A stretch of DNA of 61,663 nt, counting the filler, from Porpidia crustulata (taxonomy: Eukaryota): assembly GCA_964255105.1 (NCBI GenBank). It is 10 parts of 10 records of this genome, joined end to end, with 100 filler letters (N's around TTAATTAATTAA, not from the genome) between each part and the next. Parts side by side here need not be neighbours in the genome. Positions count along the whole stretch, not along the records: positions 30,954 to 37,026 come from CAXUWE010001639.1; 9 more parts are not named here. One strand, written 5' to 3'. Positions 1-61,663 of this stretch are shown in pieces (the first letter of the stretch is position 1; each line of letters opens with the position of its first letter). The notes beneath the pieces were generated by a model. The model was not told the DNA's origin. It did no database searches and saw only the letters and a program-made list of their open reading frames with translations. The translations under genes were made by a program, and so were the position numbers.

Positions 1-463
1 GTCGCAGCTGTTTCGAATGCACGGAAAAGGCAATAAAACGTGCACAACAGCTGTTTGTACGTCGATGTCGCAGTCGTGTATATATGTATATGTGTGTGCA
101 GAGCGTGTGTCTTACTCCGCGGTCTCTGTATGCAGTATAAACATCGCGTTCAGTCACAAACGCGCTGCTTCTTCACTGTTTTCGAGTTAACATTTCTGTT
201 ACTCTTGTTACTGAAACCTCTAGGCTCTCCTGATAAACAGAAGGTTCGTAGCCAGCACCGCGTACAGGTGGGTTTCGTCGCTGGCCGCGTGGCACGAGTA
301 GTAGGCTGCCACCCTGCGTAATCTCGAAAACTTGATGGTCTGTGCTATCTAAGTACAGTAAGGCAACGATTCAAAGTCACAGTACCACATGAGAAAGCCC
401 GCATTCTCTAAACATCATCTGAAACCTTAAATTTATATTTTCCGAAGATTGAACCTCTTAGAC

Positions 464-1105
464 ATGACGGATCGACTGGAAAAAGGAGTCGAGGATGCGG
501 GGTAACCCTATGTGTTTTCTTCGACCCCATCTGATATTTATAGACGAAGGTATCAATTATGCTAATAATAGGTTCTACAGAGGTGCTCTTAAATCTGGAG
601 TATCATCTATTCCAGTTCTCGGCCAAGCTACCGACGTTACCTCGCAAGGCGCTGGCGTTGCGGGGTAAGCCATCGTCGTCGACGTATATTATTATTAATT
701 TTGGGGGAATACACGCTAACCAGAATCAACCCAAAGGTCCGGGGTCAAGGAAGTCACAAAGCCCGTCCCTTTGGTTGGCAATGTCGTTGAAGGCGTCGGA
801 AATGCCCCGACGGTGCAGAAACTCGGCGGAGAAGAGACCGAGAAGCCGGGATATCTAAGCGCTGCATACGATTACGCTGGCAAAGCCGTGAGGACAGTTT
901 ATGACGCCGCTGGCAATGCAGTACGTCATTTAGTTTACTCATCTGTGACCTGTCTCTGAATGACTCAAGCGAGGGGAAATGGAATGTTGCTGAGCTAATG
1001 GGCTTGCATCAGATTGGGACTGTCGGTGCAACAGCCGGTTCTCACGCTCACAGGTCGGGCGACGAATTGGAGAAAGATGGTCAAGATCACACTTCTAAAG
1101 CTTAA
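464..1105 (+). CDS. Small multi-exon Gly/Ala/Val-rich hydrophilic protein (LEA/hydrophilin-like); may be frameshifted
   Basis: ATG at 464 (MTDRLEKGVEDAG) and several short GT..CTAAC/CTGAT..AG introns. Clear intron 921-1012 joins ...YDAAGNA to IGTVGATAG...DHTSKA*. One upstream junction (~665-723) does not keep frame. Confidence 0.4.
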
Positions 1106-3064
1106 GGTGCATATGACAAGCCCGAAGCGGTTGACAAGGATTAAAGAGCTTCAATGGCCAGTGTGCAGACGGGAATTTACATAAAGAGAGTATAGAAACG
1201 AGACTCGGATTTAGATTGCATCAAGGCCTCAAGCTGTTCGGCATATTGATAGGTCTTGCAAACCTTTGCCAACAGGTTCCTTATCATAGCTCTGCGATCT
1301 CATGTTCGAATCCGTTTCAAAGAGGTTGATTCAACGATGATGCAACGTAATACAAGTAGTCTTGAAATTACACATATCTCCTCTCATTGTCGCTTATTGC
1401 TTGAGTGATTTTTCGGGATGACTTATTAGACTTCTTGGCCCCTGAATTGTTGGTGGGTACGTGGTATTTGGAGGATTTTACTTGTGGTACATGATGTCCT
1501 TAAACCCAGTTCGAAGTCCTGTCAACTCACAGACGGGTCCACGCTGAAAATGTAGAGCTTTCTACGTTTGAGACGCCTGTCTATACGCCGGCGCTCCGCT
1601 TTTCTGCTACTTACACACATTCGTCGTAGGAGAGAAGTAAATAGGCATGTAGCTTTGAACTAATGATTCTCTCGTTGGTACTTACGGCGCGTATCAAGAC
1701 AACCTTAAGAAGGTCGGTCCTCGGGATCGACCTAGACGAAGAATTTAAACATACAATAGAAGGCAAGCGCGCTATCTTTGAGGCGGTAGATAATGTGTGC
1801 ACCTGCTAAAACTTATTAAAGCGATTATATAGCCTTCACAGGCTGGAACTGACAAGGTATTCAGCCTTTTCCTAGCAACGCCAACCCTGTTCAATTACTT
1901 CCATATCAGTCCCATTGTTGAAGATAGGAACGATGGATTCTCGATTCGGCCGACATTATGACGCAGTGTACAACTTCGCTGGCTCACATGGTTATAATCT
2001 GGATTTGACAATTTGAGATCTTGGTAAAAAGAGTAAGATGTTCCTCATGAAATGAAGTCTGATCTCCACATAACAGCATTCCACCAGGACGGTATCCCAC
2101 TAGACCCAGATACAGCTAGATTCTTTTCTGAGCTAGTACTTGCTATTCATATATTGACATTGGAGGTAAGTCTTCAAGAATAATACATACTCCTAAGACG
2201 TCCTATCGGCAGTGAAGGAATTTCTCATTCCCCTCTTGTGGACATCGATTCATGGGACGGGGTGCTGTAGGCGGCTTCACCTCTCAAAGGTGACGATGTC
2301 TTCTGGTACGCTGATGCTTTCCTGCAAAAAGCTACCGCAGTCGCCAGATCCAGTGAGCTCGATACTTGCAACATTGCTCCTGTTGCTGTATATCTACCTT
2401 TGAACTAGTCACCGAGGTGAAATCTTGGAAGACCTTCGCTGACAAGAATACCAACCGAGTATCTGCCGCAGTCGGTGTCGTTCCCGCGGTCAAATTCGTT
2501 AGTATACCACACTTCCACCTGATAAGCTTCGCTTCGTTTGTCTATGCTTAAGTCTTATGTGAGGTTGTTAGATTGTTGAGCCACACGATGTGGTGCCCGA
2601 ATTTCATCATAATGCTACGCAAGCGAGCTTTGATCAAACTGCATAATGCGCTGATGGGGCTTAACAGAAGACTGCGATATTTAGCGCAACTTTTGGCTAA
2701 CACTTGTCGAAGAGTCTTGCGCCCGTATGTGACACACATCTCCTTTGCGAATAATATTGAAGCGTTCGTGGAATCAGAAGAGGCCCGATGGTTTGAAGAC
2801 TTAACTCATGCTTTCACGTTGGAGGTATTTCAAGTCCATGACCATGTGGGGGCAAATCATGACAGTAGATCGCCCTCCTAGCACCAAGAAGCCCAGCAAG
2901 GAGACGAATTGCTGTTTTTGAAGAGATGAGGTCGGCCTCACAAAATCTCCAACCTTCAAGTAGTACTGACTGCACGCTTTTTGTTGCTATTGTTGTCGGA
3001 TAGCGTGAATCGAACCGAATCGAATCTCATAATGTAAACCCAGTATTTTGTTTGAATTACGTTA

Positions 3065-5156
3065 CTAATTGTAGGCTTTACAGACATCATGCTTTGCGGC
3101 AACGAAGGCGTCGTTTGCCAAGAGTGCCCACCCAAGATACTGCCAAGGCATTCTGTGCAAACTGAAGTCAGCAGTACTCTTCTGAAATAGATTTAGGAGC
3201 GGCAGATCATGACCAATGAATCATGTAGCCTTGATGCATGCCCCGCAACTAATAAGCAAATTTAAAGCAGGGGGCGATGAATTAGAAAGATTACTTACGC
3301 GCCGCCCGAGAAGCTGCCATACGGGTCTGAGCAAGCCTGTTGATAGAATTTAGGCACTACATCTGACGGACAATCGGTGAAGGGATTCGGCTGCTTGTCG
3401 GCAGCGGTCAAGTCCCAAGTGCAGACCTGAAGATTACTGAGGCAACTGGCGGTAGAGCCCCCGGGACTGAGGTCGACTATCGGTACTTTTCCCTTGTTTG
3501 CGTGAGAAGCCTGAGCGCACTGATCAGCGCCAGCGAAGAGTAGTTCGCCGGTCGTCATTCCATTAAAGAATTCTTGCATGTTGTCATTGAAATCGCGAAG
3601 CTGGTTTTGGGTGTCTGTAAGAGCGTAGGTAATATCCGTTTTCGCGTCGAACCAGAACGTTGAACATTCACCGTACTGCCCGTAACCGTTACCGCATCCA
3701 GTATGCCAGTTGAGATTGGTGCCATTCTTTTCGAGCGCGTTGACGTCAGTTGCGACCTGCCGAGTGAGGATTACGTTGGTAACTTGATACACTTGGGAGA
3801 TTATATAAGTGTACAATGCCGTGAGACATAGTCCAACATCCGTATTCAGGTCGGGAATCTTTCCCGAGAATGGTGCATTGCCTGCAAAGGAGAGAAAACT
3901 TGCAACGTTGCTGTTGGTGGCATTCAATGCCGATGCATAATTATTTCGGAATGCGGTTACCACGTTGCCCATGCTCTTACTGACTGCAGCTGCGTCCGTT
4001 TGCTGAGAGTCTGCAGTCCCAATTGGAAAGATGTACTTTCCGACACCGGGAGCTTGCTGAGCAGCAACTATAAGACCCTTTGAAAGGGCACCGCCCAGTC
4101 CAGGGATGAATGCGAGACCGACCGACAAGACTGTCAAAATGTCGTTGAGCGCCAGGTTCGTTTTGGCCACAGGATCAAGTGTATTGACGATAGACTGCAG
4201 CTGAGTCGTGGCAGTACCTTGTGCAGCATTGATAGCTGCATAGTAATTCGAGAAAAAGCCGTTGATATTCCAGATATTATAGGCAACATAAAATGCGCGT
4301 TGTCCATTCCACATGTTTTGGAAGTCAGACCATACAGGTTGCTTACATCCTGAGACTGCATTGATCTCACCACAGGTAGATGGAGAATACCCTTTGGTCG
4401 CTAGCGCGTAGTAGCAGTCGGCGAAGCCTAGTTTCAGATTGTTCACGCAGGTTTTATTATTTGCGGCCCACCACCAGTTGACGTACTGGTCGAGCTCGAG
4501 AGCTACCCAGCATGATGCATCCGGGCTGTCGGGGTTATTGCAAGGAGCTGGAGGGTTTAGGTCTGATGCCCATTTGGGGGCCCCTGGCCCGAATGGGACT
4601 TGAGTATACCCCGTTGGTAGAGGACCTCCAGTTGCGCAGTAGGTGGTCGATGCTGTGCCAGAAACTGCTAAATTGATACCTGCCATCTCTCCATTGCCAC
4701 AGGTGCAGAAAGTCTGAGGGCCAGCGCTAACCCCTGCAACAGAGCTTGTGGTTGCAAAAGTTGTTCTGGTTTACGTAAGCTTATAACAAATAAAGAGTGA
4801 CCTAAGCAGACTGACGTGATGACGCTGCAGCCAGTGTGTTTGGGTGCGCTAGCGGTCGTCTTCAGGGTTGGGTTGACTGCGGAGTTGGTAGGGAATGAGG
4901 AGGGTCCATAAGGGCATTGACCCGAGACAGCCGGGAAGATCGTCAGTGCGTTACCACCTGGAAAACATTCGCACCAAGTCTGGGGGACATAATCTTTGTT
5001 ACTCTGGATAGCACAGCCGTTTCCACGAGGAATGAGCGTTGGGGTCGGCGCTGGCGTGATTGCCGCTGCTACCGCCTGTGGGTTCACATGCGGAGCCGCA
5101 GCAACAAGCGGGAGTGCAGCGGTCAGGCCTAATAGGAGGATACTGCGTGGCTGCAT
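3065..5156 (-). CDS. Secreted Cys-rich protein of unknown function (~600 aa)
   Basis: Signal peptide MQPRSILLLGLTAALPLVAA. Intron 4766-4815 (GTCAGT..CCAG) joins ORF 4668-5156 in frame to ORF 3295-4686. A GTAAGT donor at ~3298 implies further exons; probable last exon MPWQYLGWALL...KAYN* ends at 3065 (3' structure uncertain). Confidence 0.8.
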
Positions 5157-6103
5157 AGCTCTTCAACTTTTCAGACGAAATGGCTGCGATGCAGGTGGCT
5201 TTGAGGATGAGCAACACAGCAAGACTTGCAATTGTTGAAGAGAGAAGATTGAAAGAGAGAATGATAGCCGAATAGATATAAGAGTATATTCTTTACCCGG
5301 AAAGTAAATAGTCCTTGCGAACATGATAGGACATAGATGCTTCTTGTACGACTTCCTAATAGGGCTGTAGACCGAAAAGGGTGAGGCGCCAACGAAGCAT
5401 CCTGAAACCGCTCGGCCTCATCCACAACCAGAGAAATCGACCCCACGGAAATGAGATAACAGCTTGAGAAATGACGAGAGTTCCGAGGAGCACCATGCCT
5501 AAAACAGCCATGATGTCGCTGAAGTGGGCCAACAAGCGGTAAACAGTTGGAGAACTCTGACTGTTCCAACTGCCAACAAGCGGCAGCACCCCAACTGGAT
5601 CCAATGTAAGCAGCATAGTAAAAGGCTGATGCAATATTGCTTTAGCCGATCACGCCGATGCACCACCTACGGACCTTACACCTTACGCCTATTGCCTCTC
5701 TCCTTAGTGTTAGGAGAGAGGCTTAGGCATCTAGTGCCAATCTCACCACCCCGTTTGCTGAGGAGGAAAGAAATGATATCAGGCGTGCAGTCAAGAGATG
5801 AGGGGAGCGCTGCGGAGATTAGCCTAGACTATGAGATGGACACGCTGTGTTGGTTGTGGTGACTCGGGGGAAGATGGGACTATGGATCAAGGGGCAATCG
5901 ACTATGTTGAATGTGAGGTGGTGTCTGACTCAGGGCACTAATTGTTCCTGTGGATATTCGGCATCATCCTTGACTCGTCATCCGGTCCTTCCCTCCTACC
6001 ACCCCCAGGATGTGGACCAAACCAAGTGAAGAAAGAAATAAAATTTTTTACTGGTAGTCAGTGGCAAGGCGGGATCACTACCGTGGCTCAGCCCCACGAG
6101 CGT

Positions 6104-6203
6104 NNNNNNNNNNNNNNNNNNNNNNNNNNNNNNNNNNNNNNNNNNNNTTAATTAATTAANNNNNNNNNNNNNNNNNNNNNNNNNNNNNNNNNNNNNNNNN
6201 NNN
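6104..6203. other. Artificial contig spacer
   Basis: N44-TTAATTAATTAA-N44, giving stops in all six frames. Confidence 0.99.
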
Positions 6204-7033
6204 ATGGAGAGGGGAGGATGATGGCTTTGTGAGTGCTTGGGTATGGAATAGAGGGAAGGATGTGGGGTTGAGAAGAAGTCGGGGTGTTGGGGATTAGAAG
6301 GAGGCGAGGGGGTTACTGCGTGAGAAGAGCTCATACGATGCATCGGAGTTGCTTGACTGCGGCAATCTAGACGAAGGTCGGTGGGGTCTTTACTCAATCG
6401 GTAGGATGGTGAGATGCGAAGAAAATCCCAGAGCTTTCGCGCACACAATTCTCCTGTAAAACATCGAGCGATGAGAGGAATTCCTGGCCAGGAATTCGGT
6501 CAATCATATATCTTATCCAATCAACTCTCACATCATATCTAAGATGGACGAGTATCCGATCATTGGCCTCAACCTGTGGCCTATATTTCCAGGTCTATTA
6601 CGCCTGTTCAAGATCGACGGTATATTTCTACTTTCATCAAGATCTTCCACCAGGGTTCCTGTGCCAGTCCCACCCTCTTCTATTCTTCTTTTAGCAATCT
6701 TTGTCCATGGAAGATCGGAAGCTTGCCGAGGCCCTTTACGTTAGACTATCAGAGAAGGGGTCAATGTTTCTACATGGGTGAAAAAACAGTAGGAGGCGAG
6801 ATCTCGGAATTAAGGTTCGTACCTTTCTGGTTCTGCGCAGGAGCTAGTAGCACATACTTTACTGTCTTCTAATTGTAGAGCGTGCTACCGAGCGTCTGAG
6901 ATATGGAGAAGCTTGATGGATATTCCAGTCGTATCTATACAGAATTCCGTCAGCTCGCAATCTCATTGCTGCCATAATCTATGATTGTATTTTATATGCA
7001 GATGCTTAAGCCTTCCTACCTACAAGAAAAGAA

Positions 7034-7077
7034 AACCACTACACCATTGTACCAGCGCCATTAGGAATCGAACCTAA
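7034..7077 (-). repeat. 44-bp dispersed tRNA-like element, copy 1 (T-arm/B-box followed by A-box)
   Basis: Minus strand TTAGGTTCGATTCCTAATGGCGCTGGTACAATGGTGTAGTGGTT; 41/44 identical to 26081-26124 on another contig. Confidence 0.8.
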
Positions 7078-9266
7078 TCTGATTATTACTAAACAGCTCA
7101 ACGCCTACGTTGTTGTTGAAACATACCTCACATCCCGGTGATTGTGGTATCGTTATTGCCTTGTCCAGCTTACTATGCGTATTCGATGTGCAATCTTTCA
7201 GTATTCCTTACCTGTTGCGGAGAATCACCGTTCAAGTTAGCAGAGCACATTACTGTTTTCACTATGCATAAATTTTCAGCTTCTTTTCTCCCTTGCAAGA
7301 TCGTCAAGCTTCCGCTCCATGTTTCCTTGATACCGAAAACTTGAGCATTTTCAAGACTGTCCGTACAATCTGCAGGCGTTGTGCAACCTTCGAGCTTTAG
7401 GCGATTGCTGCCAACCTCATACGGCTCCAAGCTTTCAGGACGTAGTAACGGCTCGTCCTAAAAGATATTGCAAGGAGCCATCTAGGTAACAGCTTCCTTC
7501 AAACGCCGACTTGCCTTCAGCTTTTCTCCCAAGGATACTTGGGCAAGATCCTGTGGTCTCCCTCTACCAATAAACGGCCAGGCCACCAGCTGCTTGGCTC
7601 CAGGCCACCAGTTGTTTGGCTTCGAGCCACATCCCAAGAGTCTGGCAGTATCACGCTTATGGGGTATGCCCGGATCAGGCTTTTCTGGTCTGTGGCTCAT
7701 AAATACCAAAGAGCAAGGACTCAATCAACGCAAATGAGAAACCTATTCTTCGAATTACCACGAAATCTCTGTGGAATTTTTTCGCTATGAAAAAAAGGGA
7801 GTCTTCTTTACATGTGACGTGTGACTTGTAATCTTACTAATTACTAGGAAAATGATTCGATGAATCACAGACATTACAACAGTCAAGATCCTAGAAAAAG
7901 ACTGATATTGAAAGACCGGAATAGCTTGCTTTAGTTATGTACAACTAGTAGCTTGTGCCTTCTCAGCTCAGTTTACCTTCTTTTGAATTCTTGAAGCGCG
8001 CCACAGAGCCTTGATTCGATCAAAGTCTGAAAGCTGCAAGACTTCACATCTGGCTCTCTTCAATGAAATTGTGTACACGCCTCTATCTCGACGACCAATT
8101 CTTTGGGACGACACCTCATATCCATGATTTTACACAAAGAACCCTATCACCGCGTCCATAAAATCAAAAGAAAGAAGACAAAAAGCAACCATCGCTAATT
8201 TGTCTATACAAAAACATCATAGGTTAAGAAGGATATTGTTTTTTTAGATTTCAGTGGAGGACAAGGATTGTCTTTACGTGTAGAAAATCGAGGTATATCT
8301 TGTGCATTAGATTCCTATGAATCCTCAGTAGGAGCAGAACAGAGGACCCCGTCTTGAGACTGCAGCGGAGAAGAATCCTATCTCACTTAGAGCCAGGCTT
8401 CGAACTAGAACTGAGCATATCAGCTCTTGTAGATATCATACCCTAAGCACCTAGAAGAGGATGGGACGAGCAGCTTCCTTGACTGAATGAAATCTATCTG
8501 CTCTACATGCGTAAGAATTCCGAGACCGGAGGGCTGTTAGTACCTCGTTTGCTCGATAATTAGTAATTACCTGTCCAGGGTAATATGCAAGCCGCCAGTC
8601 CCAACCTTTCACTCCAAAATTCTAAGCGAGCTGGTATAGAAGCCACACATTCTCGCTCAAATCTATTCTCTTATTGACACAGCAACTACACTTCGTACGC
8701 TTTTCAGCTTCCAGATTCCGCAAGGTGTAAAGCCCAAGTCTCTGTCGACAGCAGAAGTGTGCTCAAGTCTTGAGTGAAAGCAATCCGCGGTGCAAGCTGT
8801 CATTGACTAGAAGTCAAGGTGAGTGATCATCCGAAGCTATTCGTTTCTTGTCAACACAGGCATCAATTGCCATATCAGGACATCTCTCTATTCTTGACAG
8901 GCCTTCTACTTCTTTTCGTAAGCTATAACTCACTTTTAGACTTGTTACTTCTTCAGTCCCACCGTGTGTCAAAGCTATTAGATTAGTGAGTGAGGGTAAT
9001 ACGCACCTGTGAGCTGAGTATTGAGATTACCACTCTTGTTTCCACTTAACTTCCATTCTGAGTAGCACTCATCCTCGCTTCACGAAGCTCTTGACAGACT
9101 TCAGAGGCGCCGTATCTCATGGGAGCGACCTCCTTTCTGTTTCCACCTGATCAGGCTTCATAGCACGATAGTTTCGTCCCGTCTTTTTCTGGTACGTTTA
9201 TCAGGATTCTTGAACAAAGCTAATTGATCGACCGGATCCAGATACCCAGAGTATCCATCGACTACC

Positions 9267-11439
<2,173 letters not shown>

Positions 11440-11961
11440 TCAACTTGAAGGCAAGCCACATGGTTTTGTTACTGTCGATCATTAACATCTATTACTTGCT
11501 TCCGACACTTAGTTTAGCGATCTCGTGTGCCTTAGGAGGTCATTTGTACATTGCCCTGAATGTCCTGTCCTTTTCCTTTGACAGAGACTTAGCTAGACCG
11601 TGTTAGCTTGACTTTCCATGTCAACAGAATTAATAAAAGCCTTGAACATAGTTTGTGTTGGTCCAATATTGACTCAACACTTAGTATCGCCACCAGAGCC
11701 AAATCCGTAACAATTTCTACACATCCGAGCGCGCTCACTCGAGTCCTAAATTGAATCTTGAAAGAAAACATCTTACCCATGATTATTACAGAATTATCAT
11801 CCTCATACCTGAGTCCACAAAGACTGCATGTCGACTCTACCCGGAAGCTCCCAGCAGAGTCCAGCTCCGCAAATCTTCAACACAACCTTTCACAGTCAGC
11901 CCTTCACATTGCGTCCCGTCAATAAAGAAAGATAAAAAGTTTCATCCGACGCAAACTCAAC

Positions 11962-12302
11962 ATGGCGCTTGAATCAGCCAGGAGCAACTTTCAAACCCAC
12001 ATAACCCTTCACCCCGAAAACCTCGCAAAGATGGACGATGGAGCTTTTGTGGCACTATCCTATGGTGATCCGAACGGTGATGGTCACGATGGTGATGACG
12101 GTGATGGTAAAGGGAAGTCGCCGGAACGTGGAAATGGTGAATACGGACAAGATGATTACGATGACACGACGCCGTAGGTTGATCTCATAACTTTCATCTT
12201 GCTTGCTCATGATTGCAAACTGCTGATGTTTATCGTTTGTAGGGAGACTGTGGCGGAAGCTGCAACGCCGGCGACCTCGAGGAATAGGGGGCAGTTGGGG
12301 GC
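11962..12302 (+). CDS. Hypothetical protein, 5' part only (cut by contig end)
   Basis: ATG in good context (CAAC ATG G), acidic Gly/Asp-rich exon, GTAGGT donor at ~12174 and a CTGAT..TAG acceptor at ~12242. Confidence 0.35.
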
Positions 12303-12402
12303 NNNNNNNNNNNNNNNNNNNNNNNNNNNNNNNNNNNNNNNNNNNNTTAATTAATTAANNNNNNNNNNNNNNNNNNNNNNNNNNNNNNNNNNNNNNNNNN
12401 NN
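12303..12402. other. Artificial contig spacer
   Basis: Same 100-nt spacer. Confidence 0.99.
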
Positions 12403-14359
12403 ATGGGGTAGGATATCATGTCAGTCTCTTGATGTAATAAATAGGGCATCGAGAACCTAGTATGAAGTAAGATAGACTCACTTGATGAGTTGGGCCCAAA
12501 GCTCCGTCTTCAATACTGTCATGAGTACCAATATGAATAACCTGTAGCCCGCAAATCGCACTCATCCGCAACGCTGCGGCACCATAGAGCTGAAAGGCAG
12601 CAAGGGTCGAAGTCACTGGCAGAAATGCCCGCGAGGAGTAAGCCGCAATGCCGTTTGCGATGGCCATCATACCGTGCTCACGAACACCATAGTACATGTA
12701 TGTGCTGGCGAAACCAACATCCAGTGATTTCGATGGACGGGAGCCAAAAGCTTTTCCTCCTGGGTTAGTGACACCGCTATATTCCAACAGATCAGCTGAT
12801 CCTGTGAAGAACGGAATCGAACGCCAAATAAGGTCGTAGACGGCAGAGGAAGCTTCCAGCATAGACACTCTGTCACTGCTTGGCTTGTACTTTGCGAGCG
12901 AATCTTTCCAACTCGGGTTGAAATCCCCTCTGATTCTACTCTGGAGGCTCGTGGCTAGATCTGGATATTCTTGTTCGTATCGGGATAGGTTTTGTTCCCA
13001 TTGATGTCTATAATCCCTTCCCTTTTCAGGAATCTCGGACCAGTAGCTTCGAACATCTTCTGGAACTTGGTGAGTCTTGCTGGGATCCAGATTCCACGTC
13101 TCTTTACATCTTGCGACGTCTTTCGGCCCAAAAGGATTCTCGTGAGCATGAGCGGTGCCTGCCCTGTTTGTTCCCAACCCAATAACAGTCTTTATGTTGA
13201 GAAAGATAGGTTGACCGGTTAAGTCCTGAGCATGTTCGAGGGCCCTTCGAATTGCAGAGGCATTGTAATTGCCGTCTGGAACTTCCAGTACGTGCCAACC
13301 ACAAGCTCTAGGAAGCTCCACGTCATTGCCAATTCTATTTAGGTATACATCCAGACTTACCGCATTTTTGCATTTATGTTTTCAGATATCGTCATGCTGA
13401 TTGGACCGTCACATTGAACGCCGTTATTATCGTAGATGACAATAAGATTGTCAAGTTTCAGATGACCAGCCAAGGAAATTGCTAAATACTCGTCAGATGT
13501 ACAGAATTATAAGAGTTGAGGCCAAATTTTCGTACCTTCTAATGCAACACCTTCTTGCAAACAGGCATCGCCGCAAACACAATAGACTCTTGACTGGATT
13601 ATTTCGAGATCTTCCTTGTTGTAATTTGCACGTAGGTTCATGTTTGCGATAGCCATGCCAACGGCATTGGCGATGCCTTGGCCCAATGGACCGGTAGACA
13701 TGTCAAGGGCTTCGTAATGCATTTCTGGGTGCATCCTAGCCTGACAGGTGTCGTCAAGAGCTGTTGGATGCCCAAATCCCTTTAATTGTTCCATGGTCCA
13801 GGTCGGATATCCACTCAGGTGCAGCATGATATACTGCAAAAGGCTCACATGCCCGTTGGAAAAGACAAAACGATCTCTATCAAACCAGTCTGCTCGTGAT
13901 GGGTCAAAACGGAGAACATGTCTCCACAGAACCGTAGCAATTGCTGCCATCCCAAGTGCACTCCCTGTTAGATACGGGTCAGTGGGCAAGGTGTGTAGGG
14001 AAATAAATCCGTAATCGATCACCTCCATGACCATTTTCATACTGCTCCACGCAGTCCAAGACCAGGCCCCGAACCGTCTGAATAGTCCTGGCATCTTCGT
14101 GCGATGCATTCGGGCTTCGCAAATGTAATGCTTCGACTATGGGCTCCTCCAAATCGCCGTTCAAAGCATGACCGCCATTCAGGCTATGGCTACCCTCCGG
14201 GCCGTGGTCGCCATCTGAAGTGCGTTCACCATTAGGAGTGTGTTTGCCGTTCGCTTTGTGTTCCCCATTTAGGTGTTTATCGTCTTGCAGAGCAGAATCG
14301 CCATTGAGTGCAAGATCTGTAGGATGGCTTATACCGTTGGCGTCTGTGTCGTTGGCCAT
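12403..14359 (-). CDS. Transketolase / dihydroxyacetone synthase family enzyme, 3' truncated by contig end
   Basis: GHGGSALGMA, DRDRFVFSNGH, STGPLGQGIANAVGMA, ThDP motif GDACLQEG...YDNN, YGVREH, THDSI..GPTHQ. Introns include 13965-14022, ~13482-13535, ~13322-13360 and a donor at ~12481. Confidence 0.93.
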
Positions 14360-16298
14360 CTTTAGATTTACAGTAAGTGCCCGGTGTCGTTTACTTAGTC
14401 AGTAAAGAGATAGAACAGTTTACTGTCATTAGGTTTGCCAATAATGTGAACAGCCCAAATGACAGTCTCTATTCCCGAGCCGAAAGTCACCCTTCCCTTG
14501 ATTTGGCCACTCCCGTCCAAATCACATGTGCTGAGCCAAAGAAACAGATCTTCGAGCTGTTGAAAACAATGCCACAGACGTTGATTCTCGGGGAAACCTC
14601 CAAACCCGCTGCTCAACTCCCTCGATGCGTAAAACTCTGTACTCACAATGGCGCCTTGCGTCCGCTCGAGCTCGGCCGATGGCAAGACTATCTGTTTGAA
14701 CAAACGTCATCTCTGCGCCGCGAGATTGTTCTGAATAATTTAGATCGTCAACGCAGCGGCCGATATTTCGCGCTTCGGTAAGCTTCCTCACATTTCTGTT
14801 GCTGTTGATCATGTTAGGTTGATGGAGGGGATTAATTATAGTGTCCGATGTAAGCGCAAGGATGTGTCTATCCTCCGCAGTAGCCCCGATTGCGACTTCG
14901 GAGATGTAGGTGCAAATGCATATGCTGGAGTGAGAACTAAATAATACAGAGTGCAAGAAAATCGCGTATACAAAAGCACGTACCAATAACAATGCCCATG
15001 CTAATGCCAATGCAATTGTAAATGCCAATGAAATCTGGACCAAGCTCAGCCGAGTGGGTCCGCCCTTCAAGCAATGGGACTCGTCCGCTTGCTTGTATTA
15101 AAATGTAGTATGGTAAGATATACGACTGTCTGAAAGACCAAGGTAATGGGTAATGTACTCTGGGTTATAAGACAGTTTTATTTGTGAATTGCTTAGTTCA
15201 TAGCGTTCACATCTCTCGCGCGTAAGCTGAAGTCTGCTCGTTTCTAGGAGATCGACTTGAAAGACATTCAATCCCTGAAGCCGCTGGCCGCAGGATCGAG
15301 TGAAATTTCTCAGTATTTCTAACCTGTATGGTGCTAAAAATGCTTGCCTCCTTACAAGGTGTTCATCTTCTTGGTGCTGCAGGGCTTTCGGAGTTGCTGG
15401 TCTATGGCAGACGTCTTTGCCCACAGTGATGGACGCATAACGTATCCAGCTAAGTTTATGGGCTCCTCGTATTTATCTCAAAGACATGCATGCAGAGATT
15501 TTTTCCTTTCAACTTCCTAGACCACGTTAATAGATGAAAGAAAAATCACATACACACTAAGTCATATTCGCAGCTAGGGGAATAGTAGTGTTCGTTTGTG
15601 TTTATGGATGATGTTTTCCTAATTCAGGAATACCCGGATGTGCACAGTCTCGAGGAATGAAGAATTAAAAAACAGCTGAATGTATACGACGTTGCACAGA
15701 AAGTGGTCCAATTCGGCCAGTTAGATCTCGTTTGGATGTTCTTGTATTTCTTATAATTTCGAGGTACTGCTCGAAGATTGTACGATTTTAGCCATTGGAT
15801 TTAATGCTTTCGTAATTTCAGATTGAGATTATTGTGAATGAGAAATAGGAGCATCCGGGTTTTAGGGAAGTAGTCAACAGGAAGTGAGCTCTTCTTTTCT
15901 TCAAATCAAATTCACTGCACATCCTATAAGGCCTGGATCCGATTGTCTGGCACTATCCACCTCAATCCATAGTAATGAGTACATCTCTTCTAACTCACTA
16001 CCGGAAAATGCTGGACAATTGACTGAGATCCTTTTGCCCCTTGCCCCTATCAATTCGCTTCGTAGAGCTAGTAAGCATGATTGTGCTTGACAGGATGTTG
16101 ATGAAACGTTCAAACTGATCTATCTGGATCATCTACCGATCACGCTGGATCGGCTTGTGTAGCCGTCACAGATCAGAGCCCAGGTTCATCGACAGAGCAT
16201 ACTAGATGCAGCACATTCGAACTATTTTGGATACATGAACGAAGCAGGTATACGGGAAGTTGAAACTTACCACAGTCCAAGCCTCGAGAATCAGCGAT

Positions 16299-18059
16299 TC
16301 AATCATCGAACCCATTCCATTCTTGCGCCTCGGAATCCTCGTGTTCTTGGGCTTCAGATCCAAGATTCCGATCAGATGTAGAGGGATCATCGCAACGTCT
16401 GATAAATGCTGCCACAAAGAAGCCCTGCGTACCTTCTTTTGTTCCCTTTTCACACCGAATACAACCATTTGCCACCTCAACTACGTCAGCGTTGTCGATA
16501 TGGTCCCCCGCCATGTTTCCTTGGCAAGCAGCAAGATCCCCCCTGATGCTCCAATTCTTCATGCCGGAAACCTGGTCATCGCGGCGCAGAATATGCCAGC
16601 CTTCCTGCGCCGCCACTGATGACGTGAGAGCCTTCATCACTACGTGCTCGTTCTCTTCCGCGTAGATGGAGCACGTTGAATAGGTGATCCTACGCACTTT
16701 GGGAAATTGAAATGCATGCATAATGAGTTTGAGTTGGAATACCGATAGTGATTGAAGTCGCTCACAAAGCTTTTCAGCATCGTTCATCGCAACCGGAGTT
16801 TGCTCATCCAAGTCATAAGAGCGAGAGTCTGGTTCGGTCCCAAATTTCAATTTCGTCTTCTTTGATTCGACCTTTCCTGACGCGTCTACCAGCTTACTTG
16901 GCAGGAGGATTTTAGGCAGATCTTCACGTCCAATTATCCCGCTTCCTGAGCAGCTGGGATCCAACAGTATTGAGCTGACTTCGTCCCACGGTGCTTCACG
17001 AGATCTCAATTTTAGAAAGTCTTGCGCTACTTTTATCTCAACCATATCTGAAGCACCTGCCGTGAGTACCATGCTCTGAAGCACCAGAGCCCGGGTTTTG
17101 TCGCGTTCACATGCCCATACTTTGGGTTTATCGGCATTTTTGCAACGGCTTTCTAAGATAGCTACAAGATGTGTAGTTTTATTACCTGGGGCTGCACAGG
17201 CGTCGAGACATGAGCCACCATCCGGTTGCGGATCCAGTAAGTAAGCCGGAAAGCATGATGCCTTATCCTGTAGGATGATCGAGCCATTCAGGTAGGCATG
17301 CGTATCTGAGATATTGCTGCCAAGTGATACTGCGATAATGTTTGGAACATGCTTGTCGATGTGTAGGAGCTTCCCAGCATTGCACTCTTCTGTCGTAGCC
17401 GAAATAACCTCTTCGACGGTGTCCACAGACTTATAATTCGAGAAAGTTGTCTTGAGCTGCTCGTCTAAATTTGAAAGCAACGTATTGATCCGCACCCACC
17501 GAGGATGAGAGAGTAGTATCTTCTGATTCTCAACAGAGGGAGAATCTATCTGCGGCCATTGAGAGTCTGCTCCCTTGTTGGTATTATCAATACTGCCAAT
17601 TTCAACCTGGCGTTTAAGATCCTTTATGGATGCAAAGCCCCGTTTGAGCCTAGCCTTAGTAAGTTCAGCGTTTAATCGCGCCTTGTGCTTGGACACAGCA
17701 GTTCTCAAAGGGTGAGTTGTCGGAGCAGCGATGCCTTTTTTCGCCAGAAGAAGGTCGTGCACGAGCAGAAGAGCCAAAGCGGGCGAAAGCTACGTCAACA
17801 ACCCTTGCATGTCAGTCAGCATCTTCAAATATCTCAAGATAAGGCTTTTGCGTACTTTTCTTTCTAGTTCGAGGAGTCGGGACTTCTCTACGACTTCTTT
17901 CAAAATTGGGCTCCATTTCGAAGCTTCACTCACGAGTGCATAGACTTGGGCTGGCGACGATTTGAAATTGTTGGAGCCATACACTCTGGACTTTAAAGAG
18001 CCCGAGGACTGGCCAGGCTCTTGAAGCAGCAGTGGAGCTGCATCGTAGTAGAGTGACAT
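16299..18059 (-). CDS. RCM1: 25S rRNA cytosine-C5 methyltransferase (NSUN5/Rcm1, NOL1/NOP2/Sun family)
   Basis: MSLYYDAA start, PRWVRINTL, LQDKASCFPA, DACAAPGNKT, LLDPSCSGSG, YSTCS..EENE, TQGFFVA; one intron at ~17792-17855. Confidence 0.92.
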
Positions 18060-18256
18060 TGGTGTGGAGCTGCTTGGCCGACAAGACTTGGACTGTAAAT
18101 ATTGATGGTCGGCTAAAACTTCACACTCAAGCCGCACTCAGACTATTTATGATAATTGAGTTCAGAAAACAACAATGGTTGAGCTGCACGACAACTTCAT
18201 AAAATCAAATTTAAATCATCGCCCGTAATACTGACGCCAAACCCCTCCACATCGCC
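18060..18256. promoter_or_regulatory. Compact bidirectional promoter between RCM1 and SAP18
   Basis: Only 197 bp separate the two divergent start codons. Confidence 0.6.
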
Positions 18257-18498
18257 ATGGCTATGCAAACAGGCCCCGGTGGCAAAGTTGACCGCCAAAC
18301 AACTACTCCCTTCCACCTCAAGCTCTTCTACCGAACCGGGGCCTTCCACCGGTGAGTCCCCTCACCATCCCCTTCCAACTACCTTTGCTGAAATGCCCGA
18401 CAACAGCAATTTCTAATTCAACGCATCCAGACTCGAGGAATTCCCTTCCACAAACACCGGCCCGCTTCCCGCCCACCTCCAAATCTACACCTGGCCCT
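18257..18498 (+). CDS. SAP18: Sin3-associated polypeptide SAP18, 5' part
   Basis: KVDRQTTTPFHLKLFYRTGAFH, intron 18352-18430, then LPAHLQIYTWP, typical of SAP18; truncated by contig end. Confidence 0.85.
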
Positions 18499-18598
18499 NN
18501 NNNNNNNNNNNNNNNNNNNNNNNNNNNNNNNNNNNNNNNNNNTTAATTAATTAANNNNNNNNNNNNNNNNNNNNNNNNNNNNNNNNNNNNNNNNNNNN
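18499..18598. other. Artificial contig spacer
   Basis: Same 100-nt spacer. Confidence 0.99.
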
Positions 18599-19662
18599 TC
18601 TTTCATAAGCCTAGCTTGCATAAGGACAATAAACCTGACATAACAAACAAAAAAAAAGTGTGCGTTCAACCCTATAATTCGACAGGTTCTTTTCTTTAGG
18701 GGCGGCAGGGTAAGGGCACAGGGAATATGGGCCATGTGTGGCTGAAAAGGTCATCTAACCCAAAATGTTCTAGTATGCCCTACCACTTACATACTGTGAG
18801 CCTGAGTGGAAGCCTTCCTGCCAGCTAACCAGATTATTATTGAGTATCGTGCACATGCGTCTGTAGATCCACCATTCGAAAGCTTCTTCGCGAGACGTCA
18901 TGGTGGTTGACTTCAAGCATTGTCATCCGAGGAATGATATTGGCACACGAACAATGCAAATGATCGAACTCAATTCGACACTTGCCTTGAACTCGGTGAA
19001 ATCGAGTCCTTCCGCGCAAATAGCATATCCCTTATGGCGGGCGAAGTGTACTAGAGGTGTTCTAGAGAGTACAGTAGACTCGGAAAGAGTCGCAGAATCC
19101 GCGCGGGCCCGAAAAAGTATTGTAGTCTAGACATCCGCAAACTTGATGCAGACACGAAACTCAGAGATCATTTGTCTTAAGACGTCAGATACAAGCAAAC
19201 CGAGCTGTCGTCCGTACTGTGGCAACAGCCGCCTACTTTCGATTTCGCTCTAGTGGCTACTATGCCGAATACACTACTGGTCGAGTTCAATATCGATTGT
19301 GCATATTCAAGCTAATGCAGATCTGAAGAGACATCCCCTCTGCGTCGAAGCATATATCATCTATAAAAATGTCGACAATAGCTGAGATCGCCTACTTGAT
19401 GGGCGAATGAAGCTTTTCATCTTATACGATCTTCATCCAAACGTTGACATCGAAAAATTGCTTGGATTTTGTCTTTCTTTTGAAATAAAGTTCTAGACAT
19501 TGTACTCGTCCATACTCTCATACGTTACAAGAAATTCTCTCAATAGACTGAGAATCCTTCCGCATTCGTTATCAATTTCAGGTAAATAGGCTTCAATCAT
19601 ACGCTAGACATATACACGCCTCCACACCATCATGTATGGACCGAGAGCTATCTTCAATATGG

Positions 19663-20076
19663 TCATTCGTCTCTGTGAACTCTCCTAGTTTGGAAATTCC
19701 CTTCTGCGCCTTGGACGTTATCGCCATTCTGATCGCTGTCTCCGCCTTTGGAAAACTGTGCGCCATAATGACCACCAGAATGGTTAATATCACCCTGTTG
19801 AACGCCACGTTGGTCGCTTTGAGTGTTGACGTGCGTGCTATTTCCATTCACGGTGTTTCCCTGGCGCACATTGCTATTCCAACAAGGAGTGTTTTCAGTA
19901 GGAAGGTCAACTCCACTACCTTGATTGCTTTTGGTAGCGAGCCTGTCAAACTCGTCTTCCCATGATCTGATGTATCGAGCAGTTGATGGTCCTCTTGAAG
20001 AAGTCAAAGACCTGTCCTGCTGGCCGCTCAAAAATAACTTGTGTCGATCGATTTCTCGACGATAGAGGTTTACCAT
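19663..20076 (-). CDS. Small orphan protein (137 aa) with N/Q/G-rich amyloid-like C-terminal half
   Basis: Intronless ORF from ATG 20076 with VRQGNTVNGN, VQQGDINHSGG, DQNGDNVQG motifs. Confidence 0.55.
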   Translation of the reverse strand: MVNLYRREIDRHKLFLSGQQDRSLTSSRGPSTARYIRSWEDEFDRLATKSNQGSGVDLPTENTPCWNSNVRQGNTVNGNSTHVNTQSDQRGVQQGDINHSGGHYGAQFSKGGDSDQNGDNVQGAEGNFQTRRVHRDE

Positions 20077-23000
20077 GAGAGGTTCGGCAGGCTTCGTTTG
20101 ACTCTTTTGAGATTGGTCCGAGTTGTTGGAACATGAAGGACTTATATAAAAAGAGGATATTAGCCAGGTTATCATCATGCTGACCACAAAGTGCGGAGAG
20201 TCCTTCAAGGAAATCCGCTTGAGAGAAAAACAAGAACCTGGGTAAAGCTGCGAGCGGTGATCAAAGGGACAGAAAACAAGGACTGATACATGAATATAGG
20301 CTCATCAGAGCAGCGTACTGCTCGAATCGTCATTGAGTGTTAAATCGAGTACAGAGAGACCAGACCAAAGCTGAAAATATACTAAGGGAAGAATCAATGC
20401 CGGTAGGGAAATAACTAACGCCATATTCTGATCAGTTTAGGAGTGATAGGCTCCGTGGGAACAACGAAGTATTTTAAAATGTGGTATTGGACAGAAGTCC
20501 GTGAGATAAGAAGGTGACGAGCAGTCCCATATTGCAGAGATCAGCAGCATTTATATGTATCCTGAAGAACATATCGTCTCTGGTTGTAAACCCGCTTTCT
20601 CAAATCTGAAGTATGAACAAACATTGTCGATTATTAGGATAGCAATATGCAGGCAGGTCCACTAAGGTCCGCGATTTTGCGCAAGAACACCGAACAACAT
20701 CCGAAAAGTCGAAGCCTGGCGCGTCTGGTTCGTCCGTTACCGATGATACCCAGATAGGCTGCCGCATGAACTACCCACCTCGCGCGTGCACAACAAAAAA
20801 GACTGCAAAACTACACGACACACAGACCACCTGCCTGGTACAGATTATAGATTCACTTGTATGCGGTATAGATCAACAATGACGGTATTGTGATAGCTCG
20901 TGAAATCTCAACCACAAACTAGGCGATGAATATATGTGGAGAAGACTCGAGTAGAGATACCCAGGTCCCATTTTCGTGTCGATGTTCAAAGCATATGAAT
21001 CACAATTGCTTCAATAAAAGTTTCACAGCGCTGTTTTGAAAACGTCGCCCTGCTACAAGCCATGTGCTACATCCCTCGCGACTGATCAGACCAACAGCGT
21101 GCCTCATCAAAATCATATTTCTGCATCCCATGTTCGTACACGACCAAGAGTGTGACCTGGAGCCCAATTCTTGAAATCTGCCTTGCCGTTCCTCGCTCGC
21201 CACGTTTGCATTCACTGAATTATACAATTCAAACACCTCTAAACTCCTTCAGCGTCTGGAATTCGATAGGCCGGGAATCATCGTGGAAATTCGGCACGGC
21301 GTTTTGAGATTTCAGTCGACGGAAAGCTACAGAGATGAGGCTGCACGTGTAAGGTATGGGTTTTTCTAATGATATTGGACCCTTGCGTTGATTCGACGCA
21401 TACCGGCGGACAAGTCCCCATTGACAATATCCCAAATTGGACATTATGTAGAATAATAATAAGCGCACCACCGTGGCATCTGTGTAGCGCTGGACTCAGG
21501 TGCACATTCTCATGCTTGCCGCAATGTTCAGAATGCGAGTTGATCATGGTTGTGGATCCTTGTCTGTAAAAGAGGTGCATTAGGCAGCAGCCTTACCCCC
21601 AACTGCGCCACCACTGATCGACTTAGAGTAGTCGTGCATTGTCCTACATGCGAGACAACAAGCACCCCTGAGCTTTAGATAGATACAACCCTGCACTTGA
21701 TCCATAATTGACCCTCTTGAGTATATCTTCAATGCTGCACTAATGTTCGACTAACGTCAATACGGAAGAGCATTAGGGAATCGCCGAATGTACTATGAAA
21801 CGTTCAATTCGATCAAGGTGTCTGTCAAAGTCTCTCTTTCACATTACAGTGCTTGAACACCAAGCCTATGCCACGCATTTCCAGCGCTCGGATTATATAC
21901 TTCTCCCTTTCACAGGACGTTTCAAAAAGGGTTGAGCAGAAAAGGTGACAAAACGGGATGGATCGCGTAATCTGGGAAAAATCTCACTAGGGACTGCAAA
22001 GATAACTCCATAATTCATGGAAACAGGTGATTTAGCCATGAGGACTACAAGTCTGTAAGACTACTAGTGGGGAATGATAGGATGACGATGGGAACACGGG
22101 CATAGAGCATAAAGCACAAGGGTGTCTAATGTGCAGTTGTGTCGGGAATAGATCATTGGTATAGACTGAAGCGGAAAGCGTACTGATAGGTGACAGCGCG
22201 ATAACCTAACAATAAGGCAGCCATGAAAACGCTGAACAAGGCAAATTTCCAAGTCGACCCGTGGACCCTCAGAACAAATCTGAAACTCCCCTCCGTGTTC
22301 CCCAGCCGACTCCCGACCTGTCCAGCAGATTAGAATCTTCTATTAACCAAGAGCAAAACTCTGCATCACAGCCGATTACAGAAATAGACTTTAAATAGAT
22401 ATATGTGGAAACAAATGTCAAACGAGGTGGTTGAAAGAGAGACGTAAGTTAAGCCTGGACTAGGTCTAGACAGCCTCATTTTCCTTTGCATCTTTGTGGT
22501 CGATGTCCGCGCTCCTCTTGGCAACCCGTTCGCCCTCCAGGCGTTGTGCTTCAACGCTCACTGACTGCACACAAGAACAGAGACGCAAGTATCGAAATTC
22601 GAATGATGGTTTGGACTCCTAATAAGCGCTAGATACGTGACTCTTGGGAGTCTAGCCACACGATTTCATGGACCTGCACGCCCTTCTTTTGACGCCTACT
22701 CCCCTTTCTCCTCAAGCTCACATGTTAATTCTAAAGATCCATCTCTACTCTCTAGTGCTAGCAGCTCCCCAGTTCTACTAATCTGTCAACCAAATGCGCT
22801 CAGAAGACGATTCAAACATCCCCGGACCGCGAGGCGGACGACATCGCGATGGCCACAGTGATGAGGATGGTGATGACGATGAAAAGTCGAATCTCAAGTT
22901 CGCAGACCGCCATACTTGGTTCGTGCCATCTTGAGGTACCGTCCACTACACCACCCGTTCTCGTCTTGCCATACTCTGTGTCCCAGATTTCGACTTTGAG

Positions 23001-24679
23001 CACAAAGACATTGAGTCATTACGCCAAACCATCGAGATACAAAGATTTGAACGGACTACGACACTGCCTGGATCGCTCATAACATACAGTCAGACCCGTC
23101 CCCTTTGCAGAGATACCGTCAAAGCACTCATCGGGTTGTCTCAGAAAAGCTGACGGTCGATTTAGCAGTCAAAGCCATCAATCGATTGTTCATATCTCTG
23201 CCGTACCACATTACTTATCGAAGTCTCAATACTTCCCATCAACCAGTTCTCAATATCCATATTCCAGCATATCAACATACGAATAAACCAAAATCTCAAC
23301 ATCTCCCATCTCCCTACTCCCTCCTCATCATTCCTTTCTTCTTATTCTCAAATCCCTGCCCCTCACTCATTGTGTCCCTACCCCTCGTTATCCCCACCTT
23401 ACACCCGCACGTTCCTTTATTACCACCAAGACTCTCGCTCCCCGCGTTTCAATCCTCCACCGACCCAAAAAACTAATACATCCGCAATCCGCCATCTACC
23501 TCCACACCCTTCATACTATACACAGAAAATCCCAGCAATCCACTCAAATCGCCCAACAAAGACCACTCAGCGAAAATCCTTCCAACAAAACCTTCCGCCA
23601 ACAAATTCATCGCTCCCAGCGCCATTAGGCAGAAGCTCCTCCCCTAAAAGGTGCACAAGGTGATGTCAACAACAAAGCTGTTGAGCTACCGCGACTATCT
23701 GGTTTCGAGAGTGCGCTGGTGAGGTAGTGGGAAGGATGGCGCCGTAGGGAGGTCATGGAATGAGGAAAATCGGCAAGTAAAAGATAATTAACCCATCCGA
23801 TCCAAGACTAAATCAGGCCGAAAACAGCCCGCAGACACTGTTGAGATTAAGGTTTCGATCAGGAAAGCTTTGTTTGTATCGTTCGAATAATTGAATTCAG
23901 GCCATGCCTCGCTTTAAATCTGTTCCCGGCGGGCGGCGGCATACACATTCCTTATTGTCTATTTCTTTCGGAGATCCTTTTTTTTTTCTCGCTTTATTCA
24001 TTACATAATCTCTTCGTTTCCCCATTTAGGGTCTTGCTGTTGCGCGGTATCGCAATTCTTCGGCTTTCAATTGTCAATCCTCAACCTACGTCTTAACGTC
24101 GCATCGCTCCGTCGTACTAGATATATTAGTCGTTAAACAGCAGCGATGACAACAACAACAACAATCACAATAAAATCCATCCAAAGACGCTAAAATATTT
24201 ACTTCCCTCTCAGATACGAGAGATGGGGTTAAGAATTCGAGATTTGTAAGAATATGAGATGTGGGAATAAAAGTAAGATGTCGAAGATTATTTTTATGAA
24301 TAAGATAATAAGAACGCGAAGGAGAGAGGTGAATGTGTAATGAAGAATGCTACGAGCCTTTCAAGCCTGTACATTTTTGGCAATACTTCGAAAGCTGAAG
24401 CGCAGCGACCCTTCGCTGCGTCATCAAAAGACGAAATATCAAGCCGTTGGTCTTTATTCATGTACCACGAAATAAATCGAATTTCGATCATAACAGCACA
24501 GACTTAAAAGAGTTGTAGCAATCTGCAACAGAGAATCGAAGAAAAGAGTCTAAGAAATATCAAATAATGATGATTGGAGGAAGAAAAGAAAACAGCTCCG
24601 AGTCAAGAAAATTCAAGACAGGAAGCAGGAATAGTTACAGACATCTTCGGAAAAAGCCGAACAAATAAGAAATCTAATC

Positions 24680-24779
24680 NNNNNNNNNNNNNNNNNNNNN
24701 NNNNNNNNNNNNNNNNNNNNNNNTTAATTAATTAANNNNNNNNNNNNNNNNNNNNNNNNNNNNNNNNNNNNNNNNNNNN
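24680..24779. other. Artificial contig spacer
   Basis: Same 100-nt spacer. Confidence 0.99.
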
Positions 24780-26080
24780 TTCTACGACTGGATTTTTTGT
24801 TACCCCTCATCGTTCTTTCGTTCTCTTCTCATGGCTGTGTCAGTCGCCGGTTCCGTCAGTCATGAGTATCGAATGTGGGAACCATTTTCTTAGCCAAGGT
24901 GGTCCCAGCCATCGAATAGCTACAAATGCGTTGTCTTTACTAAGTTCGTCGTTCGACCACAGCACCGCCGTCATGGTCACGCGCTTGGTTTTTGCATCTG
25001 TCTTTCGCTACCGTATGGAGTCATGTTCGATTTGGCGGCGAAAGCAGGTGGCGGTGGATGACGGGAAGCTTGGTCTGACTTTGCTTGATCTTAAGAAATT
25101 CCCGGGGTATTGAACCCCCTCAAGGCTTATCTTGCTTACTCAACTTACGTAGCCTTCGACGATTCCTCAAGCTTCGCCTACGAGTCGCGTTAAACAGAAA
25201 TATCGCGGTCAATATGGATGATAGGAAATGACAAAGGACAAACCTTCATTGACAATTGGGGCAACGGACTATGTGGGGGCGCACTGGCTACCGCCTTTTT
25301 ATCTTGCTACGTTGTTTCTCTCATGGCAAGCCCGGTAATTCTACATCAGCTCACGCCAGGCGACTTACTGATTTAAGGCAAAGGAACATGCTGCACAGCC
25401 GTACAAACAATGGTACAACTCACGTATCTGATACCTCGTAAGGGCCAACCTTTTACCGGTCGTAGGGGAAAGCGAGTGATCTAAAGCCAAGAGCCGACGC
25501 CTTCTTTCGTCCAAGGTGTCGCGTGTTTACCACCCAAATTTCACGCATGAAAACGGCTATACCTCTTCGAAGTTATATGTGGACCATCTCAGGAGTCCGG
25601 ATGGATGGTTTTCACGATAATTATCCACAGCCACCTCCAAAGTTTTCCGAATGTGAGTTGGCGGCAGGATACGCTTCACCCTTTTTAGCGCAACGAAACT
25701 AATTATGTTCGGTTCAGGAGCTGTAATGCAAGTCTCGAAATGGGAAAGTCGACGGCTATGCTTATAGTCACCCCTCGTGGCCTCAACGGGACAGTCCTCT
25801 TGGGGTTAGGGGATATCAGGCTTTCTAGGGTTAATGGCCACTCCACTAACAAGCACTAATACTGATAAAGCTAGACTTAAGAATAAGGTGAAGACCACGG
25901 ACGTCGCTTCGCACGTCGCTTCGCGCATGAACGGCTAGAGACGAGGTCCAAATGAGTAGAGATTTATTCATCGAGCTTTTCAAGGTTGACTTAAGAGTGT
26001 GGAGTCTGAATGATCATAAAGCTCTTGGCCAGACAGCACCAATACAAGTCCAACGGCAAGGATTGCTCTGTGGAAAGGCC

Positions 26081-26124
26081 AACCCCTACACCATCGTACC
26101 AGCGCCATTAGGAATCGAACCCAA
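26081..26124 (-). repeat. 44-bp dispersed tRNA-like element, copy 2
   Basis: Minus strand TTGGGTTCGATTCCTAATGGCGCTGGTACGATGGTGTAGGGGTT; 41/44 identical to 7034-7077. Confidence 0.8.
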
Positions 26125-26619
26125 AGTACTCAATCAAATCATGACAACGCTAGGGCCAATTCCTTTCTTTACGCTAATGCTTAGCTCGTGTAGTACGGAG
26201 TGAAGTGTAAGAATATACAGCGCGATGGATATCCGTTGAGGCCGAGAAAGCTATGTTCCGTCAACGCGTTCTGGATGTGATATCCAAGACGAAATCTTAT
26301 CACCACCGAAAGTGAAGAAGCTGATAATAACCAAAGATCCCCGATACTCTTCCTTCAATTTTTGGTTCCACGTGTCCTAGAAGAGAAGCGATTCTTTTTC
26401 ATCTACCGACGTTCAGCGGCTATTACTGTCTTCAAGAATGAGCATGTCTTTTGTTGTCAGCGTTGACGGCGACACCAATGAGACTTGCATTGACAAGGTT
26501 CAAGAGCTAGGTGGCACAAGATTGACATGCCTACTGCACTGGTATATAGTACTGGGAGAAGGGGAAAGGCCGTAGGGGAAAGGATTCGTAACGCTACATA
26601 CAATCGCAAGTACAATCCA

Positions 26620-27669
26620 GAAATCATCCCATCCTAGAATACGCGGTATGTTGAAGCGTGTTTCCAGCTAAAAGTGCCAGCAACAATGGGGAGTATCTAC
26701 GAGATAATTCCTGACATGTATACTTTAATTGCATTCTCAAGCGCACTCAAAAAGCCAATTAGTGAGACGCCTATCCGACAATGTTTGTCTTTCTCAATTT
26801 CTGTACTTTTTAATCTCAACTCAGAACCCAACCGGTTTTACCAAGCTTGGGGTCTACGGTCCCGCTTTCTTTTCGCTTCCAGAACACCTCCCTCCAAGAG
26901 CTTATACTAAAATACTCACGACCCTACCGATACCGCGTTCCAAATTGCCTGTGCCACAAGGGATCATTCATTCGAGTGAGTATCTCAGCGTCCGAAACGT
27001 TTAATGCATTTCCGACATCATATGTCTGGCTACGATAGGGGACGGACAAATTGGATGGACCGCAACTTCTACCCTACATCTACCAGAAAAACTGCATCAT
27101 CTTCTGTTTTAGCGCCCTTGACAAGATCATCCTTAACAGGTGACGAAAGGGGCCATGCATTGCAGGAACTTCATCGAAGGCATCCTAAATTGCTTAAAAA
27201 GCTGGTACTCCAGGATGTCAAGAGCATGATTGAAGAAACTAGAGCATCTGGTCTCGACGGAGAAACCGTACCCATGGAACATGACTTCTTCACAAAGCAG
27301 CCTGTTATTCGTGCGTTCGCCAACACAATAGATTGGCATCTGCCAATATTGCTAGGCGCACGGGCCTACTGTAAGCATTCTTGTCTGCGCAATTGGCCTG
27401 ATTACAAAGTCCAGGGAATTCTTACGAAGCTCACACCCCGTTTGATTAAAGGCGACAGTAAGCTTCTATGCAACGAAAACATGATACCAGATAAAGACGC
27501 CCACTGGCTGAGCACGGCCATGGACATGGTCCTGATGATCAACTTTCCGGCATGCGAACGCACAGACCAGAACTGGCGGGGACTCTTAGGGTTGGGCAGC
27601 TACAAGATCGTCAAGATTTGAACCTCTGAGCTGGGAACCAAGAGCTTGATTAAGGCTGACCTGGTCTGA
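26620..27669 (+). pseudogene. O-methyltransferase (Methyltransf_2) pseudogene
   Basis: KLVLQD, MEHDFFTKQPV, GARAY, ERT...W motifs. SAM motif degraded (LTGDERGH for DVGGGxGH) and catalytic LHDW changed to LRNW. Premature TGA at 27619-27621 is followed by in-frame TSELGTKSLIKADLV*; upstream frames are broken. 5' limit approximate. Confidence 0.8.
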
Positions 27670-28465
27670 GAACCAGTTGCTGAGAGAACTTTATGCTTTG
27701 CATGTGCATAAGCTCTATCGCTGTCAAGGTAGTGACCTGGAAAGCGAAGGAGTCAGGAATAAGAAGGGTAAAAAGCCGAGACAGTTAGCCGCGAAAGCCT
27801 TTTGGTCGAGGTGTAATGAGTCCCTATTTTCTGAAGGGTAGCTTCGTGAGGGCACGACCGCTACCAATTCGTATGCTATCAAGTTATAGAGGGCCAACTG
27901 ACCGATGCTGCATCCACTTTCCGAAGTAAACCTGATCGCCCAATGGGACTCCAGTCGCCGCGTAGCAAATTCTCAGCCATGCAAAAGGGATGCAGATCCC
28001 CTCATCCCATTCTCGTACGACCTCAAACGACGCACCTCCAGAAACGATACTCTTTCATTGGACTCTAGTTCATTAAGATGATTGGCTATCTCTATGGCTT
28101 TTTAACTCAGCTGATGAAGTTCTTGCACATTTACTGAGGTTACTCGAGCCCCGTGCAGGATGTTGGCGTCACTTGGACTCATTACATGCAGACACGATAA
28201 GAATTCAAGATGTGTGTGGACAAATTCGAAGCTTTCTACTTGCATCGAGCTTCAATTTTAAGCAGCATTGGGTTACCATGCAGTAGCGTCATATCGTTGG
28301 TGTGTTACACAACAGGAGTACTTATTCCTACTCCGCAATAGTATAGATAAAGGCTGGTGGTCATTCAGCTCTTGCGCGTTGACTCAATCTGAAGCTTTCT
28401 GGGACACACAGTTCGTGTCACCTTGCTATTCTAGGTTGAATATTCTTTTTCAGGCAGAATCTTCC

Positions 28466-30394
28466 ATGGACATTAAGATGTCGTACCTCTTCGATAATGA
28501 CTACTCATCTCGATCCTTTGATCTCAAGGCTATGAAAGCGCTCCATAACTTGCCTTGGGCTAAGATATTCCTCGTTGTTCTTGCTTCCTGGTCCATCTTT
28601 GCAACAGCACAGGTTTGGATAAAAGCTTACAGGTCACCTCTTTCAAACGTGCCAGGCCCATGGATTGCGCGGTACACGAGATTTTGGCTGCTACGAGCAA
28701 TCACCACCCGGTCATGGCAGAAGATCAACATACGTCTACACCGCGAGCATGGTGGGTATGACAATATATTTTCGCACGTTTTTCATTTGTAATCCTTGGT
28801 GCAGGACCGATCGTGCGGATTTCACCCAATGAATACAGCATCGATGACCCCGACGCGGCCAGAATTATATATCGTACCAGAAATGAGCTCGTCAAGGTTT
28901 GTTGACAGCCAGCTTGCTGACGACACCTATCAAGTTACTGATAATTGTTAGGGGAAACGCTATCTTGGCTGGGGACTGCCGGACGTGGAGCAGAATGTCT
29001 TTACCCAAATGGACATAGAGCGCCACAATCAAAGGAAGAAAGAAGCGAGCGGGTTCTACTCGAACAGTGTCCTCTACAATATGGAAGCGCCCGTGGATAG
29101 GGTTATGGAGGTGCTTTTTGGCCGGTTTTCGGGATTTGCTGAGACGGGTGAGGTGATTGAGATGTTCGATTGGCTGCATTACTTTGCCTCTGATGCGATT
29201 GGAATCTTCACAGTATGCAGACGAATCTATGTGTGAGCGGAGGGTATGAACTAACAAAGAAATACAGTTTGGCAAAACGTTTGGCTTCCTCGAGACCGGC
29301 CAGGATCTCGCCGACATTATGAAAACGATCCATGACTATGGTCTTTACGGTGGTCTTATCGGCGTTTTCGTAGCGTGGCATTCAATTGCGTTGAAAATCA
29401 AAACGGCACTAGCTTCAGGAGGGGACGTAGGCTTGGCCTATCTAATCAAATTTACAGCTCAAACGATTGCGGAACTCGATGAAAAGGGGCACGATGACAA
29501 AGAGGGAAAACATGACTTATTGAGTCTGCTGCTAGCAAAGCACCACAAGGACCCGGAGAGGTTTACCAAAGGCGATGTGCACTTTCATATCCTCCCGAAC
29601 GTCGTGGCAGGTGCTGAAACAACCGGGATATCGTTGAGTGCGGCCGTTTACTTTTTATGGAAGAACCCTCATACCCTGGCAAAATTAAGACACGAATTAG
29701 ACGCGAGAAGGTCGGCGGGGACATTTCATGATATAGTGACCGCCAAGGATGTAAAAGGCTGTCAATACTTACAAGCCGTCATCAAAGAGACCTTGCGGAT
29801 GCACCCAGGGACTGGTATAGGGTTGACGCGCCTGGTACCCCGAGGCGGATTGACTCTAGCAGGCCGTTTTTTCCCCGAAGGGGTATGTCTATTCCGTTTC
29901 GCTCTGCGATAAAGAACAGGGCAGCAGGGCCGGGCTAACGCTTTGTGCAGACGGAGGTGAACATAAACCCGTGGGTGGCTCATGCCAACCGCACCGTCTT
30001 TGGTGAAGACGCCGATTCGTTCCGCCCGGAACGCTGGCTACAGGACGAAGAGACCATTAGTCAAATGGATAATTATCTTTTGACGGTACGGCCATCAGCC
30101 GCTGCTCCTATTCCCTCTTTGCATTTTCTCCCTTCTCCGCGCTGTAGAGTCTTGCTCCTTGAGTGGATATTTCTTCCTAGACATATCGCTTAAACTGACT
30201 ACATTTTGCAGTTCGGCAAAGGTGCCCGTATCTGCTCCGGCAAGAACATCAGCCTGATGGAGATGAACAAGCTCATCTCCGAATTGGTAATGCGCTTCGA
30301 TTTTGAATTCGAGGATCCGGAACGGGAATGGACGGTGCACAATGATTGGTTTGTGAGGCAAGAGGATTTCAGAGTCAGGGTCAAGAAAAGATGA
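28466..30394 (+). CDS. Cytochrome P450 (pisatin demethylase/CYP57-like group)
   Basis: N-terminal TM anchor, PLSNVPGPW, GPIVRISPNE, AGAETT, KETLRMHP, FRPERW, heme motif FGKGARICSG; 5 introns; start could be a later Met (e.g. 28532). Confidence 0.92.
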
Positions 30395-30853
30395 ACGATG
30401 TCAAGGCGATGTCGCTGGGAAGTAAGAACGGTGCGCAATGACCTATTCGTAAGGCAAGAGGGCCTTCAAATTTAGGGTCAAGAGAAGGTGAACGGGATTG
30501 TGGGAATGTCGCTAGGAAGAAAGAAGAATGTCTATTGTGGGGAATAAGCTTTGGCTGAGGTTTTGGGGGTTTTGGAAAACACGGCCAGCAGAGTTTTTAG
30601 GAGAATATAGTCTGACTTGAACACTTTCATCAATAAAACCATCAAACGCTCTGCCGAACATCTCCACACACTACACAACCTCCCCCTTTGCCCCTCCATC
30701 CCCTCAACGCAATCACCGCACCAAAAACCATCTAAATCATCTAAACTGTTTGACCCCCAAGATCCCTTCATCCCAAGAACGGTAATGGAGACTCTGTGAA
30801 GTTGATAGAGTGGATGGATTAGATGGACTAGAGGAGTGGAGTGCAGTTGGTGG

Positions 30854-30953
30854 NNNNNNNNNNNNNNNNNNNNNNNNNNNNNNNNNNNNNNNNNNNNTTA
30901 ATTAATTAANNNNNNNNNNNNNNNNNNNNNNNNNNNNNNNNNNNNNNNNNNNN
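30854..30953. other. Artificial contig spacer
   Basis: Same 100-nt spacer. Confidence 0.99.
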
Positions 30954-30955
30954 GA

Positions 30956-30978
30956 ATGCATGCATGCATGCATGCATG
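30956..30978. repeat. (ATGC)n microsatellite
   Basis: About 5.75 copies of ATGC at the contig start. Confidence 0.8.
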
Positions 30979-31208
30979 TCTTTAACGCCTGGCAACCGTT
31001 TTAATCAAACTTTCGGTTGAAACGGATTGATATAATGGCTGGCGGCTTGGTCTACAAGTAGTGCCCCCGTACCGGGAAGATGGATGCCCACTGAAAGTAG
31101 TAGTAGATAGATACATGTTTGGAAATCCGTGCGGCTAGCTAGCTAGCTGGCCTTCCGTCTCTCCGAGAACCTTTCTACTCTGATTTCTTACGATCGAAGA
31201 GAAGAACC

Positions 31209-31552
31209 ATGCACCTATTTTAAGGTGTCATCACTTTGCCTGGTCAATCCCCTCTTGGCCACCGCTACGGGTCATTGCTTCACTTTGACTGTGTTTCCCC
31301 GCGTCGTTTCAGATTCTCGGCCACAGCTCAGAACATTGTCTTTCGCTCGCCCTCCCGATCCGAACAACAATAGAGCCGTTCTCGAAAATTTTTCCTATGC
31401 CAGCCTCGCTGACGGCACCGGCCCGGCTGTGAAGGGGACCACCCCGGTGAGCGAAACCTTCACCATCGATGGCACCTACTGCTGTCAGGGCTCCCCTAAG
31501 AACGACAATGCCCTCGAGATCCTTGTGCATGGCATCAGCTACGATAAATCCA
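31209..31552 (+). pseudogene. 5' remnant of a secreted alpha/beta-hydrolase
   Basis: VSETFTIDGTYC...LEILVHGISYDKS resembles the N-terminus of fungal Abhydrolase proteins. The signal region is frameshifted and similarity stops abruptly at ~31552. Confidence 0.5.
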
Positions 31553-31682
31553 TTCGGTCCTCCCCTTCACCGCTTCCTTGCTCTTCGTGTCCCTCTTCAT
31601 TTCTCATAGCACGCTGTTTCTCCTCAGCCTCGTTTTCCCTTAGCAGACGGAGTTCCGACGTTTGTCGCATGAGCATTTCTCG

Positions 31683-34600
31683 TCAAGCTTCGACGCGCTT
31701 GGCCAAGGATTTAGGCGTCTTTTCTTCGAGTCCCTTCCCTTGAATATTGAATGTCTCCAACGAATTTCTGATTGGCGTTTCCGGGGGTTCCTCGGGCCTA
31801 AATGGTATGTTCTCGGTTGGTTGAAATATAGCCAAGTCCTCTTCAGAGCCCATTCTCTCTGGAGATTGCGTCTGGAAGGTGTCTTGATCGTCTTCTATCG
31901 TGGAAGATGTGATTTCCATGTCCTTTTCTTCGATATCTTCAGTCGTCGTTCCCTTTGTGGTCGAGGACTGAGATACTGAGCTTTCATTTCCATGTATTGT
32001 AGGTAGAGAGACCACTTCCCCAATTGCATTTTCACCTTTTCTGTCCGTAGAGCCAGCGATATTAGAAGATTTCTTTTTGGAGCTTTTCCAACCGCTTATC
32101 ACCTGAATGGATGCTCTTCTCAGCTCCACTTCCTTGCCTTTTATATTCTTTACTTTCAGCATGTCGGTAGCCCGCCGGTACAGAGTTTTCTGCTCATTCA
32201 GGAGCGTAGACACAGTGTCTGGTCGCTCTCGAACACTCTTACTATCTTCAGGCGCGATTTGATCTGGAATTTGCTTCTGTAAGCTTTTCTGCTCCTGGAC
32301 TTGCGGTACGACACTGGTTACTTTTTCCTCCTTCTTGGGATATTCTTTGAGCCCCAGCATGTCAGAAGCTCTTCTCTCAAGATTTTCACGGCCCTCTTTC
32401 AGCTGCTGAATCCAAGTTTCCAGGTTCTCGGAGGTGCCGTGCACTTGAAACCATTTACGCGTCTTCGCCAGCCTTTCATCTTCTCTGAGCTCCTTCCCGT
32501 AAGCCATAATCCATTGAGTACTCCGCAAGAGCGTCTCGGTATTCAAGTCCTTGCCCTGCTGCTCGATTCGGTTCTTAACGCCAAGAAGTATCTCATCAGA
32601 ACTGATGCCCTTAAGCCAGTCGCGGGTAAACGCTTGCGTGCTCAACATCTCCGCTTCGTCGTCGTTGCCAGCTGAAACGCTTTCTACACTCTGCACTAGG
32701 GCTAGGTCATCCGCAGCTAGCTTTTCTTGTCGTGGCTGCTCTTCGAAAGCTACCCACTTCCTACCATTGTCATGCAGTTTCCATCCATTTTGCTTCTGAC
32801 CGCCGTGCGCTCTGAGTTTTCGCTCGTTCTTGTGCATGCGTGGGTTGTTCCAGAAGGTGGTCCCGTCTGTGTGATCAATGAAATACTGCCTACCGTGCCG
32901 AGTGAAACGCATTTCCCACAGTGCTCCCAAAAACTGCCGTTCTTTTTCATATGGATGCCCATCCGACCATGTTTCACTTTCAAAATCGAAGTAAGACATG
33001 TTCCCATTCTCGTGATGTCGCCTAACCCAATTTGGAGGCAACGGCTCGAGAAATGTCCCGTCCGACGTAATGAGGTCTTTTGGGAGGATGAAGGGATATT
33101 CCCGGAGCTCGAACTCAGCTGGATCGTCCAGGTCTAGTACCGGGATGTCTGTATGTGGGACATCCCCACCTTCGAACCACTCCCATTTATTGTTCTTCTT
33201 GGCCAACCTCCAACCTCTAGCGTTATTTTTCAAGGAAGTGTTCTTCACTAGCTTGTTCCTAGTCCACCAAGTAGTCCCGCGCCCATCTCCCCCGTAGTGT
33301 ACCCAGTATCTCAGGCCGTACTCATTGTAGCGCATTTCCCAATTCCGCGCTAGTCTTCGTCGCTTCTCATCGTTCGGGTGGTCAACTCTTTTTATCTTCT
33401 GTTTCTGATTGAAGTAGAACTTTTGACCGCTCTCCTCGTGCAGGAGACGCCATCCTCGTGGGAGGGGCTCTATGAACGTCTCGTGTCTCCGCTCGCTGCC
33501 GTATACCGGCTTGAAGTTATCTGCGCCAGCTAGTGGCCCATCAATTGCCTTCCAGCGAATCTCCCCAGTCTTGAGGTTCCGGTACTTTTTACCCCGTTCC
33601 TCGTCCCACTCGACGTTCCAATTTTCTGGCAGTATGAGCAGTCGTTCCTCATCGATCTCTTGCCTCATGGGATGGGTTATGTGTGTGGTTGGTGGATTCC
33701 TATTATGGTTGACATAGTATTTCTCCCCTTCTGCTTTACGACATAGTTGCCATCCGCAAGGCAGTGACATAATACTTGAGTTGACCCAGTCTGGACTGGC
33801 CCGCTTCTTGGTCACCCATTTTTCAGTTATCCCAGGTCGGTCATTGCGAGTTTCGCCAGTGAGACGGTGGACGAAAGCTCGTGAGCCATCTACGTCATTG
33901 GCTTTCTCTTCCCACCTTTTCGATAGGGGAATGTTTGTAATTCTCAGGCCCAGTTCTTGCTGACTGGGTGTGTTCCATGTGTTCATTTTTTCTTTGCGGT
34001 CATAAAAGTAGGGGACACCGGATTCCGTAACGCGCCTCTCGTATCTCTCAATCAATTGATTGTCGGATTGTAGATATTTAGGCTTGACTCTTCCAGAATC
34101 AATTCTTTTGCCTCGGCGCTTGGACCGCTTACGTTCCACAGACGGGGAACGGTAATCTTCCAACCTAGGAGACAGACCCACGCCTACCAAAGATGTCTCC
34201 AAGCCAGCTTTCAGATTATCTTCAGTATGAAACGATTCTATGAGCGCTTGGCTGGCCAGGGAAATTACAGCAACGGCCCAGCGTGGGGTTCCGACAACAA
34301 AGCCCGCGACAAGCCACGGTAAAGCCTTCAGCCAAGGTAGCTTGTTACTGTCCTCATCAGCGTTGAATATTCCCTTGACAGCCTCTCTCATCAGGTCGAA
34401 CTTGAGCTCCGGCTTCCCATCGGGTCCGCGCTGAATGTATGAGTATTCTGCACGTTTCCTGAGGGAGAGCGACGACTCAAGTATTGATAATAGCCAGTGA
34501 TCACCAAGAGAGCCCGCCTTCTCCCTGATACCATGGCCCTTTGAAATATCCTCCCTGATCCACTGTCTTTTGGGATAAGAAAGAGAGCGAGCAGTTAGTA

Positions 34601-35291
34601 TTTCAAGGGTATTTACCAAAACCGTTTTGTGCTTTTCTATCACTTCCTCGTCACACCCTCGTCGACGATAATACATGGTCGTCATTGACAGTATTGCATC
34701 GCAGAAGAAACCCCTGACAAATTGCTCTAACGACTTCAGATGAGAACGTAAATGACTTAAGCCCCCAATTTCCTGGAGTAGGTTATCCACGGCAATCTGA
34801 CAGTTGTGGTGCCATACACTATAGTTGTTGAAATTTAAACGGTCAAGACGAGAGAATTGAGAGTTTCCAGCCGTCATGATCTCCTCATCGGTCAAAGCCG
34901 TGGAACCTTGAGGGTACTGTTCACAGATCCGCCTTTGTTGTTCCACATCCCACCTGGACATACGCAGTCCAGTACGGGTGGGGTCGTCATGAGCTCGCTG
35001 TAATTCGAAGTAATTATCTCCAACCCGTATGGCCCAATGCATGGCCCAAGAGAATTTCGTTTCGCTCTTGTCTACCACCTGCTTCATGAACCTTACACCT
35101 TTTGGCCCTTTGGATGTTTTGAATGGTGGAGTAGTGACAATCACGATATCGCGGACATCGTCTCGATTTGCAAGGCGTTGTTCCAGCTTCTCCTCCTTCC
35201 GCTTCGTTTCTCCTGCCTCCCCTAGGCTATCAAGGTCATCGCAACCCCCATAGTTTGGGGTCTTCATATCGAATGCTAAGAGCTTCCCCAA
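31683..35291 (-). CDS. PPPDE/LRAT-like (permuted NlpC/P60 papain fold) domain fused to 8 WW domains; termini probably damaged
   Basis: HWAIRVGDNYFEL (His codon 35037-35039), GSTALTDEEI and YSVWHHNCQ (Cys codon 34800-34802). WW repeats such as PLPRGW..GQKFYFN..HP and LWEMRFTRHGRQYFIDHTDGTTFWNNP. Coding-like sequence extends upstream to ~35800 across frameshifts and downstream to 31539. Confidence 0.85.
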   Translation of the reverse strand: MGKLLAFDMKTPNYGGCDDLDSLGEAGETKRKEEKLEQRLANRDDVRDIVIVTTPPFKTSKGPKGVRFMKQVVDKSETKFSWAMHWAIRVGDNYFELQRAHDDPTRTGLRMSRWDVEQQRRICEQYPQGSTALTDEEIMTAGNSQFSRLDRLNFNNYSVWHHNCQIAVDNLLQEIGGLSHLRSHLKSLEQFVRGFFCDAILSMTTMYYRRRGCDEEVIEKHKTVLVNTLEILTARSLSYPKRQWIREDISKGHGIREKAGSLGDHWLLSILESSLSLRKRAEYSYIQRGPDGKPELKFDLMREAVKGIFNADEDSNKLPWLKALPWLVAGFVVGTPRWAVAVISLASQALIESFHTEDNLKAGLETSLVGVGLSPRLEDYRSPSVERKRSKRRGKRIDSGRVKPKYLQSDNQLIERYERRVTESGVPYFYDRKEKMNTWNTPSQQELGLRITNIPLSKRWEEKANDVDGSRAFVHRLTGETRNDRPGITEKWVTKKRASPDWVNSSIMSLPCGWQLCRKAEGEKYYVNHNRNPPTTHITHPMRQEIDEERLLILPENWNVEWDEERGKKYRNLKTGEIRWKAIDGPLAGADNFKPVYGSERRHETFIEPLPRGWRLLHEESGQKFYFNQKQKIKRVDHPNDEKRRRLARNWEMRYNEYGLRYWVHYGGDGRGTTWWTRNKLVKNTSLKNNARGWRLAKKNNKWEWFEGGDVPHTDIPVLDLDDPAEFELREYPFILPKDLITSDGTFLEPLPPNWVRRHHENGNMSYFDFESETWSDGHPYEKERQFLGALWEMRFTRHGRQYFIDHTDGTTFWNNPRMHKNERKLRAHGGQKQNGWKLHDNGRKWVAFEEQPRQEKLAADDLALVQSVESVSAGNDDEAEMLSTQAFTRDWLKGISSDEILLGVKNRIEQQGKDLNTETLLRSTQWIMAYGKELREDERLAKTRKWFQVHGTSENLETWIQQLKEGRENLERRASDMLGLKEYPKKEEKVTSVVPQVQEQKSLQKQIPDQIAPEDSKSVRERPDTVSTLLNEQKTLYRRATDMLKVKNIKGKEVELRRASIQVISGWKSSKKKSSNIAGSTDRKGENAIGEVVSLPTIHGNESSVSQSSTTKGTTTEDIEEKDMEITSSTIEDDQDTFQTQSPERMGSEEDLAIFQPTENIPFRPEEPPETPIRNSLETFNIQGKGLEEKTPKSLAKRVEA

Positions 35292-35940
35292 GATAGAATA
35301 TCGGTAGTGTCAAGTCCTAGTTGGGAGAGGGGGTCCCATCGATGTTTGGTGCGAACAGGTAGGTAATCGTTATGTTGCTCAAAGACGGATTGGTAACCCA
35401 GCTCGGAGAGTTGTTCATTGTCGAGATGGAACAACCTCGGGTATGTTTCCTGCAAGGCTGCACAGCCGGCGGTGGCATTAAGGCAATGCAACCTGCGCGT
35501 GCCAGGGGCCATGAATTCCGCCAGAGCCACCACGTCCGGCCGAATCTGCTTGTTTCAACTTCCCCTCCGTGTAATCGCATTGCTGAGTCCTGTGCCATGC
35601 CGTCTTCGATTGCTGAGCCATCCACCATCGATTCCATTCCGTTGACATAAGCTGGCATAGCACAGCCCCCCAAATCAGCGCATCTGAAACGCGGGCGTTT
35701 GTGGCGCGGGGAAGCCGGATCTGGTGCGTTTGCCGCCGCTGCGGTCCACGATTTCCACTTCCAGTTTTCTCGGCCTCCACTACCGCCTGATCACAAGACA
35801 TGATGATCCCCAAAGCACGAGCAAGCTATCATCTTCCATATCAGACAAGCCGAGCCGTCTGCTTTCCTCATTGACGCTTAATGAACAGATCCCGCCATTT
35901 CCCATGCCGTTGAGCTCTCCTTCCTTCCCTCCGAACTTTA

Positions 35941-36810
35941 ATGCTAGGCGCCAAGCTGTCAAGAGCCAACCATGGCGACACCTTTCGAAGCGAATATGAC
36001 AAAAAATTCACCCGCTTCATCGTCCACCTCTTCTACCCCATCTGCTGGCTCTGCATCTACACCTACAACCGAGCCAACAGAGGGGTCTCCGTCCTTCTCG
36101 CACCATGGCCCTTAATGCACGACCCCATAAAATCCCTCCTCAACGCCGAAGAAGCCGAAGCGGATATCCTCACCGCCAAGTGGCGAGACTCTAAACTCGC
36201 TGAACTCAACTATATTGGTATCACTGTACGTCCCCCTCCCAATGACCTAAAACAGAACCGCGTTGAGCCCTGACACCAATTCCTCCCAAAGTCTGCCCTA
36301 GTAGCCTCCGTCGTCGTCGGTGCATCCTCCTGGTTTTCCGCCCCATCGGACCCCTGGACGACCCGCGCATGCTGGTCCTCTGCGCTGATCTTCGCGCTAA
36401 CGTCAATCTCCCTCGCAACGCAACAATCGATCGGCCTGCACCGCTTCAACAGCCACGAAAACAGCCTTGCAGGAATCAGGCGGCTGTTGGGCGAGGAGAA
36501 CCCGTGGTACGGCAACGACAATGCGCAGATGGGGTATGTCGGGCTGAACGAGAAGTTTGCAGGGGATAAAATGCGGATGAGGAGGAGTCAGCTGTGGCTG
36601 TGGCAGACGCCGGTGATGTTGTCGAATTTTGCGATTTTGCTGTTCGTGGTGGGGTTGATGGCCAAGGTTTTCAGCGCTGCGGTTGTCAGTCGAGGAGATT
36701 GGAAGACGGGAGATGTCCAAGTCGCAATATTTTTCGGATGCGCGTCCGTATTCGCAGGCGCCAACTACCTGATAGGCTGGTTGTGCCTGAATCGAAGATC
36801 CTTGCGATAA
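35941..36810 (+). CDS. Small fungal multi-pass membrane protein of unknown function
   Basis: Intron 36226-36291 joins ...KWRDSKLAELNYIGIT to SALVASVVVGASSW...WQTPVMLSNFAILLFVVGL...; about 4-5 hydrophobic segments. Confidence 0.8.
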
Positions 36811-37026
36811 ATCTCAGTCTACCTATCCCCATGTTCGCATCGATGGAAACGACAACATGTACAAAAGTTGACAGCTTCGCTCCTTTTCCAATCCGTATAT
36901 TACAACTCTCTACCACAACTTCTCCACATTCATATATTGGCGCCCTACTTCGAATTTCATACGTAAACCACCCGGCGGACAACCCGTTTCGCCGTGCACC
37001 CTTACATCTCCATGTTCAACTTCATC

Positions 37027-37126
37027 NNNNNNNNNNNNNNNNNNNNNNNNNNNNNNNNNNNNNNNNNNNNTTAATTAATTAANNNNNNNNNNNNNNNNNN
37101 NNNNNNNNNNNNNNNNNNNNNNNNNN
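37027..37126. other. Artificial contig spacer
   Basis: Same 100-nt spacer. Confidence 0.99.
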
Positions 37127-37450
37127 GTGGGGGAGGGGCAGAAAAAGTAAAACGGAGGTTTTCCAGGCTCTGACTTCGTATACTCGTATATACCCTTCAA
37201 GTGGTCATTTGAGGGGTATATACGTGTAAAATTGAGGATGAGCGAGTTGTTCTCTTGACTTCGGCCCAACCTTTCTTTGGTAATTATACGAAGCGTTACG
37301 AACCCAGGCAAGACTGAAGAGTTTTACTCAGTTTTACGATGGCAAAAGCGCAAATTTTGTCATGCGGTGGTTTGTCGTTAGTCAACCTCCTTAATCATCA
37401 CTATACCTGACACGGGGAGAACACCTTTTCACGGTAAATCAACGATCTTC

Positions 37451-38311
37451 ATGTCTGAAGACCTCCAAAACGAAATCGAGGCTATCAATTCCATATATGG
37501 AGATGAAACAATACGGCAACCTCACAGTAGCATCAACAACGACATCTACATTCTCTCCATTCCTAGGCATCACGTCTCCTTGCGCGTATCAATCCCATTT
37601 ATTTATCCAGACGTTCCTTTTCAGATCCTAGGGACAGAGGCTATTGGCGATGGGTTGAAGAAGGGACATGGAAGCCACGTGCTCAATATAGCCAAGGCCA
37701 CCTTGCTAGAAGTCTTCGCTGTAGGTTCGGTTTGTCTCTTCGACCTATTACAAGAGCTGGACAACACTCTCGCGGCTGAGGAGACGATGCTCGAGGGTGA
37801 TAACGCCCCACTCACCGCTATAGCACTACAAGAACAGTCTATATCCAAGGCTCCCAACATTGCTATTGTTCCAGAAGCACAACAGTCCACATTTGATGAG
37901 CCTTCGTGGGTACTATCTTCGCCCATCACAGAGAAAAGATCTGTCTTCCTTGCCCGTGCATGCGCTGTAGCAACGCCCGCTCAAGCCAAAACGTACGTCA
38001 CCCACCTACTCTCCACAGACAAGCGCGTTGGCAAGGCCACCCATAACATCACCGCGTACCGCATACGTTCCCCTAGCTCATCAGCCGTTACTGCTGAAAT
38101 CACATTTCAAGACTGCGAGGATGATGGCGAAACTGCCGCCGGAGGGCGACTGCTACATTTACTGCAGGTCATGGATGTATGGAATGTACTAGTTGTCGTC
38201 AGTAGATGGTATGGCGGGGTGAAACTTGGGCCGGACCGGTTCAGGCTCATCAACGCTGCGGCAAGAGAGGCGATTGTCGCAGGCGGTTGGATGGTAGGGA
38301 AGGATAAGTAG
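37451..38311 (+). CDS. YIH1: IMPACT family protein (RWD + UPF0029), Gcn2 inhibitor
   Basis: N-terminal RWD (EIEAINSIYG, YPD), EKRSVFLARA, ATHNITAYRI, DCEDDGETAAGGRLLHLL, VVVSRWYGGVKLGPDRF. Confidence 0.95.
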   Translation: MSEDLQNEIEAINSIYGDETIRQPHSSINNDIYILSIPRHHVSLRVSIPFIYPDVPFQILGTEAIGDGLKKGHGSHVLNIAKATLLEVFAVGSVCLFDLLQELDNTLAAEETMLEGDNAPLTAIALQEQSISKAPNIAIVPEAQQSTFDEPSWVLSSPITEKRSVFLARACAVATPAQAKTYVTHLLSTDKRVGKATHNITAYRIRSPSSSAVTAEITFQDCEDDGETAAGGRLLHLLQVMDVWNVLVVVSRWYGGVKLGPDRFRLINAAAREAIVAGGWMVGKDK

Positions 38312-40157
38312 TTTACACGTTCCACAGATAAGAGGTCTATAATATATTGCCCTAATACACCAAGGCACGAGATGAGCTCACTCATCAGAAACTTCAGACG
38401 TCAAAATGAAATGTCAAAGATAACCGGCATCTTTCTGGTTTCTTTCCCGACGTTTTCGAAATACATAGATTTGATTGGCCTCCATCCAAGCTCAAGCTGA
38501 CACTCCGGGCCCAAATCGGATCGGTATTGCAACGACTTAGCTCCATGGCAAGGTAGCCAACTATCGGTCTGGTATTCGGAACGATTCCCATCACTACACG
38601 AGACAATGAATAATCATACGGAAGCTCATAATTGCTTACACAGTCATGTCGGCAGTTTTTTCTCGTGGCGCCAATACTGCTCGCAAAGCTAGTGGCCTTT
38701 GTCCATGGCAATGCCTAAGAGCAGCAATTATACTGCCTTCGATATGCGTTGTTGTTTGGCGTATGCAGGAACAAGAGAAGAGAGCAAGACTACGATGAGC
38801 CGTCCGCGTGGACGAGATTCTCTTACATAGCTATGACGCGATGGGATTCGCTCACTCCCTGCTGAGTGTCCTGTTGCTCCCGTATCGAGCCTTGCAGCGC
38901 AGGCACCTCAAATCCTTCTGCTTCATGTCAACGTATCTCTTCCATGAAGCTCGTTCATCTTATCATACTGCAATGGCTTAAGGCCGATAGATGCAACGTT
39001 TTCAAATTGTGTTCTCATCGATTTGACTTCGGTCAAAGATGTGTTTCTTTCACTCACTTACTTCGGTTGCTTGGAGATTTGGATGATCAAGAGGTGTGTG
39101 TCTGCATGCACAATTATACACATATAGAATCTTCTGGGATCAACTTAAGGATCTAGAAATATGTAGCAGGGGTTTAGGCTGAGCAAACACGCCCAATAGG
39201 ATCCTATCCAAAACAATCGAGGCAAAACAAGGCAAACAAGGGGTATTGAATAATCGTATATCGGCGAACGGGCAACATTACAGGTGCAAAAACTCGGCCG
39301 CAATATTCTGATTGTTTTCTTCAAGCCCGGAAGCAGGTCGGTGTGTCTCATGAGATTTACTACCTACAATCTCTTGGATGCAAACGAATCGAAAGAATAC
39401 ATGGGATGGGTTGCGAGGTACGTACAATACTGCGTAAACGCATAGTACCTTGCATCATTGAGAAGGCCGAGACTGGCGATAATTGATAATCAGGTACACA
39501 AGGTGACAAGGTGACAAGCTAGTTAAAGGCTAAAGCGCAATACGAAGGAGGCTGAGTAAGGCTGCGGCGTAAACTCTATGGAGCCAAACCAATCAGAACA
39601 TCGCTTAAAGATGCGACAAATGTCAGCCTCTAAGTCCGGCCTATCACCATACCTTAGCTTTGCATACCTTCAATGAAATACAAACATGCAATCGACGCCA
39701 AAGTCCAACGGTCTTGCACGACCGGGGGTAACCAGCGGCCGCGTAAATATTCGCGTTTGGAAGACCAGCCCATTGGGTAAGGTGGTAAGGTACCAGGGTT
39801 AAGACAGAATGCAGATGGATTGGCATTGGGGAGCTTGGCTGGGAGCAGGTAAGCATTGTAAGGTAATGTAGACTTCGCCTCTCTTGCATAAGAATCCGTG
39901 ATTCCATTTCAAGCAAAAAAGCCCGCGACTAAGTACGGAACACTAGTCGAAGGATGCAAATCGTTGTCAAGACTCGAAGTCATGGCATCAAGGTTATCAG
40001 CCCTCTTTTGCGGCTCAACGATGTTATGTCGTTATTGTGACCTTTCTTCTTTTCTTTCTTACGGTTCGATAAGTCACTCGTTCTCTTTTTTCGCCTTCGG
40101 ATTGCAGTGTGGTATCGACTTCAGCAGCGCGTCCAGATTGTCTTGCTGAGCTACGCT

Positions 40158-43153
40158 ATGTTGCTGTATCCAAAGACGGGATGGATTATGCACCGGTGGG
40201 CGTGGTTGATCGCTTGCACTCCGATCGGGGTTATGGCACAATTCAACTCGAGTATGTACATACCATACTCTATTTCTTTTGCAAGACTGACCGTCATATA
40301 GCAACTTATAATTACAATCGCACTTCTTCGTCTATGATTACAGCTCCTCCAATAATGACTGGAGTGACGAATAAAAACTGGAATTGCTCGCCATGTGCCA
40401 TCAACGTGGATGCAGGCGGACTCCAACGTATAGTTTGGTTTACTGAGACCATCAGTCTAAACCTTGACACTGTCTCAGTGTTCGTGACTACCTACAACGG
40501 ATCGAACTCCACAGCCATTACTAGTTATTCCACCATATACGGCGATATTGAAGCGGTCAATGCTTCCCAAGTACCAGCTGCGACATCAATATACCAGTAC
40601 TACATTTTCAACGCGGTAATGCAATATGGAGGCGGAGGGAGCATATATCTTGCAAGGGCAACCGATGGACGAATCAATTCCGCAGCATCGTATGCATGGC
40701 CAACACCTTATATGGAGATATCAGCTGTTGCGTACACAACCACCATACCCTTTAGTGATTGCCCTTCTGGTTTGCAACCTGTGACGACCAATATACTGAC
40801 CGATTATTTTTGCGGTTGTGCCTTGGATGGCACTAATCATGGAATAAACCCTTTGGAAACTAACTCAGGTCTCGCCACCACCAAAATCAATCTACCATCG
40901 AATCTCTACTTTCCAATATCACCAAAAGACTTCAATATGACTCTGCTTGAATCTAATATGCTTGATGAATTTGCGTATCTGAACTTTAGTGATCTTACGT
41001 CTTCGCTAGCGAAGCAACCCTGGGCTACGTCTCTTATTCCGAATATGCAGCAGTGCATTCAAGGTGGCATGCCTCAAGGTCCCCCTGGTGTCAAGATTCC
41101 AGTCTCAGCGCTTACAACAACGATCACAACTACCACGCATGGCATCAATTCGTTACCTCCTGCTTCCTTGCAAACAAGCAGCTCTTCTGCGCTACCAGGT
41201 CCAAGCCCAAATCCAATATCGACTCCGACCCCTACTACAAGTCCGAGCCCATCGACGAGTAATAGTCCTAATCCACAGCAAAGCTCGGAATCGCCCGGTA
41301 CGTCTCCAAGCAAGGAAAGTAGCGCTGTCATTGCTGGCGGCAGTAGCAGCGTTAGCAAGGCTGCTGGAGAATCCGCTGTGGCCGTGGGTAATCCAGCAAG
41401 CTCTCCGACTACTTCCCTTGCGATACAAAACAGTCCTACTTTAAACTCATTGAACAATGGGGTACCCAGCGCCCCTATCAACAGTTTGACACAGCCTAGT
41501 CCCTCATCAGTTATAGCCAGCGCTTTACCAGTAACTCAGGCAGTGGTAGCAAGTCAAACCATCCCTCTCCCGTCTTCCGCAGTCTCTCAACTCGTCGTTG
41601 CAGGGACCACATTGGCCGCCGCTGGCCCTGCTGCTACTATGGGAGATCAAGTGGTCTCTCTGCAATCAAGCGCTTTAATTGTCGGTACTTCCACCCATTT
41701 GTTCGTTCCATCTGGAGAACCAACGGCTGTCACGACTATTGGTAATTATATTGTTCACTCGGTGCCAGATAAAAGCGCCCTTGTTGTTGCTGGCTCCACC
41801 TTGAATCCAGGTGCTTCTGCCGTTACCATTGCTGGAACGGCAATCTCACTGGGCTCTTCCAACCTCGTCATCGGATCCAGTACAATAGCCCTTTCTTACC
41901 CCCCTCAAGAAGAGTCTTATGCGAATTCAGCTCAACAAGCTGGTTCCTATCCGACTGAAGTTGTGACACTAGGACATACAATCACACAAGGAGCTCCTGC
42001 TATCACGGTCTCGGGAACTCCCATCTCCTTGGGCTCTTCAGGCCTTGCGATAGGCTCTACAATGATCTCTCTTCCATTTGTTACTCCATACCCATCCGAA
42101 TATGTAACACTAGGCCACACCATCACCCAAGGCGCTCCCGCCATTACGGTCTCGGGTACGCCTATCTCTCTGGGCTCTTCAGGCCTAGCGATAGGTTCTA
42201 CCACAATTTCTCTTTCACCTGCTGCATCTCCCGCCATCTTCACCGCCGCAGGGCAAGTCATTACTCCTCTTTCCAACGGCGGTGTCATCGTTGCGGGCAA
42301 AACGATTGCCCCAGGGGCGCCTGCAGTCACAGTCTCGGGCACGCCCATCTCCCTGGGCTCTTCGGGGCTCGCAATAGGTTCTACGACGATCAGTCTTCCT
42401 TCGACCACCTCACAGGCAGTCTTCACCGTCGCAGGCCAAGCCATAACTCCCCTTCCAAACGGCGTCATCATCGCGGGCCAAACGCTCTTACCAGGCGCAC
42501 CCGCCATCACCGCATCCGGAGCCGTCATATCCCTCAGTCCATCAAACCTCGTCATCGGTACCTCAACCATCGCTCTATTGACGACCTACTCCCCCCAGCC
42601 CACCGGCTTTACCCTCGGCGGTCAAACCTTCACCATCTCCCGCGCCGCAGTAGCCATCTACGGCACCACACTAACGCCCGGCGCCCCAGCGACCACAATC
42701 GACGGCACCCTCATCTCCCTCGGGGCCTCGCAACTCGTCATCGGCAGCAGCACCTACGCCCTCCCCACGACTGCAAGTCTTCTCACACTCGCCAACGGAG
42801 ACGTCTTCACCGTCAACCCCGTCGAAGGCGTACAGATTTCCGGATCCACGCTCTTGGAAGGCGGGTCCGCACTCACGGTCGGCGGAACCAGAATCTCCCT
42901 TGGCACGGGTGGGGTGGTTGTGGGTGATAGCACAGTGGTAGCGCAGACGACACAGCAAGGGGTCGGAGGAGCCATCATGGCGGGTTTCGGCCCGTCGTCC
43001 TCGACAGCGGGAGCGGTGGCTGCGAATGGGACGGTAACGGGGCAACTTGCGACGTTTTCGGGGAGAGCGGCGACGTTCAAGAGGTGGGACGGGTTGGTCG
43101 CGGGGGTCGCGGGGGTCGCGGGCGTGGTTGGTGTTTTAATCGTATGGGTTTGA
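40158..43153 (+). CDS. Secreted Ser/Thr-rich repeat cell-wall protein, probably GPI-anchored (adhesin/mucin-like)
   Basis: Signal-peptide exon (MLLYP.. or MHRWAWLIACTPIGVMAQ from 40188) spliced through intron 40252-40301 in frame into ORF 40109-43153. Cys-containing N-terminal domain, S/T/P linker, repeats GxTxTxGAPAITVSGTPISLGSSGLAIG, hydrophobic C-terminus. Confidence 0.85.
41963..42214 (+). repeat. Intragenic tandem repeat, 141-nt period
   Basis: 41963-42073 and 42104-42214 both encode VTLGHTITQGAPAITVSGTPISLGSSGLAIGST.ISL; further diverged copies flank them. Confidence 0.9.
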
Positions 43154-43195
43154 GCGATAAGCATTAGCGTATTGTGATTCTTCTTTATATAACAC

Positions 43196-43295
43196 NNNNN
43201 NNNNNNNNNNNNNNNNNNNNNNNNNNNNNNNNNNNNNNNTTAATTAATTAANNNNNNNNNNNNNNNNNNNNNNNNNNNNNNNNNNNNNNNNNNNN
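43196..43295. other. Artificial contig spacer
   Basis: Same 100-nt spacer. Confidence 0.99.
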
Positions 43296-44790
43296 TCACC
43301 GGACTTACCGGTACGAACATACGTTCGCATCGTCTTTGCCGGTGCCATCTCATAGCCTCGCCCGCCTGCCCCATCCCTCCCATTCTCCAGATCTGCATAT
43401 CTTGCCCCCTTGGCCTTCCTATTCGATCGATCCGAGCCCAAATGTTTCTCGCGCGTGGAGGCGTAGCGTTGGGAGGAAAAGGGGGAGGAGAAGATGGATG
43501 TAAGGTTCTCCCAGATGGGCATGTGGCGGAGGAGATTCGACATTGATGGCTTGCGAAGCTTTTTGTCAACACGGATTGGAGCACCGTTGGCGGAAATCGG
43601 CATACCATGCAGCTCGCAATCACACCCACACAAATCTCAACCAGTCTATATGTTAATCAGCGTCGAAGCTCACTAGGATGGGCTCGGGAGCGACGAGACG
43701 ACAAGGCTGGAGTTGCTCACCCTGTCAACAGGATAGGCATTGTTTCGTATGTTACATCTGCAACGCCTCCCCGATAGTCAAGCTTCCATTTGTAATAGAT
43801 GGCCAGCGAGGATGCGATACACGCCCTGGCGCAATTGTCAGCCGTCTGCCGGAGCGTGGAGCCAATGTTTGGCGGTAAGCATGACGGACAAGAAGCCGGT
43901 TAGGAAAACCATTATCACACCAATCTTTCGCTTCCGCGAGAGCTGGAGCTGTCGCACTCCCGCAATGGGTAGCACCAGAATGTAGACATCAAGGACTAAG
44001 CCCACGCACGCAATGCCCACTGTCGCCTTGAGGATTGCTTCATGCCCCGGCCGCTGAGAAGCCTGCTGCCACGATTGGCCCGGGGTAGGCGCTGTCAAGA
44101 CAAGTGTGAAGATGACCACCGCCAAGTAGAATGTTGATGTGACGGCCAGGCCCGCGTAAGAGCAGTATCGAAGCCATTTCATGGGGCGAAAAATTTGTAG
44201 GTAGAGCAGGAAGAAGGTGATTTTCGCGAAAGCAATGAAGAAGAAGAAGGTCCAATTGGTGAAGAATCCCGTCTATGAATCGGCACGTCAACACCCCTCT
44301 ACGCCGGTCAAGACGTCTTGCCGCGTATTTCTTACAATGAGGAAGTTATCGCTGAAAAGATCGGCCAGTGTGAGATCCCACATGTGTGTTCCGAATTTCC
44401 CAACTCTGACAGCTATAAGAAGTCAGCCTTGTCTAAAGTCATCAGGTATCTCAGTCTAACATACCAAAACAATCGATGATGAAATACAAAATCGCACCAA
44501 TCGCAGCAATAATGCAAGTATCTATTCACATCAGCTCCTGTTCTTTGGACTTTTGCTTTCATGCTTACAGCCTTCTACTCACAGTCATCCGGGCTCGATT
44601 TGCCTACGATACTAATCTTTGTGTAGATTCTGACCGCGACAAAGACTAACATGAGCCCCACGAGCACAGAACCCACCGCAATCAAAGTTGGGCCATTGCT
44701 GTAAGGATTGACAAGATTGGGAAGAACTCCTGATGGAGGACTGCCAGCAGGTGTTATCGCAAGCTCTTGAGGAGTCATTGCTTGCGCCAT
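43296..44790 (-). CDS. PTH11-like (fungal rhodopsin-domain) integral membrane protein without CFEM; 3' end cut by contig end
   Basis: PPSGVLPNLVNP, VAVRIYTK..DD, GTHMWD, KITFFLLYLQIF, DVYILVLPIAGVRQLQLSRKRKIGV, VIASCM(P); several introns. Confidence 0.85.
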
Positions 44791-45637
44791 GCTTGCTATA
44801 TAGGTGATTCAGTGGATGGCATGAAGCCGTAGCAGCGAAAAGACAAACTGGGTTGAAAAGGTGGGAACAAGACGGCGATCGATAGAAGCCGATGGCGCGT
44901 GTGGCAAAGCAGTGGAGGACTGCAATAGCACGGTCTCGCGATGGAGTGAGGTGTGCGGCAGCCAAGGCTTTCTGCATCCATGTCACATGCAAGTGCATGA
45001 CTCCCCTGCATGCTGAGCCGTATGCTCGTTTCCACCGCTACTCCCATCCACCACGCTCTTGTCCTGACTTCTGACAAGGAAGCGATAAAACGCCGTCGAT
45101 AAACCTAATAGTGAATGCTGCCTAGAATGCAGCCACGCACGGCTGGCTGCAAGTCAGCGTCTATGTATCTCACTCACGCCACGTATCTCTCAGTGGACAT
45201 ACTGACTCCCGCTAAAACCCTGGTATCCTAGTGTCCTGGTGTCCTGGTCTGAGCTTTTGCGGAACAATAATCCTTCCTTAAACTTCAACGTTTTACTTTC
45301 ACTGAGCCCGCCAATTACCACCCTGACTGATCGGAGTGGCTGCAGTGCGGGACTTGTAATCCTCCATCGGAAGCCAATTACTGTCCGTGTCTCTCTCGTA
45401 GAAGGCGCAGCTTTCTATACCATCGACTGCTTACGGCCTTTGGAATTGACTGCGTCTTCCTGAAGTATGATTTAAGTCATTCCTCCGACGATCGAGCGGT
45501 GAACTAACTTGATGCGGTGTGACAATGGGATTTGTCTCCGTAGCACTCCGAAGTCCTCTTGACCAAATACTGGAACATGGGCAGCACATTGCATTGCAAA
45601 TCAGACCTCCTTACTTCTCTTCTTGGACTCATAGACA

Positions 45638-47565
45638 ATGATCGAATATCGTTCCTGGAATTATACCTTTGGCTCTCCTCTTAGATTCTGTCTCCTACAA
45701 GCCAAATTTTTACGAGATGTTCAAATTCACAAGTTATCACAGCTCCCAGCGTTCTTCGTTGTCGTAGGAGCGGCTTTGCTGCTGATCTCATGGAGGTTGT
45801 GGAGATTTACTATCGTTCCATGGCTCTATCCGTCCGAGCCCAAAGAGCTTCCCTACAGGACACCAAGTAAGCGGGATAATTCTCCAAGTAGGTAGTGGGG
45901 CCTGGCACACTGATCTCCGGGCATTTCTAGGTAAATCCTTACCGCCGTGACTCAGTAGGGCTTCTGGGGAGCGCGATTTGTTAAATCGGCTTTCGTGCCT
46001 TACAGGACATGCGGTAGGATTTTGCATGGACTCTTATCAGGTTTTAGACAGAGGTCGGTAAGTCTTATCCTAAAGTCCAGGCGCACCAAAAAATTCGCTT
46101 CCAACACAGTCTACAGAAAGTATTTCCATAACTCCAAGCAACCGTTCGCGATTACCGTAGCAGGGTAATGCATATACATTGTCACTTCTCCAGACGATGT
46201 TCGAGCCTTGTACAAGCAAACCAGCACGCTCTCATGGCTCCGTTATGTCCAGGACCTCTACCGTTGGATCGGCATATCTCAAGTCAGTATAGACAGACTA
46301 TGGATAGCATCCCAACGGCAGAAAGCTGTTCCAAATCCTCCACGAGCCAGGGCTCCGGTTGAAAAGATTTCCGATCTTCGAGATGAAGAGCTACATCTAG
46401 GGAAGAGCCTGGACTAACTTTCCAAACGAGTCATAGACGGCATTAGCGACGCCATGCGCGTTCAGCATGACAGGTCTTTTATCATAGAGCGTCTCCATCC
46501 CGACTCGGTCAAGGTGTCGCTCATGGATTGAACAGCGCATGTATTCATTCACACCACCACAGAAGTTTATTGGGGGAAATAAATCTTTCAAATTACTCCT
46601 GATCTAATGAATTCTTTTCTGAGGTGGGAGCAGACGAACTGGAAATATATATTTCAGCTGCCACGCTACTTCGACGAAGACCTGTATGCTGCGAAGGAAC
46701 AGCTTATTGATGCGTCCACCGCATATTTCAATCAGTCGCAAGCAGAGAGACCTGACTCTATTCATTCCCTATCAGCTTCCGAGGTAGAGATGAGAAAAAT
46801 CGACCTTAAAAACGATGAGATCGCCAAAGTCAACATGCTAACGCATTGGGCGTAAGTTAGTCTTGTTGCTTTTATTATCAGGCTACCCGCTACTTGAAGA
46901 TACCTGTGCCTGACCCGTCAATAGTATCAATGGCAATATCCATAAGGTAACATTCTGGGTCCTGTCGTACGTCTTGCACGATCCTAGGCTGCTAGAACTC
47001 ATAACAGTGGAGACAGCCCTCGGAGTAGTCAACGACATACCGAACGTGGACTACTTTGACTCAAAACTGCCCCAGGCTAGAATCAATCTTTCTCGAAGTC
47101 CTTCGCTTGACAATGTCTAGCTCTTTGATGCGCTACGTGACCGAACCCACCATAATCGGTAACAAGTTACTGCGAAAAAATCGCAATGTCATGGTCCCCT
47201 ACCGGCAGCTTCACTTCAGCCAAGACGCGTGGGGTAAGACCGTGTATAAGTTCGATGCCGAACGCTTTTATCGAGACAAGGAGTTGGCTCAAAGCCCTAG
47301 CTTCAGGCCGTTCGGTGGCGGCCAGCATTTGTGTCCTGGCCGCCTTCTTGCAAAGAATGCGGTATTCTCCTTCATTGCTCTAGCGCTGTCGCGGTACGAG
47401 ATTTGTCTTGATGATGGCTTGACTGAAGAGAAGAGAGCCAGTGGACATTTAGATGGTAGGCAGCGATTTCCAAGACCAGATGTGTCGAAACCGGGGCTTG
47501 GGACAATGGCGCCGGTTACTGGGGATGAGGTCATTCTGCAGATTCGTTCTCGAACGAGCATTTGA
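45638..47565 (+). pseudogene. CYP7/CYP8-like cytochrome P450 pseudogene
   Basis: EPKELPY, WA/INGN I-helix, EVLRL, FDAERF, FGGGQHLCPG. In-frame stops at 46166, 46415, 46529 and 46580, and a +1 frameshift at ~47055. Confidence 0.88.
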
Positions 47566-48278
47566 GGGGATCTGGTGTCCCTACCTGGGACAATCTTTCA
47601 TGTAGCTTGGATTCTAGTATGTGGTTGACTGCTAGCGAGTGTAATCGCCCGAAGGTCTCCCAATACGTAAAGCTTCCCGAATGAGCAAGCCTGACATCGG
47701 AGCACACATGCATCATTTCAGCCCAATGCGCCTGGTAGAAAGGTGTGTTCGCAGGTAGGCTTCTCCAACCTCTAAGATCTTGCTGTACCTACCTACGTTC
47801 CAACTCAACTCATGAGCGCTGTTGCCCTTTCCGCTTCAGGTTACATCAGGGTATCAACCACGCACGAATAGGCAGGCATGTAGGTATGCTTTCAGATTTG
47901 TGACGTGTTGAGCGCGTTCCCCTTACCCATACACATCCCTAGTTCGGCCACCATACAAAGGGTCAGGGTTACAGGATTGAGACCAAGAAAGCGTGGCCGA
48001 ACTAGGGGTGTATGTAGGTGACCTTGGCATGCGCTCCCTGTATAAGTTGACCACCGGCTCCATAGTTGCCGTACGTATGTTTGTCGCAATTCTACGGAGA
48101 CGAGGACAAAATTGCTGTGGGTACTCTAGAAGTGTCAGCCAAGCCTCCATAGAATTAGGCCATCGTAAACAGTCCTAAATCTCCAGCACATCCGTCACTC
48201 ACGACAAATATGATACTCCATTGGATATGGCAACCTTGATAGCCTAGAAGCCCCTTTTTAACAAAAGACATCAGTCAA

Positions 48279-49356
48279 ATGTGGAGGCGAGCTTATTTAC
48301 TGCTCTTAGTGGTCAGACTCTATTTTGCCGTCTCGCCAAGCTACATTCATCCAGATGAGAATTTTCAAGGCCCGGAAGTCATCGCTGGTAAGCAACCGAG
48401 AACCCTTTCCTCCTGACCAACTTGCCCACCAAATGCAAAGATCTGTGGAGCCATGTCTGGGGCTTCATGCACCTGCATGAGGCTGGATTGAGACTGAGGC
48501 TCGGTCGCCAATGCTGCCTTTCAACCCTCCAATCCGCTGATACCGCGAAACATCGCAGGCGAAATCTTCTCCTTTCCATACCACAGGACATGGGAATTCA
48601 CGTCCGACCATCCCGTGCGGAGTGTCTTCCCGCTATGGCCGGTCTACGGCCTACCGATGCTTGTACTCCGATGGGTATGGACGGAGACTGGGAAAGAGGA
48701 GGTGGCACCGGAGATTATATACTACGCGCTGCGAATCCTCATGTTCATCCTAAGCTTCGTGCTCGAAGACTGGGCGATCCATGAGCTGGTTCAATCGCCT
48801 CGACAGCGACGACTGGCTGTAGTACTGGTGGCTTCCTCCTTTGTCACATGGACTTACCAAACCCATACGTTCTCCAACTCGATCGAGACGTTGGTCGTCG
48901 TATGGAGTTTAGTCATGATACAGCGGATCCTTGACAACAAGGTCTGTTCCCCAACTTCTCGATTTATCAAGAACTCACTACTGACGAACCCTCAGCACCG
49001 TTCCTCCGTCGTTTCCTCGGCGCTCCTAGGATCCCTGATAACCTTCGGCACCTTCACCCGCATCACCTTCCCCGCCTTCCTGCTCGCTCCAGGGCTATAC
49101 CTCCTCCCCCACTTCATCCGCAAACCCTTCTCTCTTCTCGCCCTATCAGCAACTACCGCCGCCACAGCCGGTCTCGCTATAGCAGTAGACACAAATTTTT
49201 ACCGCCCTTCAACGAACCCAATCACGTTCCTCCAGCAACTCTTCTCCAACCCGATCATCACACCCCTAAACTCCCTCATCTACAATACCTCCAAGTCCAA
49301 TCTCTCCCTCCACGGCCTCCATCCCCTCTATACCCACTTCCTCGTCTCCCTGCCCC
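48279..49356 (+). CDS. SMP3: GPI mannosyltransferase 4 (Smp3/PIG-Z, Alg9-like family), 5' part
   Basis: [73 protein letters not shown]; introns at ~48388-48558 and 48942-48995. Confidence 0.9.
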
Positions 49357-49456
49357 NNNNNNNNNNNNNNNNNNNNNNNNNNNNNNNNNNNNNNNNNNNN
49401 TTAATTAATTAANNNNNNNNNNNNNNNNNNNNNNNNNNNNNNNNNNNNNNNNNNNN
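49357..49456. other. Artificial contig spacer
   Basis: Same 100-nt spacer. Confidence 0.99.
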
Positions 49457-50156
49457 TCTGGAGGGAGGGAAGGCGTCAAGGGTTGAGAGGAATGGAAAGA
49501 CTAAGAAGGATCCGAGCGGAGGCGGCGGTGGCGCGGGGGGAGGTGGTGCTGGGCGAGGAAGTGCGAAGGCTTGATTTTACAGATCCGCATCGGCATTCAA
49601 TATCCGTACGCCATCTCCTGAAACAGCATCACAAACAGCTATCAAGAACGCGCGGACAAACACGGACGGTTTATTTCAAGTAGCTGTGAAAACAAACGCA
49701 CGGATGTTGGCGAATAAATTTCGAGTTTCAAACAGTGTATGATAGTGTATAATAGATAGTTTTCGGTTTTCTTCTCATTTTCTTACTTGCGATGGGTGTG
49801 GTTGGAAGAGTTGGAATGTTGGATAATTGTGCGGGCATTAATAAATAGACGACAAGCTGGATTGAACATCTTTCTTGTATTAGATTGATATGATTTCGGT
49901 TGTCAATTAAGTCTTTGGTTGTTTCGAATGCTGTGCTGTTGAAGGCCAGTGCCTTGGAAGCTTCTCTTTGGCTGTCGGGGGGATGCGTGACGGTCTAAAG
50001 AGTTCAGCTATCGTCGTTTCACCCACGCTTCAAGGAAGCCCTTCGTCCATCTGTAATCAATCTAACTCTTCCCATCTATACTTCCCACGTCCTCTCCCCT
50101 CCCGATAGCCCGCATCCTGCATCCGATATTGCTCCATACCTCCAATCAACACCAGA

Positions 50157-50638
50157 CTAGCTTTCAACAAACTCGTTACTGCTGCTTGAAAAAAATAGAT
50201 GATTTCGTATCGATAAGGATCTTATCTGCAAAGGACCATTGCCGAAAAGCACAACCTCAGAGGAGAAAGGAGATTTTCTGCCGAAGCAGCTGGTAAAGCG
50301 GAGGTTCTGTAGCTTCGTAATGTTATCCGTTTCTAGAATTTTAGTTGCATGGTTGTTCTCGGATGTGGCACGCATGTTGTATGTATTTTTTTGAGATGCT
50401 GAGGCAGCTTTTCCGTGGTGATAACTCGCTTTTCTCGATGATTTAAGCGAGTATAGTCATCTGCGATTACTGACACAGCCGTGACAAGCTCGATTATTCC
50501 AAAGTAGAGGCACGCTTGCAACGTTGATGCTCTTTGCGTAGACGAGTTGCGGCCGATCCAGGGGGTTTCAAGCCACCCTGATAAAATAGAATGGTCTTGC
50601 TCGTTCTGACCGATATAGTTCAAGTCATCGGTCTTCAT
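50157..50638 (-). pseudogene. Remnant of a HET-domain-associated protein N-terminus
   Basis: LQACLYFGIIELV...DDY...ITTEKL resembles the LQxWLFFGLL..DF..ITT.L segment upstream of fungal HET domains; broken frames, no HET core visible. Confidence 0.4.
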
Positions 50639-51429
50639 CTTCGATGCAGACCACCCTTAGCGTTTGAAAAACTTGACCTAACATGAATACACATATGGGC
50701 AAATCTCATCAAGATGACTGGGAGCCTTCGTGTGCAGAAAACAGGGCGAGGCAGCTAGTGAGTGATAAATAATGCGAAGACAATTTCTCAAGGCCGGCTG
50801 TTGTAGGCGCGAAAGCAGATGGGATCATAATCGAAGACTTTTAAAATTCAAAGACCTTCTCGATAGCCTGCGCAAGATAGCGAACAGTAACCGACAGCGC
50901 TTGTTGAAACTGCCATACAAGTATTAATTATACTCCTCTCCCAACGGGACACACTCCTTAACGAAACACGCTAAAGCTCTACTCGTCTTCATCTTTAAGG
51001 TAATTCGATCACGCTCGCTTTGAATCGCTACCACTTGATGCATTGACTGAGCTAGCGACGAATACGAGCAGATTTAGAATCATGAAGATTTAATTACTAC
51101 CTAGATCAAAAAATCAACAAATTTTCAACGATTTACTACTCATTCAAACTGAATCCAATGATGTTCAAAGGAAAACGAGTTTTAGAATTCTAACAGATAA
51201 ACCACTGGCACATGAATAAATGAAAAAATCAAAATACTGTTTACGTATAACTCATTCGTCAACAAAACGAGACAGCAGCCAAAGTAAGTGTCGTTGAAAA
51301 TATGCTTGTCATAAATTCTCACCCTAAGGGAACTCATAACCTGCCTTAAGCCTGTGCTCTATGTCTTGGTGTGGCGACGAGCGTTGTTCTCGAAAAAGAA
51401 ATGCTCACAAGGCAAACGCTTTTACCGTC

Positions 51430-52571
51430 TTACATCGGGTAGTCATCAAACTTAACGTCCAGTCTAGTTTTCTGTCCTGGATTTGGAGGCCCAGAGATTG
51501 GAACAATCCCGTGGTCATCCAGATCTCTAAAAGGATACGTCCTATCGCCGCAACTTGCAGCACATCCTAGAATACGATTGTTGGGGACCGTAAAGCTGAA
51601 GTCAAAGAAAGGTTTCGGGTTGGCTCTCGTTCCAACCGTCCAGTCCCCGTTTTTGCGCCGCGTTGCCTTTTTGTCTGCGTTGAAGGTATTCAGCCACTTT
51701 CCTCCATTTTTGGTGGAGAAACACAAAGTTGCACTCACCATCTGGCCCATAATTGCATGATCTACGCAAATAACCGTTTATTCGAATGCGTTGTTCCGCG
51801 CTCCATACAGCGTGGCACTTTTGTTCGTTCCAACTACATGTCCTGGTAATCATTAGCGGGGTCGAATCCTGTAGAGTAGTCAATGCGACGGGCCCCAATT
51901 TACGTACTCTAGATTGGATGACGTGGTACAAATTCGCACGCTCTTTGAACCACCGAAGCTGTGGTCAAAACTGAGCTCGGGCGCGACTGAGGCAAGTATC
52001 CAAGTCTTGAGATCGAACTCTACTTTGAGTGCTGCACCAATTTGGTTGTCCCACGTCGTTTCATCTGACGTACAAGACTGATTCATTTGGATTGTAGTCT
52101 CCAAGCATTGGTTTGTTGTCGCGCAGTCTATGGTTTGTCCTGTTGCACAAACATAATGTTAGGCCATCCTTTTAGAAGGTATGTGAATCTTTGTACCAGT
52201 GTTTTCCCATTCAGAATATTCAATCTGAGAGGACACCACGGACACGTCCGTCCTATTTCAATCATGACGGTTAGACTTTAGCTGTAGATTCTGCACTCGG
52301 AACGGACGTACCAGCAGTAAAATTTCTTCAAACGAGCCCTTTTGTCTTCACAGCCATAGCCAACGAATCGCCCTTCACCATCTGTGTACTGACTAGGGAC
52401 ATCAATTGTACTGGCATCATTTGCGCAATCTGGAAAATAATCTTTCAACGCGCTGGCTAAGCTTCTCTTTGGGTCATCGAAGGTTGACGTTACATCACCA
52501 ATAGAAGTGGGCGAAGAGCGAGACAAAGCTGCGGCGAAGAAAGGCAGCAGGACGAGAGGTTTTGCGAGCAT
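51430..52571 (-). CDS. Secreted Cys-rich protein (298 aa, 5 exons), candidate aerolysin-like beta-pore-forming fold
   Basis: Signal peptide MLAKPLVLLPFFAAALS. Introns 52253-52311, 52140-52196, 51843-51907 and 51675-51738 give a continuous 897-nt frame. Confidence 0.85.
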
Positions 52572-54389
52572 GGTGTGATGTTTTCTGTAAGAGACTTCGA
52601 AAGGTAAATGAGAAATTCAAGGACGTCTTTGCGTGTCTGCGGTTTCGATTTCTCTGGTGGAAACTGGCCAACCCAAAGAGAAGGGTTATATGGTCTTTTA
52701 AACTCAGCGGTCATAGCCTGGGCCTCAGCTCGAATAAAATGACACGTTGTCAGGTAAAGTGTGTTAAGCCAAAGAAAGTCACTATAGCAGGCATGCCGCC
52801 GCTGAGGGCCGATTTGCCGTTATGTTGTTCTTAACACCATATTGCGGCACTCTGGTAAGAGATGCGTGCCTTTCCCCCTTCCATCCCTGATCATCTTGTT
52901 TTTATTACGAGCAAAGGATCTATAAGGAGAGCTCTGCATGAACAGTGCCAGAATCTTGCGTCGATGCAGAGTAATCCCGGCCGAAGGTTGTAAGCATCTT
53001 GAAAGAACAGGCTTCAAGTTCAGCCCAAATCGTCCATCAAGCAGCCCTGGCTGATTACTTTGAATAGTGTCCTGGGTGCCAACTCTACGGTACATGACCG
53101 AAACATAGCCTTAAGGACCGCGGAATGGTGACACAACACAAGCTATGTTGATTCTGTCTTTTTTGAATTATAAGTGTTAGCTTTATTATCCAGATATTCT
53201 TTTCGAGATCTCCTTCACAATCCGAGAGCTGCTCCTTTCGTTTGTTGGAAGCCGTCATAAGCTTCTTTTAGCTCATCATACACGCCAGTCGATCTTAAGA
53301 AAACGAAGACGACCGCTTCGCCAACGGCCCGGACCGTCCTCGAGGTTCTCCACATTCGTGTGTTTTACTAGCAGATGAAACTTAGTCGACCAAGCTAGAA
53401 GTATAGCCATACAGCCAGATGTCCATCACTGTCCCGTGACGTGCTCTAACTCACTCCGGTCCATGCCGCAGTGGAGCTTTTGTTTCATAGGAACTTCCTG
53501 GGGCGCAGACCAGGGGACGAGTGACCGATCATCCATATTCCGCCGCGGTGTATTGGATACGCCAATTTACCCCGTCTCAGAAGCCTCCCATTGTGACAGG
53601 TATGCGATGCCGTGATCGACAAGCGCACCACTGATTAGAAATTCTTCTTCCTTGCCGCATGCACATCCTTAGCGAGAGTACGGTCGATTCCTCGGCATGG
53701 ATGCGCGCGCATGGCACAGCATGGGGGCCGCATCTGCGATGCATGCAAGTAGCTGTGTAACCGCGGTGCATGCGTGATGGAGTTGTATACGAAAATGTTT
53801 CATCATGGTATGACAATGTTGAACAAGGCCGATGTGCGAGGCTCTTGCAAGATGCTTAAATATAAATAGAGCAGGTCAGATCTTTTCGCGACTCAAGTAT
53901 ATGCTAGAGACTGTATGAAGGTACGATGAACAGGCATTTCATGATCTCGTGACTACGACAGGCTTGCAGGTGAGAGGGGTACAACGAACCAACTTTCAGG
54001 ATGAAGTTTCATCAGTGACTGAATTTGTCTCTGACCAGAGAGCATACTTAGAACTTCGTCACTCTCGGCTTCGAGAAACGATTGAGCTGTAATCTCTGTG
54101 GTCAAACGCTGGCGGCAGATTCACTCGCCGTTTCAAGGCACAACTGAAGATAAAAGCGGCTGATGCGATGGATCGGCAGACCAGAGAGCAGAAGGGGAAT
54201 GAAATGCGAGTGATGCCGTGCCACGTGGTCCTCACGGGATTATTAAGCTGATATAGCGCTAAAGGAAATCCTCAGCTTGTGATATGTGACATCAAATTCT
54301 ACATATTTGAATGTCCTGAAATTATACCTTCCCTGTTGCAAAGAGGATGATTTTCCATGTCAATGGAAGCGATCGAGTTGTTCTATGAA

Positions 54390-55210
54390 CCTTAACGCCT
54401 TTCCCTTAGGTATCGGGCCTTGCGTACTTGCAATTTCAACACGAGCTGCTCAGTATAGGTCAATCGTACTCTGGGACTCGAGTGCCTTGTTTGCGGATGG
54501 AATTTTCCTGTCCTTGCGCAGTGCTCGATAGTTGTGCACTGCGGCGGCAGAGAAGGACAGATAATTCTGCTCTGGTACTTGCATCTTCCTGAAAGATTAA
54601 ACCTTAAGATCCCTTGGTAGTCACACTCTGGATTGAGATCCGTATCTTCTCCCTTTCTCATGGTGTATCAGATCATTGCTATTAGACTTTCATCCTTTTC
54701 TATCCTATCTGAGATCATTCAGATCAAAGATCTTTCTTCTGTCTTTATCAAAAATACCCATTTTCTGTCTTTTTTGTGTGCATTTGTCAAAGGTACATCG
54801 GCGATAACCCGAGAGGTATCACTCTGATCAGCCCTTTTCTTGGCGTATCTATTACTCATCAGTGGCCATAGTATTTTTGTTTTCTTCTCTCAACCTTGAT
54901 TGCCCGCAATATCTGCGCAGAACTAAATCTCCATTCCAGATCCTCCTGGGGAATTAGCGCAAACAGCTTCCACGGAAGTCAATTCTGATTCTTCAATGAT
55001 ATTGATTCTGTGGCCGGATCCCCTAATATTACTAAGGCTGCTCCAGTGTCCTTGTCTTCCAGGACCGACTCCTACGACGTAAGTATGAAGCTCCTTCCGT
55101 CGTCACATACGTCGCTAAAGAACGTTCTCTTCTTTGCATACCATGTTTGAGGTTACTTCTATTGCAATACAGCCCCGAGAGACACTTGCTAAGCTTCGAT
55201 ATGTACTCAT
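54390..55210 (-). pseudogene. Possible heavily degraded fungal NLR-type N-terminal (HeLo-like/SesA) gene remnant
   Basis: Fragments EALASVS/GAVLQ and KKTKILWPL recall these N-terminal domains; many stops and frameshifts. Confidence 0.25.
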
Positions 55211-55510
55211 GGCACTATTTCGCTCCCTTGTTCCTGGTATTAACATTTCACCACCATACTAGGCTAGCCCTACACTACTTGGCTAGCCCGATCGCTTATT
55301 TAGCGCTAGAGTAGTGGACCTGCAGAGTTTTCACCTCTCCAGGCCCCCTTTTTGTACATATCAGCCAATATCAACATGAACCACATGTATGATCATCGTC
55401 ATTGCATCTGTTGGCGGATTCAGGTATGGAATAGATGGCATTGATATTGATGTTGTTATTAGGAAGTTATCTAGGGGGTGGAACAGGAAATATAGGAAAT
55501 TCTCCACTAG

Positions 55511-55610
55511 NNNNNNNNNNNNNNNNNNNNNNNNNNNNNNNNNNNNNNNNNNNNTTAATTAATTAANNNNNNNNNNNNNNNNNNNNNNNNNNNNNNNNNN
55601 NNNNNNNNNN
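55511..55610. other. Artificial contig spacer
   Basis: Same 100-nt spacer. Confidence 0.99.
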
Positions 55611-56801
55611 TGGGGACCGCGACTCGGGGTGGTGATCACGTGATTTGAGGGAGGGGAAGCCGAATGAGGTTATCTAAGCGAGGCATCGTCCACGTCCGAG
55701 CGCCCCTTCGTGACAAATTTCATCATCGTTGTCATGTTTCTTAGTCGTTTGAATAAGTCATCTAGACGACCCCAAGGTATTGATGTTAGTATTAGCCTGA
55801 GGGCAAGAGTATCCCACGGAAAGATTTAGAAAGCAATGATAGGGCTTCCCGGAACCACGCGTGAGTGATCTTTCACGAATGAGGAAGGACTGAAGCTCTG
55901 ATAATATGAGTTTGATGATTTATGATGAGACTTCGAAATTCAGCTGGTAAGAGGTTGTAAACGATGATTTCGCGACTAGCCATCCGCAAGACACGTTCCC
56001 CGAGGGCTATCAGAAAGCGACGAAAACAGCACGCGACACGTGATCTGAGGCTCTTTTCCCCATGAAATGCCACGCGGGTGACAGCGACGATCAGCATTTA
56101 AGCTTTGGTACCTGCGGCATTAGATCGCTGGCGGCATTGACAAGAGGATGGTTGTTTCGTGTGCTGAAAGTAGGCGTGATGTCTGCTTCGATGGGGCAAA
56201 TTGAGTGCTCGAATGTTGTAGGAATGACTGCACTGTCCGGCATTTCGTTGGGTAACTTGAAATCACAGGCATCAGGCGGTGGATGATGTGGATGGAGTGA
56301 TGCTTGAGAAGAGTGCTGGAAATCGCTTGAAGGGTCAGATCTTGAATTTGGCGGGTTGGCGGGCATTTAGCGTGGCTTCTGCCTAGCAAAGCTTAGCGTA
56401 TTTCACTAGCGTGGTAGTAGGGAAACGCCGACAAAAACATGGTCGGAGAAGTTGCGATTCTGTTTCTTTCCAGACTTTGATGAAGTATCAAGTTCAGTGT
56501 TGGAGTCGTGTATCATCAGAGAGAAGCTTGTCAATTGATAGGCAGATGTGGAGAATTCCATCCAAGATTCATCGATGAGCTTCACGCGATTGCGAGCTCG
56601 CTACCTTTGGGAATCACGGAATCTCAGGGCGCTTGACGAAAATCGCATTTGCAACATAGTTGCAACTAAGCTCAGCTCTTATTGATTCTTCTGGCAGTTG
56701 AAGTTGGTGTTGGTTTGAGCTACGCTCAAGATTTTTGTTAGGAGACTTAATTAACAATGATCCAGAGACTCGTGTGACTCCTACTTTTCAACATCTCAGT
56801 C

Positions 56802-59800
56802 ATGCCAAATAGATATAAGAGAAAGATTGAAGATTTTGATCCCAACAAGTCCGACTCCGCAGACTCGACGTATGGAGCATCGACAACACGAGCTGGGAGG
56901 TCGAAGCCGTCCCAAAGTCATCGCGGTAAACCTTCGCGCAAGCGACAACGAAGACTTCATAGCGACGGAGGATCTGAAGAGATCAGTGATGATAGTGGTG
57001 AGAGCGAAGCATCGTTCGAGGATGATGTAAAAGATGAAGAACCCGAAGTAGATCCTCGGACTGGCCGACCGGTGCGCAAGGCCGCAAAGCAGCGGCCACT
57101 GTACGAGGAAGACAGTGATGAGTCTATAGAGGAGGCTCCGGAATCCGAGGTTGAAGAAAAAATCTCACCTAAGAAACAAGGGAACAAGAGACTGCTGGTG
57201 AAACTTAAAGTCCCAACACCTCAGCCAACTCCCGCACCACATCGCAGGAATACGAGAGCGCGGAGTGGTAGCATTGGTGCTCGACGTATATCGTCGGAAA
57301 ATCAATTATCGAGGACAAGGAGGAGTAGCCGCATTGCTCATGACGAAAGCGAGACTATAGTCGCTCTGACAAACTCAGGCCACCACGCTGATATAGTACG
57401 TCCTGGCACGCGTAGCCCAGAGCTGGAAATCCAAAGAGCTAGGAAGGGCGGCAAAGGAGTCAAAAAGCTGCCGACTGCAAGCGTTGTATATGAGGCTGAA
57501 GATGAAAGCTCGCTGCCGAAAGAATCTACAGGCAAGGATGAGACGCAGACGACCGAAATTGCTGCTAGTCGAGAAGATTTGACCGACGAGCTCCAGGCGT
57601 CCAATCCGTTGCCGGAGAACCAGATAACATTGCGTGGTATCATAGAGGCCTCTCAAGATGCTCCCATGGATGAAGTTGCTATAATCCCTGAATCAGCCGA
57701 AGACGAACCGCTGGATGAGGATGATGATCCGATTGCCAAACCTCGACGTACAACCAGGCAAAGTGAAAGAAAACAAGAAGACGCTAATACTCAGGAAACG
57801 CCCAATCGCGGTGGTACCAGACCAACACGTCGTGCACTTCGCTCAGCTCGCGAAACCCGCAAACTTGGAAGTTCTCAGAAGAACGGCCCCCAAGAGAGTA
57901 GTGACTTCGAGCCCATTGGTGAAGAAGAGGATGAAGGGGATATTTCTGATTCGGGAATATCCGAAGACTCACCTCGAAAGAACAGCCAGCAGATTGACGA
58001 GGATAGCAGCACCCGAGGTCGCAGAGGTACACGAGCTGTAAAAGGCAGATCGAGAAGTCAGAGAAATCTACCTTCTGAAGACAGTGAGAATGCCGACGAA
58101 TTGGCCGAGGAGTTGGAAGATCTCCGAGGCAGTCGTCCTCGAAGAGCACCAAGAGAAACTATACTTTTCGACGACAAACCCAAAACGCGGAAACGAAAGC
58201 CTGTAGACTATCGCATCCTACGACCTGACCTTACTCTGCCTTTGGAGGATGACGCACCTCCGACAGCGACTACCCCTTCGCGCAGGGGTCGAGGCGGCGC
58301 AGGTGGGACATGGCAGCGAAGTCTATTTTCCACATACGGACCGTTTGGAGGTGCAGGCGGTCCAACACCGGTTTTTGGTGGTCCCGGAGGTATTGGCGCT
58401 GCTGGTGGCGCGGACTCTGATAGCAGCGACGACGACATCGTGCAACGTCCCCGGCCTGTGGGTGTTGGTGGTACCCTTGGCATGACTCCGACAGCTGCTG
58501 CTCCGGCCGGTTTCGGTCTATTCCCTTCCGCTCAAGCTCATGGGTCTGATCCTCCTCAAGGGCCTTCTGGAACTCCGGCGAATCTTGGCAAGATCAAAGA
58601 TAAGCATGCCTTGGCAGACGCGGACCCACTGGGAATTGATCAAAACGTGAATTTCGACAGCGTAGGCGGACTTCAAGGCCATATAGATCAACTGAAGGAA
58701 ATGGTAGCCCTTCCATTGCTGTATCCTGAGGTCTTCCAGCGATTCCATGTAACCCCTCCTCGAGGGGTGTTATTCCATGGTCCTCCTGGGACTGGTAAGA
58801 CTTTGCTAGCTCGCGCGCTTGCTTCCAGCGTGAGCACTCGAGGACGGAAAGTCACATTTTATATGCGAAAGGGTGCAGACGCATTGAGCAAGTGGGTGGG
58901 TGAAGCGGAACGCCAGCTCAGGCTACTTTTCGACGAAGCACGGAAGACGCAGCCAAGCATAATATTTTTTGATGAGATAGACGGCAAGTAGTTCCGACTT
59001 ATGTGAGGTTTGTTCTTACTAATAATGCTCAGGTCTTGCACCCGTACGATCGAGTAAGCAGGAGCAGATACATGCCTCGATTGTCTCCACTTTACTGGCT
59101 TTGATGGACGGCATGGATGGTCGTGGCCAAGTGATTGTGATAGGGGCGACCAATCGACCTGACTCGATAGACCCTGCTCTGCGTCGTCCTGGACGTTTTG
59201 ACAGAGAGTTCTACTTCCCACTCCCCAATACGGAAGCCAGACGAACAATTCTCGACATCCACACCAAAGGCTGGGAGCCTCCTCTAGCTGGTAGCTTCAA
59301 AGATGAAATTGCGCATTTGACCAAGGGCTATGGTGGTGCTGATCTTAGGGCATTGTGCACCGAAGCAGCCTTGAATGCCGTCCAGAGGAGATATCCACAG
59401 ATATACAAATCCAATGAAAAGCTGCAGATCAACCCCGAGACAATCAACATAACGGCCAAGGACTTTATGATATCTGTCAAGAACATGGTTCCTTCTTCCG
59501 AGAGGTCAGCGTCCTCTGGCGCTGCGCCTCTACCGAGCCACATCGAGCCTTTACTAAGGCTACCACTTGCCGAAATCAAGAATGTCGTTGCTCAAGCATT
59601 GCCACAGCAAAAGCGTTTGACTGCGTTGGAGGAGGCCGAATTCGAAGATGCCGAGGATGACAGGGGCATGAAGACGGAACGCATGCAACAAGGTACGATG
59701 ATCGTCTACACTCTGATAACTAAAGCTCACGATTGTATAGAATTCGAGCGCTCACGCATTTTTCGACCGCGTCTTCTGATCAGAGGTATCCCGGGCATGG

Positions 59801-61663
59801 GCCAGCAATATCTTGCCGCAGCATTACTAAATCACTTCGAAGGCCTGCACGTACAAGCATTTGATCTTCCTACTTTATTAAGCGACTCGAATCGGTCGGC
59901 GGAAGCTGCTGTGATTCAATTGTTCACAGAAGTCCGGCGCCATAAGCCGAGTGTGATCTACATTCCCAACGTCGATATTTGGTATCGGACCATAGGAGAA
60001 GCGGTTATCTCTACTTTCATCGGTCTGCTTCGAACCTTGGCTCCAACGGATCCGATTCTATTGCTTGGCATACTCGAATCCGAAGATCAATTTGTCGATC
60101 CTCTGATGATTAAGGATTTGTTTGGCTTTTCCAGGAAGAATCAATTTGAGATTGGGCGGCCACAGCGGCCAATGCGTCAAGAGTATTTTAGTGGTGTGAT
60201 GGAGTATCTCAATGCGTCTCCAGCCGACTTTCCCGAGCCAGCAAACCGCAAAAGAAGAAAACTCGAAATATTGCCTCCTGTACCACCAGAGCCGAAGAAC
60301 GACCTGCAAGTACTCTCAAAGGCCGATATGAAAGCGCAGAGGAAAAAGGACAGGCAATCACTCAACCTTTTGAAGCTCCGTATACAGCCCGTCATGGACC
60401 AGATAAAGTTGAAACATAAGAAATTCCGTACGGGTGTAATTGAAGAAAACCAGATTAGATATTTGTATGATGAGGAGGATCCTTCAATGGTCAACACTGA
60501 TTTGCCTTTGGAAGAACGGCGTAATGATCATTTCCGGCCTTATGAGAAAGGTACAGACGGCCACGGCGAGCCAGGGCTAGTTGAAGTAGCTACTGGCAAG
60601 TTCTATTACAACTTGGAAATCGTGACCATTGAGAAACGACTCTCGAATGGCTACTACAAGAGAACGAAGGATTTCCTGGCGGACATAAAAAAACTGACCA
60701 AAGACGCTAGAACAATTGGCGATCAAGACCGTCTTATAAAGGCAAACGAGGTACAAACCAACGTCGAAGTTGACATGGGCATAATTGAGATGGATCTACC
60801 TGGTCTGATGGTCGAGCTCGAGGGTGTCTTTGCTCGAGAGACGGCGCGGGAAAAGGAAATGATTGACAAAGCCAAGCAGCTGGCCAAGACTGAAGGTCGG
60901 CGACTGGAGCTCATTCCTACCAATGTTCCACCCGACAATGACGAATTGACGACTGAGCATTCAACCGGCCCCATAGTACTTGGACAACCTATGGCTAATG
61001 GAGTCGCACATCATCCAGTCACGCCATCCAACCCGTCTAATCCGTCCCAACCCAGTACGCTCACCAATGGAATCTCCGTCGGTCTTTCGGACCTAAGTGA
61101 CCTCCAAGGCCAAGCTCCCCAAAGTAATGGTACCTCAGTCCCTTCCCGTGGTGATGGCGACACACACATGACAGGCACTAGCCAAGATCCCTCATCACTG
61201 GAGCGCGAAACCCAAGGCAGTTCTATCGGACCCTCTGCTCAAACCCGACCTCTTCACTCCTACACCGGCGGACCCGCATCTTTGCAACAGCGACTATCTG
61301 TACCCGGAAGTCTCTCTCAACGAAGCGCCATGACCCCCATGGCCGAAGGCTCCAACCCCCACGACTACGCCAACTACGCTTCTACAACCTCATCCGACAA
61401 ACGCGTCTCCGGCTCCTCGGGCCCTTTCAACACGCAAAGCTCCCTCGGCAACAAACCGCCAGACGGTCCCGACCTCTCCCTCCTGCCCGAACTCGTCGGC
61501 GCGACCAGTTCCCAGCTCCCAGACACCCAAGGTATACGCCCACGTCCGTTGGGCCCAGAACCCTCATCCCTGACCCCACTCACAGGCTCGCAACGCTCGG
61601 ACCCGGCCAGCATCAGCTCCCAAGGCATCCCCAACAGCCAATCCCAACCGCTAACCGCCACCC
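56802..61663 (+). CDS. YTA7: AAA+ ATPase with bromodomain (Yta7/ATAD2 histone chaperone), 3' truncated
   Basis: Acidic N-terminus, LADADPL, VGGLQGHIDQLKEMV, GVLFHGPPGTGKT, FYMRKGAD.LSKWVGEAERQ, FFDEIDGLAPVRSSKQEQIH, RRPGRFDREF, second AAA-like domain, IEKRLSNGYY. Introns 58984-59032 (GC-AG) and 59693-59740. Confidence 0.96.

Follow-up and report, generated by a model that had tools for sequence, protein, structure and literature searches.

The closest described systems to the locus reported here are two groups of permuted papain-like enzymes and several proteins with WW domains. In the PPPDE/DeSI enzymes (PF05903; human PPPDE1/DeSI-2, 3EBQ; mouse DeSI-1, 2WP7), the catalytic His precedes the Cys in a permuted order, and the LRAT/PLAAT enzymes (H-rev107; PF04970), like the picornavirus 2A H-box/NC proteins, combine the permuted NlpC/P60 fold with an Asn-Cys motif and a membrane anchor after the domain. 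We take the LRAT/PLAAT triad to be His-His-Cys, in which some 12 residues separate the first catalytic His from the second (positions from PLAAT3). Multiple tandem WW domains occur in the NEDD4/Rsp5/Itch HECT ligases, KIBRA, MAGI, and YAP, and the KIBRA tandem presumably pairs a canonical WW domain with an atypical one. Pin1 and WWOX also use WW modules to guide a small catalytic domain, but they differ in catalytic fold and chemistry, carry just one or two WW domains, and lack a membrane segment. The active site of PPPDE1 consists of Cys108, His38, Glu47, and Tyr101, and its usual third position is occupied by a hydrophobic residue (PMC3142127, PMC9012467).

Architecture and distribution of the gene

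The window analyzed here is a stretch of 61,663 nucleotides, filler included, from Porpidia crustulata (assembly GCA_964255105.1), in which positions 30,954 to 37,026 come from CAXUWE010001639.1. This segment carries a gene whose product, P0001, has an N-terminal domain predicted to be a permuted papain-type (PPPDE/LRAT) cysteine hydrolase and not recognized before, followed by a helical region, a hydrophobic segment, an array of WW units, and a C-terminal tail (Table 1). What the earlier note had observed is confirmed, and its interpretation is partly supported. It had placed the feature at 31683..35291 and named no strand; the open reading frame stands, but the end given, 35291, is 24 nt too far upstream, since the ATG is at 35265-35267 and the TGA stop at 31683-31685, both on the minus strand. 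The N terminus (MKTP..) is shared with homologues. All 18 motif strings quoted in the note are present, once each, in the 1194-aa translation, and two further strings, one for each of the mini units (M1, M2), bring the number located to 20/20: GSTALTDEEI is at residues 121-130, YSVWHHNCQ at 149-157, HWAIRVGDNYFEL at 77-89, and LPWLVAGFVVGTPRWAVAVISLA at 316-338, and the WW strings span residues 405-809, i.e., 32841-34055 as against the earlier ~32838-34056. Past the stop, the in-frame codons align with residues 1198-1235 of the closest homologue, P0002 (21/38 identical, E 2e-8).

Table 1. Features of the gene and its product in the window (residue numbers are those of P0001)
Feature	Position	Strand	Evidence
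Uninterrupted intron-less ORF (P0001), 1194 aa	31683..35267	-	Translation
Predicted PPPDE-like permuted papain-fold catalytic domain, residues ~36-170	34758..35162	-	
His77 codon, proposed general base, opens β-strand	35037..35039	-	83/83 sequences; model strand E48-53
Glu88 codon, proposed PPPDE1 Glu47 counterpart, followed by invariant Leu89	35004..35006	-	82/83 sequences
Tyr149 codon, 7 residues ahead of Cys156	34821..34823	-	59/64 rows with residue
Cys156 codon, proposed nucleophile, Asn155-Cys156 motif at helix N terminus	34800..34802	-	64/67 rows with residue; model helix H126-138
Conserved helical region, residues 171-315	34323..34757	-	Alignment conservation
Sole hydrophobic segment, residues 316-340, conserved G-T-P-R-W break; proposed membrane hairpin/anchor	34248..34322	-	
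WW unit U1 (405-434), Tyr for first Trp, second Trp and Pro kept	33966..34055	-	Pfam WW E 0.014; U1-U8 95.7%
WW-like unit U2 (447-478), no second Trp	33834..33929	-	No Pfam match; U2-U5 95.6%
WW unit U3 (502-533), no second Trp, invariant His-Pro end	33669..33764	-	Pfam WW E 3e-5
WW-like unit U4 (546-578), both Trp, 22 residues apart, most divergent	33534..33632	-	Pfam WW E 0.045
WW unit U5 (601-631), no second Trp, His-Pro end	33375..33467	-	Pfam WW E 0.0015, WW_1 E 7e-5; U5-U7 98.5%
WW unit U6 (639-672), both Trp, longer loop, Asn for terminal Pro	33252..33353	-	U6-U8 98.6%, E 1.2e-15
Mini repeat M1 (683-704), pattern GW..W.WFEGG	33156..33221	-	M1-M2 95.6%
WW unit U7 (742-772), family consensus without second Trp, His-Pro end	32952..33044	-	Itch tandem alignment; U5-U7 98.5%
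WW unit U8 (782-809), canonical class-I-type signature	32841..32924	-	Pfam WW E 2.9e-6, 27.7 bits vs 26.9
Mini repeat M2 (826-845), pattern GWK..W..FEE	32733..32792	-	Profile-profile comparison with M1
C-terminal tail, residues 846-1194, charged and Ser/Thr-rich, weakly conserved	31686..32732	-	Alignment; no Pfam family
TGA stop and 47 in-frame codons still resembling closest homologue's C-terminal end	31539..31685	-	

The fusion of the catalytic domain to WW units was seen in Lecanoromycetes only. The earlier note knew of no description of this architecture, and our literature search likewise retrieved no account of a WW fusion involving a PPPDE or LRAT domain. Among the Atlas matches listed, no PPPDE cluster had a WW partner, the partner families being Thioredoxin, PUL, and PUB.

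Conserved residues and predicted fold of the N-terminal domain

Analysis of 83 aligned relatives revealed that, next to the invariant or nearly invariant His77 and Glu88, Trp78 and Leu89 are each present in 83/83 sequences. On the Cys side, where only rows with a residue in the respective column are counted, Asn155 (58/67) adds to Tyr149 and Cys156 and forms with the latter the Asn-Cys motif seen at the nucleophile of LRAT/PLAAT enzymes. Across the 14 sequences covering both motifs, among them stand-alone relatives at 20-30% identity that lack WW units, all seven residues are invariant, and His77 precedes Cys156 in each. The lack of conservation of the His/Cys pair in homologues that the earlier note had named as refuting its assignment is therefore not seen, even at this divergence. 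No second His was found at His77+12, the position expected from the LRAT/PLAAT triad, which is taken by Leu89. With its hydrophobic Leu89 and with Tyr149 placed 7 residues ahead of Cys156, as Tyr101 is ahead of Cys108, the predicted active-site layout mirrors that of human PPPDE1, with the His/Glu/Tyr/Cys set matched by sequence pattern, not by superposition. The domain differs from the PPPDE/DeSI enzymes in its His-Cys spacing (79 residues vs 70), in its ~16% identity to 3ebq, in its HWA..VGD motif on the His side, and in the 145-residue helical region, hydrophobic segment, and WW units that come after it. The His-side motif looks, we presume, more LRAT-like than PPPDE-like, and an HWA..VGD-like His strand would then be common to LRAT/PLAAT enzymes and the domain in the window.

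An AF2 model of residues 30-232 (pLDDT 74.8, pTM 0.59) displays the papain-like core fold common to the solved members, with a strand beginning at His77 and a helix beginning at Asn155-Cys156. It is weakest (pLDDT <50) at model residues 115-125, a loop that contains Tyr149 and ends 2 residues before Cys156, and pLDDT is also low at the start of the helix carrying Cys156. A Foldseek search against the PDB retrieved PPPDE1 (3ebq) first, with a probability of 0.97 and an E value of 0.052, followed by parechovirus 2A, 2wp7, 4dpz (HRASLS2), and 6v98; among globular structures, the best matches are PPPDE1, DeSI-1, TseH, CLN5, and parechovirus 2A, a set that supports the note's placement of the domain among permuted NlpC/P60 folds. 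CLN5 (6R99) is nevertheless unlike the protein in being lysosomal, glycosylated, luminal, and devoid of WW domains, and the sequences are unrelated. HRASLS2 ranks below the PPPDE structures (Foldseek E 1.6, TMt 0.32) and is absent among the 50 matches listed by VIA, and the matches in BFVD comprise proteins of Pandoravirus, polyproteins of parechovirus and hypovirus, and giant-virus LRAT.

Sequence profiles reach less far. No Pfam family scored above threshold on the N-terminal domain, and a profile of it retrieved no match among solved structures by sequence. Membership in Peptidase_C97 (PF05903) or LRAT, for which the earlier note had named Pfam as a check, was not borne out, as neither model matched any of the 30 full-length proteins even at E<=5. 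The sub-threshold matches obtained with isolated domains are confined to the permuted families of the clan: Peptidase_C97 in 1 of 14 N-domain sequences (P0097, 18.3 bits vs a cut-off of 29.2, E 0.0021) and LRAT (PF04970) in two, P0065 (E 0.014) and the domain in the window (E 0.1-0.17), at 12.6-16.1 bits vs a cut-off of 24.3. The nearest Atlas clusters are PPPDE, with a score of 0.94 and 186 shared features for the homologue P0084 and weaker leads for P0065. Thus, fold ranks and Atlas neighbors favor PPPDE, whereas the sub-threshold Pfam matches are split. On these grounds the domain is best read as a putative circularly permuted NlpC/P60-type cysteine enzyme whose predicted active-site layout and fold are probably closest to those of the PPPDE/DeSI enzymes.

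The hydrophobic segment and the WW array

The helical region retrieved helical-hairpin matches only in a fold search. The hydrophobic segment that follows it is kept in 30/30 homologues, with P317, L319, G322, G326, T327, W330, A331, and A333 invariant in the alignment, and a low-confidence model places helices at 312-325 and 328-349; the net charge of the 60 residues past it ranges from +2 to +14. Its Kyte-Doolittle maximum over 19 residues (1.68, at residue 319) is borderline, and a Pro-Arg pair lies at its center here and in most homologues, so that it could instead be buried inside the protein. Hydrophobic segments, either C-terminal or several per protein, also occur in the stand-alone fungal relatives P0082, P0083, and P0065, that of P0082 being a terminal anchor.

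The WW assignment is more than chance: Pfam WW (PF00397) matches the whole protein with E 4.2e-13 (49.5 bits vs a cut-off of 26.9) and all 30 homologues. Scanned singly, five of the eight units match this model, only U8 scoring above the gathering threshold, and U2, U6, and U7 returned no Pfam match. Profile-profile comparison ties every unit to the rest (e.g., U3-U5 97.3%, U3-U8 97.2%), the weakest being U4 (U4-U5 70.6%), but detected no kinship between M1 and the WW units. The earlier note's count of eight WW-like units therefore holds; to regard them as eight PPxY readers would be an overstatement, because the ligand-binding second Trp is kept in only four (U1, U4, U6, and U8). The others lack it in 30/30 sequences, except for a Trp two residues off in U7 that is specific to the window. 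Two signature Trp residues 20-22 apart with a C-terminal Pro are found in U8 and U4, and the full class-I signature (aromatic pair, His, Thr/Ser, second Trp, and Pro) in U8 only, plus U1 in 23/30 relatives that have His where U1 of the window has Arg. The resemblance of the last WW unit to Rsp5/NEDD4 domains was recovered, in that U8 matches the WW domains of NEDD4, NEDD4L, Itch, and YAP and U7-U8 (residues 740-814) align to the Itch WW3-WW4 tandem with E 3.6e-8. The array differs from the NEDD4/Rsp5/Itch tandems in that half of its units have no second Trp and in its two mini repeats, and the protein has no HECT or C2 domain, Pfam finding WW families alone in its 1194 residues; its catalytic module is instead of a hydrolase-type fold. 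The pairing of canonical with atypical units is reminiscent of KIBRA, to which there is a weak match (6j68, E 0.056). No conserved PPxY or LPxY motif was found within the protein family.

Proposed mechanism and alternative readings

We favor, at a probability of roughly 0.6, a general reading in which the protein is an active, PPPDE-like permuted papain enzyme that is membrane-associated and WW-guided, with no single substrate implied. Catalytic competence is what we infer from the conserved residues: Cys156, at the helix N terminus, would be the nucleophile, activated by His77 at the start of the β-strand, and Glu88 and Tyr149 would act as Glu47 and Tyr101 do in PPPDE1. Through the hydrophobic helix-break-helix of residues 316-340, the enzyme may be held at a membrane, on the cytosolic side. 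The array would dock on proline-rich (PPxY-type) motifs, chiefly via the Trp-complete U8, U1, U4, and U6, with the Trp-less partners acting as structural halves of tandems, and docking would deliver the thiol hydrolase to the bound proteins, from which a modification would be removed. As the bond cleaved, an S-acyl (palmitoyl) thioester or other fatty-acyl linkage ranks first, if tentatively; a ubiquitin/SUMO isopeptide is a possible second choice, and a phospholipid ester (acyl transfer) a doubtful third. PPPDE1, PPPDE2, and Cln5 are reported in PMC9012467 to be efficient S-depalmitoylases with weak peptidase activity. Because of this activity, and because the family is membrane-anchored, an isopeptidase role appears no more likely than a thioesterase or acyl-directed one.

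The earlier note had headlined a possible eraser counterpart to Rsp5/NEDD4 ligases. In this reading, a PPPDE-like isopeptidase, WW-docked on the PPxY adaptors and cargoes that Rsp5/NEDD4 use, would reverse their ubiquitination or SUMOylation at membranes. DeSI-2/PPPDE1 and DeSI-1, the best structural matches, are described in PMC10318531 as a deubiquitinase and a deSUMOylase, respectively; U8, alone or together with U7, aligns with WW domains of NEDD4L, Itch, WWP1, and Rsp5; and ubiquitinated membrane cargo would suit a membrane-tethered enzyme. However, S1 pockets in permuted NlpC/P60 enzymes are hydrophobic, as stated in PMC3142127, the stand-alone relatives are membrane-anchored without a protein-targeting domain, and a Pfam scan of the protein detected no ubiquitin- or SUMO-binding element, which together leave this proposal possible but rather unlikely. 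Less probable still is an LRAT/PLAAT-type lipid enzyme, i.e., a membrane-anchored phospholipase/acyltransferase acting on phospholipids with the WW array merely positioning or regulating it. In PLAAT/LRAT enzymes, a hydrophobic anchor comes after the catalytic domain, and CLN5, also among the fold matches, is reported to be a lipid transacylase. The sub-threshold LRAT matches, the Asn-Cys motif, the terminal anchor of P0082, and the presence of HRASLS2, parechovirus 2A, and a giant-virus LRAT among the fold matches point the same way, but the invariant Leu at His77+12, the lower rank of the LRAT-family structures, and the PPPDE identity of the Atlas neighbors speak against it, and a 400-residue protein-docking array would be hard to account for in a pure lipid enzyme. 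A last reading takes the N-terminal domain for a pseudo-enzyme or a structural module, so that the protein would simply be a membrane-located WW adaptor with several binding sites. It would fit the domain's position outside every Pfam model and the WW array being the sole confidently assigned part. Yet pseudo-enzymes usually lose active-site residues, whereas every sequence spanning them retains His77, Glu88, Tyr149, and Asn155-Cys156, down to 20% identity and also in proteins without WW units, making such a non-catalytic scaffold quite improbable.

The reading we prefer thus remains that of a WW-guided, PPPDE-like enzyme at a membrane. This gene of a lichen fungus joins a predicted PPPDE/LRAT-type domain, a putative membrane-binding segment, and eight WW modules in a combination of which our literature search retrieved no earlier description.

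The N-terminal family and its fusion to WW units

The protein encoded in the window (P0001) is specified by a single uninterrupted ORF, the start of which is credible because its N terminus, MKTP(Y)Y, is nearly invariant among homologues, with at least 90% conservation across the family. Such conservation of an extreme N terminus is unusual for a leader; that the Thr-Pro of MKTP makes a phospho-dependent intramolecular contact in this WW-rich protein would be pure speculation. Each of 20 motif strings, 18 of them quoted in the earlier note, occurs once and at the place claimed for it. The adjoining frames code for unremarkable housekeeping proteins of fungi (an NSUN5-like methyltransferase, a transketolase, an RWD/UPF0029 protein, an Alg9-like mannosyltransferase, an AAA ATPase, and a P450) and are split by introns, which indicates that the window is fungal chromosomal DNA. 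The window also contains a long open frame on the plus strand that matched no Pfam family at an E value of ≤0.001.

The TGA that closes the ORF occupies the position of a Gly codon in P0002, the closest homologue (87% identical), and the in-frame codons past it still align with the C terminus of P0002 (21/38 identical; E = 2e-8), leaving the window protein without a conserved basic tail. This TGA could be a recent nonsense change, a site of read-through, or an assembly error also present in the probable source run, the sole run covering the stop-codon site being probably the window's own source. Rock-metagenome contigs from three runs are ~90%-identical relatives of the coding region in which the reading frame is kept; inserted bases add up to 6 nt, and ±1 changes come in pairs lying ≤7 nt apart. 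Their similarity stops at the gene borders, with the stop-codon site outside.

Positions in the window and residue ranges of the features discussed
Feature	Window position	Strand	Residues	Remark
ORF of P0001	31683-35267	minus		1194 codons
N terminus MKTP(Y)Y	35250-35267	minus	1-6	
Terminal TGA	31683-31685	minus		
TGA and the in-frame codons past it	31539-31685	minus		47 codons after the TGA
Borders of metagenome-contig similarity	31795 and 35288			
N-terminal domain (predicted)			~36-170	
Hydrophobic stretch			316-340	
WW-type units U1-U8			405-809	
Mini repeat M1	33156-33221	minus	683-704	after U6; GW..W.F-E pattern
Mini repeat M2	32733-32792	minus	826-845	after U8; GW..W.F-E pattern
Acidic/aromatic motif	33087-33140	minus	~710-727	between M1 and U7
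Further open frame	40073-43153	plus		1026 codons

A word-indexed search with residues 1 to 400 recovered 48 proteins of 838 to 1431 aa, the window's own included, every one of which contains Pfam WW and no other Pfam family. Their named records are all from lichen-forming Lecanoromycetes (Letrouitia, Bacidia, Gyalolechia, Caloplaca, Loekoesia, Blastenia, Dirinaria, Varicellaria, and Lecanora), with both subclasses, Lecanoromycetidae and Ostropomycetidae, sampled among the carriers, and it is to Lecanoromycetes that the fusion appears confined among named records. The N-terminal domain itself is a small fungal family: an exhaustive profile search with the N-terminal 350 residues against 1.84 billion representatives retrieved only 47 clusters at an E value of ≤0.001. 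Alongside WW-fused proteins, these contain short stand-alone relatives, namely P0065 (398 aa), P0082 (399 aa), P0083 (386 aa; named from Hyaloscypha variabilis, a non-lichen Leotiomycete), P0084 (257 aa), and P0097 (248 aa), all without WW units, and the fragment P0090. The catalytic-type motifs are common to the stand-alone relatives at 20 to 29% identity. The existence of such WW-less proteins, one of them in H. variabilis, indicates that the catalytic module is older than the WW fusion. A search for shorter proteins brought up 14 sequences, all of them fragments or close relatives, and no distinct lichen orthologue lacking WW units, and a homologue search with A4, a mixed alignment including the stand-alone relatives, returned 10 proteins only, all already known, with no bridge to annotated PPPDE/LRAT proteins. 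Public records name the proteins only as "WW" or hypothetical, because current domain libraries miss the N-terminal domain.

Conserved residues and predicted fold of the N-terminal domain

Searched against Pfam, the whole protein matched WW alone. The LRAT and Peptidase_C97 matches that the earlier note had proposed to seek fell short of their cut-offs: the isolated window domain reached E values of 0.1 to 0.17 for LRAT (12.6 to 13.3 bits versus a cut-off of 24.3), the corresponding domain of P0065 gave a sub-threshold LRAT match (E = 0.014), and P0097 scored 18.3 bits against the 29.2 required for Peptidase_C97 (E = 0.0021). None of the 30 full-length homologues matched either Pfam family at an E value of ≤5, and a profile of the domain retrieved no solved structure from the PDB sequences (best E = 0.2, unrelated proteins).

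In the 83-row alignment of the domain (A3), His77, Trp78, and Leu89 are present in all rows and Ala79 and Glu88 in 82 each; among rows with a residue in the column, Tyr149 is found in 59/64, Asn155 in 58/67, and Cys156 in 64/67, the other three having a non-Cys residue. Every one of these positions is invariant across the 14 rows covering both motifs, and the His-before-Cys order that the earlier note had singled out is conserved among homologues. A3 leaves out P0037, which has a large insertion; P0046 to P0048, P0053, P0054, P0057, and P0060 to P0062, whose N terminus is truncated or whose His region is missing; and P0063, P0064, P0077, P0081, and P0094, whose match is confined to the leader preceding the domain. 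P0067 (a Listeria-Bacteroides repeat protein) and P0096 (a coiled coil) were judged spurious and likewise left out. The complete divergence of fragments such as P0072, P0076, and P0098 past residue ~135 is taken to be gene-model error.

Two papers describe the active centre of PPPDE1 as Cys108, His38, Glu47, and Tyr101, with phenylalanine in the place usually taken by the third residue and, in that residue's stead, a water held by Glu47 (PMC3142127; PMC9012467). The lichen protein resembles this centre in that Tyr149 lies exactly 7 residues ahead of Cys156, as Tyr101 does of Cys108; that Glu88 follows His77 at +11, compared with +9 in PPPDE1; and that the hydrophobic Leu89 is present.

A first model of residues 1 to 350, from the 11-row alignment A2, had a mean pLDDT of 45.9 and was unusable for searching, serving for secondary structure only. 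The second, of residues 30 to 232 from the 83-row alignment, reached a pLDDT of 74.8 and a pTM of 0.59, with a β strand that starts at His77 and a helix that starts at Asn155-Cys156, a predicted papain-like arrangement in permuted order; the Tyr149 loop directly before Cys156 has a pLDDT of <50. Foldseek searches of 350,542 PDB chains gave no match at an E value of ≤0.001 and placed human PPPDE1 (3ebq) first (E = 0.052; probability 0.97; TM 0.47 by target), in keeping with the permuted papain fold postulated earlier; parechovirus 2A proteins, DeSI-1 (2wp7), HRASLS2 (4dpz), and the NlpC/P60 effector TseH (6v98) are also listed. Re-aligned with VIA, the 922 best chains from Foldseek gave, as score, extent, and deviation, 7.4, 118/144, and 4.2 Å for PPPDE1 (3ebq); 6.0, 112, and 3.9 Å for DeSI-1 (2wp7); 4.8, 115, and 4.5 Å for TseH (6v98); 4.8, 113, and 4.1 Å for CLN5 (6r99); and 4.1, 95, and 6.1 Å for parechovirus 2A (7zu3). 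The remaining rows covered only a helical hairpin at model residues 148 to 202, matches to which also swamped a representative-wide VIA search and made it uninformative on the catalytic core. Matches in BFVD were to Pandoravirus proteins (best E = 0.0035), parechovirus and hypovirus polyproteins, and giant-virus "LRAT" proteins. Language-model neighbours in the Atlas were PPPDE clusters for both P0084 (score 0.94; 186 shared features) and P0065 (score 0.81), and structure rows for P0065 were named DUF862/PPPDE (TM 0.27 to 0.60), all of them leads by the tool's standard. The fold-match statistics of the modelled domain are moderate. We conclude that the domain represents a branch, new and invisible to Pfam, of a known superfamily and that its architecture is also new.

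The WW array, mini repeats, and predicted membrane segment

Pfam WW matched the whole protein at an E value of 4.2e-13 and, when the eight WW-type units (U1 to U8) were scanned singly, U1 (E = 0.014), U3 (3e-5), U4 (0.045), U5 (0.0015), and U8 (2.9e-6), with no match for U2, U6, or U7. A custom WW HMM built from the five matching units placed envelopes on all eight, at chance-level scores for U2, U6, and U7 (i-E of 80, 50, and 0.58), and was replaced by hhalign, in which unit profiles drawn from a 30-row alignment were compared unit by unit. This comparison connects all eight units (U6-U8, 98.6%; U5-U7, 98.5%; U3-U5, 97.3%; U3-U8, 97.2%; U3-U7, 96.6%; U1-U8, 95.7%; U2-U5, 95.6%; U3-U6, 95.5%; and U4-U5, the best pairing for U4, 70.6%), bearing out the description of eight WW-like units in four pairs. 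Residues 740 to 814 align with the Itch WW3-WW4 tandem (E = 3.6e-8), and U8, the last unit, does resemble Rsp5/NEDD4 WW domains as had been proposed, aligning with many NEDD4, NEDD4L, YAP, MAGI, and Rsp5 WW structures.

Seven units retain the first Trp, which is replaced by Tyr in U1. The Trp that contacts the ligand, the second, is retained in U1, U4, and U6 (30/30 each) and U8 (29/30) and is absent from the other four; U3, U5, and U7 have an invariant His-Pro at the end instead, and U2 ends in Arg-Pro in the window protein, with the Pro invariant. The complete class-I-type signature is found in U8 and, in 23/30 relatives, in U1, the window's own U1 having Arg at the His position. With the second Trp missing from U2, U3, U5, and U7 and the full signature restricted to U8 and, in most relatives, U1, a reading of the array as eight PPxY binders would go too far. 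No conserved PPxY/LPxY, a candidate auto-inhibitory ligand, was found inside the family; there were two isolated single-sequence occurrences.

Mini repeats M1 and M2 are mutually related (95.6% by hhalign) and, by the same comparison, not related to WW. Their kinship, together with the unit pairings, indicates duplication of a block comprising a Trp-less WW, a complete WW, and a mini repeat, as U5-U6-M1 and U7-U8-M2. Between M1 and U7 lies an almost invariant motif, LDLDDPAE.E.REYPF, with D712, D715, R722, E723, Y724, and P725 invariant (n = 30); a role in docking, as a linear motif, is possible.

The sole hydrophobic stretch of the protein (Kyte-Doolittle 19-residue maximum, 1.68) is kept in 30/30 homologues with a central break, G-T-(P/L/T)-(R/N/K)-W, and the poor first model has helices at residues 312 to 325 and 328 to 349 over it. 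Net charge is ~0 upstream (-2 to +3 in 30 homologues) and +2 to +14 in the 60 residues downstream. Hydrophobic anchors occur in the stand-alone relatives as well, at the very C terminus of P0082, near that of P0083, and several in P0065, and we infer an ancestral membrane association for the family. Elsewhere, WW modules are found in the cytosol or nucleus, and an N-terminal domain of 315 residues that lacks a signal peptide is not likely to be translocated; the most coherent predicted topology would therefore be a monotopic hairpin with both halves cytosolic.

Predicted chemistry and biological implications

We propose that the N-terminal domain would act as a thiol hydrolase through Cys156 and His77, with help from Glu88 and Tyr149, and that it would be held on a membrane surface and directed by the WW tandems to proline-rich motifs in its protein partners. 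The activity of the PPPDE group is disputed among isopeptidase, S-depalmitoylase, and lipid transacylase. A lipid reaction of the PLAAT/LRAT type, on a phospholipid ester, is doubtful for the lichen protein, since an invariant Leu stands at position 89, which we take to be the site of the second LRAT-family His, and that fold ranks lower. The likeliest single prediction, if short of even odds, is an acyl-directed activity on S-acyl or fatty-acyl linkages. PPPDE1, PPPDE2, and Cln5 are reported to hydrolyse S-palmitoyl probes efficiently with little or no peptidase activity (PMC9012467), and the S1 pocket is hydrophobic in permuted NlpC/P60 enzymes (PMC3142127); the lichen family, moreover, appears from its sequences to be membrane-anchored. 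Cleavage of ubiquitin or SUMO isopeptides, the "eraser" activity suggested by the earlier note, comes next as a tentative prediction: DeSI-1 is described as a deSUMOylase and DeSI-2 as a deubiquitinase in a passage of PMC10318531, and the WW units resemble those of Rsp5/NEDD4.

Within the full-text literature covered, which excludes subscription journals, we found no publication on a fusion of PPPDE/LRAT/NlpC P60 and WW domains, in agreement with the claim that the architecture is undescribed, and none on a WW domain in Lecanoromycetes; "WW domain" is nowhere in the text of the classification paper (PMC10318531). The boldest reading, to which we assign a probability of about 0.3, is that the fusion might be a lichen-fungal invention, a membrane-tethered, WW-guided PPPDE-type "eraser" that reads the Rsp5/NEDD4 PPxY code and, at membranes, removes ubiquitin, SUMO, or S-acyl groups from adaptors and cargoes with PY motifs, its catalytic domain being a new Pfam-invisible branch of the permuted papain fold with a tail-anchored fungal protein as the ancestral form.

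If this is true, no earlier case is known of a hydrolase recruited through the targeting modules that the ligases themselves use. The placement of the domain in the permuted NlpC/P60 or PPPDE group gives its family a testable chemistry, and a PPPDE-type member hard-wired to a membrane anchor and docking WW modules is a natural experiment on the substrates of such enzymes. If the WW array reads PPxY, a hydrolase would be brought to the clients of Rsp5-type ligases, a regulatory layout not described before. Seemingly confined, among named records, to Lecanoromycetes, the fusion may thus bear on lichen-specific cell biology.
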